Below are positions 1 to 64,000 of a stretch of 64,000 bases of DNA, one piece after another. The notes under the pieces are model-generated. The model had not been told where the DNA came from, did no database searches, and saw nothing but the letters and a program-made list of their open reading frames with translations. Each line of letters begins with the position of its first letter. Within the stretch, counting starts at the first letter, position 1. The translations under genes and the position numbers were made by a program. Source of the DNA: an uncultured Gammaproteobacteria bacterium (GTDB lineage: Bacteria > Patescibacteriota > Microgenomatia > Levybacterales > UBA12049); NCBI GenBank assembly GCA_964521295.1, contig CAZFRF010000001.1, forward strand, positions 270,146 through 334,145, given 5' to 3'.

Positions 1-3000
1 ATTGCCATTACTGATCATGGCAATATGTACGGTGTTATTAATTTTTATAAAACCTGCGTCGCAGAAGGCATAAAACCAATCATAGGAGCAGAAATTTACA
101 TAGCCAAGAGATCTATGCACGACAAAGAAGCAGGAATTGATGGGGATTCAAATCATTTAGTACTCCTTGCCAAAAATCTAAATGGTTATAAAAATCTTAT
201 GAAAATTATTTCAGCCGCAGGACTTGAAGGCTACTATTACAAGCCTAGGACAGATTTAGATCTACTTGCAAAATATAGTAAAGATTTAATTTGTTTAAGT
301 GCCTGTGTCAATGGTTTTGTTTCTGACCCTCTTCTCCATGGAAAAGAAAAGTTGGCCGAAGAAAGAGCTCAAAAATTAAATGAGATTTTTGGTCAAGGTA
401 ATTTTTACTTAGAGCTACAAAAACATATCCATGTTCCAGATCAAGAAATTTTAAATCCAAAGCTTGCAGCTTTAGGCAAAAAATTAGGAATTCCTTTAGT
501 TGCAACAAACGATAACCATTACACCAAACCTGATGATGCTGAGGCTCAAGAAGCTTTACTATGTATCCAAACTCAATCAACACTAGATACTCCTGGTAGG
601 AAATTATCTATGATCGACTCCCCTGATTTCTATATCAAAAGTCCAGAAGAAATGACTGGACTTTTTGTCGATTATCCAGAAGCAATTGAGAATACAGTCA
701 AAATTGCTGACATGTGTAACGTGGAAATAACTTTAGGCAAATGGATCATGCCTATCTTTGAAGTTCCAGGCGGAAAAACTGCAGCTGACTATATGAAAGA
801 AAAAGTAGATGAGGGACTTATTAAAAGATATGGTGAAATAACAGCAGAAATTGCTGAAAGACGTGATTACGAATTATCAATTATTTTGGGTAAAGGGTAT
901 GAAACCTATATTCTAATCGTTGCTGACTTTGTTAACTGGGCAAAATCTAACGGTATTACAGTTGGTCCAGGAAGAGGATCGAATGCTGGCTCAATTGTTT
1001 CTTACGCCCTATCAATCTCAGATATTGATCCTTTATTTTTCAAATTACCATTTGAAAGGTTCTTAAATCCTATGCGTCCTTCCCCACCTGATATAGATTT
1101 AGATTTTGCAGACAACAGAAGAGACGAAGTTATTGAATACGTAAGGAGTAAGTATGGACGCGACAAGGTTGCTCAAATTATTACTTTTGGAACGATGGAG
1201 GCAAGAGGCTCTGTTAGAGATATTGGAAGAGTTCTGGGTTACCCATACGCTGTCCCAGATAGAATTTCAAAAATGATACCACCAGGCTGGCAGGGCCATG
1301 CTATGACGATTGATAAAGCTCTAGAACAAAGTCCTGGGCTTAAAATCGCCTACACGATGGAAGACGAAACAAAAAGAATGCTTGATCTTGCTAGGAAAGT
1401 AGAAGGAGTTGCAAGACATGCATCTGTTCATGCAGCAGGTGTTGTTATTGCTGATAAGGATATTACTGAATATACACCGCTTCAAAGAGAAACAAATGGT
1501 GAAAAAATTATTTCTCAATACGATATGTATAGCATTGGTGAAGATGGAGTAGGACTTTTAAAAATCGATTTTTTAGGGTTAAGAAACTTAACTATTATTC
1601 AAGAAGCTTTAAAATTTATTCAAGCCAATCAAAACATTGAAGTTGATTTTTCAAAAATCTCTTTTGAAGATAAAAAAACCTATGAACTACTCGCATCAGG
1701 TGAAACAACCGGAATTTTCCAGCTTGAATCGGCTGGAATGCGAAGATATATTAAAGAATTAAAACCTACCACTATTTTTGACCTTCAAGCAATGGTCGCC
1801 TTATACAGACCTGGCCCTATGGCTAATATCCCAGAATTTATTAAACGAAAAAATAATCCCAAATTAATCACTTATCCTGACCCAAGACTTGAAGACATTC
1901 TCAAAGAATCATATGGAATTATTACCTTCCAAGACGACATGCTCCTAACTGCTATCAAAGTTGCCGGATACTCCTGGTTAACAGCAGATAAGCTTAGAAA
2001 AGCTGTGGGTAAAAAAATTCCTGCTGAAATGAGAAAACAACATGAGAGCTTTGTTGCAGGCTGTGTTGAAAATGGAATGAAAAAAGATAAAGCAGAAAAC
2101 CTTTGGACTCTATTTGAACCATTCGCAGGCTATGGTTTTGGCAAAGCTCATGCTGCTTGCTATGCAACTATTGCCTTTAGAACAGCCTATCTTAAAGCAC
2201 ACTACCCAGTAGAATTTATGACAGCCCTGCTTACTGCTGAATCAAGAGGCACAACTGGACCGGTTAAAAATGAAAAAATTTCTCAAGCAGTTGCTGAGTG
2301 TAAAAGATTAAAAATTGAAGTATTACCACCTGATATCAATAAATCTGAGGATGAATTCTCTATCGAAGATAATACTAAAATTCGTTTCGGTCTATCAGCG
2401 GTTAAAAATGTAGGCGAGGCTGCAATTTCAAACATAATTGAAAATCGATCTAAAGGCCTATTTAAAAGTTTTGAAGATTTCTGCAATCGAGTAGATCTTT
2501 CTACTATTAATAAAAAGACTGTTGAAAGCATAATTAAGGCTGGTGGAATGGATTCATTCGGCAAAAGAGCGAAGCTTTTGATTGATTATCCAGAAATTGT
2601 CGAAAAAGCCAATAAAAAGAAAAAGAAAGACACAGGTGGACAGGCAAGTCTTTTTGGTGATGATGACATGCCAGCTATAAAAACAGTAGCTAATTTAGAT
2701 ATTGATGATTTTTCTGAAAATGAAAAATTAAGTTTTGAAAAAGAATTCCTAGGTTTTTATTTAACAGCTCATCCGCAAATGGGTAACTTGCTTAAAATTA
2801 AAGAAAAGATTACGCACGAAATTCAAGCCTTAGAGGAAGAAAAACAAAACGCTAATGTAATTATAGGAGGCATTATTGAAACAGTCAGAAAAATCTTTAC
2901 CAAAAAATCTAATAAAGAAATGGCATTCATAACCATTGCTGATGAAAATGGAACTCTTATGGAATGCGTAGTTTTTCCCAAAATATTCGATTTATATAAA

Positions 3001-3114
3001 AATACTCTAGTTAAGGAAAATGTAATCCTTATTTCAGGAAAAGTTGACTCAAAAAATGATAAACCAGTAATAATTGTCGAGAAAATATCTAATTTTACTA
3101 GTTTAGCTTCTTGA
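1..3114 (+). CDS. dnaE: DNA polymerase III alpha subunit (DnaE), 5'-truncated at the window edge
   Basis: The reading frame is open from nt 1 (IAITDHGNMYG...), so the listed M at 25 is internal. PHP-domain motifs are present (ITDHGNM, NHLVLLAKN). The polymerase core (GYGFGKAHAACYA), fingers and OB-fold tail are recognisable over 1029 aa. Confidence 0.9.
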   Translation: MAITDHGNMYGVINFYKTCVAEGIKPIIGAEIYIAKRSMHDKEAGIDGDSNHLVLLAKNLNGYKNLMKIISAAGLEGYYYKPRTDLDLLAKYSKDLICLSACVNGFVSDPLLHGKEKLAEERAQKLNEIFGQGNFYLELQKHIHVPDQEILNPKLAALGKKLGIPLVATNDNHYTKPDDAEAQEALLCIQTQSTLDTPGRKLSMIDSPDFYIKSPEEMTGLFVDYPEAIENTVKIADMCNVEITLGKWIMPIFEVPGGKTAADYMKEKVDEGLIKRYGEITAEIAERRDYELSIILGKGYETYILIVADFVNWAKSNGITVGPGRGSNAGSIVSYALSISDIDPLFFKLPFERFLNPMRPSPPDIDLDFADNRRDEVIEYVRSKYGRDKVAQIITFGTMEARGSVRDIGRVLGYPYAVPDRISKMIPPGWQGHAMTIDKALEQSPGLKIAYTMEDETKRMLDLARKVEGVARHASVHAAGVVIADKDITEYTPLQRETNGEKIISQYDMYSIGEDGVGLLKIDFLGLRNLTIIQEALKFIQANQNIEVDFSKISFEDKKTYELLASGETTGIFQLESAGMRRYIKELKPTTIFDLQAMVALYRPGPMANIPEFIKRKNNPKLITYPDPRLEDILKESYGIITFQDDMLLTAIKVAGYSWLTADKLRKAVGKKIPAEMRKQHESFVAGCVENGMKKDKAENLWTLFEPFAGYGFGKAHAACYATIAFRTAYLKAHYPVEFMTALLTAESRGTTGPVKNEKISQAVAECKRLKIEVLPPDINKSEDEFSIEDNTKIRFGLSAVKNVGEAAISNIIENRSKGLFKSFEDFCNRVDLSTINKKTVESIIKAGGMDSFGKRAKLLIDYPEIVEKANKKKKKDTGGQASLFGDDDMPAIKTVANLDIDDFSENEKLSFEKEFLGFYLTAHPQMGNLLKIKEKITHEIQALEEEKQNANVIIGGIIETVRKIFTKKSNKEMAFITIADENGTLMECVVFPKIFDLYKNTLVKENVILISGKVDSKNDKPVIIVEKISNFTSLAS

Positions 3115-3145
3115 CGCAAGGCTATTTTATTCGTAAAATATAAGC

Positions 3146-3877
3146 ATGGTTTCATTCGCAGCAGAACCTATTATTCGTTTGGGCAATTTTGCTATAACTA
3201 ATACATTTTTGGATATGTTATTAGTTGACGCTATTATCATTGGCATTATTGCCTTAACTAGAAAAAAACTAGCTCTTATTCCTTCTAAGCTACAAATGTT
3301 TGTTGAAATATTAATCAGCGAATTCTATAGCATTACTGAGTCAGTTGCGGGAAAAAACAGCAATAAGATTTTTCCTTATTTTATGACTTTTTTCTTATTT
3401 ATCTTAATTGCCAACTGGACAGGTCTTATTCCAGGACTTACAGCAATTGGGCTTAAGCATGAAGAAGAAATAATTCCTTTCCTAAGACCATTAACTAGTG
3501 ATTTTAATGGAACCTTGGGTCTTGCTATAGTTTCAGCTGTTGCCACCCATGTCATGGCAATTCAAACTGTTGGTATAAGAGATTATTTGAGTAGATATTT
3601 ATCGTTTAATCCTTTATACTTATTCATTGGTACTCTGGAAATCATTTCTGAGCTCACTAAAATAGTTTCTCTATCCTTTAGACTGTTCGGAAATGTTTAC
3701 GCAGGAGAAGTAGTTATGCATACAGTTTCATCAATTTTTGCTTTTATATTCCCCCTTCCTTTCCTTTCTTTGGAATTTATTGTTGGACTTGTCCAAGCAT
3801 TAGTATTTTCTATGTTGACGATGGCATTTATGGCGATTTTAACAACGCCCCATCATGCTGAGGAGGTGAGTCATTAA
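3146..3877 (+). CDS. atpB: F0F1 ATP synthase subunit a
   Basis: Polytopic protein with the conserved a-subunit motif LSFRLFGNVYAGEVV containing the essential Arg. It is the first gene of the atp operon. Confidence 0.85.
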   Translation: MVSFAAEPIIRLGNFAITNTFLDMLLVDAIIIGIIALTRKKLALIPSKLQMFVEILISEFYSITESVAGKNSNKIFPYFMTFFLFILIANWTGLIPGLTAIGLKHEEEIIPFLRPLTSDFNGTLGLAIVSAVATHVMAIQTVGIRDYLSRYLSFNPLYLFIGTLEIISELTKIVSLSFRLFGNVYAGEVVMHTVSSIFAFIFPLPFLSLEFIVGLVQALVFSMLTMAFMAILTTPHHAEEVSH

Positions 3878-4083
3878 TGAATTTTAGTATCTCTGGAGGA
3901 TTAATTGTAGCACTTGGAGGTATTTTGCCAGCTTTAAGCATTGGTCTTATTGGAGCAAAAGCTATGGAAGCGATTGGTAGAAATCCAGAAGCATCTGGAA
4001 AAATTTTACCAGCTATGCTTTTAGGAATGGCATTTGCAGAAGCTATTGCAATTTACTCTTTAATTCTAGCTTTTACAAAATAA
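3877..4083 (+). CDS. atpE: F0F1 ATP synthase subunit c
   Basis: 68-aa hairpin proteolipid. The GRNPEA loop and the MAFAEAIAIY helix with the proton-binding carboxylate are present. Confidence 0.9.
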   Translation: MNFSISGGLIVALGGILPALSIGLIGAKAMEAIGRNPEASGKILPAMLLGMAFAEAIAIYSLILAFTK

Positions 4084-4092
4084 CAATAAAAT

Positions 4093-4596
4093 ATGGAAAT
4101 ATTACATAACTTTGGATTTGATTTACCAATGTTGGTAGCTCAAATCATAAACTTTCTTGTTATATTTTTTGTTCTGAAGAAGTTTTTATACAAACCTGTC
4201 ATGAACATGATGAAAACAAGAGAAGACAAAATAAACCAAGGTTTAAAACAAGCTGAAGAAGCTAGTGTTAAGCTGGAAAAAGCACTTGAAGAAGAGAAAA
4301 AAATTCTCTCTAAGGCGCAGGACGAAAGCCGCAAGTTAATTGAGGAAGCTAGAGCTGAGGCTTTGTCATTGAGTTCACAAATGGAAGAAAACGCAAGAAT
4401 TCAAACTCAAAAAATGCTTGATGACGCACGAGCTCAAATGACTCAAGAATCAGAAGAAATAGAAAAGAAAATTTCTCAAAAAGTCAGTGAGCTTGCGGTG
4501 GAAATGCTTTCCAACTCTCTTAAGGGTGTATTTACAGAAAAAGATCAAAAAGCATTTTTAGATAAAGCTTTAAAGAAAGTAAAGAAAACCAACTAA
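4093..4596 (+). CDS. atpF: F0F1 ATP synthase subunit b
   Basis: N-terminal TM helix followed by a long charged Ala/Glu/Lys-rich coiled coil. Operon position is between c and delta. Confidence 0.7.
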   Translation: MEILHNFGFDLPMLVAQIINFLVIFFVLKKFLYKPVMNMMKTREDKINQGLKQAEEASVKLEKALEEEKKILSKAQDESRKLIEEARAEALSLSSQMEENARIQTQKMLDDARAQMTQESEEIEKKISQKVSELAVEMLSNSLKGVFTEKDQKAFLDKALKKVKKTN

Positions 4597-4940
4597 TGAA
4601 ATTAAGTGAAATTAAAAAATTAGCTCAAGCAAGTTATAAGAAAAATGAATTAAATGAAGAGATTGTCCTAAAAATTGCCAAGAACTTAACAAGAAGCGAA
4701 CTAAGACAATATATTAAAGAACTAAAGCTAATTGAGGCTAAAAACACAGTTAAAGTTTTTGTCTCTTCAAAATCTAGAGCTTTAGAAGTAGAATTAAGAA
4801 AGATTTTTAATTCTAAAAAAGTCGAGTTTACAGAAGACAAAAATTTAATAGCTGGAATTAAGATAGTAGATTTTGATAAAATCTATGAGGTGAATTTAAA
4901 AAATACCTTAGATTCAATGGTTGAATATATAAATAAATAA
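4596..4940 (+). CDS. atpH: F0F1 ATP synthase delta (OSCP) subunit, unusually short (114 aa)
   Basis: Position between atpF and atpA. The C-terminal [25 protein letters not shown] resembles the conserved delta C-terminus (GG..I..GD.V.D.S....L..L). The N-terminal helical domain appears reduced. Confidence 0.5.
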
Positions 4941-4941
4941 T

Positions 4942-6465
4942 ATGAAAACAAGCGATCAAATCTTACAACAATTAGAAAAAAAGCTAGCAAGCTTTGACCA
5001 ACAGATTGGCTCAAAAAATGTCGGTATAGTTGAAAAAAATACTGACGGCGTTATTGTTGCAACTGGTCTCTCAGAAGCTCAAATGGGAGAATTGGTCGAA
5101 TTTGAAAACAAAAGTAAGGGCGTTATTTTAAACCTAGATCAAGATAATGTTTCGATTATCCACTTAGATAAGGCAACTAACATTAAGGAGGGAGATACTG
5201 TAAAAAGAACCGAAAGGCTTTTGAGTATTGAGGTATCAGAAGAACTTTTCGGCAGAGTTATCAATCCACTTGGGGCTCCACTTGATGGTAAACCAGCAAT
5301 CAAAAAAGGCAAATTTATGCCACTTGAGCGAATTGCAGCTGGAGTTGTTGAAAGAGAGCCAGTTACTTCCCCGCTTAAAACTGGAATTAAAGCTATTGAT
5401 GCTATGATTCCAATCGGAAGAGGTCAAAGAGAATTAATTATCGGCGACAGAGGTACAGGTAAAACAGCTGTTGCAATTGACACAATAATTAACCAAAAAT
5501 CTACACATAAAAATAAAAATGTAAGACCTGTTTTCTGTATTTATGTAGCAATTGGTCAAAAACAAAGCACTATTGCTCAAGTTGTTGAAAAGCTTAAGGA
5601 AACCGGTGCACTTGACTATACAATCGTTGTAGCAGCATCTGCATCTGATCCAGCAGCACTTCTCTACCTTGCTCCATATGCAGGAGTTTCAATTGCAGAA
5701 TACTTCATGGAAAAAGGCCAAGATGTTTTAGTTGTTTATGACGATTTAACTAAACATGCTTGGGCGTACAGACAAATTACCTTAGTTTTGAAAAGACCTG
5801 CAGGCCGTGAAGCCTATCCAGGAGATATTTTCTACCTTCACAGTAGACTCTTAGAAAGAGCTGTTAAGTTGAATAAGGAAAATGGCGGTGGATCCATTAC
5901 AGCCTTACCTATTATTGAAACTCAGGCCAATGATTTAAGTGCCTACATTCCAACCAATGTTATCTCAATTACTGATGGACAAATCTTCTTTCTAACTGAC
6001 CTTTTCTATAGCGGTATTAGACCAGCTATTGATGCAGGAAATTCAGTTTCAAGAGTCGGTGGAGCTGCGCAAACTGGAACAATTAAATCCGTTGCAGGCA
6101 AAATGAGACTCGAACTTGCACAATACAATAACTTAGCAGCCTTTGCTCAATTTGGAAGCGATTTAGACGAGGCAACAGCCAAGCAGTTAGATCGCGGCAA
6201 GAAAACAATTGAACTTTTAAAACAACCACAATATCAACCTTTATCTGAAGCTTTGGAATATTTAAGTATTTACCTTGCTGCTAATGGTCTATTAGACGAT
6301 ATTTCCTTAGAAAACGTTTTAAGATTTGAATCAGAATATCATGATTATATGACCAGAAAAAATCCAAAGATTTTAGAAGAACTCTCAACCGGTACAAAAC
6401 CAAATGAAGAACTTCTTAAAAAGTTAGAAAAATCTGTTACAGAATTTAAAAAGATGTTCAAATAA
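4942..6465 (+). CDS. atpA: F0F1 ATP synthase alpha subunit
   Basis: Walker A GDRGTGKT plus the alpha-specific [14 protein letters not shown] and the C-terminal helical domain. 507 aa. Confidence 0.95.
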
Positions 6466-6468
6466 ACT

Positions 6469-8703
<2,235 letters not shown>

Positions 8704-8704
<1 letters not shown>

Positions 8705-9120
8705 TGAAACTAACTCTTGAAGTAATAACTCCAGCTAAAATAGTTCTTTCTGAGGAAGTTGATGAAATTACAGTTAGCACTACTAACGGTGAAATTAGTA
8801 TTCTTCCAAATCATATTGATTTATTAACTAAACTTGTACCTGGAGAGATGGTAATTAGAACAGGTTCAAAAATGCAAAGCTTTGCTGTTACCGGTGGCTT
8901 CCTAGAAGTCTCTAAGAATAAGGTTACTATTCTAGCTGACTATGCAGTCAGAGCAACTGAAATTGAAGTTGCTAGGGCACGTGAAGCCCAAGAGAGGGCA
9001 GAAAAAATAATGAAGAACAAAGAAGACAATAAAGAATTTATTATTGCAGAAGCGGAGCTTAGAAAGGCACTTCTAGAATTAAAAGTTGCGAATAAACATA
9101 GAACCAAATCCACTTCGTAA
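8704..9120 (+). CDS. atpC: F0F1 ATP synthase epsilon subunit
   Basis: 138 aa. N-terminal beta-sandwich (LEVITP..IV....V.EI.V.T..GE..ILPNH) and a C-terminal helical hairpin. It is the last gene of the operon. Confidence 0.8.
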
Positions 9121-9159
9121 ATTTGCTCTTTGCCTCTTAATTTCATAAAATATACCCAA

Positions 9160-9231
9160 GCCGAAGTAACTCAGTGGTAGAGTAGCTCTTTCGTAAAGAG
9201 CAAGCCGTGAGTTCAAGTCTCACCTTCGGCT
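9160..9231 (+). tRNA. tRNA-Thr (anticodon CGU)
   Basis: Manually folded cloverleaf. Acceptor stem GCCGAAG/CTTCGGC, D-stem ACTC/GAGT, anticodon stem GCTCT/AGAGC with loop TTCGTAA (anticodon CGT), T-stem GTGAG/CTCAC with TTCAAGT loop, discriminator T. CCA is not encoded. Confidence 0.85.
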
Positions 9232-9235
9232 CAAA

Positions 9236-9791
9236 TATGGAAGATAAGCAAATTTTTAAAGGTACTACAGAAAAGAATCTAGAACTTATAATTAGGTATC
9301 CAGTTAAATCGGATGTAGAAATTATGCTTAATTATATAAATACTCTATCTGATGAACGTACATTTATTACCTATCAGGGAGAACATGAAACCTTAGAATC
9401 TGAAACAAGATTTCTCGAAGAAAAACTTAAAAATATCGAAAACAAATCTGAGATCTTTTTACTTGCCTTCTCCGGAGATCAACTCGCTGGCATTACTTGG
9501 ATAGGAATGAGCAAAAAAACAGCCAAACACGTAGGCATATTAGGCATCTCGGTTGCCAAACAATTTAGAAATAAAGGAGTCGGAAAACAATTAATGACTA
9601 CAGTAATTGAAGAGGCAACAAAACAAATCTCAAGACTTGAAATTATTACCCTAGAGGTATATTCTAAAAATCTAGTTGCCCTTGAGCTATATAATGAATT
9701 TGGATTTATTGAATACGGCAATTTACCTAATGGCGTAAAACGAGAAGATGAATATGATAACGCTATATTTATGTATAAAAAAATAAAATGA
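9236..9791 (+). CDS. GNAT family N-acetyltransferase
   Basis: Acetyl-CoA binding motif FRNKGVGKQLM (Q/R-x-x-G-x-G/A). The start was moved to the ATG at 9236 (MEDKQ...) because the listed start at 9207 lies inside the tRNA-Thr gene. Confidence 0.75.
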
Positions 9792-10498
9792 GAAGACGAT
9801 CAAGATTATCAAGCTCACAAGAAAAAAAGAACAAAAAAACTATAATTTTTAGCATAATAGGCATCTTAATTATTGTTATCATCATGTATAAATTTGGCGT
9901 TGAAGCATTAATCAACTTCAGTCTCTTCTTAGGAGGCGGAAAAGACTCTCAAGCAACAACCAACACCAAGCAAATCGACTATGTTTCCCCTCCCATAATC
10001 AACTCCCTTCCTTCAGCTACAAATAGCGCATCAATAATAATTACAGGCTCTGCAAAAAAAGGACAAACAATTGAGCTTTATATCAACAGGACTAAAAAAG
10101 CTACAATGACTAAAATTGATAAGGATGGATTCGAATTTACCCAAGATCTAAAAAAAGGTGAAAATCTAATTCAAGTTAAAGCCAAAGAAGAAGATAAGGA
10201 AAGTGATTTTTCTAACTTTTACACTGTTAACTTTCAAAATGAACCACCCAAGCTTGAACTATCCTCACCCGCGGATGGAGATTCATTTCACAGAGAAGAT
10301 AAATCAGCCAATGTAAGAGGTCAAACAGATGCCGGAGTAACTGTTACAGTCAATGGATTTTTTGCGGTAATTGATGAAAGTAATAATTTTTCTTATACAC
10401 TCCCCCTTCACGATGGAGACAATGATATTCAAATAATTGCCCAAGATCAAGCAGGTAATAAAACAGAAAAGAAAATTAGAGTTAACTATTCTCAGTAA
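9788..10498 (+). CDS. Membrane-anchored protein with two tandem Ig-like (Big-type) repeats
   Basis: N-terminal basic stretch plus a TM helix (IIFSIIGILIIVIIMY). There are two about 70-aa repeats with the pattern GQT..G..V.VNG.........F.....L..G.N.I.I.A.D.AGN. Confidence 0.5.
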   Translation: MRRRSRLSSSQEKKNKKTIIFSIIGILIIVIIMYKFGVEALINFSLFLGGGKDSQATTNTKQIDYVSPPIINSLPSATNSASIIITGSAKKGQTIELYINRTKKATMTKIDKDGFEFTQDLKKGENLIQVKAKEEDKESDFSNFYTVNFQNEPPKLELSSPADGDSFHREDKSANVRGQTDAGVTVTVNGFFAVIDESNNFSYTLPLHDGDNDIQIIAQDQAGNKTEKKIRVNYSQ

Positions 10499-11675
10499 TT
10501 CCAATATATATCCATAAAAACTGCATTATATATACATAAAATAGACTATTAATAAATTGACTATTTGCAATTAAACCAACGATTATCGCAACTACAACTA
10601 CGGCCATCTTATTATTTCTTTTTATTTTTGTTAACGCAAAAATCTTTGACAATAAAAATAAATAAATAGTAAGCCCAATTAAACCGGTCGTCGCAATTAC
10701 AAAAAGAAAGCTATTATCCGTACCCGCACCGGCATGCGTTGTCTCCCACTTAGCGTCATTTACTATTCCGTAATCAAACATCACATATCTAAATGCATTA
10801 AAACCTACACCATAAATTAAATTTTGATCAATTATCTTAAGTGCTGCCTTAGCCGAATCAAGCCTAGCTTCTGAGGAAGCTATTCTAAATAAATTTGTGC
10901 CTTCGGTTTGAAAAGATTTAGGTGAAAAAATAGCTAATATTATTAACAAAAACGTAAACAAAACAAGTAATCTTTTTTTGCCAATTAAAATTAAATAAGC
11001 AACCAAAGAAACAACTAACATAACCAAGGCACTTCTGGAAAAGGTTAAGTATATTTCAATGAAATTAAGGGTTAATAATGAAAAGAGCAATACAATCTTT
11101 ATGTAACTTTTACTTTTATATATTTCAAACAGTAAATTTAGTAAAAAGATAAAAGTAATAACCAAAAAAGCCCCTGCGAAATTTGGATCCAAAAATGAGC
11201 CGAATAATCTGTATAAATGCTCATCCCAACCAAGGTAGTATAAATTTCTTAAGCTTTGATAAAAGTTATACTGTATAAGACCAAACCCCAAAATAACCGT
11301 TATAGGTATTAATAAAAAATATTTTATTCTTTTTACAAATTCTTTATCGAAACTACCTATTATGAAATATACTGAAGCATAAAGTATCCAACGAACTAAA
11401 TATAAAGACGAAACAAAAAGTGAATCAATGTCTAGTCTATAAGCATTTAACGCTAATGAAATAATACAGACAGCAATAAACAGCAGTATGGGTTTAGTAA
11501 GATAATATTTTTTAAAACTAATCTTTTTGTTTTGAAAAATGACCCATGTAAATAAATTTGTTAATAATAAAATGTCATTAAGCGTAAATGCAATTGATCC
11601 AAGTTGAATCCTTCCAATTTCTGCAATTGGGAAAATTAATAAACTAATTAAAAAGGAAAATTTTAATAAACCCAT
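10482..11675 (-). CDS. O-antigen ligase / Wzy_C family polytopic membrane protein
   Basis: About 10-12 predicted TM helices. Wzy_C-like conserved Arg (LTFSRSALV), the GVGFNAF motif and the C-terminal HAGAGTDNSFLFVIATTGLIGL (H..N..L.....GLIG) resemble WaaL/O-antigen polymerase signatures. Confidence 0.5.
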   Translation of the reverse strand: MGLLKFSFLISLLIFPIAEIGRIQLGSIAFTLNDILLLTNLFTWVIFQNKKISFKKYYLTKPILLFIAVCIISLALNAYRLDIDSLFVSSLYLVRWILYASVYFIIGSFDKEFVKRIKYFLLIPITVILGFGLIQYNFYQSLRNLYYLGWDEHLYRLFGSFLDPNFAGAFLVITFIFLLNLLFEIYKSKSYIKIVLLFSLLTLNFIEIYLTFSRSALVMLVVSLVAYLILIGKKRLLVLFTFLLIILAIFSPKSFQTEGTNLFRIASSEARLDSAKAALKIIDQNLIYGVGFNAFRYVMFDYGIVNDAKWETTHAGAGTDNSFLFVIATTGLIGLTIYLFLLSKIFALTKIKRNNKMAVVVVAIIVGLIANSQFINSLFYVYIMQFLWIYIGITENS

Positions 11676-11681
11676 ATTTTA

Positions 11682-13235
11682 TTATTTTGAATAGATTTTA
11701 ACATTTGTAACTAGATTTGTATGAATTAATTTCCAATTTCTAAACTCATTTGGCAAAGCTGTATTTTGAACTGCAATATATTTAAATCTATCACCCTTTT
11801 TATAATACGAGTAGTCAATAAAATTAAAATTTGCATAATATAAGTTATGAAATCCAATGGTTAATACCGTATCATTTTCCCCTAGATTAGTTTTAAAAAA
11901 ATTATCCGTATCATAAAAATCTCCAAAAGAAAAATTTAAATGTTTTACTAAAAATTGATCTTTTGTTTCTAAACCAACAATGTATGGCATGTATTTAACG
12001 CTTGCAATAAATCTATAAACTGTTGAGAAAATTGCAATGAAAATTAATAAAATAAACAATATATTTTTTAATACTTTAAATTCAAGCGAGTTATATACTA
12101 CTATAACCAGAATTGAAAAACCTGCAAGATAAGGCAGTAGGTACCTTGCGCCTCCAATTTGCCCGATTATATACCAAGTAACTAAACTTAATATGCAATA
12201 TAAAATCATTACCTTATTATTAAAATTTAACTTCTTATAAACAATAAGCAACAATGGGAAAATAATTATGTATAGTGGATTTATTGGATCAGAACTAAAT
12301 ACCCAAACGCTTATAAAACTTAATAAATCAAAAGAATGAGTAAATACAATTGATTTGGTAAATAAGGGGTAAAATGGATTTCCTGTGTTTAAATATGGAA
12401 TTATTAAACTTGGTAAAACAATAACAAAGGAAATAAATATAAATATGATCAAATATCTTAAAAACGAAATTAATTTTATTTTTTGGTAGTAAAAGACTAC
12501 AAGCAATAAACTGGAATAAATAAAAAGTGAAGAAACTGCTGACAACTTTACACAGATAGATAAGCCAACAAATAATCCCAAAAAAAAGATACTTTTGAAG
12601 GATTTTCTATTAATAAATTCAATAAAATAAGTTAGGGATAAGACCTCAAAAAATAACCATGCCAAATCCACATAGCTTGTATTAAGCTCCCATGCAAAAA
12701 CTAAATTCGAAGACAGAATAAGCGTTGATAGTAAAGATAGTTTTTCAGAAAAAAATTTACGTGATAGATTATAAATTGCAACTAATGCTAATATTCCAAA
12801 TAAAAAATGGATAATCTTTGTAGTAATTTCACTACCAAACATTAATGCAGGAATATACAGAATATCAACTAATTTTGGCATATCAGAATAATAAAAAAGA
12901 TTTCCTGGTATGTGGAAAATCATATGATGAGCTATAAAAATTTTGGGAATAGTTAAGTGATACCATAAGGCGTCAAATCCAATTTCTGGAGCAATTGTAC
13001 CGATTGAATAGATAGTTAATTGAATAAAAAGCAAAACAAGAAGTAATAAATTAGTTTTAATTTTTAAAATATTAGTTATTCTTAAATTAACTTTTAATTT
13101 AGTTAAAATAACTATGCAAAATACTAAATAGAAACCGGTTAATAGTAAAACATTTTGCGGATAAAGAAGCTTAAAAATTCCTAAAAAATAAATTAAATAT
13201 GAATAGATTCCAATTAATATTGCTATTTTAGACAT
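11682..13235 (-). CDS. Polytopic membrane protein, GT-C fold glycosyltransferase-like (ArnT/PMT-like)
   Basis: 517 aa with more than 12 hydrophobic helices and a C-terminal soluble domain. An early periplasmic-loop acidic motif (IGFDALWYH) and paralogy in architecture with 16252-17805 and 40820-42436. No catalytic motif was confirmed. Confidence 0.4.
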   Translation of the reverse strand: MSKIAILIGIYSYLIYFLGIFKLLYPQNVLLLTGFYLVFCIVILTKLKVNLRITNILKIKTNLLLLVLLFIQLTIYSIGTIAPEIGFDALWYHLTIPKIFIAHHMIFHIPGNLFYYSDMPKLVDILYIPALMFGSEITTKIIHFLFGILALVAIYNLSRKFFSEKLSLLSTLILSSNLVFAWELNTSYVDLAWLFFEVLSLTYFIEFINRKSFKSIFFLGLFVGLSICVKLSAVSSLFIYSSLLLVVFYYQKIKLISFLRYLIIFIFISFVIVLPSLIIPYLNTGNPFYPLFTKSIVFTHSFDLLSFISVWVFSSDPINPLYIIIFPLLLIVYKKLNFNNKVMILYCILSLVTWYIIGQIGGARYLLPYLAGFSILVIVVYNSLEFKVLKNILFILLIFIAIFSTVYRFIASVKYMPYIVGLETKDQFLVKHLNFSFGDFYDTDNFFKTNLGENDTVLTIGFHNLYYANFNFIDYSYYKKGDRFKYIAVQNTALPNEFRNWKLIHTNLVTNVKIYSK

Positions 13236-13302
13236 ATGTTTATTTTACAAAGTAAATTTAAAAAATAAATTAACAATATTATTAAAGAATAAACAATAAA
13301 TG

Positions 13303-14067
13303 TTAAGAAGTAGATTTTTTTTGCCATAACTGCCAAAGCTTTGCTCTAACTAAAAATGAATGAAGGCTCATCATCAAAGCAAGAATCAATCCTTCAATTT
13401 TGTCTAAGCATCCTAATTTAAGAAAATAATTTACTAGGAATTTACCCAATGGGTACATTATGATGTCACTGGCTTTAACCTTAATTTTATTACTGTATAA
13501 TTCATTTGCTCTAATTGTTGAATAAAAATTAATTTCACTTAAAAATTCGTTAATTGAAGAATGTGGAAAGTGATTTAAAACTCCTTCCAAATCTCCTATT
13601 TTCCCATCAATTATTAACCTCTCATGTACTTTTCCAACCCAAGCACCACTTCCCTTTTTAATAAGCCGTGCTAAAAAAACTTTTCCTACCTCTCCGTGCA
13701 AAAATTTCTTATTCCACATATAATCAATGCGCCTAATCATATATCCAGCGTATTTTCCTTCGTTATTTATGATTATTGAGTTAATTTCTTCCCTTAATTC
13801 CTTTGATAGCCTTTCATCGGCGTCAACAAATAGTATCCACTTTTTAGTAGCCTTAGATAAACCAAAATTTTTTTGTTTTGCGAAGTCAAAATCCAAATGA
13901 TTTTGATAAATTTTAATTTTCTGAGTATTAAAATTGTTAATTATCTCGAGCGTTCTGTCAGTTGAATAATCATCAATAATAATAATTTCATCGGCCCAAA
14001 TTACACTCTCTAGGCAATCGACTATATTTTTCTCTTCATTTTTAGTTAAAATTATTATGCTTAACAT
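13303..14067 (-). CDS. Glycosyltransferase family 2
   Basis: LSIIILTKNEE...IIIIDDYSTDRT...FVDADE are the classic GT2 DXD and nucleotide-binding motifs. 254 aa, soluble. Confidence 0.75.
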   Translation of the reverse strand: MLSIIILTKNEEKNIVDCLESVIWADEIIIIDDYSTDRTLEIINNFNTQKIKIYQNHLDFDFAKQKNFGLSKATKKWILFVDADERLSKELREEINSIIINNEGKYAGYMIRRIDYMWNKKFLHGEVGKVFLARLIKKGSGAWVGKVHERLIIDGKIGDLEGVLNHFPHSSINEFLSEINFYSTIRANELYSNKIKVKASDIIMYPLGKFLVNYFLKLGCLDKIEGLILALMMSLHSFLVRAKLWQLWQKKSTS

Positions 14068-16255
14068 TTCTATCCCCTTTTATAATTTTAGTTCCAGATG
14101 GCGTTTCATACAAGATATATATCAAATTACTTTTTTGATCGATATTTCCTCCATAAAACCAAATTAAATATTTATAATAATCCAGAAAACTTATAAATTG
14201 ACTACCATCACCTTTTCCAACCAAACGCGCTCCTCTTCCATTAGAATCTTTAACGATGTATTTAGCGGCTTCATTTTTTGAAAAATATTTAACTTTATCT
14301 TCATAAGCTTGATAATATCCAGATGTATTAAGATAAATTAAATTAGTAAGAAGAGATGTGGCAATCAATGCTATAAAAATGATATTTAAAATCTTGCTTT
14401 TAAATATACTACCTAAAAAGGCAGAAACTAAAAGAATTAAGGGAATTATTAGAGAGTAAAGATAAGCATCAGACAAAGTTTTATTTATAAAAATACCCAA
14501 AACTAGAAAAAAACAAATTAAAATAATAATTACAAAACTGCCAGATTTTTTAATAAAAACTCTATAAAACCCATAAACGCTACTAATCAAAAATAAACTT
14601 AACGATATTAAACTAAATTGAATATAAAATAAGCGATTAATAAACTCACTGAAATAACTAACAATTGGACCCAAAGCAAATTCTGAATTAGAATTTAAGA
14701 AAATAGATGACGCTTTATATATTATCCATCCAGCAAAAACAAATGTTTGAGGAAATCCATTTTTTAAATCAAATATTAAAATCGGTATTAACGGGATAAT
14801 TACTGAAACAAGGGACAATATTACTATCTTGTGATTCTTTAGAGATGTAACCCAATTCTTTTTTTTTATTAAACCATAAACAAAAAATAATAATGTAATA
14901 AAAATAAAGATTACAGTTTGTAATTCGAAATTATATAAAAGCGCAAGAAGTAATAAAAGTAAAGGAAAATACATAAAATTACCCTTGGTCCATTTATATA
15001 AAGAGTAAATTGTTAAAATTGTTAGAAAAGGAATTAAGCTTGTATGATATGACATCCTAGATGCCATAATTACATATGGGGAAAATGCATAAAATACTGA
15101 AGCTACCAAACCAGTAGTATTGTTAAATATTCTGGAGGATAATTTATAAACTAAACTTAAAGTTATTAAATCAAGAAACACCGTAAAAAACACAGGGGAT
15201 AAGGGATTAAAATTAAAAACTTTGAAAATTGCTGCTAAAACATATGTCCATAATGCTCCTTGATGTAACCATAAGTGACTTGACGTTATTCCAACTAATG
15301 GTAATTCATTTAGTAGCAGCATATCTCTTGCTGACAAATAAAACCAACCCTGGTCACCAATTCCCAGATTGATTACTGAAGATAAATGGAATATTCGCAT
15401 AGAAGCTGCAAAAACAAAAATTAAGAGAAATATCAAATTATTGATATTTATACTTAAAAATAGATTTAATACTAAAGATTTAAATAACCCAAATTTTTTT
15501 TGAAAATAGTAATTCCTACTTTCTATAAAAATCTCATTTTTATTTTCTAATAACTTTGTCGAGGTTCCCCATTTATGCACTAACTTTAACCTAGAATCAA
15601 TAAATATTTCATAACCCAATGCTCTTACTCTATCGCACAAATCAAACTCTTCGAAATATAAAAAGAATTTTTCATCAAATCCTCCAACTTCAATAAAGAC
15701 TCTTGTTCTAATAACAAACGCCGTGCCAGGAACATTATCTACCCTTGTCGGCTTATTAACATTCCATTTCTTTGTCCAATACTTCTTAGATATAAAATTA
15801 TTAGGGAATATCTTGTCTAAAAAAGAAAATTTTACTACTGCATCAAAAAAATTAACATTCTTGGCTCCTTGGCTCATAATCGATTTGTTGGAATTTAATA
15901 AAAGTGGAGCTACAATCCCTATGTTTGTTTTTTTACTAAATTCTTTGTAAATTGTGGATAAAATATTTTGCGTAAAAACTACATCCGGATTAAGAATAAA
16001 TAAAAATTCTCCTTTGGCATGCTTTGCGCCATAATTAACTCCTGATCCATAACCCAAATTTCTACCAGAATTAAAGTAAATTAGATTTTTATATTTAGTT
16101 AATTTACTTTTTACCGAAGTGTCTTCACTGTTATCTACGATAATTACTTCAAATAGATTTTCTGGATTGAATTCGTACAAGCTGTCTAACGTAATTATTA
16201 AGTCTTGTTCATTTTTATAATAAACAATTATTATCGAATATTTAAAATTTTTCAT
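14042..16255 (-). CDS. Fusion protein: N-terminal GT2 glycosyltransferase plus C-terminal polytopic GT-C-like membrane domain
   Basis: Residues 1 to about 250 show GT2 motifs (IIIVYYKNEQDL, VDNSEDT, GYGSGVNYG, LNPDV, FDE). Residues from about 270 form more than 12 TM helices with a C-terminal soluble tail. 737 aa. Confidence 0.7.
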   Translation of the reverse strand: MKNFKYSIIIVYYKNEQDLIITLDSLYEFNPENLFEVIIVDNSEDTSVKSKLTKYKNLIYFNSGRNLGYGSGVNYGAKHAKGEFLFILNPDVVFTQNILSTIYKEFSKKTNIGIVAPLLLNSNKSIMSQGAKNVNFFDAVVKFSFLDKIFPNNFISKKYWTKKWNVNKPTRVDNVPGTAFVIRTRVFIEVGGFDEKFFLYFEEFDLCDRVRALGYEIFIDSRLKLVHKWGTSTKLLENKNEIFIESRNYYFQKKFGLFKSLVLNLFLSININNLIFLLIFVFAASMRIFHLSSVINLGIGDQGWFYLSARDMLLLNELPLVGITSSHLWLHQGALWTYVLAAIFKVFNFNPLSPVFFTVFLDLITLSLVYKLSSRIFNNTTGLVASVFYAFSPYVIMASRMSYHTSLIPFLTILTIYSLYKWTKGNFMYFPLLLLLLALLYNFELQTVIFIFITLLFFVYGLIKKKNWVTSLKNHKIVILSLVSVIIPLIPILIFDLKNGFPQTFVFAGWIIYKASSIFLNSNSEFALGPIVSYFSEFINRLFYIQFSLISLSLFLISSVYGFYRVFIKKSGSFVIIILICFFLVLGIFINKTLSDAYLYSLIIPLILLVSAFLGSIFKSKILNIIFIALIATSLLTNLIYLNTSGYYQAYEDKVKYFSKNEAAKYIVKDSNGRGARLVGKGDGSQFISFLDYYKYLIWFYGGNIDQKSNLIYILYETPSGTKIIKGDRNVKHNNFN

Positions 16256-17805
16256 TTTGCTTTATATACATAAACTAGCACTGCATTACTTACTTTTACT
16301 TCATAAACGAGATTATATTTTTTCCTTATTTTTTCGTCGTTAAAACCATCTCTAATTATATGATAATGATTAACAACCACATAATCGTATTCTGACTCAT
16401 CATTATATCTTGAATAATTAAAAATGGGATTTTTGGGAAATGTAATTTCCGGTGAAATAGCTAATCCAATTCTCGAATTATCAATGGCATTTTTATTCAA
16501 ATATATCCCGGCTTCTCTTTGCCCTTGGCCCCACCAGCCAATCTGGAATAGGTTGTATTTATATACATTATCTACTCCCCCAATTAATTCATTATAATAG
16601 TCTAAATAATAAGGGGAAACATATACTAAGCTAAGTAATAGATATATTCCAAAGAAAATTAAAATAATTATTTTCTGAAGATACCTTAGTCTTTCTAAGA
16701 CAAAATTCAACCCAACTGCTGAAATAATTGCAATTGCTGGATATATTTCAATAATATATCTAAGCCCATGCTGTCTCCATGAATAGAAAGAAAGCAGGAA
16801 AGGCACTATAAACCATAAAACAATTAGCCACTTTTGATAATTAATACTCTTTAAAACCTTAATCAAGCCTAGGAAAAACAAAACAATTATCACAACTGGT
16901 ATCGAGATAAAAAAATATACTAAATAATAAAAAATAGGCGTTATCCTTAAACTACCCATAAATACTTCTGGCGGTGACAGGGTAAAAATTAATGGGTTAG
17001 GTGAAAATTTAACCGACCAAAGCTTGTCATTTATCTCCATAATTTCTGAAAAATGAAGAACTGCCTGTGGCCAAACTGCAATAAAAACAAAACAAGAAAT
17101 AATAAAAACTTGAATAAAAATTTTAAAATATTTTTTAATATGCTCTTTTTTTTCTTTTTTTATAAAACTTTTACACTTAAACCACATTGCAAAACCAAGA
17201 ATTATAAAAAGAAGCAGATCACTCTGCTTTGCTTGCAATGCAAAACCTGTTAACACTCCTGCTAACAATATTCTTTTCTTAGTAGTTTCCTCTAATAACA
17301 ATAAATAAGAATATATTGCAATTGGATATATAAAAAGTTTTAAGCTTTCTGCAGTCACCAATTGAGACAATCCAACCGTAAAAGGCAACATTAAGTAAAT
17401 AAAACCACTTATTATACCTATATTAAAATTGAATATCTTACCTGAGATTAAAATTACAAATAATAATCCAATTGAAAACAAAACTGCTGATAAAATACGT
17501 GAAAACGTATAATCATAATTAAAAATTGCATTATTCTTAACAGTGGCTTCCTTGTCAAACACGGCACTTACTCCATAGATATATTTAACTAAAGGCGGAT
17601 GATCATATGATGTATAAAAATATTCATTATTAAAATCTCCCTTTTCAAAAATTTTAATAAATTTATATCCTTGCTCTATATATACGCTTTCATCCCAAGT
17701 CCTTCCAATTTCATTTAAGGTTGACAACCTTACTACTAACGAAAAGACAAAGAATAAGAATAAAATGAATACTTTTTTATAGATAATATTAATTTGCAAA
17801 TTCAT
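16252..17805 (-). CDS. GT-C fold membrane glycosyltransferase (GT39/GT83, ArnT/PMT-like)
   Basis: N-terminal TM followed by a periplasmic-loop DE motif (TWDESVY) and YDHPPL, both typical of the PMT/ArnT family. More than 12 TM helices. 517 aa. Confidence 0.6.
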   Translation of the reverse strand: MNLQINIIYKKVFILFLFFVFSLVVRLSTLNEIGRTWDESVYIEQGYKFIKIFEKGDFNNEYFYTSYDHPPLVKYIYGVSAVFDKEATVKNNAIFNYDYTFSRILSAVLFSIGLLFVILISGKIFNFNIGIISGFIYLMLPFTVGLSQLVTAESLKLFIYPIAIYSYLLLLEETTKKRILLAGVLTGFALQAKQSDLLLFIILGFAMWFKCKSFIKKEKKEHIKKYFKIFIQVFIISCFVFIAVWPQAVLHFSEIMEINDKLWSVKFSPNPLIFTLSPPEVFMGSLRITPIFYYLVYFFISIPVVIIVLFFLGLIKVLKSINYQKWLIVLWFIVPFLLSFYSWRQHGLRYIIEIYPAIAIISAVGLNFVLERLRYLQKIIILIFFGIYLLLSLVYVSPYYLDYYNELIGGVDNVYKYNLFQIGWWGQGQREAGIYLNKNAIDNSRIGLAISPEITFPKNPIFNYSRYNDESEYDYVVVNHYHIIRDGFNDEKIRKKYNLVYEVKVSNAVLVYVYKAK

Positions 17806-18904
17806 TTTTTATAAAACTAGTTTTACTTATTAATAATTTTTCTAACTCTTTTCCTTTGATTTTCCAATCCCATCTTTCAACCATTTCTTTTCTAGCATTC
17901 ATTCCCATTTTTTTTATTATATTTTCATTTCTTAATAGTCCGTCAATTTTTTGTGCAAATATTTTTGCATTCCGATTTAATAAATATCCTGTTTTAGAAT
18001 CAACTATTGTTTCTTGATGTCCCGCTTCATCAACTGCAATTACTGGCACACCACAAGACATTGCCTCCAGAGGAACCATACCCATTGGCTCCTTATAAGA
18101 TACAGAGATTAATATTTTAGATTTTCTATATACATTTATTAATTCATAATCCGATAACCACTCGTTTTCGAAAACAACGGCTCTAATCTTGGGGCTTAAT
18201 TCCATATTTTCAATGGTTTTCCTAAAAAAAGGATAACCATCTAGCTTATCAAAAGAACCAATAAATAATAAATCGAATTCTTTTTTTATTTTTTTTGGAA
18301 AGAATTGTTTTACATTAACTCCACAATGAACAACATCTCCATCGACCCCGTAAATTTTTTTAAATTGCCTTCGGGTATAATTTGAATTAAAAATAATATG
18401 GCAGGCGGATTTAATATTAAAAATATCAAGTTTTTTTCTTATATATCTATTTAAATTTTCGTAATACGTTCTAAATATGTCAACATTTACTGGTTTAAAT
18501 AGTTCTGGCTCATAAATGATTCTGTAATATGGATCATGGCAATAAAAAAACGAGGGTACTTTAAGATATTTTAAAATAAAAGGAGATTCAATAAATTGTG
18601 AGGCACAAACAAACACTAAATCATATTTTATACCAATATCTTTTCCTATTTTCCTATTTAAATTATTTAATTTTATAAGTTCAACTGTATCTTTATATAA
18701 TCTTACAAAAGGATTATTCCCTGTCCATTTTTTGACATGAAAAGAATATGAATAAATACGTGAATAAAAAGATTCTTCATTTTTTATAAAATCTATTGTG
18801 TATAAATCTACAGTATGACCAAGAATTTTAAGTTGCCTTGCGAACTCATTCGTAGACCTTCTTGCTCCTCCTTTATGTAATTCATGATAAACAGCTATTT
18901 TCAT
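17789..18904 (-). CDS. Glycosyltransferase family 4 (GT-B fold)
   Basis: The C-terminal EPMGMVPLEAMSCGVPVIA..D.GHQE motif (E-x7-E) is characteristic of GT4. Confidence 0.8.
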   Translation of the reverse strand: MKIAVYHELHKGGARRSTNEFARQLKILGHTVDLYTIDFIKNEESFYSRIYSYSFHVKKWTGNNPFVRLYKDTVELIKLNNLNRKIGKDIGIKYDLVFVCASQFIESPFILKYLKVPSFFYCHDPYYRIIYEPELFKPVNVDIFRTYYENLNRYIRKKLDIFNIKSACHIIFNSNYTRRQFKKIYGVDGDVVHCGVNVKQFFPKKIKKEFDLLFIGSFDKLDGYPFFRKTIENMELSPKIRAVVFENEWLSDYELINVYRKSKILISVSYKEPMGMVPLEAMSCGVPVIAVDEAGHQETIVDSKTGYLLNRNAKIFAQKIDGLLRNENIIKKMGMNARKEMVERWDWKIKGKELEKLLISKTSFIKNEFAN

Positions 18905-20124
18905 TTATTATTAAAAATTTTCCTTAAGAAATATAAGGAAACTGGAATAGGCACGATAACACCTAAGAGGGCAGCGAATGCAACGCCAAGTAATCCAAAA
19001 TAGGTTATTAAAGGGAAAATACATATTACTAAAACAATCAGGTTAATTAACGTAATTATTGATGAATAAATTTGCTTATTTACCGACAAAAACACAATTG
19101 CAGGAAAACCAAAGATTGAATGAACTACGCCCAATACGACTAAGATTTTTAAAATATTTACCATTGGTAACCATTGTTTTCCTAAAAAAAACTCAATCAA
19201 ACCATTAGCAAAGAAAAAAACAACAAAGCCAAATGGAACCGTTATCAATATCAATAATAATTCCGTTTTCAAAAAAGCTTTTCTTAACCTTTCTAAATCA
19301 TCAGAAAACTTTGAATATACCGGAAAAGTTACCCTTGAGATAACATCCGCAACATCTGTAATAGGTAACATTGCAATATTGTAAGACATCTCATACAAGC
19401 CAAGATTGTAAGTTCCTAGAAATTTACCAACAATAATATTGTCTAAATTATGAAACAAATAATTAAAAATTCCGCTTAACGTAACCCACTTACCTTGGTT
19501 GATTATTCTATAAATGTATAAACGTTTAAATTTTATCTGAGGCCTTGGTTTTATCAATAAAAAAGAAAGAATTACTTGAAAAATTACACCAGTTAACATG
19601 CCTATAACCAGACCAGAAATATTCTTAATTATTAAAACCAAAAATATTGTTGCCAACATGTCTATGAATGCTATTGACATTCTATAAATAAAATCTTTAT
19701 CAAAATTAATTTCTTTTTGAAATTTAATCTCTGCAGGATTAATAAACCCTCTTATTAAAGGTACAAAACTAAATAGAATTAAAATATTTTTTATATGCGG
19801 GGCCTTAAAAAAATCAGCAATAAACCCCGAAAATATTATAAATACAAAGAAAATTATAAAACCTCTAGCAATTGATACAATCCATGCAGAATTAATATAT
19901 TTACTCAAATTTTCCTTTTTTTGTATTAAAAAAACATTTACTCCTGTTTCTGTTAATGTTTCTAATAAGGCTAATATTAATAATGAAATACCAAAATCAC
20001 CAAATTCTCGTGGGGTTAAAATTCTAGCTAATATTAAAATTTTTAATAATGAAATACCTCTTATAAATATACTTTGGGCCCATGCCCACGAAAGACCATG
20101 AATAGTTCTAGAAGAATAACCCAT
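18901..20124 (-). CDS. Polysaccharide biosynthesis protein, Wzx-like flippase (MOP superfamily)
   Basis: 407 aa, about 12 TM helices. N-terminal GLSWAWAQSIFIRGISLLKILILARILTPREFG is typical of the Wzx/polysaccharide_synt N-terminus. Confidence 0.6.
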   Translation of the reverse strand: MGYSSRTIHGLSWAWAQSIFIRGISLLKILILARILTPREFGDFGISLLILALLETLTETGVNVFLIQKKENLSKYINSAWIVSIARGFIIFFVFIIFSGFIADFFKAPHIKNILILFSFVPLIRGFINPAEIKFQKEINFDKDFIYRMSIAFIDMLATIFLVLIIKNISGLVIGMLTGVIFQVILSFLLIKPRPQIKFKRLYIYRIINQGKWVTLSGIFNYLFHNLDNIIVGKFLGTYNLGLYEMSYNIAMLPITDVADVISRVTFPVYSKFSDDLERLRKAFLKTELLLILITVPFGFVVFFFANGLIEFFLGKQWLPMVNILKILVVLGVVHSIFGFPAIVFLSVNKQIYSSIITLINLIVLVICIFPLITYFGLLGVAFAALLGVIVPIPVSLYFLRKIFNNK

Positions 20125-20151
20125 ATTGGTGATTGAAATTATAACATTTTC

Positions 20152-21396
20152 ATGTTTATAATAATATGCTGCCCCATAAAAATGAAAATTAACCAGTGTA
20201 GATCTTGTGGATCAAAGAATTTATTAAAAATAGTATCTTTAGGTAAACAGTATTTGTCTGACTTTACTAAGACGAATAAGAAACCTAAATCCTTCCCCTT
20301 GACAATGATGGTATGTAAAAAATGTTTTCTAGTCCAATTAGACTACAATACTCCACAAAAATATTTATATACTCCTAGATATGGGTACAAATCAGGCATA
20401 AACCAAACAATGCACGATGAATTAAGAGGCATTGCTCAAGAAGCGTTTAAAAAAATCAAAAAAACAAAGGAAAAAATTGTAGTAATCGATATTGGCGCTA
20501 ACGATGGCACTCTACTAAGCTACTACCCAAAAAATCTACATAGAATTGCTGTTGAACCAATAAAAAAACTTGCAGAAATATCAAAGAAGCATGCTAATGA
20601 GGTTGTAAATAATTTCTTTAGTTATGAATCCTACAAAAGAAAGACAAAAAATTTACATGCAGATGTTATTTCTGCAATATCTTGCTTCTATGATATGGAA
20701 GATCCAAACAAATTTGTTGCTGATGTAAAGAAAATAATGAAAGAAGATGGAATTTTTATAATTCAACAAAATTATTTAGTTAGTATGTTAAAAATAAATG
20801 CATTCGACAATATCGTCCATGAACATTTAGAATATTACTCCTTACTATCCTTAAATAATCTTTTAGAAAAACATGGCATGGAAGTATTTGATGTTGAAAC
20901 AAGAACTTTAAACGGCGGAAGCTTCAGAACATATATTGCGCTAAAAGGGAAGAGAAAAATATCTAAAAGTGTTTTAGAGATGCAGAAGACGGAAAAAAGG
21001 CTAAAATTAAATAATAAGAAAATTTACCTCGATTTCGCTAAAAGAATCGCAAAAGAAAAAGAAAAAATTACAGAGTTTATTAAAAAAGAAGTTAAAAAAG
21101 GAAAAAGAGTTTATTTATATGGAGCTTCAACTCGAGGCAATACAATGCTTCAGTACTTTGGTCTTGACCATAAGCTTATTCAATTTGCAGTCGAAAGAAA
21201 TCCAGAAAAATTCGGAAAAATAATATCCTCAGTTGGGATACCAATTATTTCTGAGGAACAGGCCAGGAAAGATAAGCCAGAGTATATGTTAGTATTACCA
21301 TGGTTTTTCAAAGAAGAATTTCTAAAGAGAGAAAAAGATTATCTAAAAAAAGGCGGTCATTTTATCTTCCCCTTGCCTAAATTGGAAATTATCTAG
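20152..21396 (+). CDS. Sugar C-methyltransferase: N-terminal Zn-ribbon plus class I SAM methyltransferase plus C-methyltransferase C-terminal domain
   Basis: CRSCGS...CKKC zinc ribbon, SAM-binding VIDIGANDGTLL, and an NDP-hexose C-methyltransferase-like tail (TylCIII-like architecture). The true start is probably the ATG at about 20182 (MKINQCRSCG). Confidence 0.65.
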   Translation: MFIIICCPIKMKINQCRSCGSKNLLKIVSLGKQYLSDFTKTNKKPKSFPLTMMVCKKCFLVQLDYNTPQKYLYTPRYGYKSGINQTMHDELRGIAQEAFKKIKKTKEKIVVIDIGANDGTLLSYYPKNLHRIAVEPIKKLAEISKKHANEVVNNFFSYESYKRKTKNLHADVISAISCFYDMEDPNKFVADVKKIMKEDGIFIIQQNYLVSMLKINAFDNIVHEHLEYYSLLSLNNLLEKHGMEVFDVETRTLNGGSFRTYIALKGKRKISKSVLEMQKTEKRLKLNNKKIYLDFAKRIAKEKEKITEFIKKEVKKGKRVYLYGASTRGNTMLQYFGLDHKLIQFAVERNPEKFGKIISSVGIPIISEEQARKDKPEYMLVLPWFFKEEFLKREKDYLKKGGHFIFPLPKLEII

Positions 21397-22099
21397 TTAA
21401 TCTTAATTTAATAACATAAAACAAAGAAACTAATAGCTCTTGAATGTTAACATTTGATTTTCCATAAATTCTATAATTCCAAGTAATTGGTACCTCGCCG
21501 ATTAGGAATTTTTGTTTATTAATTTTATATAAAACTTCCGATAAAGTAATAAAGCCCTTTGATTCAATTCTTGTTTTTAACAAATAATCAATACTTTTTC
21601 TTGAATACAACCTAAAACCACTTGTAAAATCAGATACTTTAACATTTAACCAAAATTTTAAATAAAAATTTATAACTCTACTTAATATTGTTCTATTTTT
21701 TGTAATATTTTTAATTCTACTTCCTTTCAAGTATCTCGATCCAATAACCAAATCATATTGATTAGTTTTAATTTTATTTATAAATCTTTTAATTTCTGCT
21801 GCATCATGAGCTAAATCAGAATCCATCTCTAGGAAATAATGTATGTTTTTTAATTTATAAGCTTCCCTGAAGCCCAACATTACTGCACTTCCTCTTCCAG
21901 ACTTTTTCATACGTGAAATAAGCTTAACATTTGTATACAAACGCATGGCTTTTTTAATTTTTTCATTCTCTTCGGGCCTAGAATCATCTATTATAAAAAT
22001 CTTAAAAGAGGGATATGAATTCTTAATTTTTTTTACCAAAATTTTAAGGTTTTCGGATTCATTGTAGGATGGAATAATAACAGCAAAATTATTTTTCAT
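21389..22099 (-). CDS. GT2 glycosyltransferase, polyprenyl-phosphate sugar synthase (DPM1/GtrB-like)
   Basis: AVIIPSYNESENL, IIDDSRPE, MDSDLAH and the size (236 aa) match dolichyl/undecaprenyl-phosphate mannose or glucose synthases. Confidence 0.7.
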   Translation of the reverse strand: MKNNFAVIIPSYNESENLKILVKKIKNSYPSFKIFIIDDSRPEENEKIKKAMRLYTNVKLISRMKKSGRGSAVMLGFREAYKLKNIHYFLEMDSDLAHDAAEIKRFINKIKTNQYDLVIGSRYLKGSRIKNITKNRTILSRVINFYLKFWLNVKVSDFTSGFRLYSRKSIDYLLKTRIESKGFITLSEVLYKINKQKFLIGEVPITWNYRIYGKSNVNIQELLVSLFYVIKLRLTR

Positions 22100-24675
22100 T
22101 TTTTATAAATACTTATTTCAACAGGGCTTTGAACAATCGCAGCCATATAGTAGTTTAAATCATTTGTAAACAGAAATAAATATTTAAAATTAGGAGAAAA
22201 TTCTTTTATCAATTTATATTTATTTTTCTGTAAATTTTTATATATATCTTTTGTTTCTGAATTATGTTTATACATAGATTCAATACCAACGTTAGTTAGA
22301 ATTACATATTCAGGATAGGTTTTATCACTTGTTTGTATTATTTTGTATTTATATTTATTATTATTCTCGATCTTATACTGCTTAAAATAAAACTCTTTAA
22401 CAACCAAGTCTGGCAACCCTTGATAAATTGGAATATTTTGTATTCCAATTGTAGAATTTATTGGAATATTTTTATTTATCCAATACGTTGATGATTGACG
22501 AGGATCACTAAATAATTTTAGAGGCATCCATGAAAATGATTCAACTACCTGGAGAAGGATAATGAAAATTATAAAAATTAGAATTAACAAGTTATTAAAT
22601 CTTTTCAACAAAAACTTAATAAGATAACTAACAAAATATGCAAAAAATGGAATTAAAATTAATACTCGATTATTTGTAGCATCTAATTTTAAAGGAATTA
22701 AGCTACAGGCAAATAAAATAAAAATTATAATAAAAGTAATTAATGTTCTATTTTCAAAAATATATCTATATTTATTTTTTAAAATAAATATGTTTCCTAG
22801 TAAAATAGAAATAAAAAGAATCATACCTAAAATTGCAATAATATAAAAAGTATGACTAAAAAGAGTAGGAAATAAATCTATTAATAAATAAGGCCAAATT
22901 TTGTTTGTAATTTGAAAATTTGCCACATTAAAATCTGGTGTCCTAGATAAAGTAGATGAAAGATATTCATTTAAACTACCCTTAGCCAAAAGAATATCTA
23001 TGACTCCGAAAGATAAAAAAGTGGATATATATATCACTCCTCCCTTTATAAGAGTAAAGATATGACTTCTCCAATTTTTATTAAAAATAAATATTAATCC
23101 TAATATCGGAATAAGCGCAAAAGGTGAAAGCTTTACGGATAAAGCCAAGGCGGATAATAAACATGCAAAGTAAAAATAATAATACTTAAATTCTTTTACG
23201 TATTTCAGAATAAATAGTATTGATAATAATGTCCAAAACATTAAGGCAATATCGTACTTAAAATACCCACTTAACATTAGCCACATAGGATTAAAAGTAA
23301 AAAAGAAGGTTGAGATCACTGGATTAATTTTTAAAATTTTTTTAGATAAATAATAAAACGCAAGAATACTTAATATTCCAAACAAAATAGTATTTGTACG
23401 CAAAACAATAAATAAGACCTGTTGAATATCAATGTTTAATACAGATGATTTGATTAAAAAAGGATTTACGACTTTTATTACCATAAACGGAATTAAATAT
23501 AAACCCGTTAAGAAAAAATGGAATATTGATCCATTTGCGGAGCCAGAAATATTTGGAGAACCAAATTTAAATAAGTTTCTTACTGACTGACTTTGATGCC
23601 ACTCATCCATAAAGTAATTAAAAGGATGACTATTTCCAGGAATTCCCCAACTAATCTGCGCCAGGCAAGCCCCAATGTAAATTAATAAAATAATTAAAAG
23701 CATTCTTTGCTTAAACAGTTTTCTTGTTAATAAATTAAAATTTACACCTACAAAAAACGCCTTAACTGTTCCAGACAAAACAGCAAAATCTGCAATAAAT
23801 TGAATCAGCGGCAAAAATATTAAACCTTTAATATTTTTTACATATTTATAATTTTTAAGAATTATCCAGAACAAATAAACTATCGCCCCTCCAGTAATCA
23901 ATAAATTTAGATACAATGATTTCATAATTGGAATCAAAATTACTAAATAGAGAGCAATAAAATATCTATAAATAAGCCAAAAAACTTTTTCTCTAATAAT
24001 ACCCGACTCAATATCTCCATATGCAAATCTATAAAACATTTTAAAAGCTGATTTTATATTAGATCTAGGTTGCCAATAGACAATCGCGTTTTGAATAAAT
24101 TTAATATTAAAACCTTCGTCCTTTATTTTGTTTGCAAACACATAATCTTCATTGTGGGAATATTTAACATCAAAGCCCCCAATACTCGACCATACTTTTT
24201 TCCTTAAAGCCATTGATCTTGTAGCAGGTAAAAAAGTGTTTGGATCCACTTTATCTGGCATAACCAATGCATATGGTATTAATGACTTTTGAAAAATACT
24301 TGCATGTTTCCCTTTATAATATCCAGCAACAACATCTACATTTGGAGAAAAAGATGAATACATATTTTTTACCCAATCTTTATGAAGCTCACATCCAGAA
24401 TCAGTAATTAGTATAATCTCAAATTTTGATTTTTTAATCGCTAAATTTCTACCTAAAGACCGATTCCCTTTTTTAACAAAAAATTTGATATTTAATTTTT
24501 TATGTTTCGAAGAAATTTCTTGGATTTTATTAACAGTTTTATCATTACTTCCCCCGTCAACAATTATAATTTCCGATGGTAATAGTGTCTGCTTGACTAC
24601 AGACTCTAAAAACCTACTAACTGTATCCTCTTCGTTTAAAACAGTACAAATTAATGAACATTTAGCCTTAGCCAT
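22096..24675 (-). CDS. Fusion protein: N-terminal GT2 glycosyltransferase plus large C-terminal polytopic membrane domain
   Basis: N-terminal CSLICTVLNEEDTV, IIIVDGGSNDKT, ITDSGCE, NEDYVF are GT2 motifs. About 15 TM helices and a Lys/Tyr-rich soluble tail follow. 859 aa. Same architecture as 14042-16255. Confidence 0.7.
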   Translation of the reverse strand: MAKAKCSLICTVLNEEDTVSRFLESVVKQTLLPSEIIIVDGGSNDKTVNKIQEISSKHKKLNIKFFVKKGNRSLGRNLAIKKSKFEIILITDSGCELHKDWVKNMYSSFSPNVDVVAGYYKGKHASIFQKSLIPYALVMPDKVDPNTFLPATRSMALRKKVWSSIGGFDVKYSHNEDYVFANKIKDEGFNIKFIQNAIVYWQPRSNIKSAFKMFYRFAYGDIESGIIREKVFWLIYRYFIALYLVILIPIMKSLYLNLLITGGAIVYLFWIILKNYKYVKNIKGLIFLPLIQFIADFAVLSGTVKAFFVGVNFNLLTRKLFKQRMLLIILLIYIGACLAQISWGIPGNSHPFNYFMDEWHQSQSVRNLFKFGSPNISGSANGSIFHFFLTGLYLIPFMVIKVVNPFLIKSSVLNIDIQQVLFIVLRTNTILFGILSILAFYYLSKKILKINPVISTFFFTFNPMWLMLSGYFKYDIALMFWTLLSILFILKYVKEFKYYYFYFACLLSALALSVKLSPFALIPILGLIFIFNKNWRSHIFTLIKGGVIYISTFLSFGVIDILLAKGSLNEYLSSTLSRTPDFNVANFQITNKIWPYLLIDLFPTLFSHTFYIIAILGMILFISILLGNIFILKNKYRYIFENRTLITFIIIFILFACSLIPLKLDATNNRVLILIPFFAYFVSYLIKFLLKRFNNLLILIFIIFIILLQVVESFSWMPLKLFSDPRQSSTYWINKNIPINSTIGIQNIPIYQGLPDLVVKEFYFKQYKIENNNKYKYKIIQTSDKTYPEYVILTNVGIESMYKHNSETKDIYKNLQKNKYKLIKEFSPNFKYLFLFTNDLNYYMAAIVQSPVEISIYKK

Positions 24676-24722
24676 ATTGTGGTTGAATTATAGCACCTCC
24701 TACATTAGAATACAGAGATATT

Positions 24723-26582
24723 ATGGGATTCATTAATTCTTTATTTACTAATATAATTCAGAATTTTAATTATGTAAAAAATGATTTTACGGGATTTAAT
24801 TTAGATATTAGTTTTATACTAAATTTTATTTTCAATTTAATCGTAACAGTAATTATATTTAATCTAACATATTTATTTGGAAAGAAAATATTTTCATTAT
24901 TTAATAAAAACTTTGAAAGTAAACCATACTCTTATCTTGTCTCAATTGGAATAGGATATATTTTTTCATCATTAGGAATTACCTTACTCGGCTTCTTTCA
25001 TTTGCTTTACCCTCAATTAATCTCAATCTATCTTTTATGCATTATTTTTATTTCATTTTTTCCATTTAATAATTTAAAAAAAACATTTTTTGAATTATTT
25101 ATATATATTAAAAATGAAATTATCTATTTCAAGCAATTTAAGGCAATTTTTATTGTTGCTTTTCTTTTTATTTTACTCGGATTTATTAATCTTATTAATC
25201 CCGAATACAGAGAAGATCAATACCATGTTGACTTACCAAGGCAGTATTTAAAATTTAACACAAATATGATTCCACCAAAGGAACAACTACATGTTTCAGC
25301 AGCTCCTCAAACCGCAGAATCGTATTATTTAATTGGAATATTTTTATTATCTAAAGAAGCAGCTAGATTTTTACATTTTTACTTTTATTTACTAACAATC
25401 TTAGCATTGATAAACTATTCAAAAATAAGCAGTAAATATAAATTTGCTATCTATACACCTCTACTATTAGTAAGCAGTCCTGTCATTATTAAAGAAACCT
25501 CATCCATGTATACAGACTTCCAATGGCTCTTCTGCTTACTCATTTCAACTTTAATATTAATTGATCAGTATAAAAATAAATTAGCTACTTATTCATTGTC
25601 TGGATTATTCTTTGGTGGCATAGTTGCTTCAAAACTCTGGACAATTATATTTTACCCAGTGTTCATTATTTTTCTTACTTTTCTAAATAAATTTAAAAAA
25701 ATAACAATTAAATATATAGTATTATTTATTTCTTTTTCTCTTGTTACGTATGGAATTTGGATAATAAGATCATATATTTTAACAGGTAATCCGTTATATC
25801 CAGCATTTATTGATCATCTAAATCTTGATGGGACAAGAGAGAAAATAAATTTGTTTCAGTATATTGGAATAAATTATGGGTTACTTAATCCAAAGTATTT
25901 TATAAATGTATTTTCTCCTTTGTTTTTTGTTGGAATATTATTTTGTATTTTAAATTTCAAAAACATTTATAAAAAAATAAATCTATTACAAATTAATAAA
26001 ATAATTTTCATCACGTTTATTACATATTTACTAGTCCAATATATCTTTGGGAGATATATGATTGGACTCTATATTTTCTTAATCTTCATTTCCGCTCTTT
26101 CAATTAATGAGTTTGTTAAAAAAAATAAATTACTAAACGCTGTTTTAATATTTATGCCAATAATTGTATTTATTTATTATTTTATAAATTCTTTTTTAAT
26201 ATTGCCCTACTCGCTTGGCTTCAGCGATAAAAATAATTATTTAACGCGAATTTTAATAAGAGATAATTCAAGTTATTTTGATTTTGGGAAACAGTTTAAT
26301 AAATATATAAAAAGTGATGATGTTGTTGGATTCTATAATTTCCATGGGTATTATTATGCAGACTTTCAATATACTGATGTAAATTTTTTAATTAATAAGA
26401 GAGAACAGTCGATTCTGACATTGAAAAAAAATGGCATAAAATTATTAATATTAAGAGGTGATAATTTTAAATTTTTCTGTAAGAAATATTCACTAAAAGA
26501 TTGTGATACATATCAACCCAAACTTATTTCGCAATATAATTTCTTTCCTTTCATATTTTTATATTCTTTTAAGAATTTATGA
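24723..26582 (+). CDS. Polytopic membrane protein (possible GT-C-like), function unknown
   Basis: 619 aa, more than 12 hydrophobic helices with a C-terminal soluble region. Lies inside the glycosylation locus. No motif identified. Confidence 0.4.
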   Translation: MGFINSLFTNIIQNFNYVKNDFTGFNLDISFILNFIFNLIVTVIIFNLTYLFGKKIFSLFNKNFESKPYSYLVSIGIGYIFSSLGITLLGFFHLLYPQLISIYLLCIIFISFFPFNNLKKTFFELFIYIKNEIIYFKQFKAIFIVAFLFILLGFINLINPEYREDQYHVDLPRQYLKFNTNMIPPKEQLHVSAAPQTAESYYLIGIFLLSKEAARFLHFYFYLLTILALINYSKISSKYKFAIYTPLLLVSSPVIIKETSSMYTDFQWLFCLLISTLILIDQYKNKLATYSLSGLFFGGIVASKLWTIIFYPVFIIFLTFLNKFKKITIKYIVLFISFSLVTYGIWIIRSYILTGNPLYPAFIDHLNLDGTREKINLFQYIGINYGLLNPKYFINVFSPLFFVGILFCILNFKNIYKKINLLQINKIIFITFITYLLVQYIFGRYMIGLYIFLIFISALSINEFVKKNKLLNAVLIFMPIIVFIYYFINSFLILPYSLGFSDKNNYLTRILIRDNSSYFDFGKQFNKYIKSDDVVGFYNFHGYYYADFQYTDVNFLINKREQSILTLKKNGIKLLILRGDNFKFFCKKYSLKDCDTYQPKLISQYNFFPFIFLYSFKNL

Positions 26583-28324
26583 TAACACCATATAAATTAG
26601 TATTCATAAACCTGTTATTTTTAATTTTTTTAACTTTGCTTATTTTTATATTCAAAATAATTTTTCCAAAAAAGAAAGTTAACCCTTTATTTTTACTTTT
26701 ATTATTAAGTCTAGGTACATCAATTAGCATATTACGCATTGGCTCATATGAAAGTGGGGATTTCAATATACATGCCTACAGGTCCATTGAATTCTATAAA
26801 AATATCCTTGAAGGATTCATTTATCCTTCTTGGGCAGGAGACTTAAACGCATTATATGGTTTACCATTATTTATGTTTAATTATACTTTACCTTACTACT
26901 TTACAACGATCGCGCACCTTATAGGATTTTCATTTATTAATTCGTTAAAATTTTTTCTAATTACTAATTTAGTATTAACAAGTTTATTTAGTTATATTTT
27001 AGGATTAACAGTATTTAATAATAACAAGTTGCATGCATTTGTATTTGCAATCTTATATTCTTTTTTTCCTTATCATCTGATTTCTGTGCATTATAAGATC
27101 ACACTTGGTGAAATATCTTCCTATACATTACTTCCTTTATTTTTTTATTTTGTCTCACTAACTAATAAAACTAAAAAAAATATATTTCTTATACATTCAT
27201 CGTTAATTTATTATTTTATATTTATTAGTCATATTTTCATAGCAATTTTTACTATTCCACTATTGTTCTCATATTTATTTATAAATGGCAATGATAAATT
27301 AAGAAATTTAATCAAATTTTCTTTTATAGTGATTTTTTCATTAACATTATCAGCATACCAATGGGTACCAAGTATTTTATTTCAATCTCAACTTTATATA
27401 ACACATATTAATATAGATCTAAACAACATATTCTTCCCATCAATCATCGATCTACTATATTCGCCTTGGAGATTTGGTTTTTTATTTCAAGGGCCAAACG
27501 GAGAAATATCTTACTTACTCGGTTACACTCAAATAGCATTAATTTTAATTACGATAATTTTTATATATAAACGTAGATTTTTAAATTTTGAAAAAAAACA
27601 AATATACTTTTGGCTTATTTTTTTCGTTTTATATTTATTTCTACTACTCCCTCAATCTAAACTATTTTGGGACTTTATACCTATATTGGGTGGCTCTGGA
27701 CCACATAGACTACTAGTTATTATGGGTTTAATAACAACTTTTATCTGCTCTATTACAATAAGTAAAATAAAAAATAAAAAAGTAATTTACTTAATAATAT
27801 TATTTGCTATAGGATCAACCATTTTAAACTGGGGACATAGAAAAGTTATACCCGAAATAAACGATGAATATTTAATAAAAACTCTTCCTCTTAGCACTTA
27901 TAATATAGACAATCATTTTTATGCAGCTACAATTTATCAAAACCCAAAAAAGCTATGGGAAAATATGATTCCAATTAATTCATTTCAACCGAACGAATCA
28001 ATTTCTTCCATTATTATCAAAAGATCTCAAAATGAACATATATATAAAATGTCTGTGAAATACAATACAATCGTAAGTGAAAATACTTTATATTTTCCTG
28101 GATGGAATGTATATGCAAATAATAATAAATTAAAAATTTACCCAAATAATAAGGGGCACATTTCTTTTGCTATTAATAAAGGAGAATATATTGTTTTAAT
28201 TAAATATGAGGATGTTTATATTATCAGCTTACTTAAAAAAATAAGTTTATTTTTATTTATAGCATCTCTACTCACCATAGTCCTTATTAAAATTAAATCT
28301 TCCAAAGTTTTATATAAACATTAG
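26579..28324 (+). CDS. Polytopic membrane protein (possible GT-C-like), function unknown
   Basis: 581 aa, more than 12 hydrophobic helices plus a C-terminal beta-rich domain. Translationally coupled to the upstream gene (4-bp overlap). Confidence 0.4.
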   Translation: MITPYKLVFINLLFLIFLTLLIFIFKIIFPKKKVNPLFLLLLLSLGTSISILRIGSYESGDFNIHAYRSIEFYKNILEGFIYPSWAGDLNALYGLPLFMFNYTLPYYFTTIAHLIGFSFINSLKFFLITNLVLTSLFSYILGLTVFNNNKLHAFVFAILYSFFPYHLISVHYKITLGEISSYTLLPLFFYFVSLTNKTKKNIFLIHSSLIYYFIFISHIFIAIFTIPLLFSYLFINGNDKLRNLIKFSFIVIFSLTLSAYQWVPSILFQSQLYITHINIDLNNIFFPSIIDLLYSPWRFGFLFQGPNGEISYLLGYTQIALILITIIFIYKRRFLNFEKKQIYFWLIFFVLYLFLLLPQSKLFWDFIPILGGSGPHRLLVIMGLITTFICSITISKIKNKKVIYLIILFAIGSTILNWGHRKVIPEINDEYLIKTLPLSTYNIDNHFYAATIYQNPKKLWENMIPINSFQPNESISSIIIKRSQNEHIYKMSVKYNTIVSENTLYFPGWNVYANNNKLKIYPNNKGHISFAINKGEYIVLIKYEDVYIISLLKKISLFLFIASLLTIVLIKIKSSKVLYKH

Positions 28325-29324
28325 TCACTTCCTCCCATGTCAAAAGAATCTTGGAAGCACTTGAATAATTCAATATATCTTTATTTAATAAATATTTTTT
28401 TATAGAATTTGAGACTTGATAACTGTCTTTACATATAAATATGTTTTTGCTGAATGGCGTCATCTCTAAATAATCTTTTTTAATTTCGTTATTATACACA
28501 GCGAAAATAGGTTTTTTGGCAGCTAATGCCTCAAGTATTCCTAAATACCTAGAAACAAATACATATGAATAGTTGGGTAAAAATTTTTCAACATTATATA
28601 CAAATCCTTTAAAGGATACGTTTAATTTATGTCTTTTAACAAATCTAAAAGCATTTTTAAATTGTTCACCATTCCCATATACATCTAGACTTAGTTCATT
28701 ATTTTCATCTTTTAATATTTTTATCGCTTTCAAATAATCCATTATTCCAGCTTCCTCTTCTAATCTACCAATATACATTACTTTATTTGAAAATTTGATT
28801 TTACTGTTATTAAATTTTTGCTTTTCTACTCCTCCAAAAATAACGAAAGTTGGATTTGTTTTATACCATTTTTTAAAAAAATCTCCTACACATATATTTC
28901 CTCTTGAAAGTTTTTCCGCAAGTTTATGCATAAACTTCGCTTTTAAGTTTGGGATATTATTCCCCTCATAACCGTGAAAAGTTGTATAGATTTTTTTATT
29001 AAAAAATAAAAATCTAAATGGTAAATACCAATAGAAAACATCATGACAATGTACAATATCTGCTTGTCTTATTTCGTTCAGGTATTTAAATAAATTTATC
29101 CAAATAATAAACTTTTTAAGCTTATTCTCTTTTATTGAAGGTATGAAAATTACCTCCTCACCATTATTGTGTAGGTTTAATTTTTTATTATTGACTACAG
29201 GTTCTTCGGCAATAATTTTAACTGAGTATCCTTTTTTAATTAATTCTTTACTAATTTGCCAAATATGCTTTTCTACTCCTCCAATATTTGGATAATAAGA
29301 TCTTGTTAAAAATAAAATTTTCAT
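28293..29324 (-). CDS. Glycosyltransferase family 4 (GT-B fold)
   Basis: N-terminal MKILFLTRSYYPNIGGVEKH is a typical GT4 N-terminal donor-substrate loop. 343 aa. Confidence 0.7.
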   Translation of the reverse strand: MKILFLTRSYYPNIGGVEKHIWQISKELIKKGYSVKIIAEEPVVNNKKLNLHNNGEEVIFIPSIKENKLKKFIIWINLFKYLNEIRQADIVHCHDVFYWYLPFRFLFFNKKIYTTFHGYEGNNIPNLKAKFMHKLAEKLSRGNICVGDFFKKWYKTNPTFVIFGGVEKQKFNNSKIKFSNKVMYIGRLEEEAGIMDYLKAIKILKDENNELSLDVYGNGEQFKNAFRFVKRHKLNVSFKGFVYNVEKFLPNYSYVFVSRYLGILEALAAKKPIFAVYNNEIKKDYLEMTPFSKNIFICKDSYQVSNSIKKYLLNKDILNYSSASKILLTWEEVTNVYIKLWKI

Positions 29325-29371
29325 ATCCAGATTCTAACACAATCTAAGAAGCTAAAGAAGATAAAAAATCA

Positions 29372-29995
29372 TTATTCTGTTATTTTCTCGATTCCCTCAG
29401 GAGACTCTATTTCAATTGAATTTAAACAAGAATTGTATTTTCCAGTTACTATAACTAAATTGTTCGAAAATTTATAAAAATCGACGTCCTTATTATAAGG
29501 GAGATAGATTGCTTGATCTGATGAATCTGTTAACAAAACTGTTCGTTTTGTTATTTTCTTTTGTGGAGTAGAAATTATATTTAATACATAATCGACAGGT
29601 CCAACCCTATCTGTATATATTTCCCTAAAATTCAAGATTTTTACATATCCCAAAATACTTTGAGTTCCTTTTTCACAAATAACTTTATTTCCGCCAAATA
29701 ATCCAAAAACAGACAGAAACATTAATACACCAGCTATACCTAAACTTCCTTTAAACGTAAAACTAAATGCTTTTTGTTTTTTAATTTCCTCAAGTAGTTC
29801 AATAACTCTTCTTAATGGATTTCCAATTCTTATATCTAATAAATCGTCCTCGTCTTTATAGTTACCTGTATGACTATAAATAAATTTTTCTAAAGGATTT
29901 TTTGCTGATTTATAATCTGGAGCGCTAATAAAATGGCCTTTTTCGTCTCTAGGTCTACTCTTTGTCACTTCACTTCTTAATTTATCAGCAGACAT
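29372..29995 (-). CDS. Hypothetical membrane-anchored protein
   Basis: 207 aa ORF with one central TM helix (LGIAGVLMFLSVFGLFGG). No recognisable domain. Confidence 0.4.
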   Translation of the reverse strand: MSADKLRSEVTKSRPRDEKGHFISAPDYKSAKNPLEKFIYSHTGNYKDEDDLLDIRIGNPLRRVIELLEEIKKQKAFSFTFKGSLGIAGVLMFLSVFGLFGGNKVICEKGTQSILGYVKILNFREIYTDRVGPVDYVLNIISTPQKKITKRTVLLTDSSDQAIYLPYNKDVDFYKFSNNLVIVTGKYNSCLNSIEIESPEGIEKITE

Positions 29996-30033
29996 AATTA
30001 ATTATGAATATATATCATTACAAAAATCAAGTG

Positions 30034-30105
30034 TGGACTTGAGAGGATTTGAACCTCTGACTTTTTCAATGTGAATGAAACGCTCTACCCCTGAGCTACA
30101 AGTCC
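30034..30105 (-). tRNA. tRNA-Val (anticodon CAC)
   Basis: The reverse complement folds as a cloverleaf. Acceptor GGACTTG/CAAGTCC, D-arm GCTC-AGGGGTA-GAGC, anticodon stem TTTCA/TGAAA with loop TTCACAT (anticodon CAC), T-arm AGAGG-TTCAAAT-CCTCT, discriminator A. Confidence 0.85.
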
Positions 30106-30159
30106 ATAAAAATTATATCTCCAATTGACAAAAAAGTCTAAAGTTGACACAATTAATTA

Positions 30160-30720
30160 ATGAGGTTTCTTCAAAAAATCTGGGCGTTTTTACTTGATAG
30201 CGCCCAAACATTTTTAATAGCAGCAGCAATATTTTTGGTAATTTATCTATTTTTATTTAGACCATATGAAGTCCAAGGAGAATCAATGTATCCTAATTTT
30301 TATAATAAGGAATATGTTTTAACTAATTTAATTATTTTAAGATTTAAAGCTCCCAAAATGGGAGATGTGGTCGTATTTAAATCTCCTGCTGAACCAGAAA
30401 AAGACTATATCAAAAGAGTAATTGGTGTTCCAGGAGATAAGGTGATGATAAAAGACGGAAGCGTATACTTAAATGGTAAAATATTAGACGAGTCATCTTT
30501 TCTCAGCTCTAATGTAAAAACCTTCCCAGGCGGTTTCCTTCAAGAGGGACAGGAGGTAACAGTTCCAGAGGAAAAATACATTGTTCTTGGTGACAACCGA
30601 GGCGCGAGTTCTGATTCAAGAGAATGGGGATTTGTTTCCAAAAATGCAATTATCGGAGAGTCATTATTTGTTTATTTACCCGTAAATCGAATGAGGTTAG
30701 TTGAAAATCCCTATAATTAA
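30160..30720 (+). CDS. lepB: Signal peptidase I
   Basis: N-terminal TM, catalytic-Ser box (GESMYPNF), Lys box (YIKRVIGVPGD) and GDNRGASSDSREWGFV box E. Confidence 0.85.
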   Translation: MRFLQKIWAFLLDSAQTFLIAAAIFLVIYLFLFRPYEVQGESMYPNFYNKEYVLTNLIILRFKAPKMGDVVVFKSPAEPEKDYIKRVIGVPGDKVMIKDGSVYLNGKILDESSFLSSNVKTFPGGFLQEGQEVTVPEEKYIVLGDNRGASSDSREWGFVSKNAIIGESLFVYLPVNRMRLVENPYN

Positions 30721-31535
30721 CTTTTATTTAACAGCTCAAATATTTCTTTAATCTTAGGTCCTGTTACATCTACGTCACCTTTTAGAACGATTTGAATTTT
30801 TGCTTGAGTTCTAGATTGCGACATTGCAACCTTATTGAAACCTCTTATCTCCTCTAATTTTTTAGACATTTCATCTAATTCTGGTACCCAAAGCTTATTA
30901 ACTTTTGTTCTTGGCTCTTTCTTCTGAACCTCTCCCTTAACTTGTCTCGCCAACTCTTCTGTTTCTCTTACGGTACTATTTTCTTTAAGGATTCTTTTAA
31001 ACAACTCTAGCATTAGTTTAGGATCACCGAGAGAAATTAATGGCCTTACATGACCCTCCGTGATAACACCAGCAACAAGCGCGTCCTTAATAGCATCTGG
31101 AAGAGACAATAATCTTATCGTATTGGAAACAGTTGGCGCACTCTTACCAAGTCTTCTAGCAACCTCATTAGTTCCAAGCCCAAACTCTTCAATGAGTCTT
31201 TTGTATGCCATTGCTCTCTCTATTGGATTTAAATCTTCTCTTTGTACATTCTCAACTATTGACATCTCTAACATGCCTTGGGGAGTTGTTTCTTTAATAA
31301 CAACTGGTACTTTTGGAAGACCCAATACCTTTGCAGCTCTCCAACGTCTTTCACCTGCTATGATTTGATATCCTGCAGGAGTCTTAGCTACGACAATAGG
31401 TTCTAATATTCCTTGTTCTCTTATTGAATCAACTAATTCCTGAAGTGAATCGGGAGAAATAATACCTCTGGGCTGCAAAGGATTAGCTTGCAGCATATTA
31501 ATTTCAAGTTCAAAAATTCTATCTGATATTTCCAT
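30717..31535 (-). CDS. parB: Chromosome partitioning protein ParB/Spo0J
   Basis: ParB N-terminal domain GERRWRAAKVLGL and an HTH. 272 aa. No parA is adjacent. Confidence 0.85.
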   Translation of the reverse strand: MEISDRIFELEINMLQANPLQPRGIISPDSLQELVDSIREQGILEPIVVAKTPAGYQIIAGERRWRAAKVLGLPKVPVVIKETTPQGMLEMSIVENVQREDLNPIERAMAYKRLIEEFGLGTNEVARRLGKSAPTVSNTIRLLSLPDAIKDALVAGVITEGHVRPLISLGDPKLMLELFKRILKENSTVRETEELARQVKGEVQKKEPRTKVNKLWVPELDEMSKKLEEIRGFNKVAMSQSRTQAKIQIVLKGDVDVTGPKIKEIFELLNKS

Positions 31536-31549
31536 TTTTTATAAATTTA

Positions 31550-31798
31550 TTAAGCTGAAACTTCTATAAATTTCTTGGAATTTAATTTTTTAAATTTAAC
31601 AATTCCACTTATTAAAGAAAACAAAGTATAATCTTTACCCATGCCTACATTTTTACCAGCATGAAATTTAGTTCCTTTTTGTCTAACTAAAATACTACCT
31701 GGCTTAGCCTCCTGCCCACCATAAATCTTAACGCCTAAGCGCTTGGCTCTCGAATCTCTATTTCCTTTAACTGCTCCTTGTGCTTTTGTATGTGCCAT
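31550..31798 (-). CDS. rpmA: 50S ribosomal protein L27
   Basis: [24 protein letters not shown]...[15 protein letters not shown] is a near-universal L27 sequence. Confidence 0.95.
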
Positions 31799-31859
31799 AT
31801 TAGTGTTGTGAAAACTGATTTATTTTATCTCGACTTTTCACAGTCTGTCAAGATACAAA

Positions 31860-32204
31860 TTATTTCTTTTCTTCGGTTTTTTTAGCCTTAGACTCTCCAC
31901 CAATTTTTTCAATTTGTACTTTTGTTAAAGATGCCCTAAAGCCTGTTGTTCTTCTAAATCTAACCTTTGCTTTATACTTAGAAACTCTAATCTTATCTCC
32001 TTTTAGATGTTCGAGAATATTAGCTTCAACTGTTTCGCCAGGTACAAAAGGTTTTCCCACTTTTACGTTTGAATCATTAACTACAAGCAATACCTCATTA
32101 AAGGATACTATACCTTTTTCCTCAGACAATCTATCAACTAATATAGTGTCTCCTTCAGAGACTCTATATTGTTTCCCACCAGTTTTTATTACAGCGTATT
32201 GCAT
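31860..32204 (-). CDS. rplU: 50S ribosomal protein L21
   Basis: MQYAVIKTGGKQYRVSEGDTI is the canonical L21 N-terminus. It sits directly upstream of rpmA. Confidence 0.9.
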   Translation of the reverse strand: MQYAVIKTGGKQYRVSEGDTILVDRLSEEKGIVSFNEVLLVVNDSNVKVGKPFVPGETVEANILEHLKGDKIRVSKYKAKVRFRRTTGFRASLTKVQIEKIGGESKAKKTEEKK

Positions 32205-32227
32205 AGAAGCTAATTATAGCAAATATT

Positions 32228-33310
32228 TTAGCCAATTTCTAGAACTTTATCATCTTTTGCTGATTTCCTTATTGAATTTAAAAATCCTAAGAAAATAAAG
32301 TTAGATAAAAGCGAACTTCCCCCATATGAAACGAAGGGTAATGTGACTCCAACAATTGGTAAAATACCAACATTCATGCCTACATTAACAAAAAATTGAA
32401 TTAGAAAAACAAAAAATGTAATCACACAGAATATCTTACAAAATTTATCATTCGAATCAGAATAGATCTGAAACATTCTATACAAAATAATTATAAAGCA
32501 ACTAAAAATAATCAGAACACCAATAAATCCTAATTGCTCTGAGATAGTAGCAAATATAAAATCAGTTTGTCTTTCTGGTAGAAACCTAAGACTAGATTGG
32601 GTACCTTGACCTATGCCTTGACCCATCAACATACCACTCCCTACGGCAATAATCGACTGAATAACATTGTATGACGTTCCTAGGGGGTCAAGCGATGGAT
32701 TAATAAAGGTTAATATTCTTTGCCTTTGATAATCATGTAAAAATTCCCAAATAATTGGAAACGAGATGATAAGAGGGGAAAATATTATACCAAAGTACTT
32801 TAATGAATAACCCATATAAACCAACGTCAAAAGCACAATAAGACCGTAAATAATTGCATTTCCTAAATCAGGCTGGAAAAAGATTAGAAACCAAATTGGA
32901 GTCAGTAATCCAAAAACGCTTAAAAAGCTTGAAAAATTAAGCGATTTAAGATTAGCAAGATATGCAGCCAGACTTATACTTAAAAAGGGCTTAACAACTT
33001 CAGAAAATTGTAACCTAAATCCCAAAAACTCCACCCACCTCACTGCTCCCCTACTTTCGATACCAACTATAAGAACTAATACTAAAATAATCAATGAAGC
33101 AATATAAATAGGCTTAGCATATATATTTAAAATCTTATAATTTACCTGCGATACGATAATAAAAATTATAAATGAGGCTAAAAATAAAAAGAATTGCCCT
33201 TTGAAAAAATTAAAATTTAACGAAAATAGAGTTACTAAACTAAGTAAAATTAATACAAGTACGGGAATAACAATAAACCAATCAATTTCCTTAAATAGGA
33301 GCTTATTCAT
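32228..33310 (-). CDS. SEDS family peptidoglycan polymerase (RodA/FtsW-like), second copy
   Basis: 360 aa, 10 TM helices, and the conserved C-terminal LPFVSYGGSSL motif shared with the ftsW at 58281-59348. Confidence 0.75.
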   Translation of the reverse strand: MNKLLFKEIDWFIVIPVLVLILLSLVTLFSLNFNFFKGQFFLFLASFIIFIIVSQVNYKILNIYAKPIYIASLIILVLVLIVGIESRGAVRWVEFLGFRLQFSEVVKPFLSISLAAYLANLKSLNFSSFLSVFGLLTPIWFLIFFQPDLGNAIIYGLIVLLTLVYMGYSLKYFGIIFSPLIISFPIIWEFLHDYQRQRILTFINPSLDPLGTSYNVIQSIIAVGSGMLMGQGIGQGTQSSLRFLPERQTDFIFATISEQLGFIGVLIIFSCFIIILYRMFQIYSDSNDKFCKIFCVITFFVFLIQFFVNVGMNVGILPIVGVTLPFVSYGGSSLLSNFIFLGFLNSIRKSAKDDKVLEIG

Positions 33311-36113
33311 CTTTAGTTACTAAAAATTTATCGCCCTGTACGATCTTACTAATTAAAGCTCTTTTTTTAATATACTCCTCGTGCTCAATTGGCCAGAAAG
33401 GCATTGTAACTATTACCTTCTCCTCTTGATTTGTCTTTAAGTTTTTTCTTTCTTCTTGGATCTTTCGAATAATGTCTCTTGCCAGTCCAAAATTAAGGTC
33501 TAAATTATTATCGCTAGTTTCTGCTTCAACTAAGTATTCTGCGGTCTTTTTACCAAAACTTAACTCATATACATTAATCTCTGCCTTTAGAACCTCTAAT
33601 ACTTCTTCGTTTATTTCAGATGGTCCGTTGTATTTCATTTGCCTAATTGGAATTCTTACTTTAATTTCGGCATTTTTTCTTAATGCATGAGCAACTTCTG
33701 CCACTTTTCTTGCTCTTTCCATTTCCATTTCGAGCTCATCGTTTATTAAATCTAGTGAAAATTTAGGAAAATCTTGTAAATGAACGGATTCTTCATTAGT
33801 TAAATTCATAAACATATCTTCTGTCAAAAAAGGCGCAATTGGAGCCAAAACCAAACAAATATTCTTTAATACGAAATGTGCAGTATTATAAAAATCCTCT
33901 TTATCCTTTAAGTTATCTGCTGCTGGACCAACTCTATCTCTACTTCTTCTTATATACCAATTTGAAAAATTACCTACAAAATTATTAATCAGCTCAATAG
34001 CCTGTACGGTATCATAGTTATCCAAAGATTCTGTAACATTTTTAATCAACCTATTTGTTAATGAAATAATCCATTTATCTAAAATGTTTTCAGAAGCCTT
34101 GTAGTCATTTTTTACTTCATATTTATCAACTAAAGCATAGGTAATAAAGAAATTATAAGTATTCCAGAGAACAAGCATTAAGCCTTTAATTTGATTTCTA
34201 TAATTTTCTTCGGAAATAATAATATCTTCACCTTTCATAACCGGACTTCCCATCAAATACAGTCTTAAGGCGTCACCACCAAATCTTTCCAATAAATCTT
34301 TTGGATCTGGATAATTTCCATAGTTTTTGCTCATTTTTCTTCCATCAGTTCCTAGAATAACTCCTTCAACTGCGACATTTTTAAAAGCTATACTGTCATT
34401 CAAAACTGCTCCAATTACATGTAATACATAAAACCAAGCCCTGATCTGACCAGTATATTCTGCAATAAAATCTGGAGGGAAAAAGTCTTCCAATTTTTCA
34501 GACTTCACAAAGGGGAAATGTCTTTCTGCGAAAGATGCACTTCCAGCCTCAATCCAGCTATCTAAAACTTCTGGAACTCTTGAAACTTTTTTACCACATT
34601 TTTTACAAGTAACAAAAACATTATCTATAAATGGTTTATGTAAATCTATAATTTTTTGACCAGATTCCTGTTCTAATTCCGCGATTGACCCTGGCACAAA
34701 TCTTTCTCCACACTCGCATTCCCAAACAGGCACAGGACTTCCCCAGTATCTACTCCTAGATATATTCCAATCGGGTGCTGTTTCGATTGATTTAGCAAAT
34801 CTTCCTTTCTTAAAATGAGCAGGATACCAATTAACTTGTTCGTTTGTTTGCAAAAGCTTGTCCTTAATATCCTGAATATTGACGTACCATGCATTTTGAG
34901 GATTGAAAAAGAGTCGAGTATGACATCTCCAACAATGAGCAACTGAATGAGTAATATCTTCTGATTTATATAATAAATTTCTCTTTTCTAAATCTTCATT
35001 TACAAATTTATTGGCCTTTAAGTAATACATGCCACCAAACAATGGCACGTTTCCAACAACTGTACCTTCATCGTCCAAATGAACAACTATTTGAATATTT
35101 TTCTCTTTCATTATTTTTAAATCTTCCTCTCCATAAGCTGCAAGAGTTACTACTCCAGTTCCCTCATCTGCGGTAACAAAATCTCCACCAATAACAATAA
35201 AGGCTTTCTTACCCTCTTCAATCTGATAATAATCATAATGAGGAATAAATTCTAATCCTTCTAATTTTTCACCTGTAAATTCTTCAATGATTTCATATGG
35301 TGAATTTTTAAGCATCTGCAGTGTCGTTTTTGCCAAGATATATTTTTCACCATCTTGAATAATTTTTACGTAAATTAATTTTGGATTAACCGCTAACGCA
35401 GGCGTAACAATTTTTGTCCATGGAGTAGTAGACCATGCAAGCAAATATGTTCCCTTTTCATTTTTTAATTCATACTTATATGTATCTCCTGGCTCAGTTA
35501 CGTCTTTGTAGTTTTCAGCATCCATAGCAACTTCAAAATTGGAAATTGGAGTTGAGCAATGCGGGCAAAAAAGTGAAACTCTTAAACCCTTATAAATCGC
35601 TCCTTTATCATACATTTGCTTAAACACCCACATAACGGATTCCATATAATCCATATTCCAAGTCTTATATGCGTGCTCGAAATCGACCCAACGACCAATT
35701 CTATCTATATACCATTCCCACTCAGCTGATACCTCATTAACATAGGTTTTACATTCTTCAATGAACTTATCGACACCAACTACTTCCTCTATATCTTTCT
35801 TTCTTTTTATCTCCAATTTATTTTCAACCTTATTCTCTATTGGCAAACCATGACCGTCCCATCCCCAGACTCTTCTTACCCTATAACCCTTCATTGTCCA
35901 ATATCTACCGAATAAATCTTTAGGCAGAGACGAAAGCAAAGTTCCATAATGAGGATTTCCTGTTATAAAAGGAGGACCATCGAGAAATGTCCACTTCTTT
36001 TCTTCAGGTCTTGAGCTTATAGATTTTTCAAAGATATTATTCTCTTTCCAATATTTACTAATCTTAGCTTCTAATTCTGGAAAATTTACCTGTGGAGTTA
36101 CTGGTTTAAACAT
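33303..36113 (-). CDS. ileS: Isoleucine--tRNA ligase (class I, with Zn-knuckle motifs)
   Basis: HIGH-type motif PHYGT, KMSKS-type motif KMSKN, editing-domain WSTTPWT, PDWNISRSRYWG, and two Cys pairs (CWRCHT, CKKCGKK). 936 aa. Confidence 0.75.
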   Translation of the reverse strand: MFKPVTPQVNFPELEAKISKYWKENNIFEKSISSRPEEKKWTFLDGPPFITGNPHYGTLLSSLPKDLFGRYWTMKGYRVRRVWGWDGHGLPIENKVENKLEIKRKKDIEEVVGVDKFIEECKTYVNEVSAEWEWYIDRIGRWVDFEHAYKTWNMDYMESVMWVFKQMYDKGAIYKGLRVSLFCPHCSTPISNFEVAMDAENYKDVTEPGDTYKYELKNEKGTYLLAWSTTPWTKIVTPALAVNPKLIYVKIIQDGEKYILAKTTLQMLKNSPYEIIEEFTGEKLEGLEFIPHYDYYQIEEGKKAFIVIGGDFVTADEGTGVVTLAAYGEEDLKIMKEKNIQIVVHLDDEGTVVGNVPLFGGMYYLKANKFVNEDLEKRNLLYKSEDITHSVAHCWRCHTRLFFNPQNAWYVNIQDIKDKLLQTNEQVNWYPAHFKKGRFAKSIETAPDWNISRSRYWGSPVPVWECECGERFVPGSIAELEQESGQKIIDLHKPFIDNVFVTCKKCGKKVSRVPEVLDSWIEAGSASFAERHFPFVKSEKLEDFFPPDFIAEYTGQIRAWFYVLHVIGAVLNDSIAFKNVAVEGVILGTDGRKMSKNYGNYPDPKDLLERFGGDALRLYLMGSPVMKGEDIIISEENYRNQIKGLMLVLWNTYNFFITYALVDKYEVKNDYKASENILDKWIISLTNRLIKNVTESLDNYDTVQAIELINNFVGNFSNWYIRRSRDRVGPAADNLKDKEDFYNTAHFVLKNICLVLAPIAPFLTEDMFMNLTNEESVHLQDFPKFSLDLINDELEMEMERARKVAEVAHALRKNAEIKVRIPIRQMKYNGPSEINEEVLEVLKAEINVYELSFGKKTAEYLVEAETSDNNLDLNFGLARDIIRKIQEERKNLKTNQEEKVIVTMPFWPIEHEEYIKKRALISKIVQGDKFLVTKDE

Positions 36114-36189
36114 AACACTAATTTTAGCTTATATTGTGCTTACGTTCAACACTAATTTAAGTAATTAAAAACATCTGGTAATAGCATGC

Positions 36190-36756
36190 CTATGGCATCT
36201 GATTTCTATGTATGGGAACAAAGAATGCATTTTCTGGTGGTTTATAAATAAAAATTGCTTCAGGATGTGGATTTTCTTCGGTAGGTGTATCTAAATGCAC
36301 TATACTTGGATCACCAGAAGCCTTGTCCCATTCATAATCCAAAAACTTCAAACCGTTTTTATTCACTTCTACAGCAACATAATGACCAATATTTCCCCTA
36401 TACCTTAAGCTCCTCCCGTTAGCAAATACTGCCAATTTTTGATCTTGAGGTAAACAATCTGCTGTATAAACCTCAATTGGTTCAAATTGTGCAGATAATG
36501 GAAAACTTATCATTCTTGCCTTTCGAGTTGGAACAGCCTCACCTGGTTGTAATACAAAAAAACCGGTTCGTAAGGGACTTTCTTCATCTAATCTGTAATT
36601 TTGCATCATTACAGTCTCGACCAAAGAAACCTGAGGACCTTTTATTGTTCTTAGCTGCATTCCCGGCCAGACTTGATTAATTGGTAATATTCTTGATTCG
36701 TTATCGGGTGAACGCATATTCAAGCAGATAGTAACATTGACATTTAGATCTGTCAA
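36190..36756 (-). CDS. Hypothetical protein, compositionally atypical (GC-elevated)
   Basis: 188-aa uninterrupted ORF in a locally GC-richer stretch (visual estimate about 40% against about 30% background). Pro/Gln/Arg-rich. No recognisable domain. Confidence 0.4.
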   Translation of the reverse strand: MTDLNVNVTICLNMRSPDNESRILPINQVWPGMQLRTIKGPQVSLVETVMMQNYRLDEESPLRTGFFVLQPGEAVPTRKARMISFPLSAQFEPIEVYTADCLPQDQKLAVFANGRSLRYRGNIGHYVAVEVNKNGLKFLDYEWDKASGDPSIVHLDTPTEENPHPEAIFIYKPPENAFFVPIHRNQMP

Positions 36757-36768
36757 TTAAAATACATA

Positions 36769-39393
36769 TCAATGATCTATAGAAGGAAATTTATTTGCAG
36801 ACATATTTAAATTTCCCACTTCAGTCCATAATGACAAATCCAATACGCCTGAGCCTTGAGTATCCTCTGGGTAATTCAAGTTTTTAGTTAAACTTTTTAT
36901 TTTATTTTTTAATTGTTCCACAGTCATATCTGGATAAACTTGCTTAAGCAAAGCAATTGCTCCTGCTACATGAGGGGTGGCCATACTCGTACCACTCCAG
37001 GAAGTATATGCTTTATATGTATCATTACAACTTGGGTCAGTAACTATAATGGATTTTGCAGAACAAATATCTACACCCGGTGCTAAAATATCAGGCTTAT
37101 GAATGACTTCATTGTTCCAATTAACTGGACCAGTAGAGCTAAAATTTGCAATTTTTAAACTTTTATTAACAGCCCCAACTGTCAAAGCTTTTGTCGCTAC
37201 TCCGGGAGAGCGTATTGTTGCAGGCCTAGGCCCCTCATTACCAGCAGCTACCACTGAAATTATTCCCGCATCAGCCGCATTATTTAAGACAATTGACTGA
37301 GGGTCGCCAGGCCCACAATCAGCAGTGTAATTACGTTCACAATCAGCTCCTAGGCTTAAATTTACGACGTCAATATTATTCGTTGGATCAGAATCCATTC
37401 TTGTTGCAATGGCTACATCATATGCAGCTATTAATTCAACTTCTGAACCAGTTCCCGAATAGTCTAAAACTTTATAAGAAATAATATTTGCACCTGGAGC
37501 AACGCCTTTCAATATCCCATTCCCTGCAACGATATTGGCAACATGTGTTCCATGACCATGATCATCTAAAGCATCATAATTACCACTTATAAAGTTATAT
37601 CCTCCAACCACTTTTGAATTATAAACATTTGGCAAAGCATAGTTTTCGTTTGGATCATAAACTAAACAAGATATTTTAAATTTTTCTGTGCTAGAATCAG
37701 AAAAACAAAATCTATTTCCCAAAACCTCAATAATACTTCCGCTGGTAAAAATAGACATTTTTTCATATGTTTTTTTTATAAAGTTATAGGCATAAATTCG
37801 GTTATCAACTGCTCTTGAATAAAATACTGCATTTAACCCTAATTTAGCAGCGTATCGATCCCTTGAATCTACCCAATAATTTGACTGGATACCAAATTTA
37901 TTCTTACTAGAATCAGCATAATTATTAGGAGAAATAAAGGTTTCTTGTTTTGTTTTTAAATCAAATAGATAATATGATCCTGAATTATCTTCTTGATCAC
38001 GACATGTGGATTGGTATAAAAGCTTATCATTTTTATAATCTTGTAGATTACCCATGTGCGGGGGGTTAATCTCTCGCTTTTGACCTGTATCTATATTTTG
38101 AATAAATATTTTTCTAACCTTACACCACTCATCTGAATCATTACTCACGGAATAGGCAATTTGCCTATCTTTATTGCTCGCAAAATAACCTGCGTAATTC
38201 TTATTACTAAATTTTGCTAAAGTTTTTTGTGTACCATTTTTTAAATGATAGGTCATTAAATTCATTCCTTCATTCTTACGCGTTGTAGGATCAAAATAAA
38301 TTAAAGTGTTATCATCGATAGCAAAATCCAGTAAAAGCGAAAAATTTCCCTTATCTGCTCTTAAGTTATTTATTTTTTTTATTTTTTTTGTATCAAAGTT
38401 ATATGCAAATAAACCTGCATTATTGTTATCTGCCGCAAAATAGACAAGATATGCATTAGTTGCCTGGACTTTATAAATTAATGGATTATTTAAACCCGGT
38501 GTATGTAATTTAATTACTGATTTATTTTTATTAGCAAATATATATTGAGTAACCTGATCTATACCACTAATATAAATTACGGATTTTGAATTTAAAGCAA
38601 ACACCTGATCAGTTAAACCATTGTAATCTCTATGCTTAATAGCCTTATCTAAATCGAAGTTTGCCGGGACCACAAAATTCCTTTCTGTAATTGGTGAACT
38701 ACCTAATCCAAGATGAGTATAATCAACGCCAGTATCCATAACTGCAACATTTATTCCTGAACCATCAATATTTTTATTATTAAGATCTTTATATGTCCAA
38801 ATTTTATCTGCTCCTATTAAAGGTACTGATGCATATAAACTGGCTTTTATTTCAATATTTTTATATACACCAGATACCTGAGGCAGTGTTTTTAATAATT
38901 GTGCTTCAGAATCAGAAATATCTAATGCAAAACCATTTAATGCATAAGAATATTCTTTGATAATATTCAACGTATTGTTTTCAGATGGACTTGTGCGCAA
39001 CATGTCTGCATTAACATTTCTTGCACTTTTTTTGTTTAATATTCTTAATGCCAACGTTTTAAAAGATTCTCTATCTGCTTTTAAAGTAACTTGATTTAAT
39101 TTTTTCTTTACATCTACTGAATTATTTAAATTTCTTAAAACAACTATATATCCTGTTGACTTTTGATTACCCAAAGCAGCAGAGTTTGTCGATAAACCTG
39201 ATGAGGCATTTTGCTTAATACTTTGCGTATTTCGTAAAGAAAGAACTGTTATTGGAATTGCCAAAACTATAACTAAAACTGCTAGTAATTTAAAAGATTT
39301 GAAATTAATTAGTTTTCTGAAGTTTATTTTTTTCTGCTGGTTTATATTATCAGTTTGTTCAAAAGATAAATTCGTATTTAAGTTTTGGTCCAC
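36769..39393 (-). CDS. Subtilisin-like serine protease (peptidase S8) with N-terminal TM anchor, I9 propeptide and a large inserted repeat domain
   Basis: Asp box VAVMDTGVDYTH, His box DDHGHGTHVANIVAG, Asn box VVAAGNEGP, Ser box GTSMATPHVAGAIALL. An inhibitor-I9-like propeptide (YIVVLRN...ALNGFALDISDSEAQLL) is present. About 370 aa are inserted between the Asp box and the VVGGYNF strand. Confidence 0.85.
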   Translation of the reverse strand: MDQNLNTNLSFEQTDNINQQKKINFRKLINFKSFKLLAVLVIVLAIPITVLSLRNTQSIKQNASSGLSTNSAALGNQKSTGYIVVLRNLNNSVDVKKKLNQVTLKADRESFKTLALRILNKKSARNVNADMLRTSPSENNTLNIIKEYSYALNGFALDISDSEAQLLKTLPQVSGVYKNIEIKASLYASVPLIGADKIWTYKDLNNKNIDGSGINVAVMDTGVDYTHLGLGSSPITERNFVVPANFDLDKAIKHRDYNGLTDQVFALNSKSVIYISGIDQVTQYIFANKNKSVIKLHTPGLNNPLIYKVQATNAYLVYFAADNNNAGLFAYNFDTKKIKKINNLRADKGNFSLLLDFAIDDNTLIYFDPTTRKNEGMNLMTYHLKNGTQKTLAKFSNKNYAGYFASNKDRQIAYSVSNDSDEWCKVRKIFIQNIDTGQKREINPPHMGNLQDYKNDKLLYQSTCRDQEDNSGSYYLFDLKTKQETFISPNNYADSSKNKFGIQSNYWVDSRDRYAAKLGLNAVFYSRAVDNRIYAYNFIKKTYEKMSIFTSGSIIEVLGNRFCFSDSSTEKFKISCLVYDPNENYALPNVYNSKVVGGYNFISGNYDALDDHGHGTHVANIVAGNGILKGVAPGANIISYKVLDYSGTGSEVELIAAYDVAIATRMDSDPTNNIDVVNLSLGADCERNYTADCGPGDPQSIVLNNAADAGIISVVAAGNEGPRPATIRSPGVATKALTVGAVNKSLKIANFSSTGPVNWNNEVIHKPDILAPGVDICSAKSIIVTDPSCNDTYKAYTSWSGTSMATPHVAGAIALLKQVYPDMTVEQLKNKIKSLTKNLNYPEDTQGSGVLDLSLWTEVGNLNMSANKFPSIDH

Positions 39394-39424
39394 AGAACAA
39401 TAGTATTAATAAATTTAAAACCTG

Positions 39425-40381
39425 TCAATCAGCTATATATCTATTTATTATTTCTTTCATTTCCAAAACATTCTTAGCTCTGTTAACTTTTTCTCTCAAA
39501 GTACTGGAATCTGGAAAATTGTTAACCCACATTTTACTGAAGCGTTTTAAACTATCTGGATTCTTATCTTTCTGCCAAGTTTCCAAAAATAAATCAATAT
39601 GCTTAAGATATAGAATAAGTCTATCTTTGGCAGAAATTTTATTTAAATCTACATCCTTATTAAATACCCAAGGATTAGTAAAAATACCTCTTCCTACCAT
39701 ATAACCATCTGCTTTAGATATTTCATATTTTTCTAAAATCTCTGAATATGATTTAATATCACCGTTACCAATAACTACTGTTTGCGGTGCAATATTATTC
39801 CTTAAGTTGGTAATTTTAGGCATTTCTTCCCAATGCGCATCAACTCTAGACATCTCCTCGACTGTACGTAGATGAACTGTTAATGCAGATAAATTTTGTT
39901 CGAGTAAGAATCCTATCCAATCTTCAATTGCAATCTCTTTAAAGCCTATTCTAGTCTTAACGCTTACTGGAAGCCTACTTCCCTCTTTAGTTGCCTGAAT
40001 GATTTCTGCCGCTAGCTCATGATTATTTATGAGTGCTGAACATGCTCCCTTTTTAATTACTGTATCTATTGGACAACCCATATTTAAATCAATTCCATCA
40101 AACCCTAACTCTTTACAATATTTACCAGTATTATAAAAATCCTCAGGCTTAGTTCCCCAAATTTGAGCAACTATTGGTTTTTGTCTTTGTGTGAATTTAA
40201 ATGACCTTCCAACCTTAGCCCTACCTTTTGACATTATTCCACCTGTACTCACAAATTCAGTGAAAAACACATCCGGCTTACCAAGATCTGCAATTATTTC
40301 CCTAAAAACTACATCAGTAACTCCCTCCATTGGAGCAAGTACGGTAAATGGCTTAGGCAAATTTTGCCAAAATGATTTCAT
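39425..40381 (-). CDS. dus: tRNA-dihydrouridine synthase
   Basis: LAPMEGVTDVVFREI, the TIM-barrel FMN site GCP and the catalytic region. 318 aa. Confidence 0.85.
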   Translation of the reverse strand: MKSFWQNLPKPFTVLAPMEGVTDVVFREIIADLGKPDVFFTEFVSTGGIMSKGRAKVGRSFKFTQRQKPIVAQIWGTKPEDFYNTGKYCKELGFDGIDLNMGCPIDTVIKKGACSALINNHELAAEIIQATKEGSRLPVSVKTRIGFKEIAIEDWIGFLLEQNLSALTVHLRTVEEMSRVDAHWEEMPKITNLRNNIAPQTVVIGNGDIKSYSEILEKYEISKADGYMVGRGIFTNPWVFNKDVDLNKISAKDRLILYLKHIDLFLETWQKDKNPDSLKRFSKMWVNNFPDSSTLREKVNRAKNVLEMKEIINRYIAD

Positions 40382-40399
40382 AGGAGAATATTATACCAG

Positions 40400-40729
40400 T
40401 TACCTATTTCGAGGAATACCTAATGCTCTCATTCTTTGATGAGCTCTTTCCATACAACTGGTGTGCTTTACATATCCATTACTTACACTTTCCCTCCATG
40501 AATCTGGACTACCTGTCACATTTACAGGTATTGATCTCACTCTTTCTAAAAGCCGAACCTGGACTGTATCAACTAATGAAACTGGGTCTGGCTCTTGATC
40601 TACAGGTGCACATAAAGCTTCAAAAGGAACAATTGGAGGAACTTCTTCAACTCGCTCGCCAAGCGTAAAGTAATGCTGAAGACTTTGCCTACTTCCAACC
40701 TCAGCAGATTCTATGTAAGAAGATCTCAT
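40400..40729 (-). CDS. Hypothetical protein, compositionally atypical
   Basis: 109-aa ORF in a GC-elevated patch. An alternative + strand frame (40423-40668) is also open. The minus strand is preferred because it is longer and co-directional with dus. No domain recognised. Confidence 0.3.
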   Translation of the reverse strand: MRSSYIESAEVGSRQSLQHYFTLGERVEEVPPIVPFEALCAPVDQEPDPVSLVDTVQVRLLERVRSIPVNVTGSPDSWRESVSNGYVKHTSCMERAHQRMRALGIPRNR

Positions 40730-40819
40730 TTCCTAAAAAATATATATTGTTTAAGGTTTTAGGTCAATAGGTATTTTACATGTTCTTGAATTTTTCCCAA
40801 CCTATGTTATTCTTAAATT

Positions 40820-42436
40820 GTGACCAGAAAGGTTTTATTTTCCTTAATAGGAATATTTATTCTCTCACTTGCTTTAAGACTTTTTAGCTTAAACACCGTC
40901 CCATTCGGCTTACACACCGACGAATTATTTGCTGGTTATGTTGGTAAATATCTACTACTTCATGGACAAGATATTTATGGAAATGTTCTTCCCTTGTATA
41001 TAAATAAATTTGGAGATTTCCGACCGGTTGGCATATTTTTGTTATCAGGATTATCAGTAACACTTTTCGGGGCAAATGAATTCGCCATAAGACTACCTAC
41101 CGCTTTAATTGGAGCCTTGTCTATTTTTCCTTTATTTCTTGTTACTAAACAACTATTTAATAATGAAAAAATTGGGTTAGTCTCCGCACTAGTTTTAGGA
41201 CTTTTGCCTTGGCATATTATTCTATCCAGAACTACTTCTGAAGCGGTAATTGGAATTTTTATAATTCTTTGTGCGCTTTATTTTATGCTTTTATTTACAA
41301 AAAGTGGCAAAATAAAATTCATATTTATTGCAATTATACTGGGTCTAACCACTTATCTTTTCTATCATTCATTTAGAATTATTCTTCCACTTCTATTTTT
41401 ACCTTTATTTTTAATGGTTGAAGGCAAAAAACTTAAACAAATCGCCCTAATTTCTTTTACCATCATTGCAGGAATAACGTTTTTGGCTATTTCTACCAAA
41501 GAAGGATCAGGCAGGCTTAATCAAGTTGTATTTTATAAAAATACTATTCCTTTAAACACAATAGAATTTTTAAATAATGGCGAAGGAAATAATAATGTCC
41601 TACTTGCAAGAATATTTCATAATAAACCAATAATTTATGGGAGATATTTTATAAACCAGTACTTATCATATTTTTCTCCTGATTTCCTGTTTAACAATAA
41701 AGGTCTTCCAACACGCTATGCACTTCCTGAGCAAGGAGCGTTATATTATATCTTTGCCCCATTGCTCGTTTTAGCATTAATATTTTTCCATAAATATCCA
41801 AACAAAAACAAGAACGCGTGGATAGTATTTTATCTTTTAGCAATTTCCATACTACCTGCTGCTGTAACTTATGAAGATACTCCTAACTTATCTAGATCTG
41901 CTGTTATGATTATTCCTTTAGCTATATTAGCTGCCTTTGGCTTAGTTGCTGCATATGAAAATATAAAAAATAACAATTTCAGAAAAATATTTATTACTCT
42001 TTTTAGTGTCATCTTAATAATTGAAACAATCTATTTTTGGCATATGTACATAGTACATGAGAAAACATATTTTCCTTTTTATAGAAATGAAACAAACAGG
42101 GCTTTAATAAATTATGTAAAAGAAAATAAAGATAAATATCAAGAAATTTACATGCCTTCGACAGATGATCTACCAGTCTATTTCCTTTTTTATACTAATA
42201 ATTTTAATAAACTTGATAAATCGACAATTCACCAAATGGAATCAGGAGGGAAATTTTACGGTATTAATTTCATCAGTAATTTTTGCTTAAATAGCGTAGT
42301 TGACAAGCATAAGACTTCAGGACTCAAAAATTCACTTGTAATTGTTAATGGGCAATGTGATGATTTAGGTTTCCCTAGAAAAGCTGAACTAAATAGACAA
42401 GACGCAACAACTGCATTTAAAATCTTCGAATTTTAA
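40820..42436 (+). CDS. GT-C fold membrane glycosyltransferase (ArnT/PMT-like)
   Basis: 538 aa. N-terminal TM, then a periplasmic DE motif (HTDELFAGY). More than 12 TM helices plus a C-terminal soluble domain. Paralogous in architecture to 16252-17805. Confidence 0.55.
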   Translation: MTRKVLFSLIGIFILSLALRLFSLNTVPFGLHTDELFAGYVGKYLLLHGQDIYGNVLPLYINKFGDFRPVGIFLLSGLSVTLFGANEFAIRLPTALIGALSIFPLFLVTKQLFNNEKIGLVSALVLGLLPWHIILSRTTSEAVIGIFIILCALYFMLLFTKSGKIKFIFIAIILGLTTYLFYHSFRIILPLLFLPLFLMVEGKKLKQIALISFTIIAGITFLAISTKEGSGRLNQVVFYKNTIPLNTIEFLNNGEGNNNVLLARIFHNKPIIYGRYFINQYLSYFSPDFLFNNKGLPTRYALPEQGALYYIFAPLLVLALIFFHKYPNKNKNAWIVFYLLAISILPAAVTYEDTPNLSRSAVMIIPLAILAAFGLVAAYENIKNNNFRKIFITLFSVILIIETIYFWHMYIVHEKTYFPFYRNETNRALINYVKENKDKYQEIYMPSTDDLPVYFLFYTNNFNKLDKSTIHQMESGGKFYGINFISNFCLNSVVDKHKTSGLKNSLVIVNGQCDDLGFPRKAELNRQDATTAFKIFEF

Positions 42437-42439
42437 GTA

Positions 42440-42826
42440 CTAATTGGAGAGCTCACCGATATAGAAGGATTGAAGAAGAGTTTCTGGTTTTTCTTGACCC
42501 ATATGTTGCCCCTCGAACTGAGGAGTACCATCAGTGCCACAAATACCTAAAATCTTATCTGGTCCACCAGGGTGCTTACTAATCCACATAGTTAAATCAT
42601 AAACTTTATTATTTACCACTGCCCAACAACTTGATTCATCCTTATGAGACTCTACATCAGACATTGAAAATCCTTTTTTCTTTTCAGATGGAGTAGTTGT
42701 GGTTTCCATATTTGCTGGGACTGAATTAGTTTCTGGTTGACTATTTTTAGGCAAAAGCATAAAGGCTCCTACTCCTAAAACAACAATTACAGTTACTATT
42801 CCAACTAAGATAAAGTTTTTATTCAC
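42440..42826 (-). CDS. Membrane-anchored cytochrome b5-like heme-binding domain protein
   Basis: N-terminal TM helix, Thr/Pro/Ser linker, then the Cyt-b5 signature H..ESSCWAVVNNKVYDLTMWISKHPGG...ICGTDGT..F...H with both axial His positions. Confidence 0.7.
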   Translation of the reverse strand: MNKNFILVGIVTVIVVLGVGAFMLLPKNSQPETNSVPANMETTTTPSEKKKGFSMSDVESHKDESSCWAVVNNKVYDLTMWISKHPGGPDKILGICGTDGTPQFEGQHMGQEKPETLLQSFYIGELSN

Positions 42827-42871
42827 GTCAAAAGTATATAAAAAAATACAACATAAAACAATACCTAAAGA

Positions 42872-44260
42872 TCAACTTTTTAAGATTTTAATATATCTTT
42901 GATTATTTGGGTTTGTTATGTATTTATACAAAATCTTATAGGTATCATAATCAAAGATATATTCTTTATTTAAATCCTCTAAAGTTTCGAATTCATTTTT
43001 TAAACTTCCTAAATAACACCATTTATCGATAATATGGGTTTCGTTTTTATCGCCTTTTTCTAAAATAGCAATTGGATAATCATACAACCAAGATTTTACT
43101 TTATATTTAAAAAAAGCTTCTTCAAATCTTAAGTTATATTTTAAGGACTGCTCTTTTTCAACACATGCCCCTTTACAAATTCCTAGATGAGAATAAAAGC
43201 ATTCATCTTTTCCTTTCTCTAATCCTAAAAGCTTAGGGCACAAATTATTTTCTTTAGCCAGTACAAATAAAGTATCTTTAAATTGTTTTTGGGATTTAAA
43301 AACAGCTAGGATATTTTCATAATCATTAATATCTAGAGAATCTAAAACTCTTGGTTCCAGACTTAAATATCCATTACCTATTTTTTTCCTCAGTACAACT
43401 ATCATCTTACGAGAATCTCTTAACATTCTATTGTAAATGGGTTTATGTTTTTTAATTAATGATGACTCTAAGAGTAAAGCGCCTAATTCACCAGCAGTTG
43501 TAATCGCCTCGATTGATCTAATATTTTGTGAGATCTTCATTTCTTTTGCTGAAGAATGGTCGCTTGCAAAATGCGATAATACACGCTCTTTAATATTAAT
43601 GCTTTTACCAATATATATTGGGGTTCCTTCGTCTGAGTAAAAAATATACACACCTGAACTTTCAGGCAACTTTTCAACTAAACTCAAGGATAAATATGCT
43701 GGAACTGAAACCCTACTTAAGAGTTTATCTACAGTTTTCTCAAACACTTCTGGATTAATATGTTTTTGAGATTTTTTGTAAAATTCGTAAATAACCTTTG
43801 CATCATCAAACGCTCTGTGTCTCTTTTCACATTTAATATTGAAATTGGCGATTATACTATCTAAATTATATTTTTTAAGCCCAGGGTACAAAGCACGAGC
43901 AAGTTTTACAGTGCATAGCTGTTTAGCGGTAAAATTTATTCCCATTCTTCTTAATTCATTTTTAATAAATGCGTAGTCAAATCTTACGCTATGCGCAATA
44001 AATACAGAATCTTTCAAAATCTCTATAACCTCTTCTTTTATTTCAAAAAAAGTTGGTGCGTCTTCTAAATCTGAATACTTAATTCCAGTAAGCATTTCTA
44101 TATATGGATCCATGCGCATTTGTGGATTAACTAAGGTTTTGTACTTTTTGGTTATCTTTCCATTCTCAACTTTAATTATCCCGATTTCAATTATCCTGGA
44201 ATAAGTAGGACTCATTCCTGAAGTTTCCACATCAATAAAGCATAGGGATTTAGGTAACAT
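42872..44260 (-). CDS. DEDDh 3'-5' exonuclease (DnaQ-like) fused to a GIY-YIG / UvrC-N-terminal-like (Cho-like) nuclease
   Basis: Exo I FIDVETSG, Exo II FIAHSVRFD and Exo III HRAFDDAK motifs. GIY-YIG GVYIFY...IYIGKS...RVLSH follows, then a UvrC-like Cys cluster CPKLLG..C..HLGICKGAC. 462 aa. Confidence 0.75.
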   Translation of the reverse strand: MLPKSLCFIDVETSGMSPTYSRIIEIGIIKVENGKITKKYKTLVNPQMRMDPYIEMLTGIKYSDLEDAPTFFEIKEEVIEILKDSVFIAHSVRFDYAFIKNELRRMGINFTAKQLCTVKLARALYPGLKKYNLDSIIANFNIKCEKRHRAFDDAKVIYEFYKKSQKHINPEVFEKTVDKLLSRVSVPAYLSLSLVEKLPESSGVYIFYSDEGTPIYIGKSINIKERVLSHFASDHSSAKEMKISQNIRSIEAITTAGELGALLLESSLIKKHKPIYNRMLRDSRKMIVVLRKKIGNGYLSLEPRVLDSLDINDYENILAVFKSQKQFKDTLFVLAKENNLCPKLLGLEKGKDECFYSHLGICKGACVEKEQSLKYNLRFEEAFFKYKVKSWLYDYPIAILEKGDKNETHIIDKWCYLGSLKNEFETLEDLNKEYIFDYDTYKILYKYITNPNNQRYIKILKS

Positions 44261-44311
44261 TGCATATATAACTTAGCAAAGAGTCAAATTAAATTCAACC
44301 AAGCTACAAAA

Positions 44312-46714
44312 ATGGAAATTATAATCAGATTTCTGTACAATAAATATATGGTTCAAGGACTCTCATCGCAAGAAGCCTCTTTACGACTAAAGCAATACGG
44401 TAAAAACGAAATTAATATTAAATCTCAATTTAATGCTTTATCTATTTTTATCTCTCAATTCCCAACTTTTATCAACGGGATCCTTTTAACTGGAGCTATT
44501 TTCTCTTTAATTATCAGAAACTATATTGATTCATTTTTAGTTTTTTCAATTATGGTACTTAGTTCTGTGTTTGGTTTTGTTCAAGAATATAACGCAGAAA
44601 AATCTCTAGAAAAACTTAAAAGCTACATTAAACCACGGTCAAGAGTACTTAGAGATGGTAAGGAGATTGAAATATCTAGCCTTGAGATCGTGCCCGGAGA
44701 TATTGTAGTACTAAACGAAGGAGATCAGGTCCCTGCAGATGGAAAAATTTTATCCGCAAATCACCTAGAAATTGATGAATCTGTTCTTACCGGCGAATCG
44801 CTACCAGTAAATAAAAATGATGAAGACCAAGCTTTTTCCGGAACCACAATCTCAAAAGGAAAATCTCATCTTTTAGTAGAGAAAACTGGAATGGAAACTC
44901 GTTTTGGACAGGTAGCAAAAACACTCTCTACAATAGAAACAGATAAGACCCCTTTACAGAAAAATTTATCACAGTTAGGGAAAATAATTTCTGTTTTTGC
45001 AATCATTTTTTCTTTTTCACTCATTCCAATTGGACTAAGTCAAAATAGAGATTTAATTCACCTCATACTTCTTTCAATAAGCGCTGCTGTTTCTGCAATT
45101 CCAGAAGGACTACCAGCAGTTATTACTATTGCCCTGGCAATAGGAACCAGTAGAATGGCCAAGAAAAACGCTATTGTCAGAAAAATGTCATCAGTCGAAA
45201 CATTAGGAGCTGTCCAAGTCATTTTATCTGACAAAACTGGAACTATTACCCAAAACAAAATGAGCGTTAAAGAGTTTTGGATAAGAAAAAAAGATCAACT
45301 CAAATATCTCTACATGGCAGGTGTAATTGGCAATACCGCTTCGCTTGTTCAAAAAAATGAAATTGATAAATTTGAGGTTATTGGAGACAAAACAGATGGA
45401 TCAATACTCTACTGGATTAAAAAACAAGTTGGAGACTTAAAAACTTTAACCGATGATGGCGTTGTGACAGATGAATTTTTATTTGATCCTGAAACGAAAT
45501 TAATAACCAGTGTTTTTGAAGAAAACGGCAAAAGATATATTTTTGTAAGAGGTGCTCCAGAAAAAGTTTTGCAAATAAGTAATCTTTCAGAAACAGAAAA
45601 ACTAGAGATAGAAAATAAATTTAACGAAAACGCTAAAAACGGCTTAAGAGTTATTGGTTTCGGCTATAAAGAGTTAAAAGACAGCACTATAAAAGAGAGA
45701 AAACATTTAGAAAAAGAGATTGAATTTTTGGGCTTTGTTGGAATCTATGATCCTCCCAGAGAAGAAGCTCGCCAAGCCATCTTAGACGCAAAGGCTGCGG
45801 GAATTAAGACTGTTATGGTAACTGGAGATAATGAATTAACCGCCTTAACCATAGCCAAAGAAGTTGGGCTGATTGAAGAAAATGAAAATGTCATAACTGG
45901 AGCTGAACTTGATAAAATGTCAGACGAAGAATTAAAAAAAATAATACTAAACACCACAATCTTTGCAAGAACCAAGCCTGAAGACAAATTAAGATTAGTA
46001 ACTGCATTTAAAAATTTAGGATTTGTAGTAGGCGTTACTGGTGATGGCGTTAATGACACCCTTGCTCTAAAAAAAGCAGACGTTGGTATTGCCATGGGAG
46101 AATCAGGTACCGATGTTGCTAAAGAAGCTTCAGACATCGTTCTATTTGATGATAACTTTTCAACTTTAGTTAAAGCTATTGTCGAAGGTAGGACAATTTA
46201 TAATAATATCCTCAAAGCAATTACTTACCTTTTATCAACCAATCTCTCAGAGATCTGTTTAATCTTTTTTGCTGCTATTCTTAAAATGCCTGACCCCTTA
46301 CTTCCAACTCAAATTTTGTGGATTAATTTGGTTACTGATGGGCTCCCAGCCCTAGCGCTTGCCAGTGACAATAGGAATGCTAGCGTTTTAAAAGAAAAAC
46401 CACGCGATCCCAAACAGGGTATATTAACACTCCCTAGAATATCATTAATTACTTCAATTGGACTTTTTCTTTCAATTGTTTTAATTATTATTTTTGCATT
46501 TCTACTAAATACACAAAATCAACAAACAGCCAAGACTATCATTTTTAATCTTTTAATCTTCTCTCATCTTATACTTGCGTTTTTAGTCAGAGGTAAAGCA
46601 ATTTTCAAGCTTAATAAATTACTAATCGTCAGCTTAATTTTAACAATTGTTTTGCAATTTTTAATTACGACTACTTCACCATTAAAAGAAATATTTAAAT
46701 TGGGACTCAGCTAA
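44312..46714 (+). CDS. P-type cation-transporting ATPase (type IIA-like, Ca2+/Mg2+ class)
   Basis: Phosphorylation motif DKTGTITQN, the PEGLP ion-site motif, the TGES-type actuator motif (TGESLP), and the hinge VTGDGVNDTLALKKADVGIAMG. The start may be the internal ATG at about 44348 (MVQGLSS). Confidence 0.9.
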   Translation: MEIIIRFLYNKYMVQGLSSQEASLRLKQYGKNEINIKSQFNALSIFISQFPTFINGILLTGAIFSLIIRNYIDSFLVFSIMVLSSVFGFVQEYNAEKSLEKLKSYIKPRSRVLRDGKEIEISSLEIVPGDIVVLNEGDQVPADGKILSANHLEIDESVLTGESLPVNKNDEDQAFSGTTISKGKSHLLVEKTGMETRFGQVAKTLSTIETDKTPLQKNLSQLGKIISVFAIIFSFSLIPIGLSQNRDLIHLILLSISAAVSAIPEGLPAVITIALAIGTSRMAKKNAIVRKMSSVETLGAVQVILSDKTGTITQNKMSVKEFWIRKKDQLKYLYMAGVIGNTASLVQKNEIDKFEVIGDKTDGSILYWIKKQVGDLKTLTDDGVVTDEFLFDPETKLITSVFEENGKRYIFVRGAPEKVLQISNLSETEKLEIENKFNENAKNGLRVIGFGYKELKDSTIKERKHLEKEIEFLGFVGIYDPPREEARQAILDAKAAGIKTVMVTGDNELTALTIAKEVGLIEENENVITGAELDKMSDEELKKIILNTTIFARTKPEDKLRLVTAFKNLGFVVGVTGDGVNDTLALKKADVGIAMGESGTDVAKEASDIVLFDDNFSTLVKAIVEGRTIYNNILKAITYLLSTNLSEICLIFFAAILKMPDPLLPTQILWINLVTDGLPALALASDNRNASVLKEKPRDPKQGILTLPRISLITSIGLFLSIVLIIIFAFLLNTQNQQTAKTIIFNLLIFSHLILAFLVRGKAIFKLNKLLIVSLILTIVLQFLITTTSPLKEIFKLGLS

Positions 46715-46730
46715 TAAACAAACTTTAAAT

Positions 46731-47837
46731 CTAGACAAATATTCTACTAATTTCATTAATTTTATCTATACGTAGATGTTGCTCATCATTACTAAGTACT
46801 GCGCTTTGCTCTAATAATATTCGTCTATAAAGGTCTTCATATCGTCTACCCATAACTTTTTCATTAAAATTTTTCAAGGCATATTCTCTGCAATATTTCC
46901 TATCAATTTTATCTAAATTTAAAATTGCCTCCATCATTTCCTGATCATCTTTTACAACATATCCTGTTTTTCCATTTTCCATAACTTCTGATATGGAACC
47001 ATTATCAAAAGCCACTACTGGACACCCACAAGCCATTGCCTCAATCATTGTTAAGCCAAATGGCTCTCTCCAAGTTATTGGATTAATAAGACAGAGAGCC
47101 TCACTCATTAGCTTATTTCTCTCCTTTGTATCTACTTCCCCTATCCATTTAACCTGACCGTTATAAAGTCGAGGTTCAATATATTCTTTAAAATATTGCT
47201 CGTCTACTTTATCTACCTTGGCGGCAATTATTAAGGGAATATTTAGTGCTTGTGCAACATCAATTGCAATATGTGTTCCTTTAATTAAAGATATTCTTCC
47301 AACATATAAAATATATCCCTTTGAAATTGCACCAAATGGATACTTTTTAAGTTCTAAACCATTAGGAATCGTCTCAACGTGCTCAATATTTTTAGCATAT
47401 TTTATTTGATCTTTTGAAATAGAAACGTAATAGGGGTTTTTAAATGTTTCAATCAGTTTTTGCGTACTCGGCTTTAATAAACCATGTAAAGTAATTACAG
47501 TCGGCGTCTTGGATAAATTACCAAGTGGAGCACCATACGTTAGGTTATGATCATGAATTATGTCAAATTTATCTTGCATATCATAAACTTTCCCACTATG
47601 AATAGCGCTTAATTCATAACCCATGCTAGTATCTACTCTGGCTTCTCTTAAAGCTCTGGGATAAAAACCTTCCAGTTTTGCTTGGGTGATTGAATCTTTT
47701 GTCGCAAAAAGAGTGACATCATGCCCTCTTCTTACTAGCTCCTCAGTAAGAGTACTGACCACTCTTTCCGTTCCACCATATTTTTTGGGGGGAACTCTTT
47801 CAACTATTGGGGCGATCTGAGCAATTCTTAATTTCAT
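46731..47837 (-). CDS. Glycosyltransferase family 4 (GT-B fold)
   Basis: EPFGLTMIEAMACGCPVVA...G...E GT4 signature. N-terminal GGTERVV loop. Confidence 0.8.
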   Translation of the reverse strand: MKLRIAQIAPIVERVPPKKYGGTERVVSTLTEELVRRGHDVTLFATKDSITQAKLEGFYPRALREARVDTSMGYELSAIHSGKVYDMQDKFDIIHDHNLTYGAPLGNLSKTPTVITLHGLLKPSTQKLIETFKNPYYVSISKDQIKYAKNIEHVETIPNGLELKKYPFGAISKGYILYVGRISLIKGTHIAIDVAQALNIPLIIAAKVDKVDEQYFKEYIEPRLYNGQVKWIGEVDTKERNKLMSEALCLINPITWREPFGLTMIEAMACGCPVVAFDNGSISEVMENGKTGYVVKDDQEMMEAILNLDKIDRKYCREYALKNFNEKVMGRRYEDLYRRILLEQSAVLSNDEQHLRIDKINEISRIFV

Positions 47838-47906
47838 TTTTACTACTCTACTGTTTATAAATAAGAACGAAATTAAGCAACTGTAAAAATAACGTAAGAA
47901 GATAAA

Positions 47907-49217
47907 TTAATCGTATTTAAGTAAATCTAAAAGCGCTGCTGCGGACCAAGCCTGAATTCTGCAACTTTCTTGACCATAATCTGAACGATATGGCAAATAT
48001 TCACCACTAACACTTTTAATATATAGCTCAATAGGTGTACCAAAATATTGCATGGGCTTTAAAGATGCATCTTTTAAAATTAATGCCTCTTTGGCAAATC
48101 CCCACTTCTCTAATCCTTCATGAATCATTCCGTTTAATTTTGGCCAAAAACTTCCATTGTGATATGAATTAAAACTAGGATTGAATGTGGGTGAAGTAGA
48201 GCTCATGGTTCTAATTCCCGCATCTTTGTCAAACAAATCAGACATAAAAGATCTAGAAACAAGATACGAAACGTATCTTTTGTCTAAAATAGATTCAACT
48301 TCTTCTCCATTAATATAACTTGCCCATAATAAGAGTAATGGGTTACCTGTTATTGTTTTTATTTGATTTTTTTTACCATCTAAAGCTTGAGAAGGAAAAA
48401 GCTTGCCATTGTCATTAAACAGAAAAGCTTGGTTAAAAACTTTTTTCATATTCTTTGCTTTTTCCGAAAGCTCCAAATGAAACCTAGATGAAGGACTTTG
48501 TAATGGGTTATTTTTATAAAAATCTGCCCATAATTTAAGCGATAACCAAGCATAGCCCTGCACTTCAACTGGAGCAATAGGATAATCAGGAAAATGTCCT
48601 TCGCTATTTTGCAAGGACATTACTGAGTCTGTCCATGACTGAACTCTTAAACCACCGTGCTGTCTTAGACTTGGTAGTTCATATTCCAAAAGCTGATCAT
48701 TATCCATGTCACCAAAATTCTTAATCCAAACCAAGCCTTTTTCTACAGCTGGTAAAACTGTTAATAAGAATTCATTATCATTAAAAATTTGATAATACTT
48801 ATACAAAGCAATTAAAGCTAAGGGAGTTGAGTCTATTGAATCATAATTTCTTAAAATTCCATCATTGTATACGTACCATGGCTTTGGTCTATTAATAAGT
48901 CTTTCATACTTATCCTTTCTAAATTCATGAATAAATTTTCCAGGTTCTTCTCCGCTTTCCCTATTGATTTGCTTTCCTTGCAAAGCAATTAATTTAATTA
49001 ACGAATTTCTAACAATAGCTTGTAGTCTTTTGGTATCAACGCCATTAATATTGGGATGAGTTTCCAAGAGCCTTAATATCTTAAGACATGTTACAGCAGA
49101 ATCTCTACCAAAAATGCACCCGTAAACTTCTCCTTTGGAGGAAGCGTAGATACCTTCTTCTGTGGAGAGCTCTAGGAGAGAATTATATGCAATATTTCTT
49201 AAATCAATAAATCCCAT
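47907..49217 (-). CDS. Glycoside hydrolase, (alpha/alpha)6-barrel amylo-alpha-1,6-glucosidase (GDE_C)/GH63-like
   Basis: IFGRDSAVT and GEEPGKFIHE motifs resemble GDE_C family signatures. 436 aa, catalytic barrel only. Confidence 0.55.
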   Translation of the reverse strand: MGFIDLRNIAYNSLLELSTEEGIYASSKGEVYGCIFGRDSAVTCLKILRLLETHPNINGVDTKRLQAIVRNSLIKLIALQGKQINRESGEEPGKFIHEFRKDKYERLINRPKPWYVYNDGILRNYDSIDSTPLALIALYKYYQIFNDNEFLLTVLPAVEKGLVWIKNFGDMDNDQLLEYELPSLRQHGGLRVQSWTDSVMSLQNSEGHFPDYPIAPVEVQGYAWLSLKLWADFYKNNPLQSPSSRFHLELSEKAKNMKKVFNQAFLFNDNGKLFPSQALDGKKNQIKTITGNPLLLLWASYINGEEVESILDKRYVSYLVSRSFMSDLFDKDAGIRTMSSTSPTFNPSFNSYHNGSFWPKLNGMIHEGLEKWGFAKEALILKDASLKPMQYFGTPIELYIKSVSGEYLPYRSDYGQESCRIQAWSAAALLDLLKYD

Positions 49218-49384
49218 TAGAAATCTTATTCCAATCTATCAATCTAAGAAATGTGTGTCAACTAAATTAATGGCCTATATAAATTTTCTTACTGAAGTTT
49301 TACTTTTCTTTATTATTATTTACAATGAGAACATAAGATTTAAGTTCTCTGTCTTAAAACTCGGAATGTCCCAATTCACTTTTA

Positions 49385-50191
49385 TCAAGATGCAGCCCTA
49401 CTTCCAAGTACGGACTTAGATAATGCTTGATATTGCTCCTCTGTTAAAGGATCAGGAAGGACATCAACCTCCCGCGCTATTCTTCCATTCCTAATTGTTC
49501 CGCCCCGCTTAGCATCAAAGCGAAAAATTCCATGCTCTAGCTGAAACCGTCTTATATATTCCTCATACAATCTATACAATGTAGGGGCTTTGGTCTCTTC
49601 ACCTTCTTCTCTTTTACAAGCAATTAATTCTGCTGTAAGCCCATTAACTGCATGTCTAGCTTGATCGGGGGTTAATTTTTCTCTTGAAAAAGATAAATAA
49701 AATTCCCAACTTCTTGGATTTATTACCCCCACTATTTTTGTTTCACCTGTTAAAAGATCCTGCATGTCGCCAGCCCTTAAAGGCTCTGCTAGTGGATGCA
49801 CGCTGCCAAACCACTTATTAATCGTGGATCCATAACCTCTTTCTCTATATGCATGTAATACCACCAATCGACCCTTTGCCCCTTCCGCCAACTCCTTATT
49901 CACTGGATTAGTAGTTATTGGACCGGGAATAATTTCACCAGCTTCTGAAACATCAATTGCCTGTTCCATATCTCGACTATTTCTACCCTGATTATCATGC
50001 CAAAGTTCAGATGCCAGATTGCGACAAATTCCCCTTAAAGGTCCTAATCTTATTTCTGTAAATCTAGCAAGAGCCCCTGGGCTAGATTCGCCAAAAAAAA
50101 TACCAGCTAATGCTGGTATTGAAATAGCGCTGCCGGCTTTTTGCCGTTCTAAAGGCGGAATAAATATTTCTCTTTCTCGTAAAATTGCCAC
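49385..50191 (-). CDS. Hypothetical protein, compositionally atypical (GC-elevated)
   Basis: 268-aa uninterrupted ORF with visibly higher GC than its neighbours. Arg/Glu/Gly-rich. No recognisable domain. Confidence 0.4.
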   Translation of the reverse strand: MAILREREIFIPPLERQKAGSAISIPALAGIFFGESSPGALARFTEIRLGPLRGICRNLASELWHDNQGRNSRDMEQAIDVSEAGEIIPGPITTNPVNKELAEGAKGRLVVLHAYRERGYGSTINKWFGSVHPLAEPLRAGDMQDLLTGETKIVGVINPRSWEFYLSFSREKLTPDQARHAVNGLTAELIACKREEGEETKAPTLYRLYEEYIRRFQLEHGIFRFDAKRGGTIRNGRIAREVDVLPDPLTEEQYQALSKSVLGSRAAS

Positions 50192-50298
50192 TTTATGGAT
50201 AGTAACAAAACAAAAAATATGTTGTCAAGAGATAAGTTTTAATCTAATTCATAGATCTTAAAAATGCGGTAATTTATAAAACAAAATCCTTTAGAAGA

Positions 50299-50700
50299 TT
50301 ATTTTCCTGCTTTGGGCCTATCTTTCATAGCTTGGAAACTTTCTTTGACAAGTTTTTTTACTAAGCTTTCTGGAATTTGCTTATCTTCTAAGCAACTAAT
50401 ATCTCCTGCCCCAAGCTTATATTCACTAAGCTTGTTTTTGTTATTTACAATAACTTCAGGATATATATGTAGGCGAATATATGGTTTTTTATAACTAAAC
50501 CAGGCAAACATTCCGTTATAGTAATAATCACCGTCATAGTGGTAGCCAGGAAACTGAAAATAACTTAATGTTTCTGTGGCATCGGGAACAACTTGCCTAA
50601 TCGCAGCCCTTATATGCTTGAGTTTATCTTGAACTTCAACAGGTTGATTTTTAATATATTCGTCTACTCCGCCTGGAACTATTTTTCGTTTCGTCGCCAT
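50299..50700 (-). CDS. DUF1801 (YdhG/YjbR-like) domain protein
   Basis: The N-terminal VDEYIKNQPVEVQDKLKHIRAAIRQVVPDATETLSYFQFPGY matches the DUF1801 consensus (VDEYI...P...Q..L..LR..I....P.A.E.ISY..P.F). Confidence 0.6.
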   Translation of the reverse strand: MATKRKIVPGGVDEYIKNQPVEVQDKLKHIRAAIRQVVPDATETLSYFQFPGYHYDGDYYYNGMFAWFSYKKPYIRLHIYPEVIVNNKNKLSEYKLGAGDISCLEDKQIPESLVKKLVKESFQAMKDRPKAGK

Positions 50701-50894
50701 GATTAAATTATACTAAGGAATAGTTAAGGTTACAAATCACAGATTTACAATCATATACAGGATTGTATCCATGGAGAGAATGTAATCATTTCTTTTGTCT
50801 GAGGAATGCTGGTATGTCCTAGGTATCCCTTGTTTCTAGCTTCAATAATTACCAAAAACACCTAATTGAAATATAACCTTTTTATTATTAGTTG

Positions 50895-51359
50895 TCAATT
50901 ATTATTAACTGAATTTTTCGCATATTGTTTTAACCTAAAGTGTAAAATATCGTCCTCAGACCTAACTTCTCCTAATAAGATTTTATTCATTATCTCATCA
51001 TCACCATCAAGCGATAATCCGGCCCTTTTTTCCGGAGCACTATAAACCTCTATTAAAAAATCAATAAATTCATTTTTAGATAAACTATTAACATATCTTT
51101 CATACTCCACATCATCTGGTTTTACAAACGGAATATGATCTTTTTTAGTCCTATATATCTTGTATGAAATATTCTTTTCTCTATATACTGATCCGTGACC
51201 TTCTATCTCATGTTTTTTTTCATGGCTATTTAATTCTGATTCATCAATTTCATCAAAATCATTTGTAATTAAGCTGGAATACTCTGTCATAAGTTCCTGA
51301 GGAGACATCTGGCTGTTTTTAAATTTTATATATAATCTTGCTACCCTAATATCTACCAT
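50895..51359 (-). CDS. Hypothetical protein, co-operonic partner of the TIR-like gene
   Basis: 154-aa acidic ORF lying 42 bp downstream of 51402-52319 on the same strand. No recognisable domain. Confidence 0.45.
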   Translation of the reverse strand: MVDIRVARLYIKFKNSQMSPQELMTEYSSLITNDFDEIDESELNSHEKKHEIEGHGSVYREKNISYKIYRTKKDHIPFVKPDDVEYERYVNSLSKNEFIDFLIEVYSAPEKRAGLSLDGDDEIMNKILLGEVRSEDDILHFRLKQYAKNSVNNN

Positions 51360-51401
51360 AATAAAATATCTAAAGTATTAAAATTTAAGTATATTTTAAA
51401 T

Positions 51402-52319
51402 TTAGCTTAATGCGGCTTCAAAATTAAACTTAAGTCCAGCATCCTTTAATTCCTTAGCAATATTCAATTTCCATTCACCGCTTTCATTAAAAGGTATGTA
51501 TAAAATACCCAATAAATCTGTTGGTAGTTCTGTATTTTCTTTGTATAATACACATACATTCTTTCTCTTAAGTTTTCCGACAAAAAATCCAAGTTCCATA
51601 ATTACATTTTGTCTAGCTCTTGGTTTGGCATTATCTGGCTTTTCATTTTTTTCAAATCCTATGTCATCCGGCGTTATCAATACGATTGCAAATCCAACAC
51701 CTTCAGAATAATGCTCTAATTTTTCAATTAGTGTTCGACCTCCATTAGTTTGCTCGTGTAAAATAATTGGGATTAGGCCAATGCTTCTAATATATCCTGC
51801 TACAGCTTCCTTTATTACTTCATCATGCCCATGAACGACAAATACCTCTTTATTTTTACCCTCTCCTGGATTCTCAATCGGTGATTGAGACTTGCTAATA
51901 TTATCTATAGATTCTGGAATCAAATCTAATCGCCTAATAATTGACTGTAAAGCATTTAGCTTAGCTCTCATGTCGTTTTTAAAGTTATAAATTGAATCTG
52001 AAACATCGCTAATCATAACCATAGACCCATATGAATTCCTAAATTCTTTTTTATATGCTTCATTGTCAAAAATCCTAGTTAGGTATTCTGAAATAAACTC
52101 AACCCATTGTTCCTTTTTATCCTCTGCAATTGAAACATCCTCCTCATTATTAAATTGGGAATTTTGAATTGTTTTGCCTTCTTCTAAAAGTTCTTCAAGT
52201 TTTCCTTTTGCATCCAACTTGGGAATAATTAATCTTGGCGGTGGTAATTGTGGAGATATTACTGTTCTTGCCATATATTTATTATACCACTTTGTTTTAT
52301 CAAACATCATGTCGCACAA
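51402..52319 (-). CDS. Two-domain protein: unknown N-terminal domain plus C-terminal TIR-like nucleotide-binding domain (COG4271 / CAP12-PCTIR-type)
   Basis: The C-terminal about 150 aa (about 51402-51850) read KEVFVVHGHDEVIKEAVAGYIRSIGLIPIILHEQTNGGRTLIEKLEHYSEGVGFAIVLITPDDIGF. This matches the hallmark VF(I/V)VHGHD...ILHEQ...G.T.IEK.E....FA.VLLTPDD.G of TIR-like domains. The listed start is a TTG; the ATG pair at 52305-52310 or the ATG at 52274 are more likely true starts. Confidence 0.6.
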   Translation of the reverse strand: MCDMMFDKTKWYNKYMARTVISPQLPPPRLIIPKLDAKGKLEELLEEGKTIQNSQFNNEEDVSIAEDKKEQWVEFISEYLTRIFDNEAYKKEFRNSYGSMVMISDVSDSIYNFKNDMRAKLNALQSIIRRLDLIPESIDNISKSQSPIENPGEGKNKEVFVVHGHDEVIKEAVAGYIRSIGLIPIILHEQTNGGRTLIEKLEHYSEGVGFAIVLITPDDIGFEKNEKPDNAKPRARQNVIMELGFFVGKLKRKNVCVLYKENTELPTDLLGILYIPFNESGEWKLNIAKELKDAGLKFNFEAALS

Positions 52320-52339
52320 TCCATATATTACGACATGGT

Positions 52340-52381
52340 TTTGAAGCTAAAATTATATTAAGAAAAATCACTTGAAGCTAG
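52340..52381 (-). promoter_or_regulatory. Candidate promoter/operator upstream of the TIR-like gene
   Basis: On the minus strand there is a TATAAT at 52352-52357 with a TTCAAG -35-like hexamer at 52371-52376 (13-nt spacer, suboptimal). A 9-bp direct repeat TTGAAGCTA sits at 52341-52349 and 52372-52380, 31 bp apart. A second extended -10 (TGGTATAAT, 52282-52290) lies just upstream of the ATG at 52274. Confidence 0.3.
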
Positions 52382-52427
52382 TGGAGAAATAAGTTTATAT
52401 TTTCAATCTTTACTATCTTTCAATTTA

Positions 52428-53096
52428 TTAACGTGGCATTACTCCATTTCCAGGCATAAAGGCTCTTTTTAAGAGCCCAAATCTAGAACCCGTAGTTTGC
52501 TTTTCCGTAACAGCTTCCCCAAAAGCAAATAAATTCATATCACTTATCTTACGAAGTTTATCCACTACGCGATCATTTTCTTGCGTTCTTAGATGGGTTA
52601 CGCCAGAAATTAAATTGGGCAATCTTACAAGTCCTGGGTATATATCTCTTGCAGATGTCATCTCTTCTGACCGAGGATACCAAATAAGTACCCTAGTAAC
52701 ATCTTCTCCTTTGCCATAACTTTCTAAAACACCCCAAAAATCATGTGGTTTTAAGTATTCAAATTTCCTTACCCCACCATCAGTTATAGGAAATAATGCT
52801 TCAGAATTAAAGCCAATTATTGTTCCATCCTGATAGGCAGATCCAACAAACTCTTCACCTTCTCCAAATCTTTTCAAAGGAGTAGCTCCGGCAATTTGTA
52901 GAAAATCTTTTAAGGCCTGTCTTGCTCTCGAGTCAGCACCCCATTCACCACGAACTGATATTCGAGATGGGGAATGTGGCTGTACAGGGCAATCATCGTC
53001 AAAACCATGATCATCCCAATGCTCAGGACTTCTAAAATCTCCTTTTCCAAATGATCGATATTCATTCATGTGGGGTATTATACCAAAAATAGTCAT
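52428..53096 (-). CDS. Hypothetical protein, compositionally atypical (GC-elevated)
   Basis: 222-aa uninterrupted ORF with elevated GC. Gly/Asp/Arg-rich. No recognisable domain. Lies 108 bp upstream of the TIR-like gene on the same strand. Confidence 0.4.
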   Translation of the reverse strand: MTIFGIIPHMNEYRSFGKGDFRSPEHWDDHGFDDDCPVQPHSPSRISVRGEWGADSRARQALKDFLQIAGATPLKRFGEGEEFVGSAYQDGTIIGFNSEALFPITDGGVRKFEYLKPHDFWGVLESYGKGEDVTRVLIWYPRSEEMTSARDIYPGLVRLPNLISGVTHLRTQENDRVVDKLRKISDMNLFAFGEAVTEKQTTGSRFGLLKRAFMPGNGVMPR

Positions 53097-53128
53097 CCTA
53101 AAAAAAATATTTATGCTAAAATCTTTGC

Positions 53129-53956
53129 GTGAGTATTAATCAAAATAATTTTGACAAAAAATATTATTACGAAATCTGCTTTGGCTCAGAAGACTTTAAG
53201 AAAAGCAAAGGATTAAAGGTTGCTCCTCGTGTAAAGAAAATGATTGACGATCTAAACCTTTCTAAATCCATGGATGTTTTAGAGATTGGCTGCGGAAGAG
53301 GAGATACGGCTCTATACATAGCAAAAAAAGTTAACTCGGTTACTGCAATAGATTACTCAAAAGACGGAATAAAAATTGCAAACAGTATCAAAAAGAATTT
53401 TCCTAAAAAAATTCAAGATAAAACTAAATTTTTTGTAATGGATGCAACAAAATTATCTTTTAAAAATAATTCTTTTGACTATGTAATCTTAATTGACACA
53501 ATTGAACACTTAAATACTAAAGAACAAATTAAAATGTTAAATGAAATACAAAGAGTCTTAAGACCTCAAGGAAAACTATATGTAAGAACATGTACAAATA
53601 AGATCTTAAATGATTTTACATATAAATATTATTCATATCCTTTAAATATATTTCTCACCTGGATTGATAAAATGATAAAAGGCGTTGATTACGAATCTTT
53701 ACCTAAAAATCCCAGAAATAAAGAGCAGAAAAAGCAACACATAAATGAATGTACATATTTTAGTCTTAAAGAGTTGTTTGCTAAAACAAATTTCAAAGGA
53801 AATATAAAGTCAGAAGTTGGATTATTAAAAGAAGGAATCTCCAGAAGAACTAAATTATATAATTTTGCAATTGCACTATTTCCAATTTCTAAATATTTTC
53901 CACTAAATATCTTTTTTACGTCTTCATTTAATTGCTATCTTCAAAAAGAAAAATAA
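53129..53956 (+). CDS. Class I SAM-dependent methyltransferase (small-molecule/UbiE-like type)
   Basis: Motif I VLEIGCGRGDTALYIA, motif post-I AIDYS, motif II/III FDYVILIDTIEHL. No N6/N4/C5 DNA-MTase motifs. Confidence 0.8.
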   Translation: MSINQNNFDKKYYYEICFGSEDFKKSKGLKVAPRVKKMIDDLNLSKSMDVLEIGCGRGDTALYIAKKVNSVTAIDYSKDGIKIANSIKKNFPKKIQDKTKFFVMDATKLSFKNNSFDYVILIDTIEHLNTKEQIKMLNEIQRVLRPQGKLYVRTCTNKILNDFTYKYYSYPLNIFLTWIDKMIKGVDYESLPKNPRNKEQKKQHINECTYFSLKELFAKTNFKGNIKSEVGLLKEGISRRTKLYNFAIALFPISKYFPLNIFFTSSFNCYLQKEK

Positions 53957-53993
53957 TATATGAAGTTTAGATTGATTTGATAATCTAATTTAG

Positions 53994-54011
53994 TTTTTTT
54001 GCATCAAAAAA
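53994..54011. terminator. Putative bidirectional AT-rich hairpin between convergent genes
   Basis: TTTTTTTGCATCAAAAAA forms an 8-bp stem with a 3-nt loop. It sits in the 66-bp spacer between the convergent methyltransferase (+) and DUF4177 (-) genes. The stem is weak and AT-only. Confidence 0.25.
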
Positions 54012-54022
54012 GCGGAAATATC

Positions 54023-54277
54023 TCAAATTTCTTTTGAAAAAGTGATAACTGCGGCTTCTCTAGTCCAGAAAAGTAGTAATCTACGTTTCTCTAATACCAT
54101 AAAATCCATATTCCACCCTTCTTCTCCATACTTATTCATTACTTCTTCCATTTTCTTAACGGGCATTTTACTACTTGCGACAAGAAGCGTACCTATCGCG
54201 CCTTCTTTAACAACCTCAACTTTATATTGCTTTTTTGCCATTAATAAAATAATCACACAACCAATAATGAATGTCAA
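54023..54277 (-). CDS. Small DUF4177-like protein
   Basis: QYKVEVV...GTLL....MPVKKMEEVMNKYGEEGWNMDFMV fits the DUF4177 pattern (YKV..V....G......LE..LN..G..GWEL). The start may be the internal Met (MAKKQYKV). Confidence 0.4.
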   Translation of the reverse strand: MTFIIGCVIILLMAKKQYKVEVVKEGAIGTLLVASSKMPVKKMEEVMNKYGEEGWNMDFMVLEKRRLLLFWTREAAVITFSKEI

Positions 54278-54303
54278 ATGTTTAAATCAAAAGTGGATGG
54301 CCT

Positions 54304-55440
54304 CTAATTCTTTTGCCTTAGGAACGCGGGAATGTCCCATGAATCATCCTCTTCCTCAACTTGTGGTTGTGGTTCTGGATTAGTTGATGGAACATTATTA
54401 TTCGTACTATTCATCCCTTGAGCCTGGGAAGAATTAACTAATGGCTCTGTAACTGTTGGTGTTACGAATTCCTTCATTACTTGTCTTGTGGAATCAAATC
54501 CAGTTGCAACAACAGTAATTTTTATTTGATCATGCATCGAATCATCGATTGTAGCTCCAAAAATAATGTTAGCGTCTGGATCTGCTGCTGAAGCAATAAT
54601 TTTAGCGGCTTCATCAACTTCATTCATAGTTAAATCTGGTCCACCGGTAATATTAAAGAGTACGCCTCTTGCTCCATCCATTGATATTTCTAAGAGTGGA
54701 GATGCAACTGCACTTCTTGCTGCAGTTTGTGCTCTGTTTTCCCCAACTCCAGTTCCAATTCCCATTAAAGCAGATCCAGCATTTGCCATAATTGTCTTAA
54801 CATCAGCAAAATCAACGTTAATAAGACCAGGCAGAGTAATAAGCTCAGAAATTCCCTGAACACCTTGAGTCAATACCGAATCAGCAACTTTAAAGGCTTC
54901 TAAAAGAGACAATTTTCTATCAACTACATCTAGTATTCTTTGATTTGGAATAACAATAAGGGTATCAACTTTATCTTTAAGCTCTTCGATTGCATCTTCT
55001 GCTGCAACCATTCTCCTTGTGCCTTCAAAAGCAAATGGTTTTGTAACTACAGCAACGGTTAACGCTCCTACTTCTTTAGCAGCTTTAGCAATAATTGGCG
55101 TAGCTCCTGATCCTGTTCCACCACCCATTCCTGCTGTTAAAAAGATCATGTCTGTTCCTTCAAGAAGTTCTTTTGCTTTTTCATAGGATTCTTCTGCGGC
55201 TTGCTTACCAATTTCAGGATTTCCACCAGATCCTAATCCCTTAGTCAAATTTTCACCAATTTGCAATTTGGTTGCTGCTTGATTTAATAAAAGACTCTGT
55301 GCATCTGTATTAACTGCAATAAAATCTACACCTTGAATATTTGAAGAGGCTATCATGGAATTTAAGGCATTACTTCCACCACCACCGATACCCATTACTC
55401 TGATTTTCGCAAAATTAGTTGTTTGTGGTTTAATAAGCAT
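54304..55440 (-). CDS. ftsZ: Cell division GTPase FtsZ
   Basis: [13 protein letters not shown] and the tubulin signature [18 protein letters not shown]. Pro/Gln-rich linker and the conserved C-terminal peptide DIPAFLR. Confidence 0.95.
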
Positions 55441-55486
55441 ATTAATTTATACGGGCATACTAGCAAATAAAAATTTATTTTGCAAG

Positions 55487-56782
55487 TTAGGGCAGGAAGG
55501 ATTTTATAAATCCGAGTATTTTAGAAACAAGTTTATTATCTACCTTAAATGAGCCCATTCTAGGAACCCCAAATCCAAATGGAAGTTTTGCATCTGATTC
55601 TACATTTGAACCATACATCGCAAGACCTATTACCGTAGAAAAATTAGGCTCTTGGATCTCATCAATAATACCTTTAATGTTATTCGCTATTGCTACTCTG
55701 ACTGGCATAGCCAAAACTCTTTTAGCGCTATCAACTGCGCCTACAGTTTTTGCTCCCCCACCAGTTATTACAAGACCCGATGGAGTTTGTCCGGCAAAAC
55801 CTGATTTTTTAACTTCAATACTAACCATAGTAAAAAGTTCATTAAGCCTTGGCCTAATTATTCCATCGACTAAAGTTTTCTTAGAGACTTTTTTCAGCTC
55901 TTCAGCAAGTGCTAAATTACTTAAGTCTACTTCATCAGAGAATCTTTCTTTAACTTTTTCTTCCGAGGTTTCTTCAGTAATTTTAGGCGCTCTTTGAGGC
56001 TGAGACAAAAACATTTTAATCTTCTCTGCCGATTCCAAAGAGATTCTAAGTCCAATTGCAAGATCGTTAGTTATGTGCCTTGCTCCAATTGGCACAACTG
56101 AAGAATAAGCCACTGATCCTTCAACATAAATTGAGATATCTGTTGTCCCTGCGCCAATATCAACCAAAATTACACCCAATTCTTTTTCAGTTTCAGATAA
56201 TACAGCCATGGAACTTGCATAGCCCGAGAAAATTACAGAATCTAAATCAACTCCTACATTAGAAAATGCCTTTTCCATATTTCTAATTGAGGTGCTACTC
56301 GCAGAAATTATATGAGTATCAACTTCAAGCCTTACTCCAGTCATTCCAATAGGATCCTTAATGCCCTCTTGACCGTCTACAATGTAGCTTCGTGGCAAAA
56401 CATGAATAATTTCTCTACTCGATGGCAAAGAGACAGCTCGAGCCGCCTCAATTACTCTAGTAAGATCGCTTTCTGTTATCTCTCCCTCTGGCCTTGCCAC
56501 AGCAACAACACCTCTTGAATTTTGCGATTCGATATGACTTCCACCAATTGAAGCAACTACATGTGAAGCATTGTATCCAGCCATTCTTTCTGCAGCTTCG
56601 AGTGAGCTATTAATAGAAGCAACTGCCTCATCAATGTCTACAATTTGTCCTTTTCTAATTCCAGACGCAGGCACCTCAGATACACCTAAAACATTTACGT
56701 ATTCTTCGTCTACTTTTGCAATTACAGAAACTATTTTTGAGGTTCCAATATCTACACCGACTACTATTTTTCCATCATTCAT
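55487..56782 (-). CDS. ftsA: Cell division protein FtsA
   Basis: Actin-fold phosphate 1 VGVDIGTSKIVSVIA, phosphate 2 DIGAGTTDISIY, adenosine motif GGGA. It sits upstream of ftsZ. Confidence 0.9.
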   Translation of the reverse strand: MNDGKIVVGVDIGTSKIVSVIAKVDEEYVNVLGVSEVPASGIRKGQIVDIDEAVASINSSLEAAERMAGYNASHVVASIGGSHIESQNSRGVVAVARPEGEITESDLTRVIEAARAVSLPSSREIIHVLPRSYIVDGQEGIKDPIGMTGVRLEVDTHIISASSTSIRNMEKAFSNVGVDLDSVIFSGYASSMAVLSETEKELGVILVDIGAGTTDISIYVEGSVAYSSVVPIGARHITNDLAIGLRISLESAEKIKMFLSQPQRAPKITEETSEEKVKERFSDEVDLSNLALAEELKKVSKKTLVDGIIRPRLNELFTMVSIEVKKSGFAGQTPSGLVITGGGAKTVGAVDSAKRVLAMPVRVAIANNIKGIIDEIQEPNFSTVIGLAMYGSNVESDAKLPFGFGVPRMGSFKVDNKLVSKILGFIKSFLP

Positions 56783-56784
56783 AA

Positions 56785-57204
56785 TTAGTTAAAAGAAACA
56801 ACAGGATTAGCAAACCTAAAATCTAAGGTTTTCAGCTTCTTACCTTCTATTGTAAGTCTAGACAAGACTAGTTGTAAAGAGGTTATTTGATCAGAAATCT
56901 CTTTTTTAGGAGTGAAAATTATCTCACCTTCTGGCTCTCTATTTACCATTATGGATCCATCAGAATTTAAAGTTGTTCTTAAATATTTTATATTCTGTTT
57001 TCCCAACTCATCCTTCAATTTATTTTCAAAAGAATTGTAGTTTTTTGATAAAGGATTTACCAACACGCTTTTTCCAAATGAGAAGTTGTAATATAAAAAA
57101 GATCCAACTAAAGCAATGCAAATAGCTAATATTAAAACTGAAAATATATATCTAAATTTAAATTTAGATCTTTCTTTCTTAAAACTGCGTCTTTTTTGAA
57201 ACAT
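56785..57204 (-). CDS. Short FtsQ/DivIB-like bitopic protein (putative)
   Basis: 139 aa. Basic N-terminus, one TM helix, then a beta-rich ectodomain. Positional equivalent of ftsQ between murG and ftsA. No motif confirmation. Confidence 0.35.
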   Translation of the reverse strand: MFQKRRSFKKERSKFKFRYIFSVLILAICIALVGSFLYYNFSFGKSVLVNPLSKNYNSFENKLKDELGKQNIKYLRTTLNSDGSIMVNREPEGEIIFTPKKEISDQITSLQLVLSRLTIEGKKLKTLDFRFANPVVSFN

Positions 57205-58279
57205 TGTACAAAACCTTAATTATTTTTTGAGGAGCATCATCAGTAATAATATTGGAAGAATTTAATTTATAACTTTTAAGCTTATTAAACATTTTTTCTA
57301 TTTCGGCAAAAAAACTAGTCTCATCTAAATAATTTTCGTCCGCCACTTCAGCTAAACCGATACTCTTGGCAAGCCTGGCATTTTTTAATTGCTCGTTTCT
57401 TTGCGAAAAATGAATCGGAATTAATAAACAAGCTTTTTCTAAGAAAATTAACTCACATACGGTATTAGCACCAGCTCTTGCAATAACTAAATCAGATGAT
57501 GCAAAATTCAATGCAGCTTCTTTGGAATTAACAAATTTTAACAAAGTATATCTTTTCGCTAATTCCGCCTTTAAATCTTTTTTTAACTCAAGTAATCTAT
57601 CGAAATCATTAAATTCCTTAGCGTCTCCCGTCTGATGCACTATCTCGTACTTTTCCAAAAGTTTTGCCAAATTTTTATAAACTAAATCATTAATTTTATG
57701 AGATCCCAAACTTCCTCCCGTAATATATATTTTAGGCGTCTCATTCTTAGGAAACTTTTGCTTTTTTACATCAATAATTTCTTGTTTTAAAGGAATGCCC
57801 GTAAGTACTGCTTTATTCTTGGGAAAAAATTCTCTGGAACTCTCAAAAGAAATGCAAACTTTAGTTGCAATTTTTGCCATTAGCCTATTTGAGAGTCCGG
57901 CTTCTTGAGTTTGCTCATGCAAAACCACGGGAATCTGTAAAAGTTTGGCTGCCATAACAACGGGAATCTGTACATAACCCCCAAATCCTAAAATTACATC
58001 TGGTTTAATTTCTTTTAAGATCCTGACAGCGCTAGTAACTCCTAAGGGAAATTTAGTTAATGATAAGATGGTGTGTTTCGAAAACTTTCGCTGCAATCTT
58101 GCAGTTTTTAAATTATAAAAAGGAAGACCCATCTCATTTATAACCTGGAACTCTAATGACAATGCTTGATCTCCTTCTAAAGCATGCTTTCTACCAATAA
58201 AAAATATTTCCTCATTTTTTAAATTATTAATAATTGATATCGCTGGAGACAAATGTCCCCCAATAATTACAATTTTCAT
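57179..58279 (-). CDS. murG: UDP-GlcNAc:lipid I N-acetylglucosaminyltransferase MurG
   Basis: N-terminal MKIVIIGGHLSPAISI, Gly-rich loops GGYVQIPV and TGGSLGS, GT28 architecture. Confidence 0.85.
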   Translation of the reverse strand: MKIVIIGGHLSPAISIINNLKNEEIFFIGRKHALEGDQALSLEFQVINEMGLPFYNLKTARLQRKFSKHTILSLTKFPLGVTSAVRILKEIKPDVILGFGGYVQIPVVMAAKLLQIPVVLHEQTQEAGLSNRLMAKIATKVCISFESSREFFPKNKAVLTGIPLKQEIIDVKKQKFPKNETPKIYITGGSLGSHKINDLVYKNLAKLLEKYEIVHQTGDAKEFNDFDRLLELKKDLKAELAKRYTLLKFVNSKEAALNFASSDLVIARAGANTVCELIFLEKACLLIPIHFSQRNEQLKNARLAKSIGLAEVADENYLDETSFFAEIEKMFNKLKSYKLNSSNIITDDAPQKIIKVLYNVSKKTQF

Positions 58280-58280
58280 A

Positions 58281-59348
58281 TTAGCTAGATTGCTTCTTAA
58301 TATTTAACAAAATTCCAATCGAAGTTAAATTCATAATCAAAGCGCTTCCGCCATGAGATATAAAAGGTAATGGTATTCCAGTCAAAGGAACTAATGCAGT
58401 TTGCGCTGCAAGATTAATTAAAATTTGTCCTGCTAAAAACGTAGAAATACCTCCTGCTAAAAGTTTACCAAATAAATCATTAGCGTTTCTAGCGATTAAA
58501 AATCCTCGCCAAATAATGACAATGAAAATCAAAATAATAGCAACTGCTCCTAAAAACCCTAACTCTTCTGCAATAATGGCAAAAATAGAATCCGTAGCAC
58601 TCTCAGGAAGATATGCGTACTTTTGCAAAGAATTACCAAGTCCAACTCCCATCAGACCCCCTGAGCCCAAAGCGATTAATATCTGCCTAACATGATATGA
58701 AGACTCAGCTACGTCTTGATTAAAATTTAAAAAGGTAGCAAGCCTTGCAGCCCTATATGGCTCAAATATAGCAACCAGGAACCCAATAAAACCAATTATT
58801 GGACCTAGGATAAAGAAATAAATTACTCTTGCGCCGGACAAAAAGTATACAGCAATTGCTTCTAACAAGATGATTATTCCTGTTCCCATATCTGGTTGTA
58901 AAATTACTAATCCAAGAATTAAAGAAAGCAGCATTAAAAATGCCGGCAGCCTATTTCTTTCCTTAGATGAAAACCAAGCGGCCAGATAAACTGCTAAAGC
59001 AAGCTTAACTATTTCAGAAGGCTGAATTGTGAAAAAATGCAAATCAATCCAGCGTCTTGCTCCAAGCAGCTTTAATCCCAAACCTGGAACAAAAACTAGA
59101 ACCAATAAGAAAATAGATATTAAAAGTCCCGGAAGAGCTAAATTGTAAAACCTTTTATAATTAAAATTAGCAAAAAAGATTAAAGCAACTGACCCTAAAA
59201 TAATCCAAAATATCTGATCTTTTATGAAATGATATTTATCTGCAAAATCCCTAAAGGCAACATACGAAGACGCATCATAAATCATGAAAAGACCAAAGAT
59301 GGTCATGAAGTATACACTTGCAAGCAGTACAAGATCGAGCTTTTTCAT
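58281..59348 (-). CDS. ftsW: SEDS family lipid II polymerase/flippase FtsW
   Basis: 10 TM helices, conserved PLPFISHGGSAL motif. Positioned between mraY and murG as in dcw clusters. Confidence 0.8.
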   Translation of the reverse strand: MKKLDLVLLASVYFMTIFGLFMIYDASSYVAFRDFADKYHFIKDQIFWIILGSVALIFFANFNYKRFYNLALPGLLISIFLLVLVFVPGLGLKLLGARRWIDLHFFTIQPSEIVKLALAVYLAAWFSSKERNRLPAFLMLLSLILGLVILQPDMGTGIIILLEAIAVYFLSGARVIYFFILGPIIGFIGFLVAIFEPYRAARLATFLNFNQDVAESSYHVRQILIALGSGGLMGVGLGNSLQKYAYLPESATDSIFAIIAEELGFLGAVAIILIFIVIIWRGFLIARNANDLFGKLLAGGISTFLAGQILINLAAQTALVPLTGIPLPFISHGGSALIMNLTSIGILLNIKKQSS

Positions 59349-60361
59349 TATTTAATGAACGCGAGGTATAAACCCAAAATTGCAAAGAAAACTCCAAAAA
59401 GCCATCCTCTCATTACAATTTTTGGCTCATCCCAACCTCTTTGTAAAAAGAGCAAGTGTAAAGGAGCAACTGGGAAAATTTTTCTCTTCAAAAATTTCTT
59501 GCCTAAAATCTGAATTAAAGATGAACCTACTTCTAAAACAAAAACTCCACCAATAACTACAATCGCCAAAGTTTTTCCTGTTAAAAGACCAATTATTCCT
59601 AATGAGGCACCCAACGCCATAGATCCAACATCTCCTAACCAAAGTCTGGCGCGATAAATATTAAAGTATAAAAATGCAGCCACACTTCCCATTAAAATTG
59701 CAATAAATGCACCCAAACCCTGGTCAACATTGGTATAAGAAATTGCCAAAAAGGAAACTAAACAAATAAGTAAAAGTCCCGGAGAAAGTCCATCTAATCC
59801 ATCGGCGATATTAAATGCGTTTGCAAAAGAAACAATAACAAATGCTGCAAAAGGTATATATAAAAATCCAATATCAGCAGCTCCCAAGCCACGAATAAAA
59901 AGAAAGCTGTAGCCCAAGTGATAATATAATAATACTGCAGGAACCAAAGCCAATCCCCATTGAATTAGAAACTTATGCCTAAACCTTAAACCAAAAAAAG
60001 AATGTGCTTTAGTATCTTTAACCAACTTCTTAGCATCATCATAAAAACCTAAGACTCCGAAGGCAATAAAAGTAAAGAGAATTACGAAAAGCTCCCACAA
60101 ATTTACCTTAATATTAAATATGCCTATTGTCCACAAAAACAAAGCGGTGACTACTGCAATAATCAATATTCCTCCACCAAAAGGAGTTCCTACCTTCCAT
60201 GCGTTTAATTTATCAAACACAGGTGTCGGCTTATCAAAAATGTCTTTGGTTACCTGAACCTGCCTTCGCAATTTTAATTTATACAAAAAATCAATGAAAG
60301 GAATAATCAAAATAAAGGTAATTACCAACGAAAGTAAAGTAAGTCCCAACATTTGTGCCAT
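59348..60361 (-). CDS. mraY: Phospho-N-acetylmuramoyl-pentapeptide transferase MraY
   Basis: NAFNIADGLDGLSPG (DD motif region), the second Asp-containing loop and the His-containing loop. 337 aa, 10 TM helices. Confidence 0.9.
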   Translation of the reverse strand: MAQMLGLTLLSLVITFILIIPFIDFLYKLKLRRQVQVTKDIFDKPTPVFDKLNAWKVGTPFGGGILIIAVVTALFLWTIGIFNIKVNLWELFVILFTFIAFGVLGFYDDAKKLVKDTKAHSFFGLRFRHKFLIQWGLALVPAVLLYYHLGYSFLFIRGLGAADIGFLYIPFAAFVIVSFANAFNIADGLDGLSPGLLLICLVSFLAISYTNVDQGLGAFIAILMGSVAAFLYFNIYRARLWLGDVGSMALGASLGIIGLLTGKTLAIVVIGGVFVLEVGSSLIQILGKKFLKRKIFPVAPLHLLFLQRGWDEPKIVMRGWLFGVFFAILGLYLAFIK

Positions 60362-60419
60362 ATTTTGATATTATATAACCTAGTTCAGCTATATACAAAT
60401 ACTTGAGGCTAAAATACCC

Positions 60420-61157
60420 TTAGACAGCCTGCTGCATGATTTTTTCAGCTTCCAGAAGCTCCTCTTTTGTATTGACTCCACGCCAAACAATATTACCTGC
60501 TTTTTGCGTTTCCACTACTTCACCGTGCTTAATTCCAATATCAATTAAGCTAGTAATATAATATTCCCCAGATACTGGGCTTTTTTGAACCATTGGTAAA
60601 TATTTCTTCAAAAATTGAACACTGAATAAATAGCAGCCTGGATTTATTTCTTTAATTTCTCTTTCTTTATCAGTTGCATCTTTTTCCTCAACAATTGAAC
60701 TTAGTCTCCCATTTGTCCCCCTAACTATTCTTCCTAATCCAGTTGGATTATCTCTTTCAATTGTTAAAAATGTTAAAGCCGCTTTTGACTCGGAATGAGT
60801 CTTTATTAAATTTTCTAAAATTTCAGTTGTATAAAATGCACTATCATCACCATTAACAACTAATACATGCTCTATTCCTTCTGGTATTTCTTTTAATCCA
60901 CAAGTAACTGCATGCGCAGTGCCCAATCTTTTATTTTGAACTGCAAAGATTACCTTATTACCTAATGCATTCATTACGGATTCTTTAGCAAAACCCACAA
61001 CCACAACAATATCCTTAATATTCATTTTCTCTAAGCGCTCAATTGTGTGGATAATCATTGGTTTATCTAAAAGAGGCATTGCAACTTTATTAACTGTCGT
61101 TGCTTTCATTCTACTTCCTTTACCTGCGGCTAAAATAATTGCTCCAACTCTTCCCAT
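60420..61157 (-). CDS. Sugar-1-phosphate nucleotidyltransferase, GlmU N-terminal-domain-like without acetyltransferase domain
   Basis: Signature GAIILAAGKGSRMK and Rossmann-like NTP-transferase fold. It ends at 245 aa, before where a left-handed beta-helix acetyltransferase domain would start. Confidence 0.7.
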   Translation of the reverse strand: MGRVGAIILAAGKGSRMKATTVNKVAMPLLDKPMIIHTIERLEKMNIKDIVVVVGFAKESVMNALGNKVIFAVQNKRLGTAHAVTCGLKEIPEGIEHVLVVNGDDSAFYTTEILENLIKTHSESKAALTFLTIERDNPTGLGRIVRGTNGRLSSIVEEKDATDKEREIKEINPGCYLFSVQFLKKYLPMVQKSPVSGEYYITSLIDIGIKHGEVVETQKAGNIVWRGVNTKEELLEAEKIMQQAV

Positions 61158-62488
61158 TATTCTTCCTCTATTCTATTTATACTTGCACCAAGCTTTTTTA
61201 ATCTTTGCTCAAATTGTTCATACCCTCTATCTAAATACTCAAGTCCAAATAAAACACTCTCCCCCTCTGCAGCCAATGCACCGAGTACTAAAGTTGCTCC
61301 ACCTCTTAAATCGGGAATATCTAAAATTGCATTATGCAAAACAACTGGACCAGTAATTCTGGCTGCGTGTAGGAATTTTTTCTTATCATCCTTAATATTA
61401 AAATTATAAAATTTCTCAGGATTTTTAATAACTGGATTAAAAAGCTCAATCTCAGCTCCCATCTTTAATAGCTCATCTACGTAGGTAAATCTATTCTCAT
61501 ACACTCTTTCATGTAAAACAGAGGTGCCATTAGCAACAGTCATAAGCACTGCCCAAGGACCTTGCCAATCCGTCATAAAGCCTGGATAGTATCCAGTTGT
61601 TACATCGGCTGCTTTTAATTCTCCCTTGTAAAAAAACCTAATTCCATCTTTTTTAACCTCATATCCTGCTCCAATTTGATCAAACATGTCTAAAAATTCT
61701 TCCAAACCCTTCTTTTGTACATCTTTTACAAAAATATCTCCCTTTGTGATAACAGCAGCAACTGCAAATGTTACAACCTCATTCCTATCAGGAAATACTT
61801 TAAAATTTGTTCCTTGAAGCCTATCAACACCTTGAATTACTATTCTTCTTGGTTTTTCTCTAACTATCTTTGCACCCATTCTTTTCAAAAATTCAATTAA
61901 TTCGTCTACTTCTGGCTCTTGAGCTGCATTTTCTAAAACTGTTTTTCCTTTTGCTAAAACAGCTGCAAGTATCATTGTTTCTGTACCGGTATGAGTACTT
62001 TTTTCAAATTTATAATAAGTACCCTTTAATCCCTCTGGAGCTTCTGAATGGAAAAATCCATCTCTACTTTGATATTTAATCTTTACTCCCATTTTCTTTA
62101 AGCCCTCAACGACTCTGTCAATTGGCCTAGCTCCAATCCTACAACCACCAGGATTTGGAATAATTGATTGCTTACTCCTAGCTAGCAGAGGGGCTAAAAA
62201 CATATATGAAGTTCTAATTTCTGCCGCTTTGTCTAAAGCAATTTTTTGACTCGTAAATTCTTTAACTTGAATAGTTAACTTATTCCCCTTAAATTCAACC
62301 TTTCCACCCAAATGCTCAATAATCTCTGCCATTATATGAACATCAGAAATAAGTGGAACGTTATCTATAACCACCTTTTCATCTGTTAAACAAGCAGCAA
62401 CCAAGAGCTTTAAGGCTACATTTTTAGAACCAAAAATTGAAACTTGGCCTTTTAATTTCTTCCCACCATTAATTACATATTTTTCCAT
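61157..62488 (-). CDS. murA: UDP-N-acetylglucosamine 1-carboxyvinyltransferase MurA
   Basis: N-terminal GGKKLKGQVSIFGSKNVALKLL, active-site loop PGGCRIGARPID with the catalytic Cys, and the EPSP-synthase-like fold. 443 aa. Confidence 0.9.
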   Translation of the reverse strand: MEKYVINGGKKLKGQVSIFGSKNVALKLLVAACLTDEKVVIDNVPLISDVHIMAEIIEHLGGKVEFKGNKLTIQVKEFTSQKIALDKAAEIRTSYMFLAPLLARSKQSIIPNPGGCRIGARPIDRVVEGLKKMGVKIKYQSRDGFFHSEAPEGLKGTYYKFEKSTHTGTETMILAAVLAKGKTVLENAAQEPEVDELIEFLKRMGAKIVREKPRRIVIQGVDRLQGTNFKVFPDRNEVVTFAVAAVITKGDIFVKDVQKKGLEEFLDMFDQIGAGYEVKKDGIRFFYKGELKAADVTTGYYPGFMTDWQGPWAVLMTVANGTSVLHERVYENRFTYVDELLKMGAEIELFNPVIKNPEKFYNFNIKDDKKKFLHAARITGPVVLHNAILDIPDLRGGATLVLGALAAEGESVLFGLEYLDRGYEQFEQRLKKLGASINRIEEE

Positions 62489-62491
62489 AAT

Positions 62492-63904
62492 TTATTTTAG
62501 TTCCTCGGAAATTTTATATATATTTCCTGCTCCCATGGTAAGTATAACCCAATCTGAATTATACATATTTTCGTTCACATATTTTACCACATTAGGCAAA
62601 TTTTCGATGTATTTTACCTTACCAAAAATTTTTGCTATTTCATTCACTAACATCTGCGAAGAAACACTATCATCTTTTTCTTCTCTGGCTGAGGAATAAA
62701 TATCCGTAACAATAACTTCATCCGCAAACGATAATGAGTATTTAAATTGATCGAATAATTTTTTTGTTCTTGAATAAGTATGAGGCTGGAAAATGCAAAG
62801 AATTTTTTTATTTGGAAAAGTTTTTTTAAATGCTTGCAATGTACTTTTTATTTCTGTTGGATGATGCGCATAATCATCATATAAAATTGCTCCATTTTCT
62901 AAATCTTTAATATATTCAAATCTTCTCCTAGTACCATGAAATTTAGTCAGGGCTGATTTAATATTCGCAAGCGACAATCCGAGCTCTAAACCAATTACGA
63001 TTGCAGCGAGAGCATTTAAAGCATTATGATCTCCTGTAACATTTAACGAAAATTCACCCAAAGATGTTTCTTTATTATTTATCCAAAAATACATTTTTTC
63101 TTTATCAACATGAATTCTATCTACATAAAAATCTGCATCCTTAGAAAATCCATATGTTACAACATGACCTACAACATTTTTAGAAAGTCTTCTCGTAATT
63201 TCATCATCAATATTTAAAACTAGTCCTCCATTTACTGCAATATTTTGTGAGAAAGCTAAAAATGCTTTATACAAATCCTCAACTGAGGCATACAAATCTG
63301 GATGATCGAGTTCAATATTTGTAATTACAGCAAAATATGGTTTTTGCCACAATAGCTTTGGAGTCAAATCATATTTTGGCTCAGTGGCATACTCGTCTGC
63401 TTCTGCCACGAAATATTCTCCCTTTCCAAAATGACCACTTGAATCTAAAAATGGAATATTACCCGTACCCACAAGGAATGAAGGATCAAGTCTATTATCT
63501 TTTAGTATTGATGCAATCATTGCGGTTGTAGTTGTCTTCCCATGAGTTCCACTCACAGCAATACCTTTAAGATTTTTGCCAAATATTTCTCCTTTCATAA
63601 ATTCGCCTACAGCTTGTCCTTGAGTCCAGATAATAATACCCATCTCTTTTGCCTTACGCACCTCGGGATGGTCAAATCCTCCATGCGCACCAGTAGTAAT
63701 TAATAAATCAACACCCTCTAAATGGCCGACCGAAAAACCTGTTTTTATATCAATTTGCGCTTTTTCTAATACCTCATCCGTGATAAATACTTCGTCCAAA
63801 TCGCAGCCAGTAACGATAAATCCAGCCTCTTTAGCAATAATAGCTAAAGGCGCCATACCAACACCCTTTATTCCCACAAAATGAATATGTTTATTTTGCT
63901 TCAT
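62492..63904 (-). CDS. murC: UDP-N-acetylmuramate--L-alanine ligase MurC
   Basis: N-terminal HFVGIKGVGMAPLA, ATP-binding GTHGKTTTTAMI, Mur ligase middle and C-terminal domains. 470 aa. Confidence 0.9.
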   Translation of the reverse strand: MKQNKHIHFVGIKGVGMAPLAIIAKEAGFIVTGCDLDEVFITDEVLEKAQIDIKTGFSVGHLEGVDLLITTGAHGGFDHPEVRKAKEMGIIIWTQGQAVGEFMKGEIFGKNLKGIAVSGTHGKTTTTAMIASILKDNRLDPSFLVGTGNIPFLDSSGHFGKGEYFVAEADEYATEPKYDLTPKLLWQKPYFAVITNIELDHPDLYASVEDLYKAFLAFSQNIAVNGGLVLNIDDEITRRLSKNVVGHVVTYGFSKDADFYVDRIHVDKEKMYFWINNKETSLGEFSLNVTGDHNALNALAAIVIGLELGLSLANIKSALTKFHGTRRRFEYIKDLENGAILYDDYAHHPTEIKSTLQAFKKTFPNKKILCIFQPHTYSRTKKLFDQFKYSLSFADEVIVTDIYSSAREEKDDSVSSQMLVNEIAKIFGKVKYIENLPNVVKYVNENMYNSDWVILTMGAGNIYKISEELK

Positions 63905-64000
63905 GTTTTAAATTTAATGATACTAGAATTTCATTTGCAACTCGATACTCATCCCAAGGCTCCTCACCGTTTCCCATATTCATTGACGCCTCTGCTGCTT
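63888..64000 (-). CDS. 3' end of an unidentified upstream gene (partial, runs off the window)
   Basis: The minus-strand frame is open from the window edge (..AAEASMNMGNGEEPWDEYRVANEILVSLNLKHEAK*). It stops at a TAA overlapping the murC start. Identity is not determinable from 37 codons. Confidence 0.3.

What the first reader, a model, noticed from the sequence alone, without database searches (positions are those of the whole stretch)
50895..52427. TIR-like (CAP12/PCTIR-type) effector-domain gene with an unknown N-terminal domain and a 154-aa partner: candidate abortive-infection / antiphage module
The C-terminal half of ORF 51402-52319 carries the hallmark of the TIR-like nucleotide-binding domain (KEVFVVHGHDE...ILHEQTNGGRTLIEKLE...FAIVLITPDDIGF). 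By established knowledge this family (COG4271; Pfam CAP12/PCTIR TIR) acts as NAD+-degrading or signal-generating effectors in CBASS, Pycsar and Thoeris-like defence systems. Here it sits behind a about 155-aa N-terminal region with no recognisable fold, which could be a sensor. It is followed 42 bp downstream by a co-directional acidic 154-aa ORF with no homology I can recognise. No cyclase, ThsA-like SLOG/Macro or STING partner is present, so the architecture does not match a described system. Defence systems are rarely reported in CPR-like reduced genomes, which raises the interest. An apparent promoter with a 9-bp direct repeat lies immediately upstream.
Basis: partly seen in the sequence, partly recalled or inferred. 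Interest (0 to 1): 0.8.

Follow-up and report, generated by a model that had tools for sequence, protein, structure and literature searches.

The report
Standalone TIR defence-candidate gene plus rare HExxH neighbour
The larger gene is an ordinary member of a very widespread, already catalogued but untested family of single-gene TIR (NAD-cleaving) phage-defence candidates, and the small gene behind it is not its usual partner but belongs to a rare, undescribed family of metal-enzyme-like proteins that tends to follow different defence-type genes in tiny-genome bacteria.

Summary

The 154-aa gene lies next to none of 89 other family loci. It is not an orphan, though. Exhaustive HMMER finds about 10 distant relatives whose only invariant residues, apart from the start Met, are H-E-H and D. 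Its fold is confidently predicted (pLDDT 94) with no close PDB match. In 8 of 9 contexts a relative directly follows a co-directional gene. These include PDC-S35 here, a different candidate (PDC-S54) in a related genome, and small membrane proteins. Functional coupling is possible but unproven. The 9-bp repeat is not significant.

The parts
51402..52274 (-). TIR-effector gene, probable true extent (290 aa plus stop, start at M16 'MARTVISP'). Member of PADLOC PDC-S35 and phrog_16442.
   Evidence: PDC-S35 E=4.9e-73 over residues 38-302 of the 305-aa form against profile positions 4-261 of 264. phrog_16442 E=2.5e-65. More than 4,700 homologues, 284-293 aa. M1 is nearly invariant in alignment A1.
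51900..52274 (-). Conserved N-terminal helical domain (residues 1-125 of the 290-aa form). Helices 19-37, 44-68, 73-79 and 91-118. Invariant L15, W57 and L65, plus an 'RLxLIPE' motif. Proposed sensor or oligomerisation-control domain (inferred).
   Evidence: Alignment A1. AF2 pLDDT above 90 across the domain. No Pfam domain. No similarity to the other upstream partners of the small-protein family.
51861..51899 (-). Variable, disordered linker (residues 126-138) between the helical domain and the TIR domain.
   Evidence: pLDDT below 50 for residues 126-138. The alignment is unconserved there.
51405..51848 (-). CAP12/PCTIR-type TIR domain (residues 143-290).
51594..51596 (-). Codon of the putative catalytic glutamate (E227 of the 290-aa form, E242 of the 305-aa ORF) in 'RQNVIMELG'.
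   Evidence: It aligns with 'RDNVVFEFG' of SfSTING, where R78, N80 and catalytic E84 are defined experimentally (PMC9402430). R221, N223 and E227 are invariant in 41 sequences.
52281..52289 (-). Extended -10 element TGGTATAAT, 6 nt upstream of the M16 ATG. Probable promoter of a leaderless or very short-leader transcript. It lies inside the mechanical 5' extension of the ORF.
   Evidence: Sequence. GTGnTATAAT, then 6 nt, then ATG is conserved in the 83%-identical relatives L005, L006 and L008. 12 of 43 ORFs in the window show the same arrangement against 3.2% background. Function is inferred, not shown.
52341..52380 (.). Probably not a functional element.
   Evidence: Shuffle P about 0.08. The distal copy and the TATAAT are absent from close relatives.
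51360..51401 (-). 42-nt spacer between the two genes. No terminator-like site; a weak promoter-like site (TTGAAG-17-TAAAAT, 51421 to 51393) overlaps the end of the TIR gene.
50895..51359 (-). 154-aa gene. Member of a rare, undescribed family of 142-159-aa proteins (about 145 aa) with invariant H, E, H and D (putative metal-dependent hydrolase or peptidase-like protein).
   Evidence: Exhaustive phmmer finds 10 relatives, E from 8e-16 to 2e-4. A profile built from the relatives alone scores 129.5 bits end to end on the window's copy. AF2 pLDDT 94.3, pTM 0.87. No hit in Pfam, PADLOC, NCBIfam, PHROG or PDB sequences.
51195..51224 (-). His/Glu cluster of the small protein, residues 46-55 'HEKKHEIEGH'. 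The family's HExxH aligns to H50-E51...H55, but here with one extra residue (HExxxH). A canonical HEKKH lies at 46-50.
   Evidence: The residues lie on predicted helix 45-61.
50997..50999 (-). Codon of invariant D121 ('GDD' here, 'GTD' or 'GSD' in most relatives), at the N-terminus of helix 119-128. Candidate third metal ligand (inferred).

Best explanation
The gene at 51402-52274 encodes a standalone member of the PDC-S35 / phrog_16442 family: a conserved N-terminal helical domain, a disordered linker, and a CAP12/PCTIR-type TIR domain with an intact active site. It most likely acts alone as an abortive-infection effector. By analogy with CAP12 TIRs, which cleave NAD+ only when their sensor domain drives them into filaments, the helical domain would hold the TIR inactive. 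An infection cue would then trigger oligomerisation, completing composite TIR active sites, and NAD+ would be depleted. Shown here: family membership, fold, invariant catalytic residues, a patchy and mobile distribution, and the absence of any conserved partner. Inferred: NADase activity, the trigger, oligomerisation and antiphage function. The 154-aa gene downstream is not a component of this family's system. It belongs to a separate rare family of about 145-aa HExxH...D proteins with a confidently predicted fold that has no close solved relative. It is probably a metal-dependent hydrolase. It occupies the same variable islet downstream of ftsA-ftsZ and may or may not act together with the TIR protein.

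For: Full-length family: PDC-S35 E=4.9e-73. phrog_16442 E=2.5e-65. 4,700 homologues at E<=1e-3. 585 confirmed stretches in GTDB species genomes from many phyla, including Saccharibacteria and Patescibacteria. 1,164 plasmid records and 5 phage records.

Standalone: the three closest relatives (83%, 60% and 55% identity) each have a different downstream gene. Across 80 distinct loci the most widespread neighbour cluster occurs in 4 loci. No PADLOC family hits more than 2 of 148 neighbours, and no Pfam family more than 4, the top one being phage integrase.

Defence or mobile context in relatives: NERD plus Type ISP RM. HNH, terminase, PIN and resolvase. Recombinase, GIY-YIG and NmeDI_C. A TerY-P-like trio plus DUF262 on a Rhizobium plasmid.

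Small gene not a partner: tblastn and HMM searches find nothing in 89 other loci.
Against: No member of PDC-S35 has been tested. The source paper and a later one call the PDC systems untested or unvalidated. NADase activity, oligomerisation and the trigger are inferred from distant CAP12 TIRs (20-24% identity in the domain). Many neighbours of family members are ordinary housekeeping genes, and I ran no matched background control for defence enrichment. The window's own locus has no integrase, tRNA or flanking repeats, and its GC content is typical of the window. The recurrent placement of the small-protein family just behind effector-like genes argues that calling it unrelated may be too dismissive.
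Confidence: 0.65

Rival explanations
1. This is a true two-gene module. The small HExxH protein would be a portable accessory that works with interchangeable abortive-infection effectors in small-genome (CPR-like) bacteria: TIR/PDC-S35 here, PDC-S54, small membrane proteins. It could be a processing or activating peptidase that cuts the effector (here in the disordered linker 126-138, freeing the TIR domain to oligomerise). It could instead be a sensor or regulator that responds to a phage product.
Confidence: 0.27
2. This is a toxin-antitoxin pair. The TIR protein would be a constitutively toxic NADase and the acidic 154-aa protein its antitoxin or immunity protein.
For: The small acidic ORF lies immediately downstream with no terminator between. 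Across the family loci, 29 have a small (200 aa or less) co-directional gene directly downstream of the TIR gene, including two lineage-specific families in Bacteroidota.
Against: Relatives of the small protein follow unrelated partners, which a binding antitoxin could not all neutralise. Its conserved residues look catalytic. The closest TIR relatives (83-55% identity) lack it and have no common substitute. Many family loci have a convergent or distant downstream gene.
Confidence: 0.05
3. The TIR-fold protein has no role in defence. It could be a nucleotide or nucleoside-processing enzyme of the same superfold, or a signalling adaptor.
Against: The best sequence and structure matches are Cap12 NADase TIRs, with the R, N and E active-site triad conserved. 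The family is spread patchily across phyla, plasmids and phages and lies next to RM, BREX, TerY-P, DUF262 and integrase genes. PADLOC's authors selected it because it is embedded in BREX, DISARM or Type I RM loci.
Confidence: 0.06

Closest known systems
PADLOC PDC-S35 (single-gene 'phage defence candidate'; Payne et al., bioRxiv 10.1101/2024.01.29.577857), equivalent to phrog_16442
   Same: Full-length match covering both the N-terminal helical domain and the TIR domain. Same length class (about 290 aa). Single-gene organisation.
   Different: Nothing architectural. This copy is in a roughly 0.94-Mb, 31%-GC, CPR-like genome and is followed by a rare HExxH gene. The family itself is only a prediction and has never been tested.
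Cap12 / TIR-STING and TIR-SAVED effectors of CBASS, and PycTIR of Pycsar (PF10137 TIR)
   Same: Same TIR subfamily, with the closest structures (7un8, 9lmq). Conserved R, N and catalytic E. The expected chemistry is oligomerisation-activated NAD+ hydrolysis.
   Different: There is no STING, SAVED or cNMP-binding sensor domain and no cyclase or CD-NTase gene. The TIR domain is C-terminal, behind a helical domain of unknown ligand. NCBIfam Cap12 equivalogs score 34-38 bits against a cutoff of 450.
CapP / ImmA / IrrE (PF06114) metallopeptidase regulators associated with diverse defence systems
   Same: For the 154-aa gene only: a small HExxH-motif protein found beside several unrelated defence-type genes.
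   Different: No PF06114 match, no GAF domain and no HTH (CapH-like) partner. It lies co-directionally downstream rather than divergently upstream. It is far smaller (about 145 aa), with a different predicted fold.
Protease-activated immune effectors (for example bacterial gasdermins cleaved by an adjacent protease). This is from my own knowledge and was not checked here.
   Same: As a concept only: a protease-like gene adjacent to a cell-killing effector that has an inhibitory domain joined by a flexible linker.
   Different: There is no sequence or fold relation, cleavage is entirely hypothetical here, and gene order and families differ.

Membership tests
Pfam PF10137 CAP12/PCTIR TIR domain | Profile match above the curated gathering score | tested here: met
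   132.9 bits against a cutoff of 24.7, E=7.1e-39, profile positions 2-118 of 119.
Pfam PF10137 CAP12/PCTIR TIR domain | TIR (flavodoxin-like) fold, closest to solved Cap12 TIR structures | tested here: met
Pfam PF10137 CAP12/PCTIR TIR domain | Catalytic glutamate on helix alpha-C, with the Arg and Asn that hold NAD+ (SfSTING R78, N80, E84) | tested here: met
   'RQNVIME' aligns with 'RDNVVFE'. Residue roles come from PMC9402430. R221, N223 and E227 are invariant in 41 homologues.
Pfam PF10137 CAP12/PCTIR TIR domain | NAD+ hydrolase activity on oligomerisation | not testable with these tools
   Needs biochemistry.
PADLOC PDC-S35 | Full-length match to the family HMM | tested here: met
   PDLC05005 E=4.9e-73, residues 38-302 against profile 4-261 of 264. 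Four further PDC-S35 models score E from 1e-67 to 1e-48.
PADLOC PDC-S35 | Single-gene system (no obligatory partner) | tested here: met
   No recurrent neighbour in 80 distinct loci. The closest relatives have different neighbours.
PADLOC PDC-S35 | Antiphage activity | not testable with these tools
   PDC systems are described as untested or unvalidated.
CBASS (Cap12 effector) | CD-NTase gene in the operon, and a cyclic-nucleotide sensor domain (STING or SAVED) on the effector | tested here: not met
   Neighbours carry no CD-NTase. The CBASS effector models match only the TIR region. The Cap12 equivalogs score 37.7 and 33.8 bits against a cutoff of 450.
Pycsar (PycTIR) | Pyrimidine cyclase gene, and a cNMP-binding domain on the effector | tested here: not met
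   The PycTIR model matches only residues 192-280, E=3.3e-9. No cyclase in the flanks.
Thoeris | A ThsB-type TIR (PF08937 or PF13676) plus a ThsA-like effector gene | tested here: not met
CapP / ImmA / IrrE metallopeptidase regulators (for the 154-aa gene) | PF06114 peptidase domain, C-terminal GAF domain, adjacent HTH repressor, divergent upstream placement | tested here: not met
   No Pfam hit for any of the 11 family members. No HTH neighbour in the window. The features are taken from 10.1101/2022.04.27.489752.
Zincin-type metallopeptidase (for the 154-aa gene) | HExxH on a helix plus a third acidic or His ligand | tested here: inconclusive
   All 10 relatives have a canonical HExxH at the aligned site, and D121 is invariant. 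The motif lies on predicted helix 45-61. The window's copy reads HEIEGH (one residue inserted), with HEKKH four residues earlier.
Zincin-type metallopeptidase (for the 154-aa gene) | Zincin fold | tested here: inconclusive

The most novel reading that the evidence does not exclude
The 154-aa gene would be the founding example of an undescribed, fast-evolving family of miniature HExxH...D enzymes. In CPR/Patescibacteria-like genomes these would act as a portable accessory (activating peptidase, sensor or regulator) for interchangeable abortive-infection effectors: a TIR NADase (PDC-S35), PDC-S54, and small membrane proteins. That would be a modular two-gene defence architecture specific to ultra-small bacteria.
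Probability: 0.25. Interest if true: 0.7.

Novelty: new member of a known kind. Interest (0 to 1): 0.4.

Why it matters
The TIR gene adds little on its own. It is one more copy of a very common, already catalogued candidate family. It does show that such single-gene TIR candidates reach reduced, CPR-like genomes, and the family's E. coli, plasmid and coliphage homologues make PDC-S35 easy to test.

The more useful output is the small gene. It belongs to a rare protein family with a catalytic-looking H-E-H-D signature and a confidently predicted fold that has no close solved relative. In the few contexts available, it trails different defence-type effectors. If that link is real, it would define a new accessory module of bacterial immunity in a poorly studied part of the tree, and it would give functional handles on two untested PADLOC candidates at once.

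Tried and rejected
1. Word-indexed homologue search for the 154-aa ORF returned only itself. That would have led to 'orphan'; exhaustive phmmer overturned it.
2. The search for related loci with alignments A2 and A3 failed because no stretch was conserved enough.
The HNP codons were therefore out of frame, and the 4 hits (L100-L103) are chance matches with no tblastn similarity. That scan was wasted. The corrected pattern found nothing in viral contigs.
4. The N-termini of three upstream partners looked similar by eye ('DAKGKLEELLEEG', 'EAKKKLVEELEGY', 'SAKKQVVEEVESY'). I rejected this: hhalign probability is below 1% and BLASTP E=0.06.
5. I suspected a PD-(D/E)xK nuclease motif in PDC-S54. 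Pfam and PDB sequence searches give no support, so I make no claim.
6. The CapP/ImmA identity for the small protein was rejected.
7. The 9-bp repeat promoter was rejected as non-significant and unconserved.
8. An integrated element was rejected: no tRNA, Rfam RNA or flanking repeats, and no GC anomaly over the two genes.
9. The organism could not be named, because cluster look-ups carry no organism names. 'CPR-like' rests on the 0.94-Mb contig, 31% GC and the source of relatives only.
10. The AFDB fold library was unavailable.
11. The small-protein family is absent from the phage and plasmid collections.

Full report
**Observation.** The window carries two co-directional minus-strand ORFs, 51402-52319 (305 aa, TTG start) and 50895-51359 (154 aa), separated by 42 nt. 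Homologues of the large protein are 284-293 aa and begin at the position of its M16, so the gene is most likely 51402-52274 (290 aa). The 9-bp repeat TTGAAGCTA exists at 52341 and 52372. A repeat of 9 bp or longer arises in 7.6% of shuffles of this 24%-GC spacer, and promoter-like sites in the region are not above expectation. In the 83%-identical relatives the distal repeat copy and the TATAAT between the copies are missing. What is conserved is an extended -10 (GTGnTATAAT) 6 nt before the M16 ATG.

**The N-terminal half and the architecture.** No Pfam domain covers the N-terminal half, but it is conserved (invariant L15, W57 and L65, plus an RLxLIPE motif). It folds confidently into a helical domain (helices 19-37, 44-68, 73-79 and 91-118) joined to the TIR domain by a disordered, variable linker at residues 126-138. 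The whole two-domain protein matches PADLOC PDC-S35 (E=4.9e-73, near full length) and phrog_16442 (E=2.5e-65).

The family is very large. There are 4,700 hits at E<=1e-3 and 585 confirmed stretches in GTDB species genomes from dozens of phyla, including Saccharibacteria and Patescibacteria MAGs. There are also 1,164 plasmid records and several phage records, including coliphages that annotate it as a TIR-like protein. PDC systems were predicted because they are embedded in BREX, DISARM and Type I RM loci, and they are explicitly untested. The architecture is therefore catalogued, though not characterised.

**Is there a partner?** The three closest relatives have different neighbours:
- 83% identity: DUF4352, NERD and a Type ISP RM enzyme.
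- 60% identity: an HTH, HNH, terminase, PIN and resolvase islet.
- 55% identity: a convergent gene, with a recombinase, GIY-YIG and NmeDI_C genes nearby.

Across 80 distinct loci, neighbour orientation, size and spacing vary freely, and the most widespread neighbour cluster occurs in 4 loci. Among 148 flanking ORFs, no PADLOC family hits more than 2 and no Pfam family more than 4 (phage integrase). RM, BREX, mad2 and PDC-S13 genes are mixed with housekeeping genes. A Rhizobium plasmid copy lies between a TerY-P-like trio and a DUF262 gene. Neither tblastn nor an HMM of the 154-aa family finds a relative near any other family locus. The TIR protein is a standalone gene with a patchy, mobile distribution, not core content.

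**The 154-aa gene.** Word-indexed search found only itself. Exhaustive phmmer against 1.84 billion representatives then found 10 relatives of 104-159 aa at 25-34% identity (E from 8e-16 to 2e-4). A profile built from those relatives alone aligns the window's copy end to end at 129.5 bits. Apart from the start Met, the only invariant residues are H50, E51, H55 and D121.

All relatives carry a canonical HExxH. The window's copy has a one-residue insertion (HEIEGH), with a canonical HEKKH four residues earlier. With only 11 sequences, AlphaFold still gives pLDDT 94.3 and pTM 0.87. The His/Glu cluster lies on helix 45-61 and D121 lies at the start of helix 119-128.

**Contexts of the small family.** Nine contexts were available.

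| Locus | Gene directly upstream of the small gene | Gap |
|---|---|---|
| window | TIR / PDC-S35 | 42 nt |
| L092 | 404-aa protein matching PDC-S54 full length (E=2e-74) | 4 nt |
| L095 | 110-aa protein with 1 predicted TM segment | overlap |
| L097 | 117-aa protein with 3 predicted TM segments | 1 nt |
| L096 | 390-aa unknown | 15 nt |
| L104 | truncated unknown | 14 nt |
| L105 | truncated, hydrophobic | 48 nt |
| L098 | truncated unknown | 7 nt |
| L099 | none co-directional; divergent Vsr endonuclease | - |

. L092 comes from a related genome: FtsZ is 65% identical, and the small gene again lies a few kb downstream of murG-ftsQ-ftsA-ftsZ. L095 also has a serine recombinase nearby. The upstream partners are unrelated to one another.

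This resembles a constant module with swapped effectors. The sample is small, however, several contigs are very short, and these compact genomes have short co-directional gaps by default. I give real functional coupling about one chance in four.

**Mechanism.** The most likely picture is a standalone abortive-infection effector. The helical domain restrains the TIR domain until an infection cue drives oligomerisation. That completes composite active sites, as in the SfSTING filament, and depletes NAD+. Family membership, fold, catalytic residues and distribution are shown here. Activity, trigger and phenotype are inferred. Rivals are the two-gene accessory-peptidase model (0.27), a toxin-antitoxin pair (0.05) and a non-defence enzyme (0.06).

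**Novelty and score.** The finding as submitted is a new member of a known, though untested, candidate family. The claim of an undescribed architecture does not hold. The residual interest lies in the small HExxH family and its association with two different PADLOC candidates in CPR-like genomes. Interest is 0.4.

**Limits.** I could not name the organism. I wasted the one metagenome scan on a mis-pasted pattern. I could not open the model coordinates, search AFDB, or run a matched background control for defence enrichment.

Noticed in passing
whole window; examples at 52281-52289 (-), upstream of 50700 (-), 40381 (-), 60361 (-): Only 2 of 43 ORFs of 120 aa or more have a GGAG, GAGG or AGGA Shine-Dalgarno in -18..-4. 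By contrast, 12 of 43 have a TAnAAT hexamer ending 4-12 nt before the start codon, against 3.2% at random positions. This suggests widespread leaderless or very short-leader mRNAs in this 31%-GC genome.
   Followed up: partly
L092:4782-6429 (groundwater metagenome contig; ftsA-ftsZ at 1380-3834): In a related genome (FtsZ 65% identical) a full-length PADLOC PDC-S54 candidate (404 aa, E=2e-74) is followed after 4 nt by a relative of the 154-aa gene. As in the window, this lies a few kb downstream of ftsZ. It may be a variable defence islet at a conserved chromosomal position.
   Followed up: partly
L095:4966-5298 and L097:3071-3424: The genes immediately upstream of two other members of the small HExxH family encode 110-aa and 117-aa proteins with 1 and 3 predicted transmembrane segments. 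They have no family assignment and could be membrane-disrupting effectors.
   Followed up: partly
window 52428-53096 (-) and 49385-50191 (-): Two ORFs near the pair (222 aa and 268 aa; the 268-aa one lies beyond the DUF1801 gene) have no Pfam, PADLOC, NCBIfam or PHROG family. The only hint is a faint putative-transposase hit for the 268-aa ORF (E=0.0013). Both sit in stretches of higher GC (about 0.40) than their surroundings (about 0.30-0.33).
   Followed up: no
window 52311-52319 (-) and L005, L006, L008 upstream regions: A 9-nt element, TTGTGCGAC, is conserved upstream of the TIR gene in the window and in the 83%-identical relatives. Its distance to the -10 element varies, so it is too far away to be a -35 box. 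It could be an operator or a relic.
   Followed up: no
L035:6822-7208, L043:6814-7206, L045:6825-7217; L033:6872-7111, L036:6895-7122, L079:6849-7079: In Bacteroidota, two unrelated lineage-specific small genes (about 130 aa and about 76 aa, three loci each) lie 1-12 nt downstream of, or overlapping by a few nt, the PDC-S35 gene. They have no HExxH and no relation to the 154-aa family. They may be lineage-specific accessory or immunity genes.
   Followed up: partly
L047 and L055 (Methanosarcina), residues 140-286 of the query: Archaeal (Methanosarcina) proteins share about 55% identity with the TIR half only, so that half occurs there without a detectably similar N-terminal domain.
   Followed up: no
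window 53129-53956 (+) and 54023-54277 (-): A class-I SAM methyltransferase on the opposite strand (236-297 bp windows down to 24% GC) and a DUF4177 gene separate the islet from ftsZ. The same arrangement is seen in two other samples of the same organism, L001 and L002.
   Followed up: no
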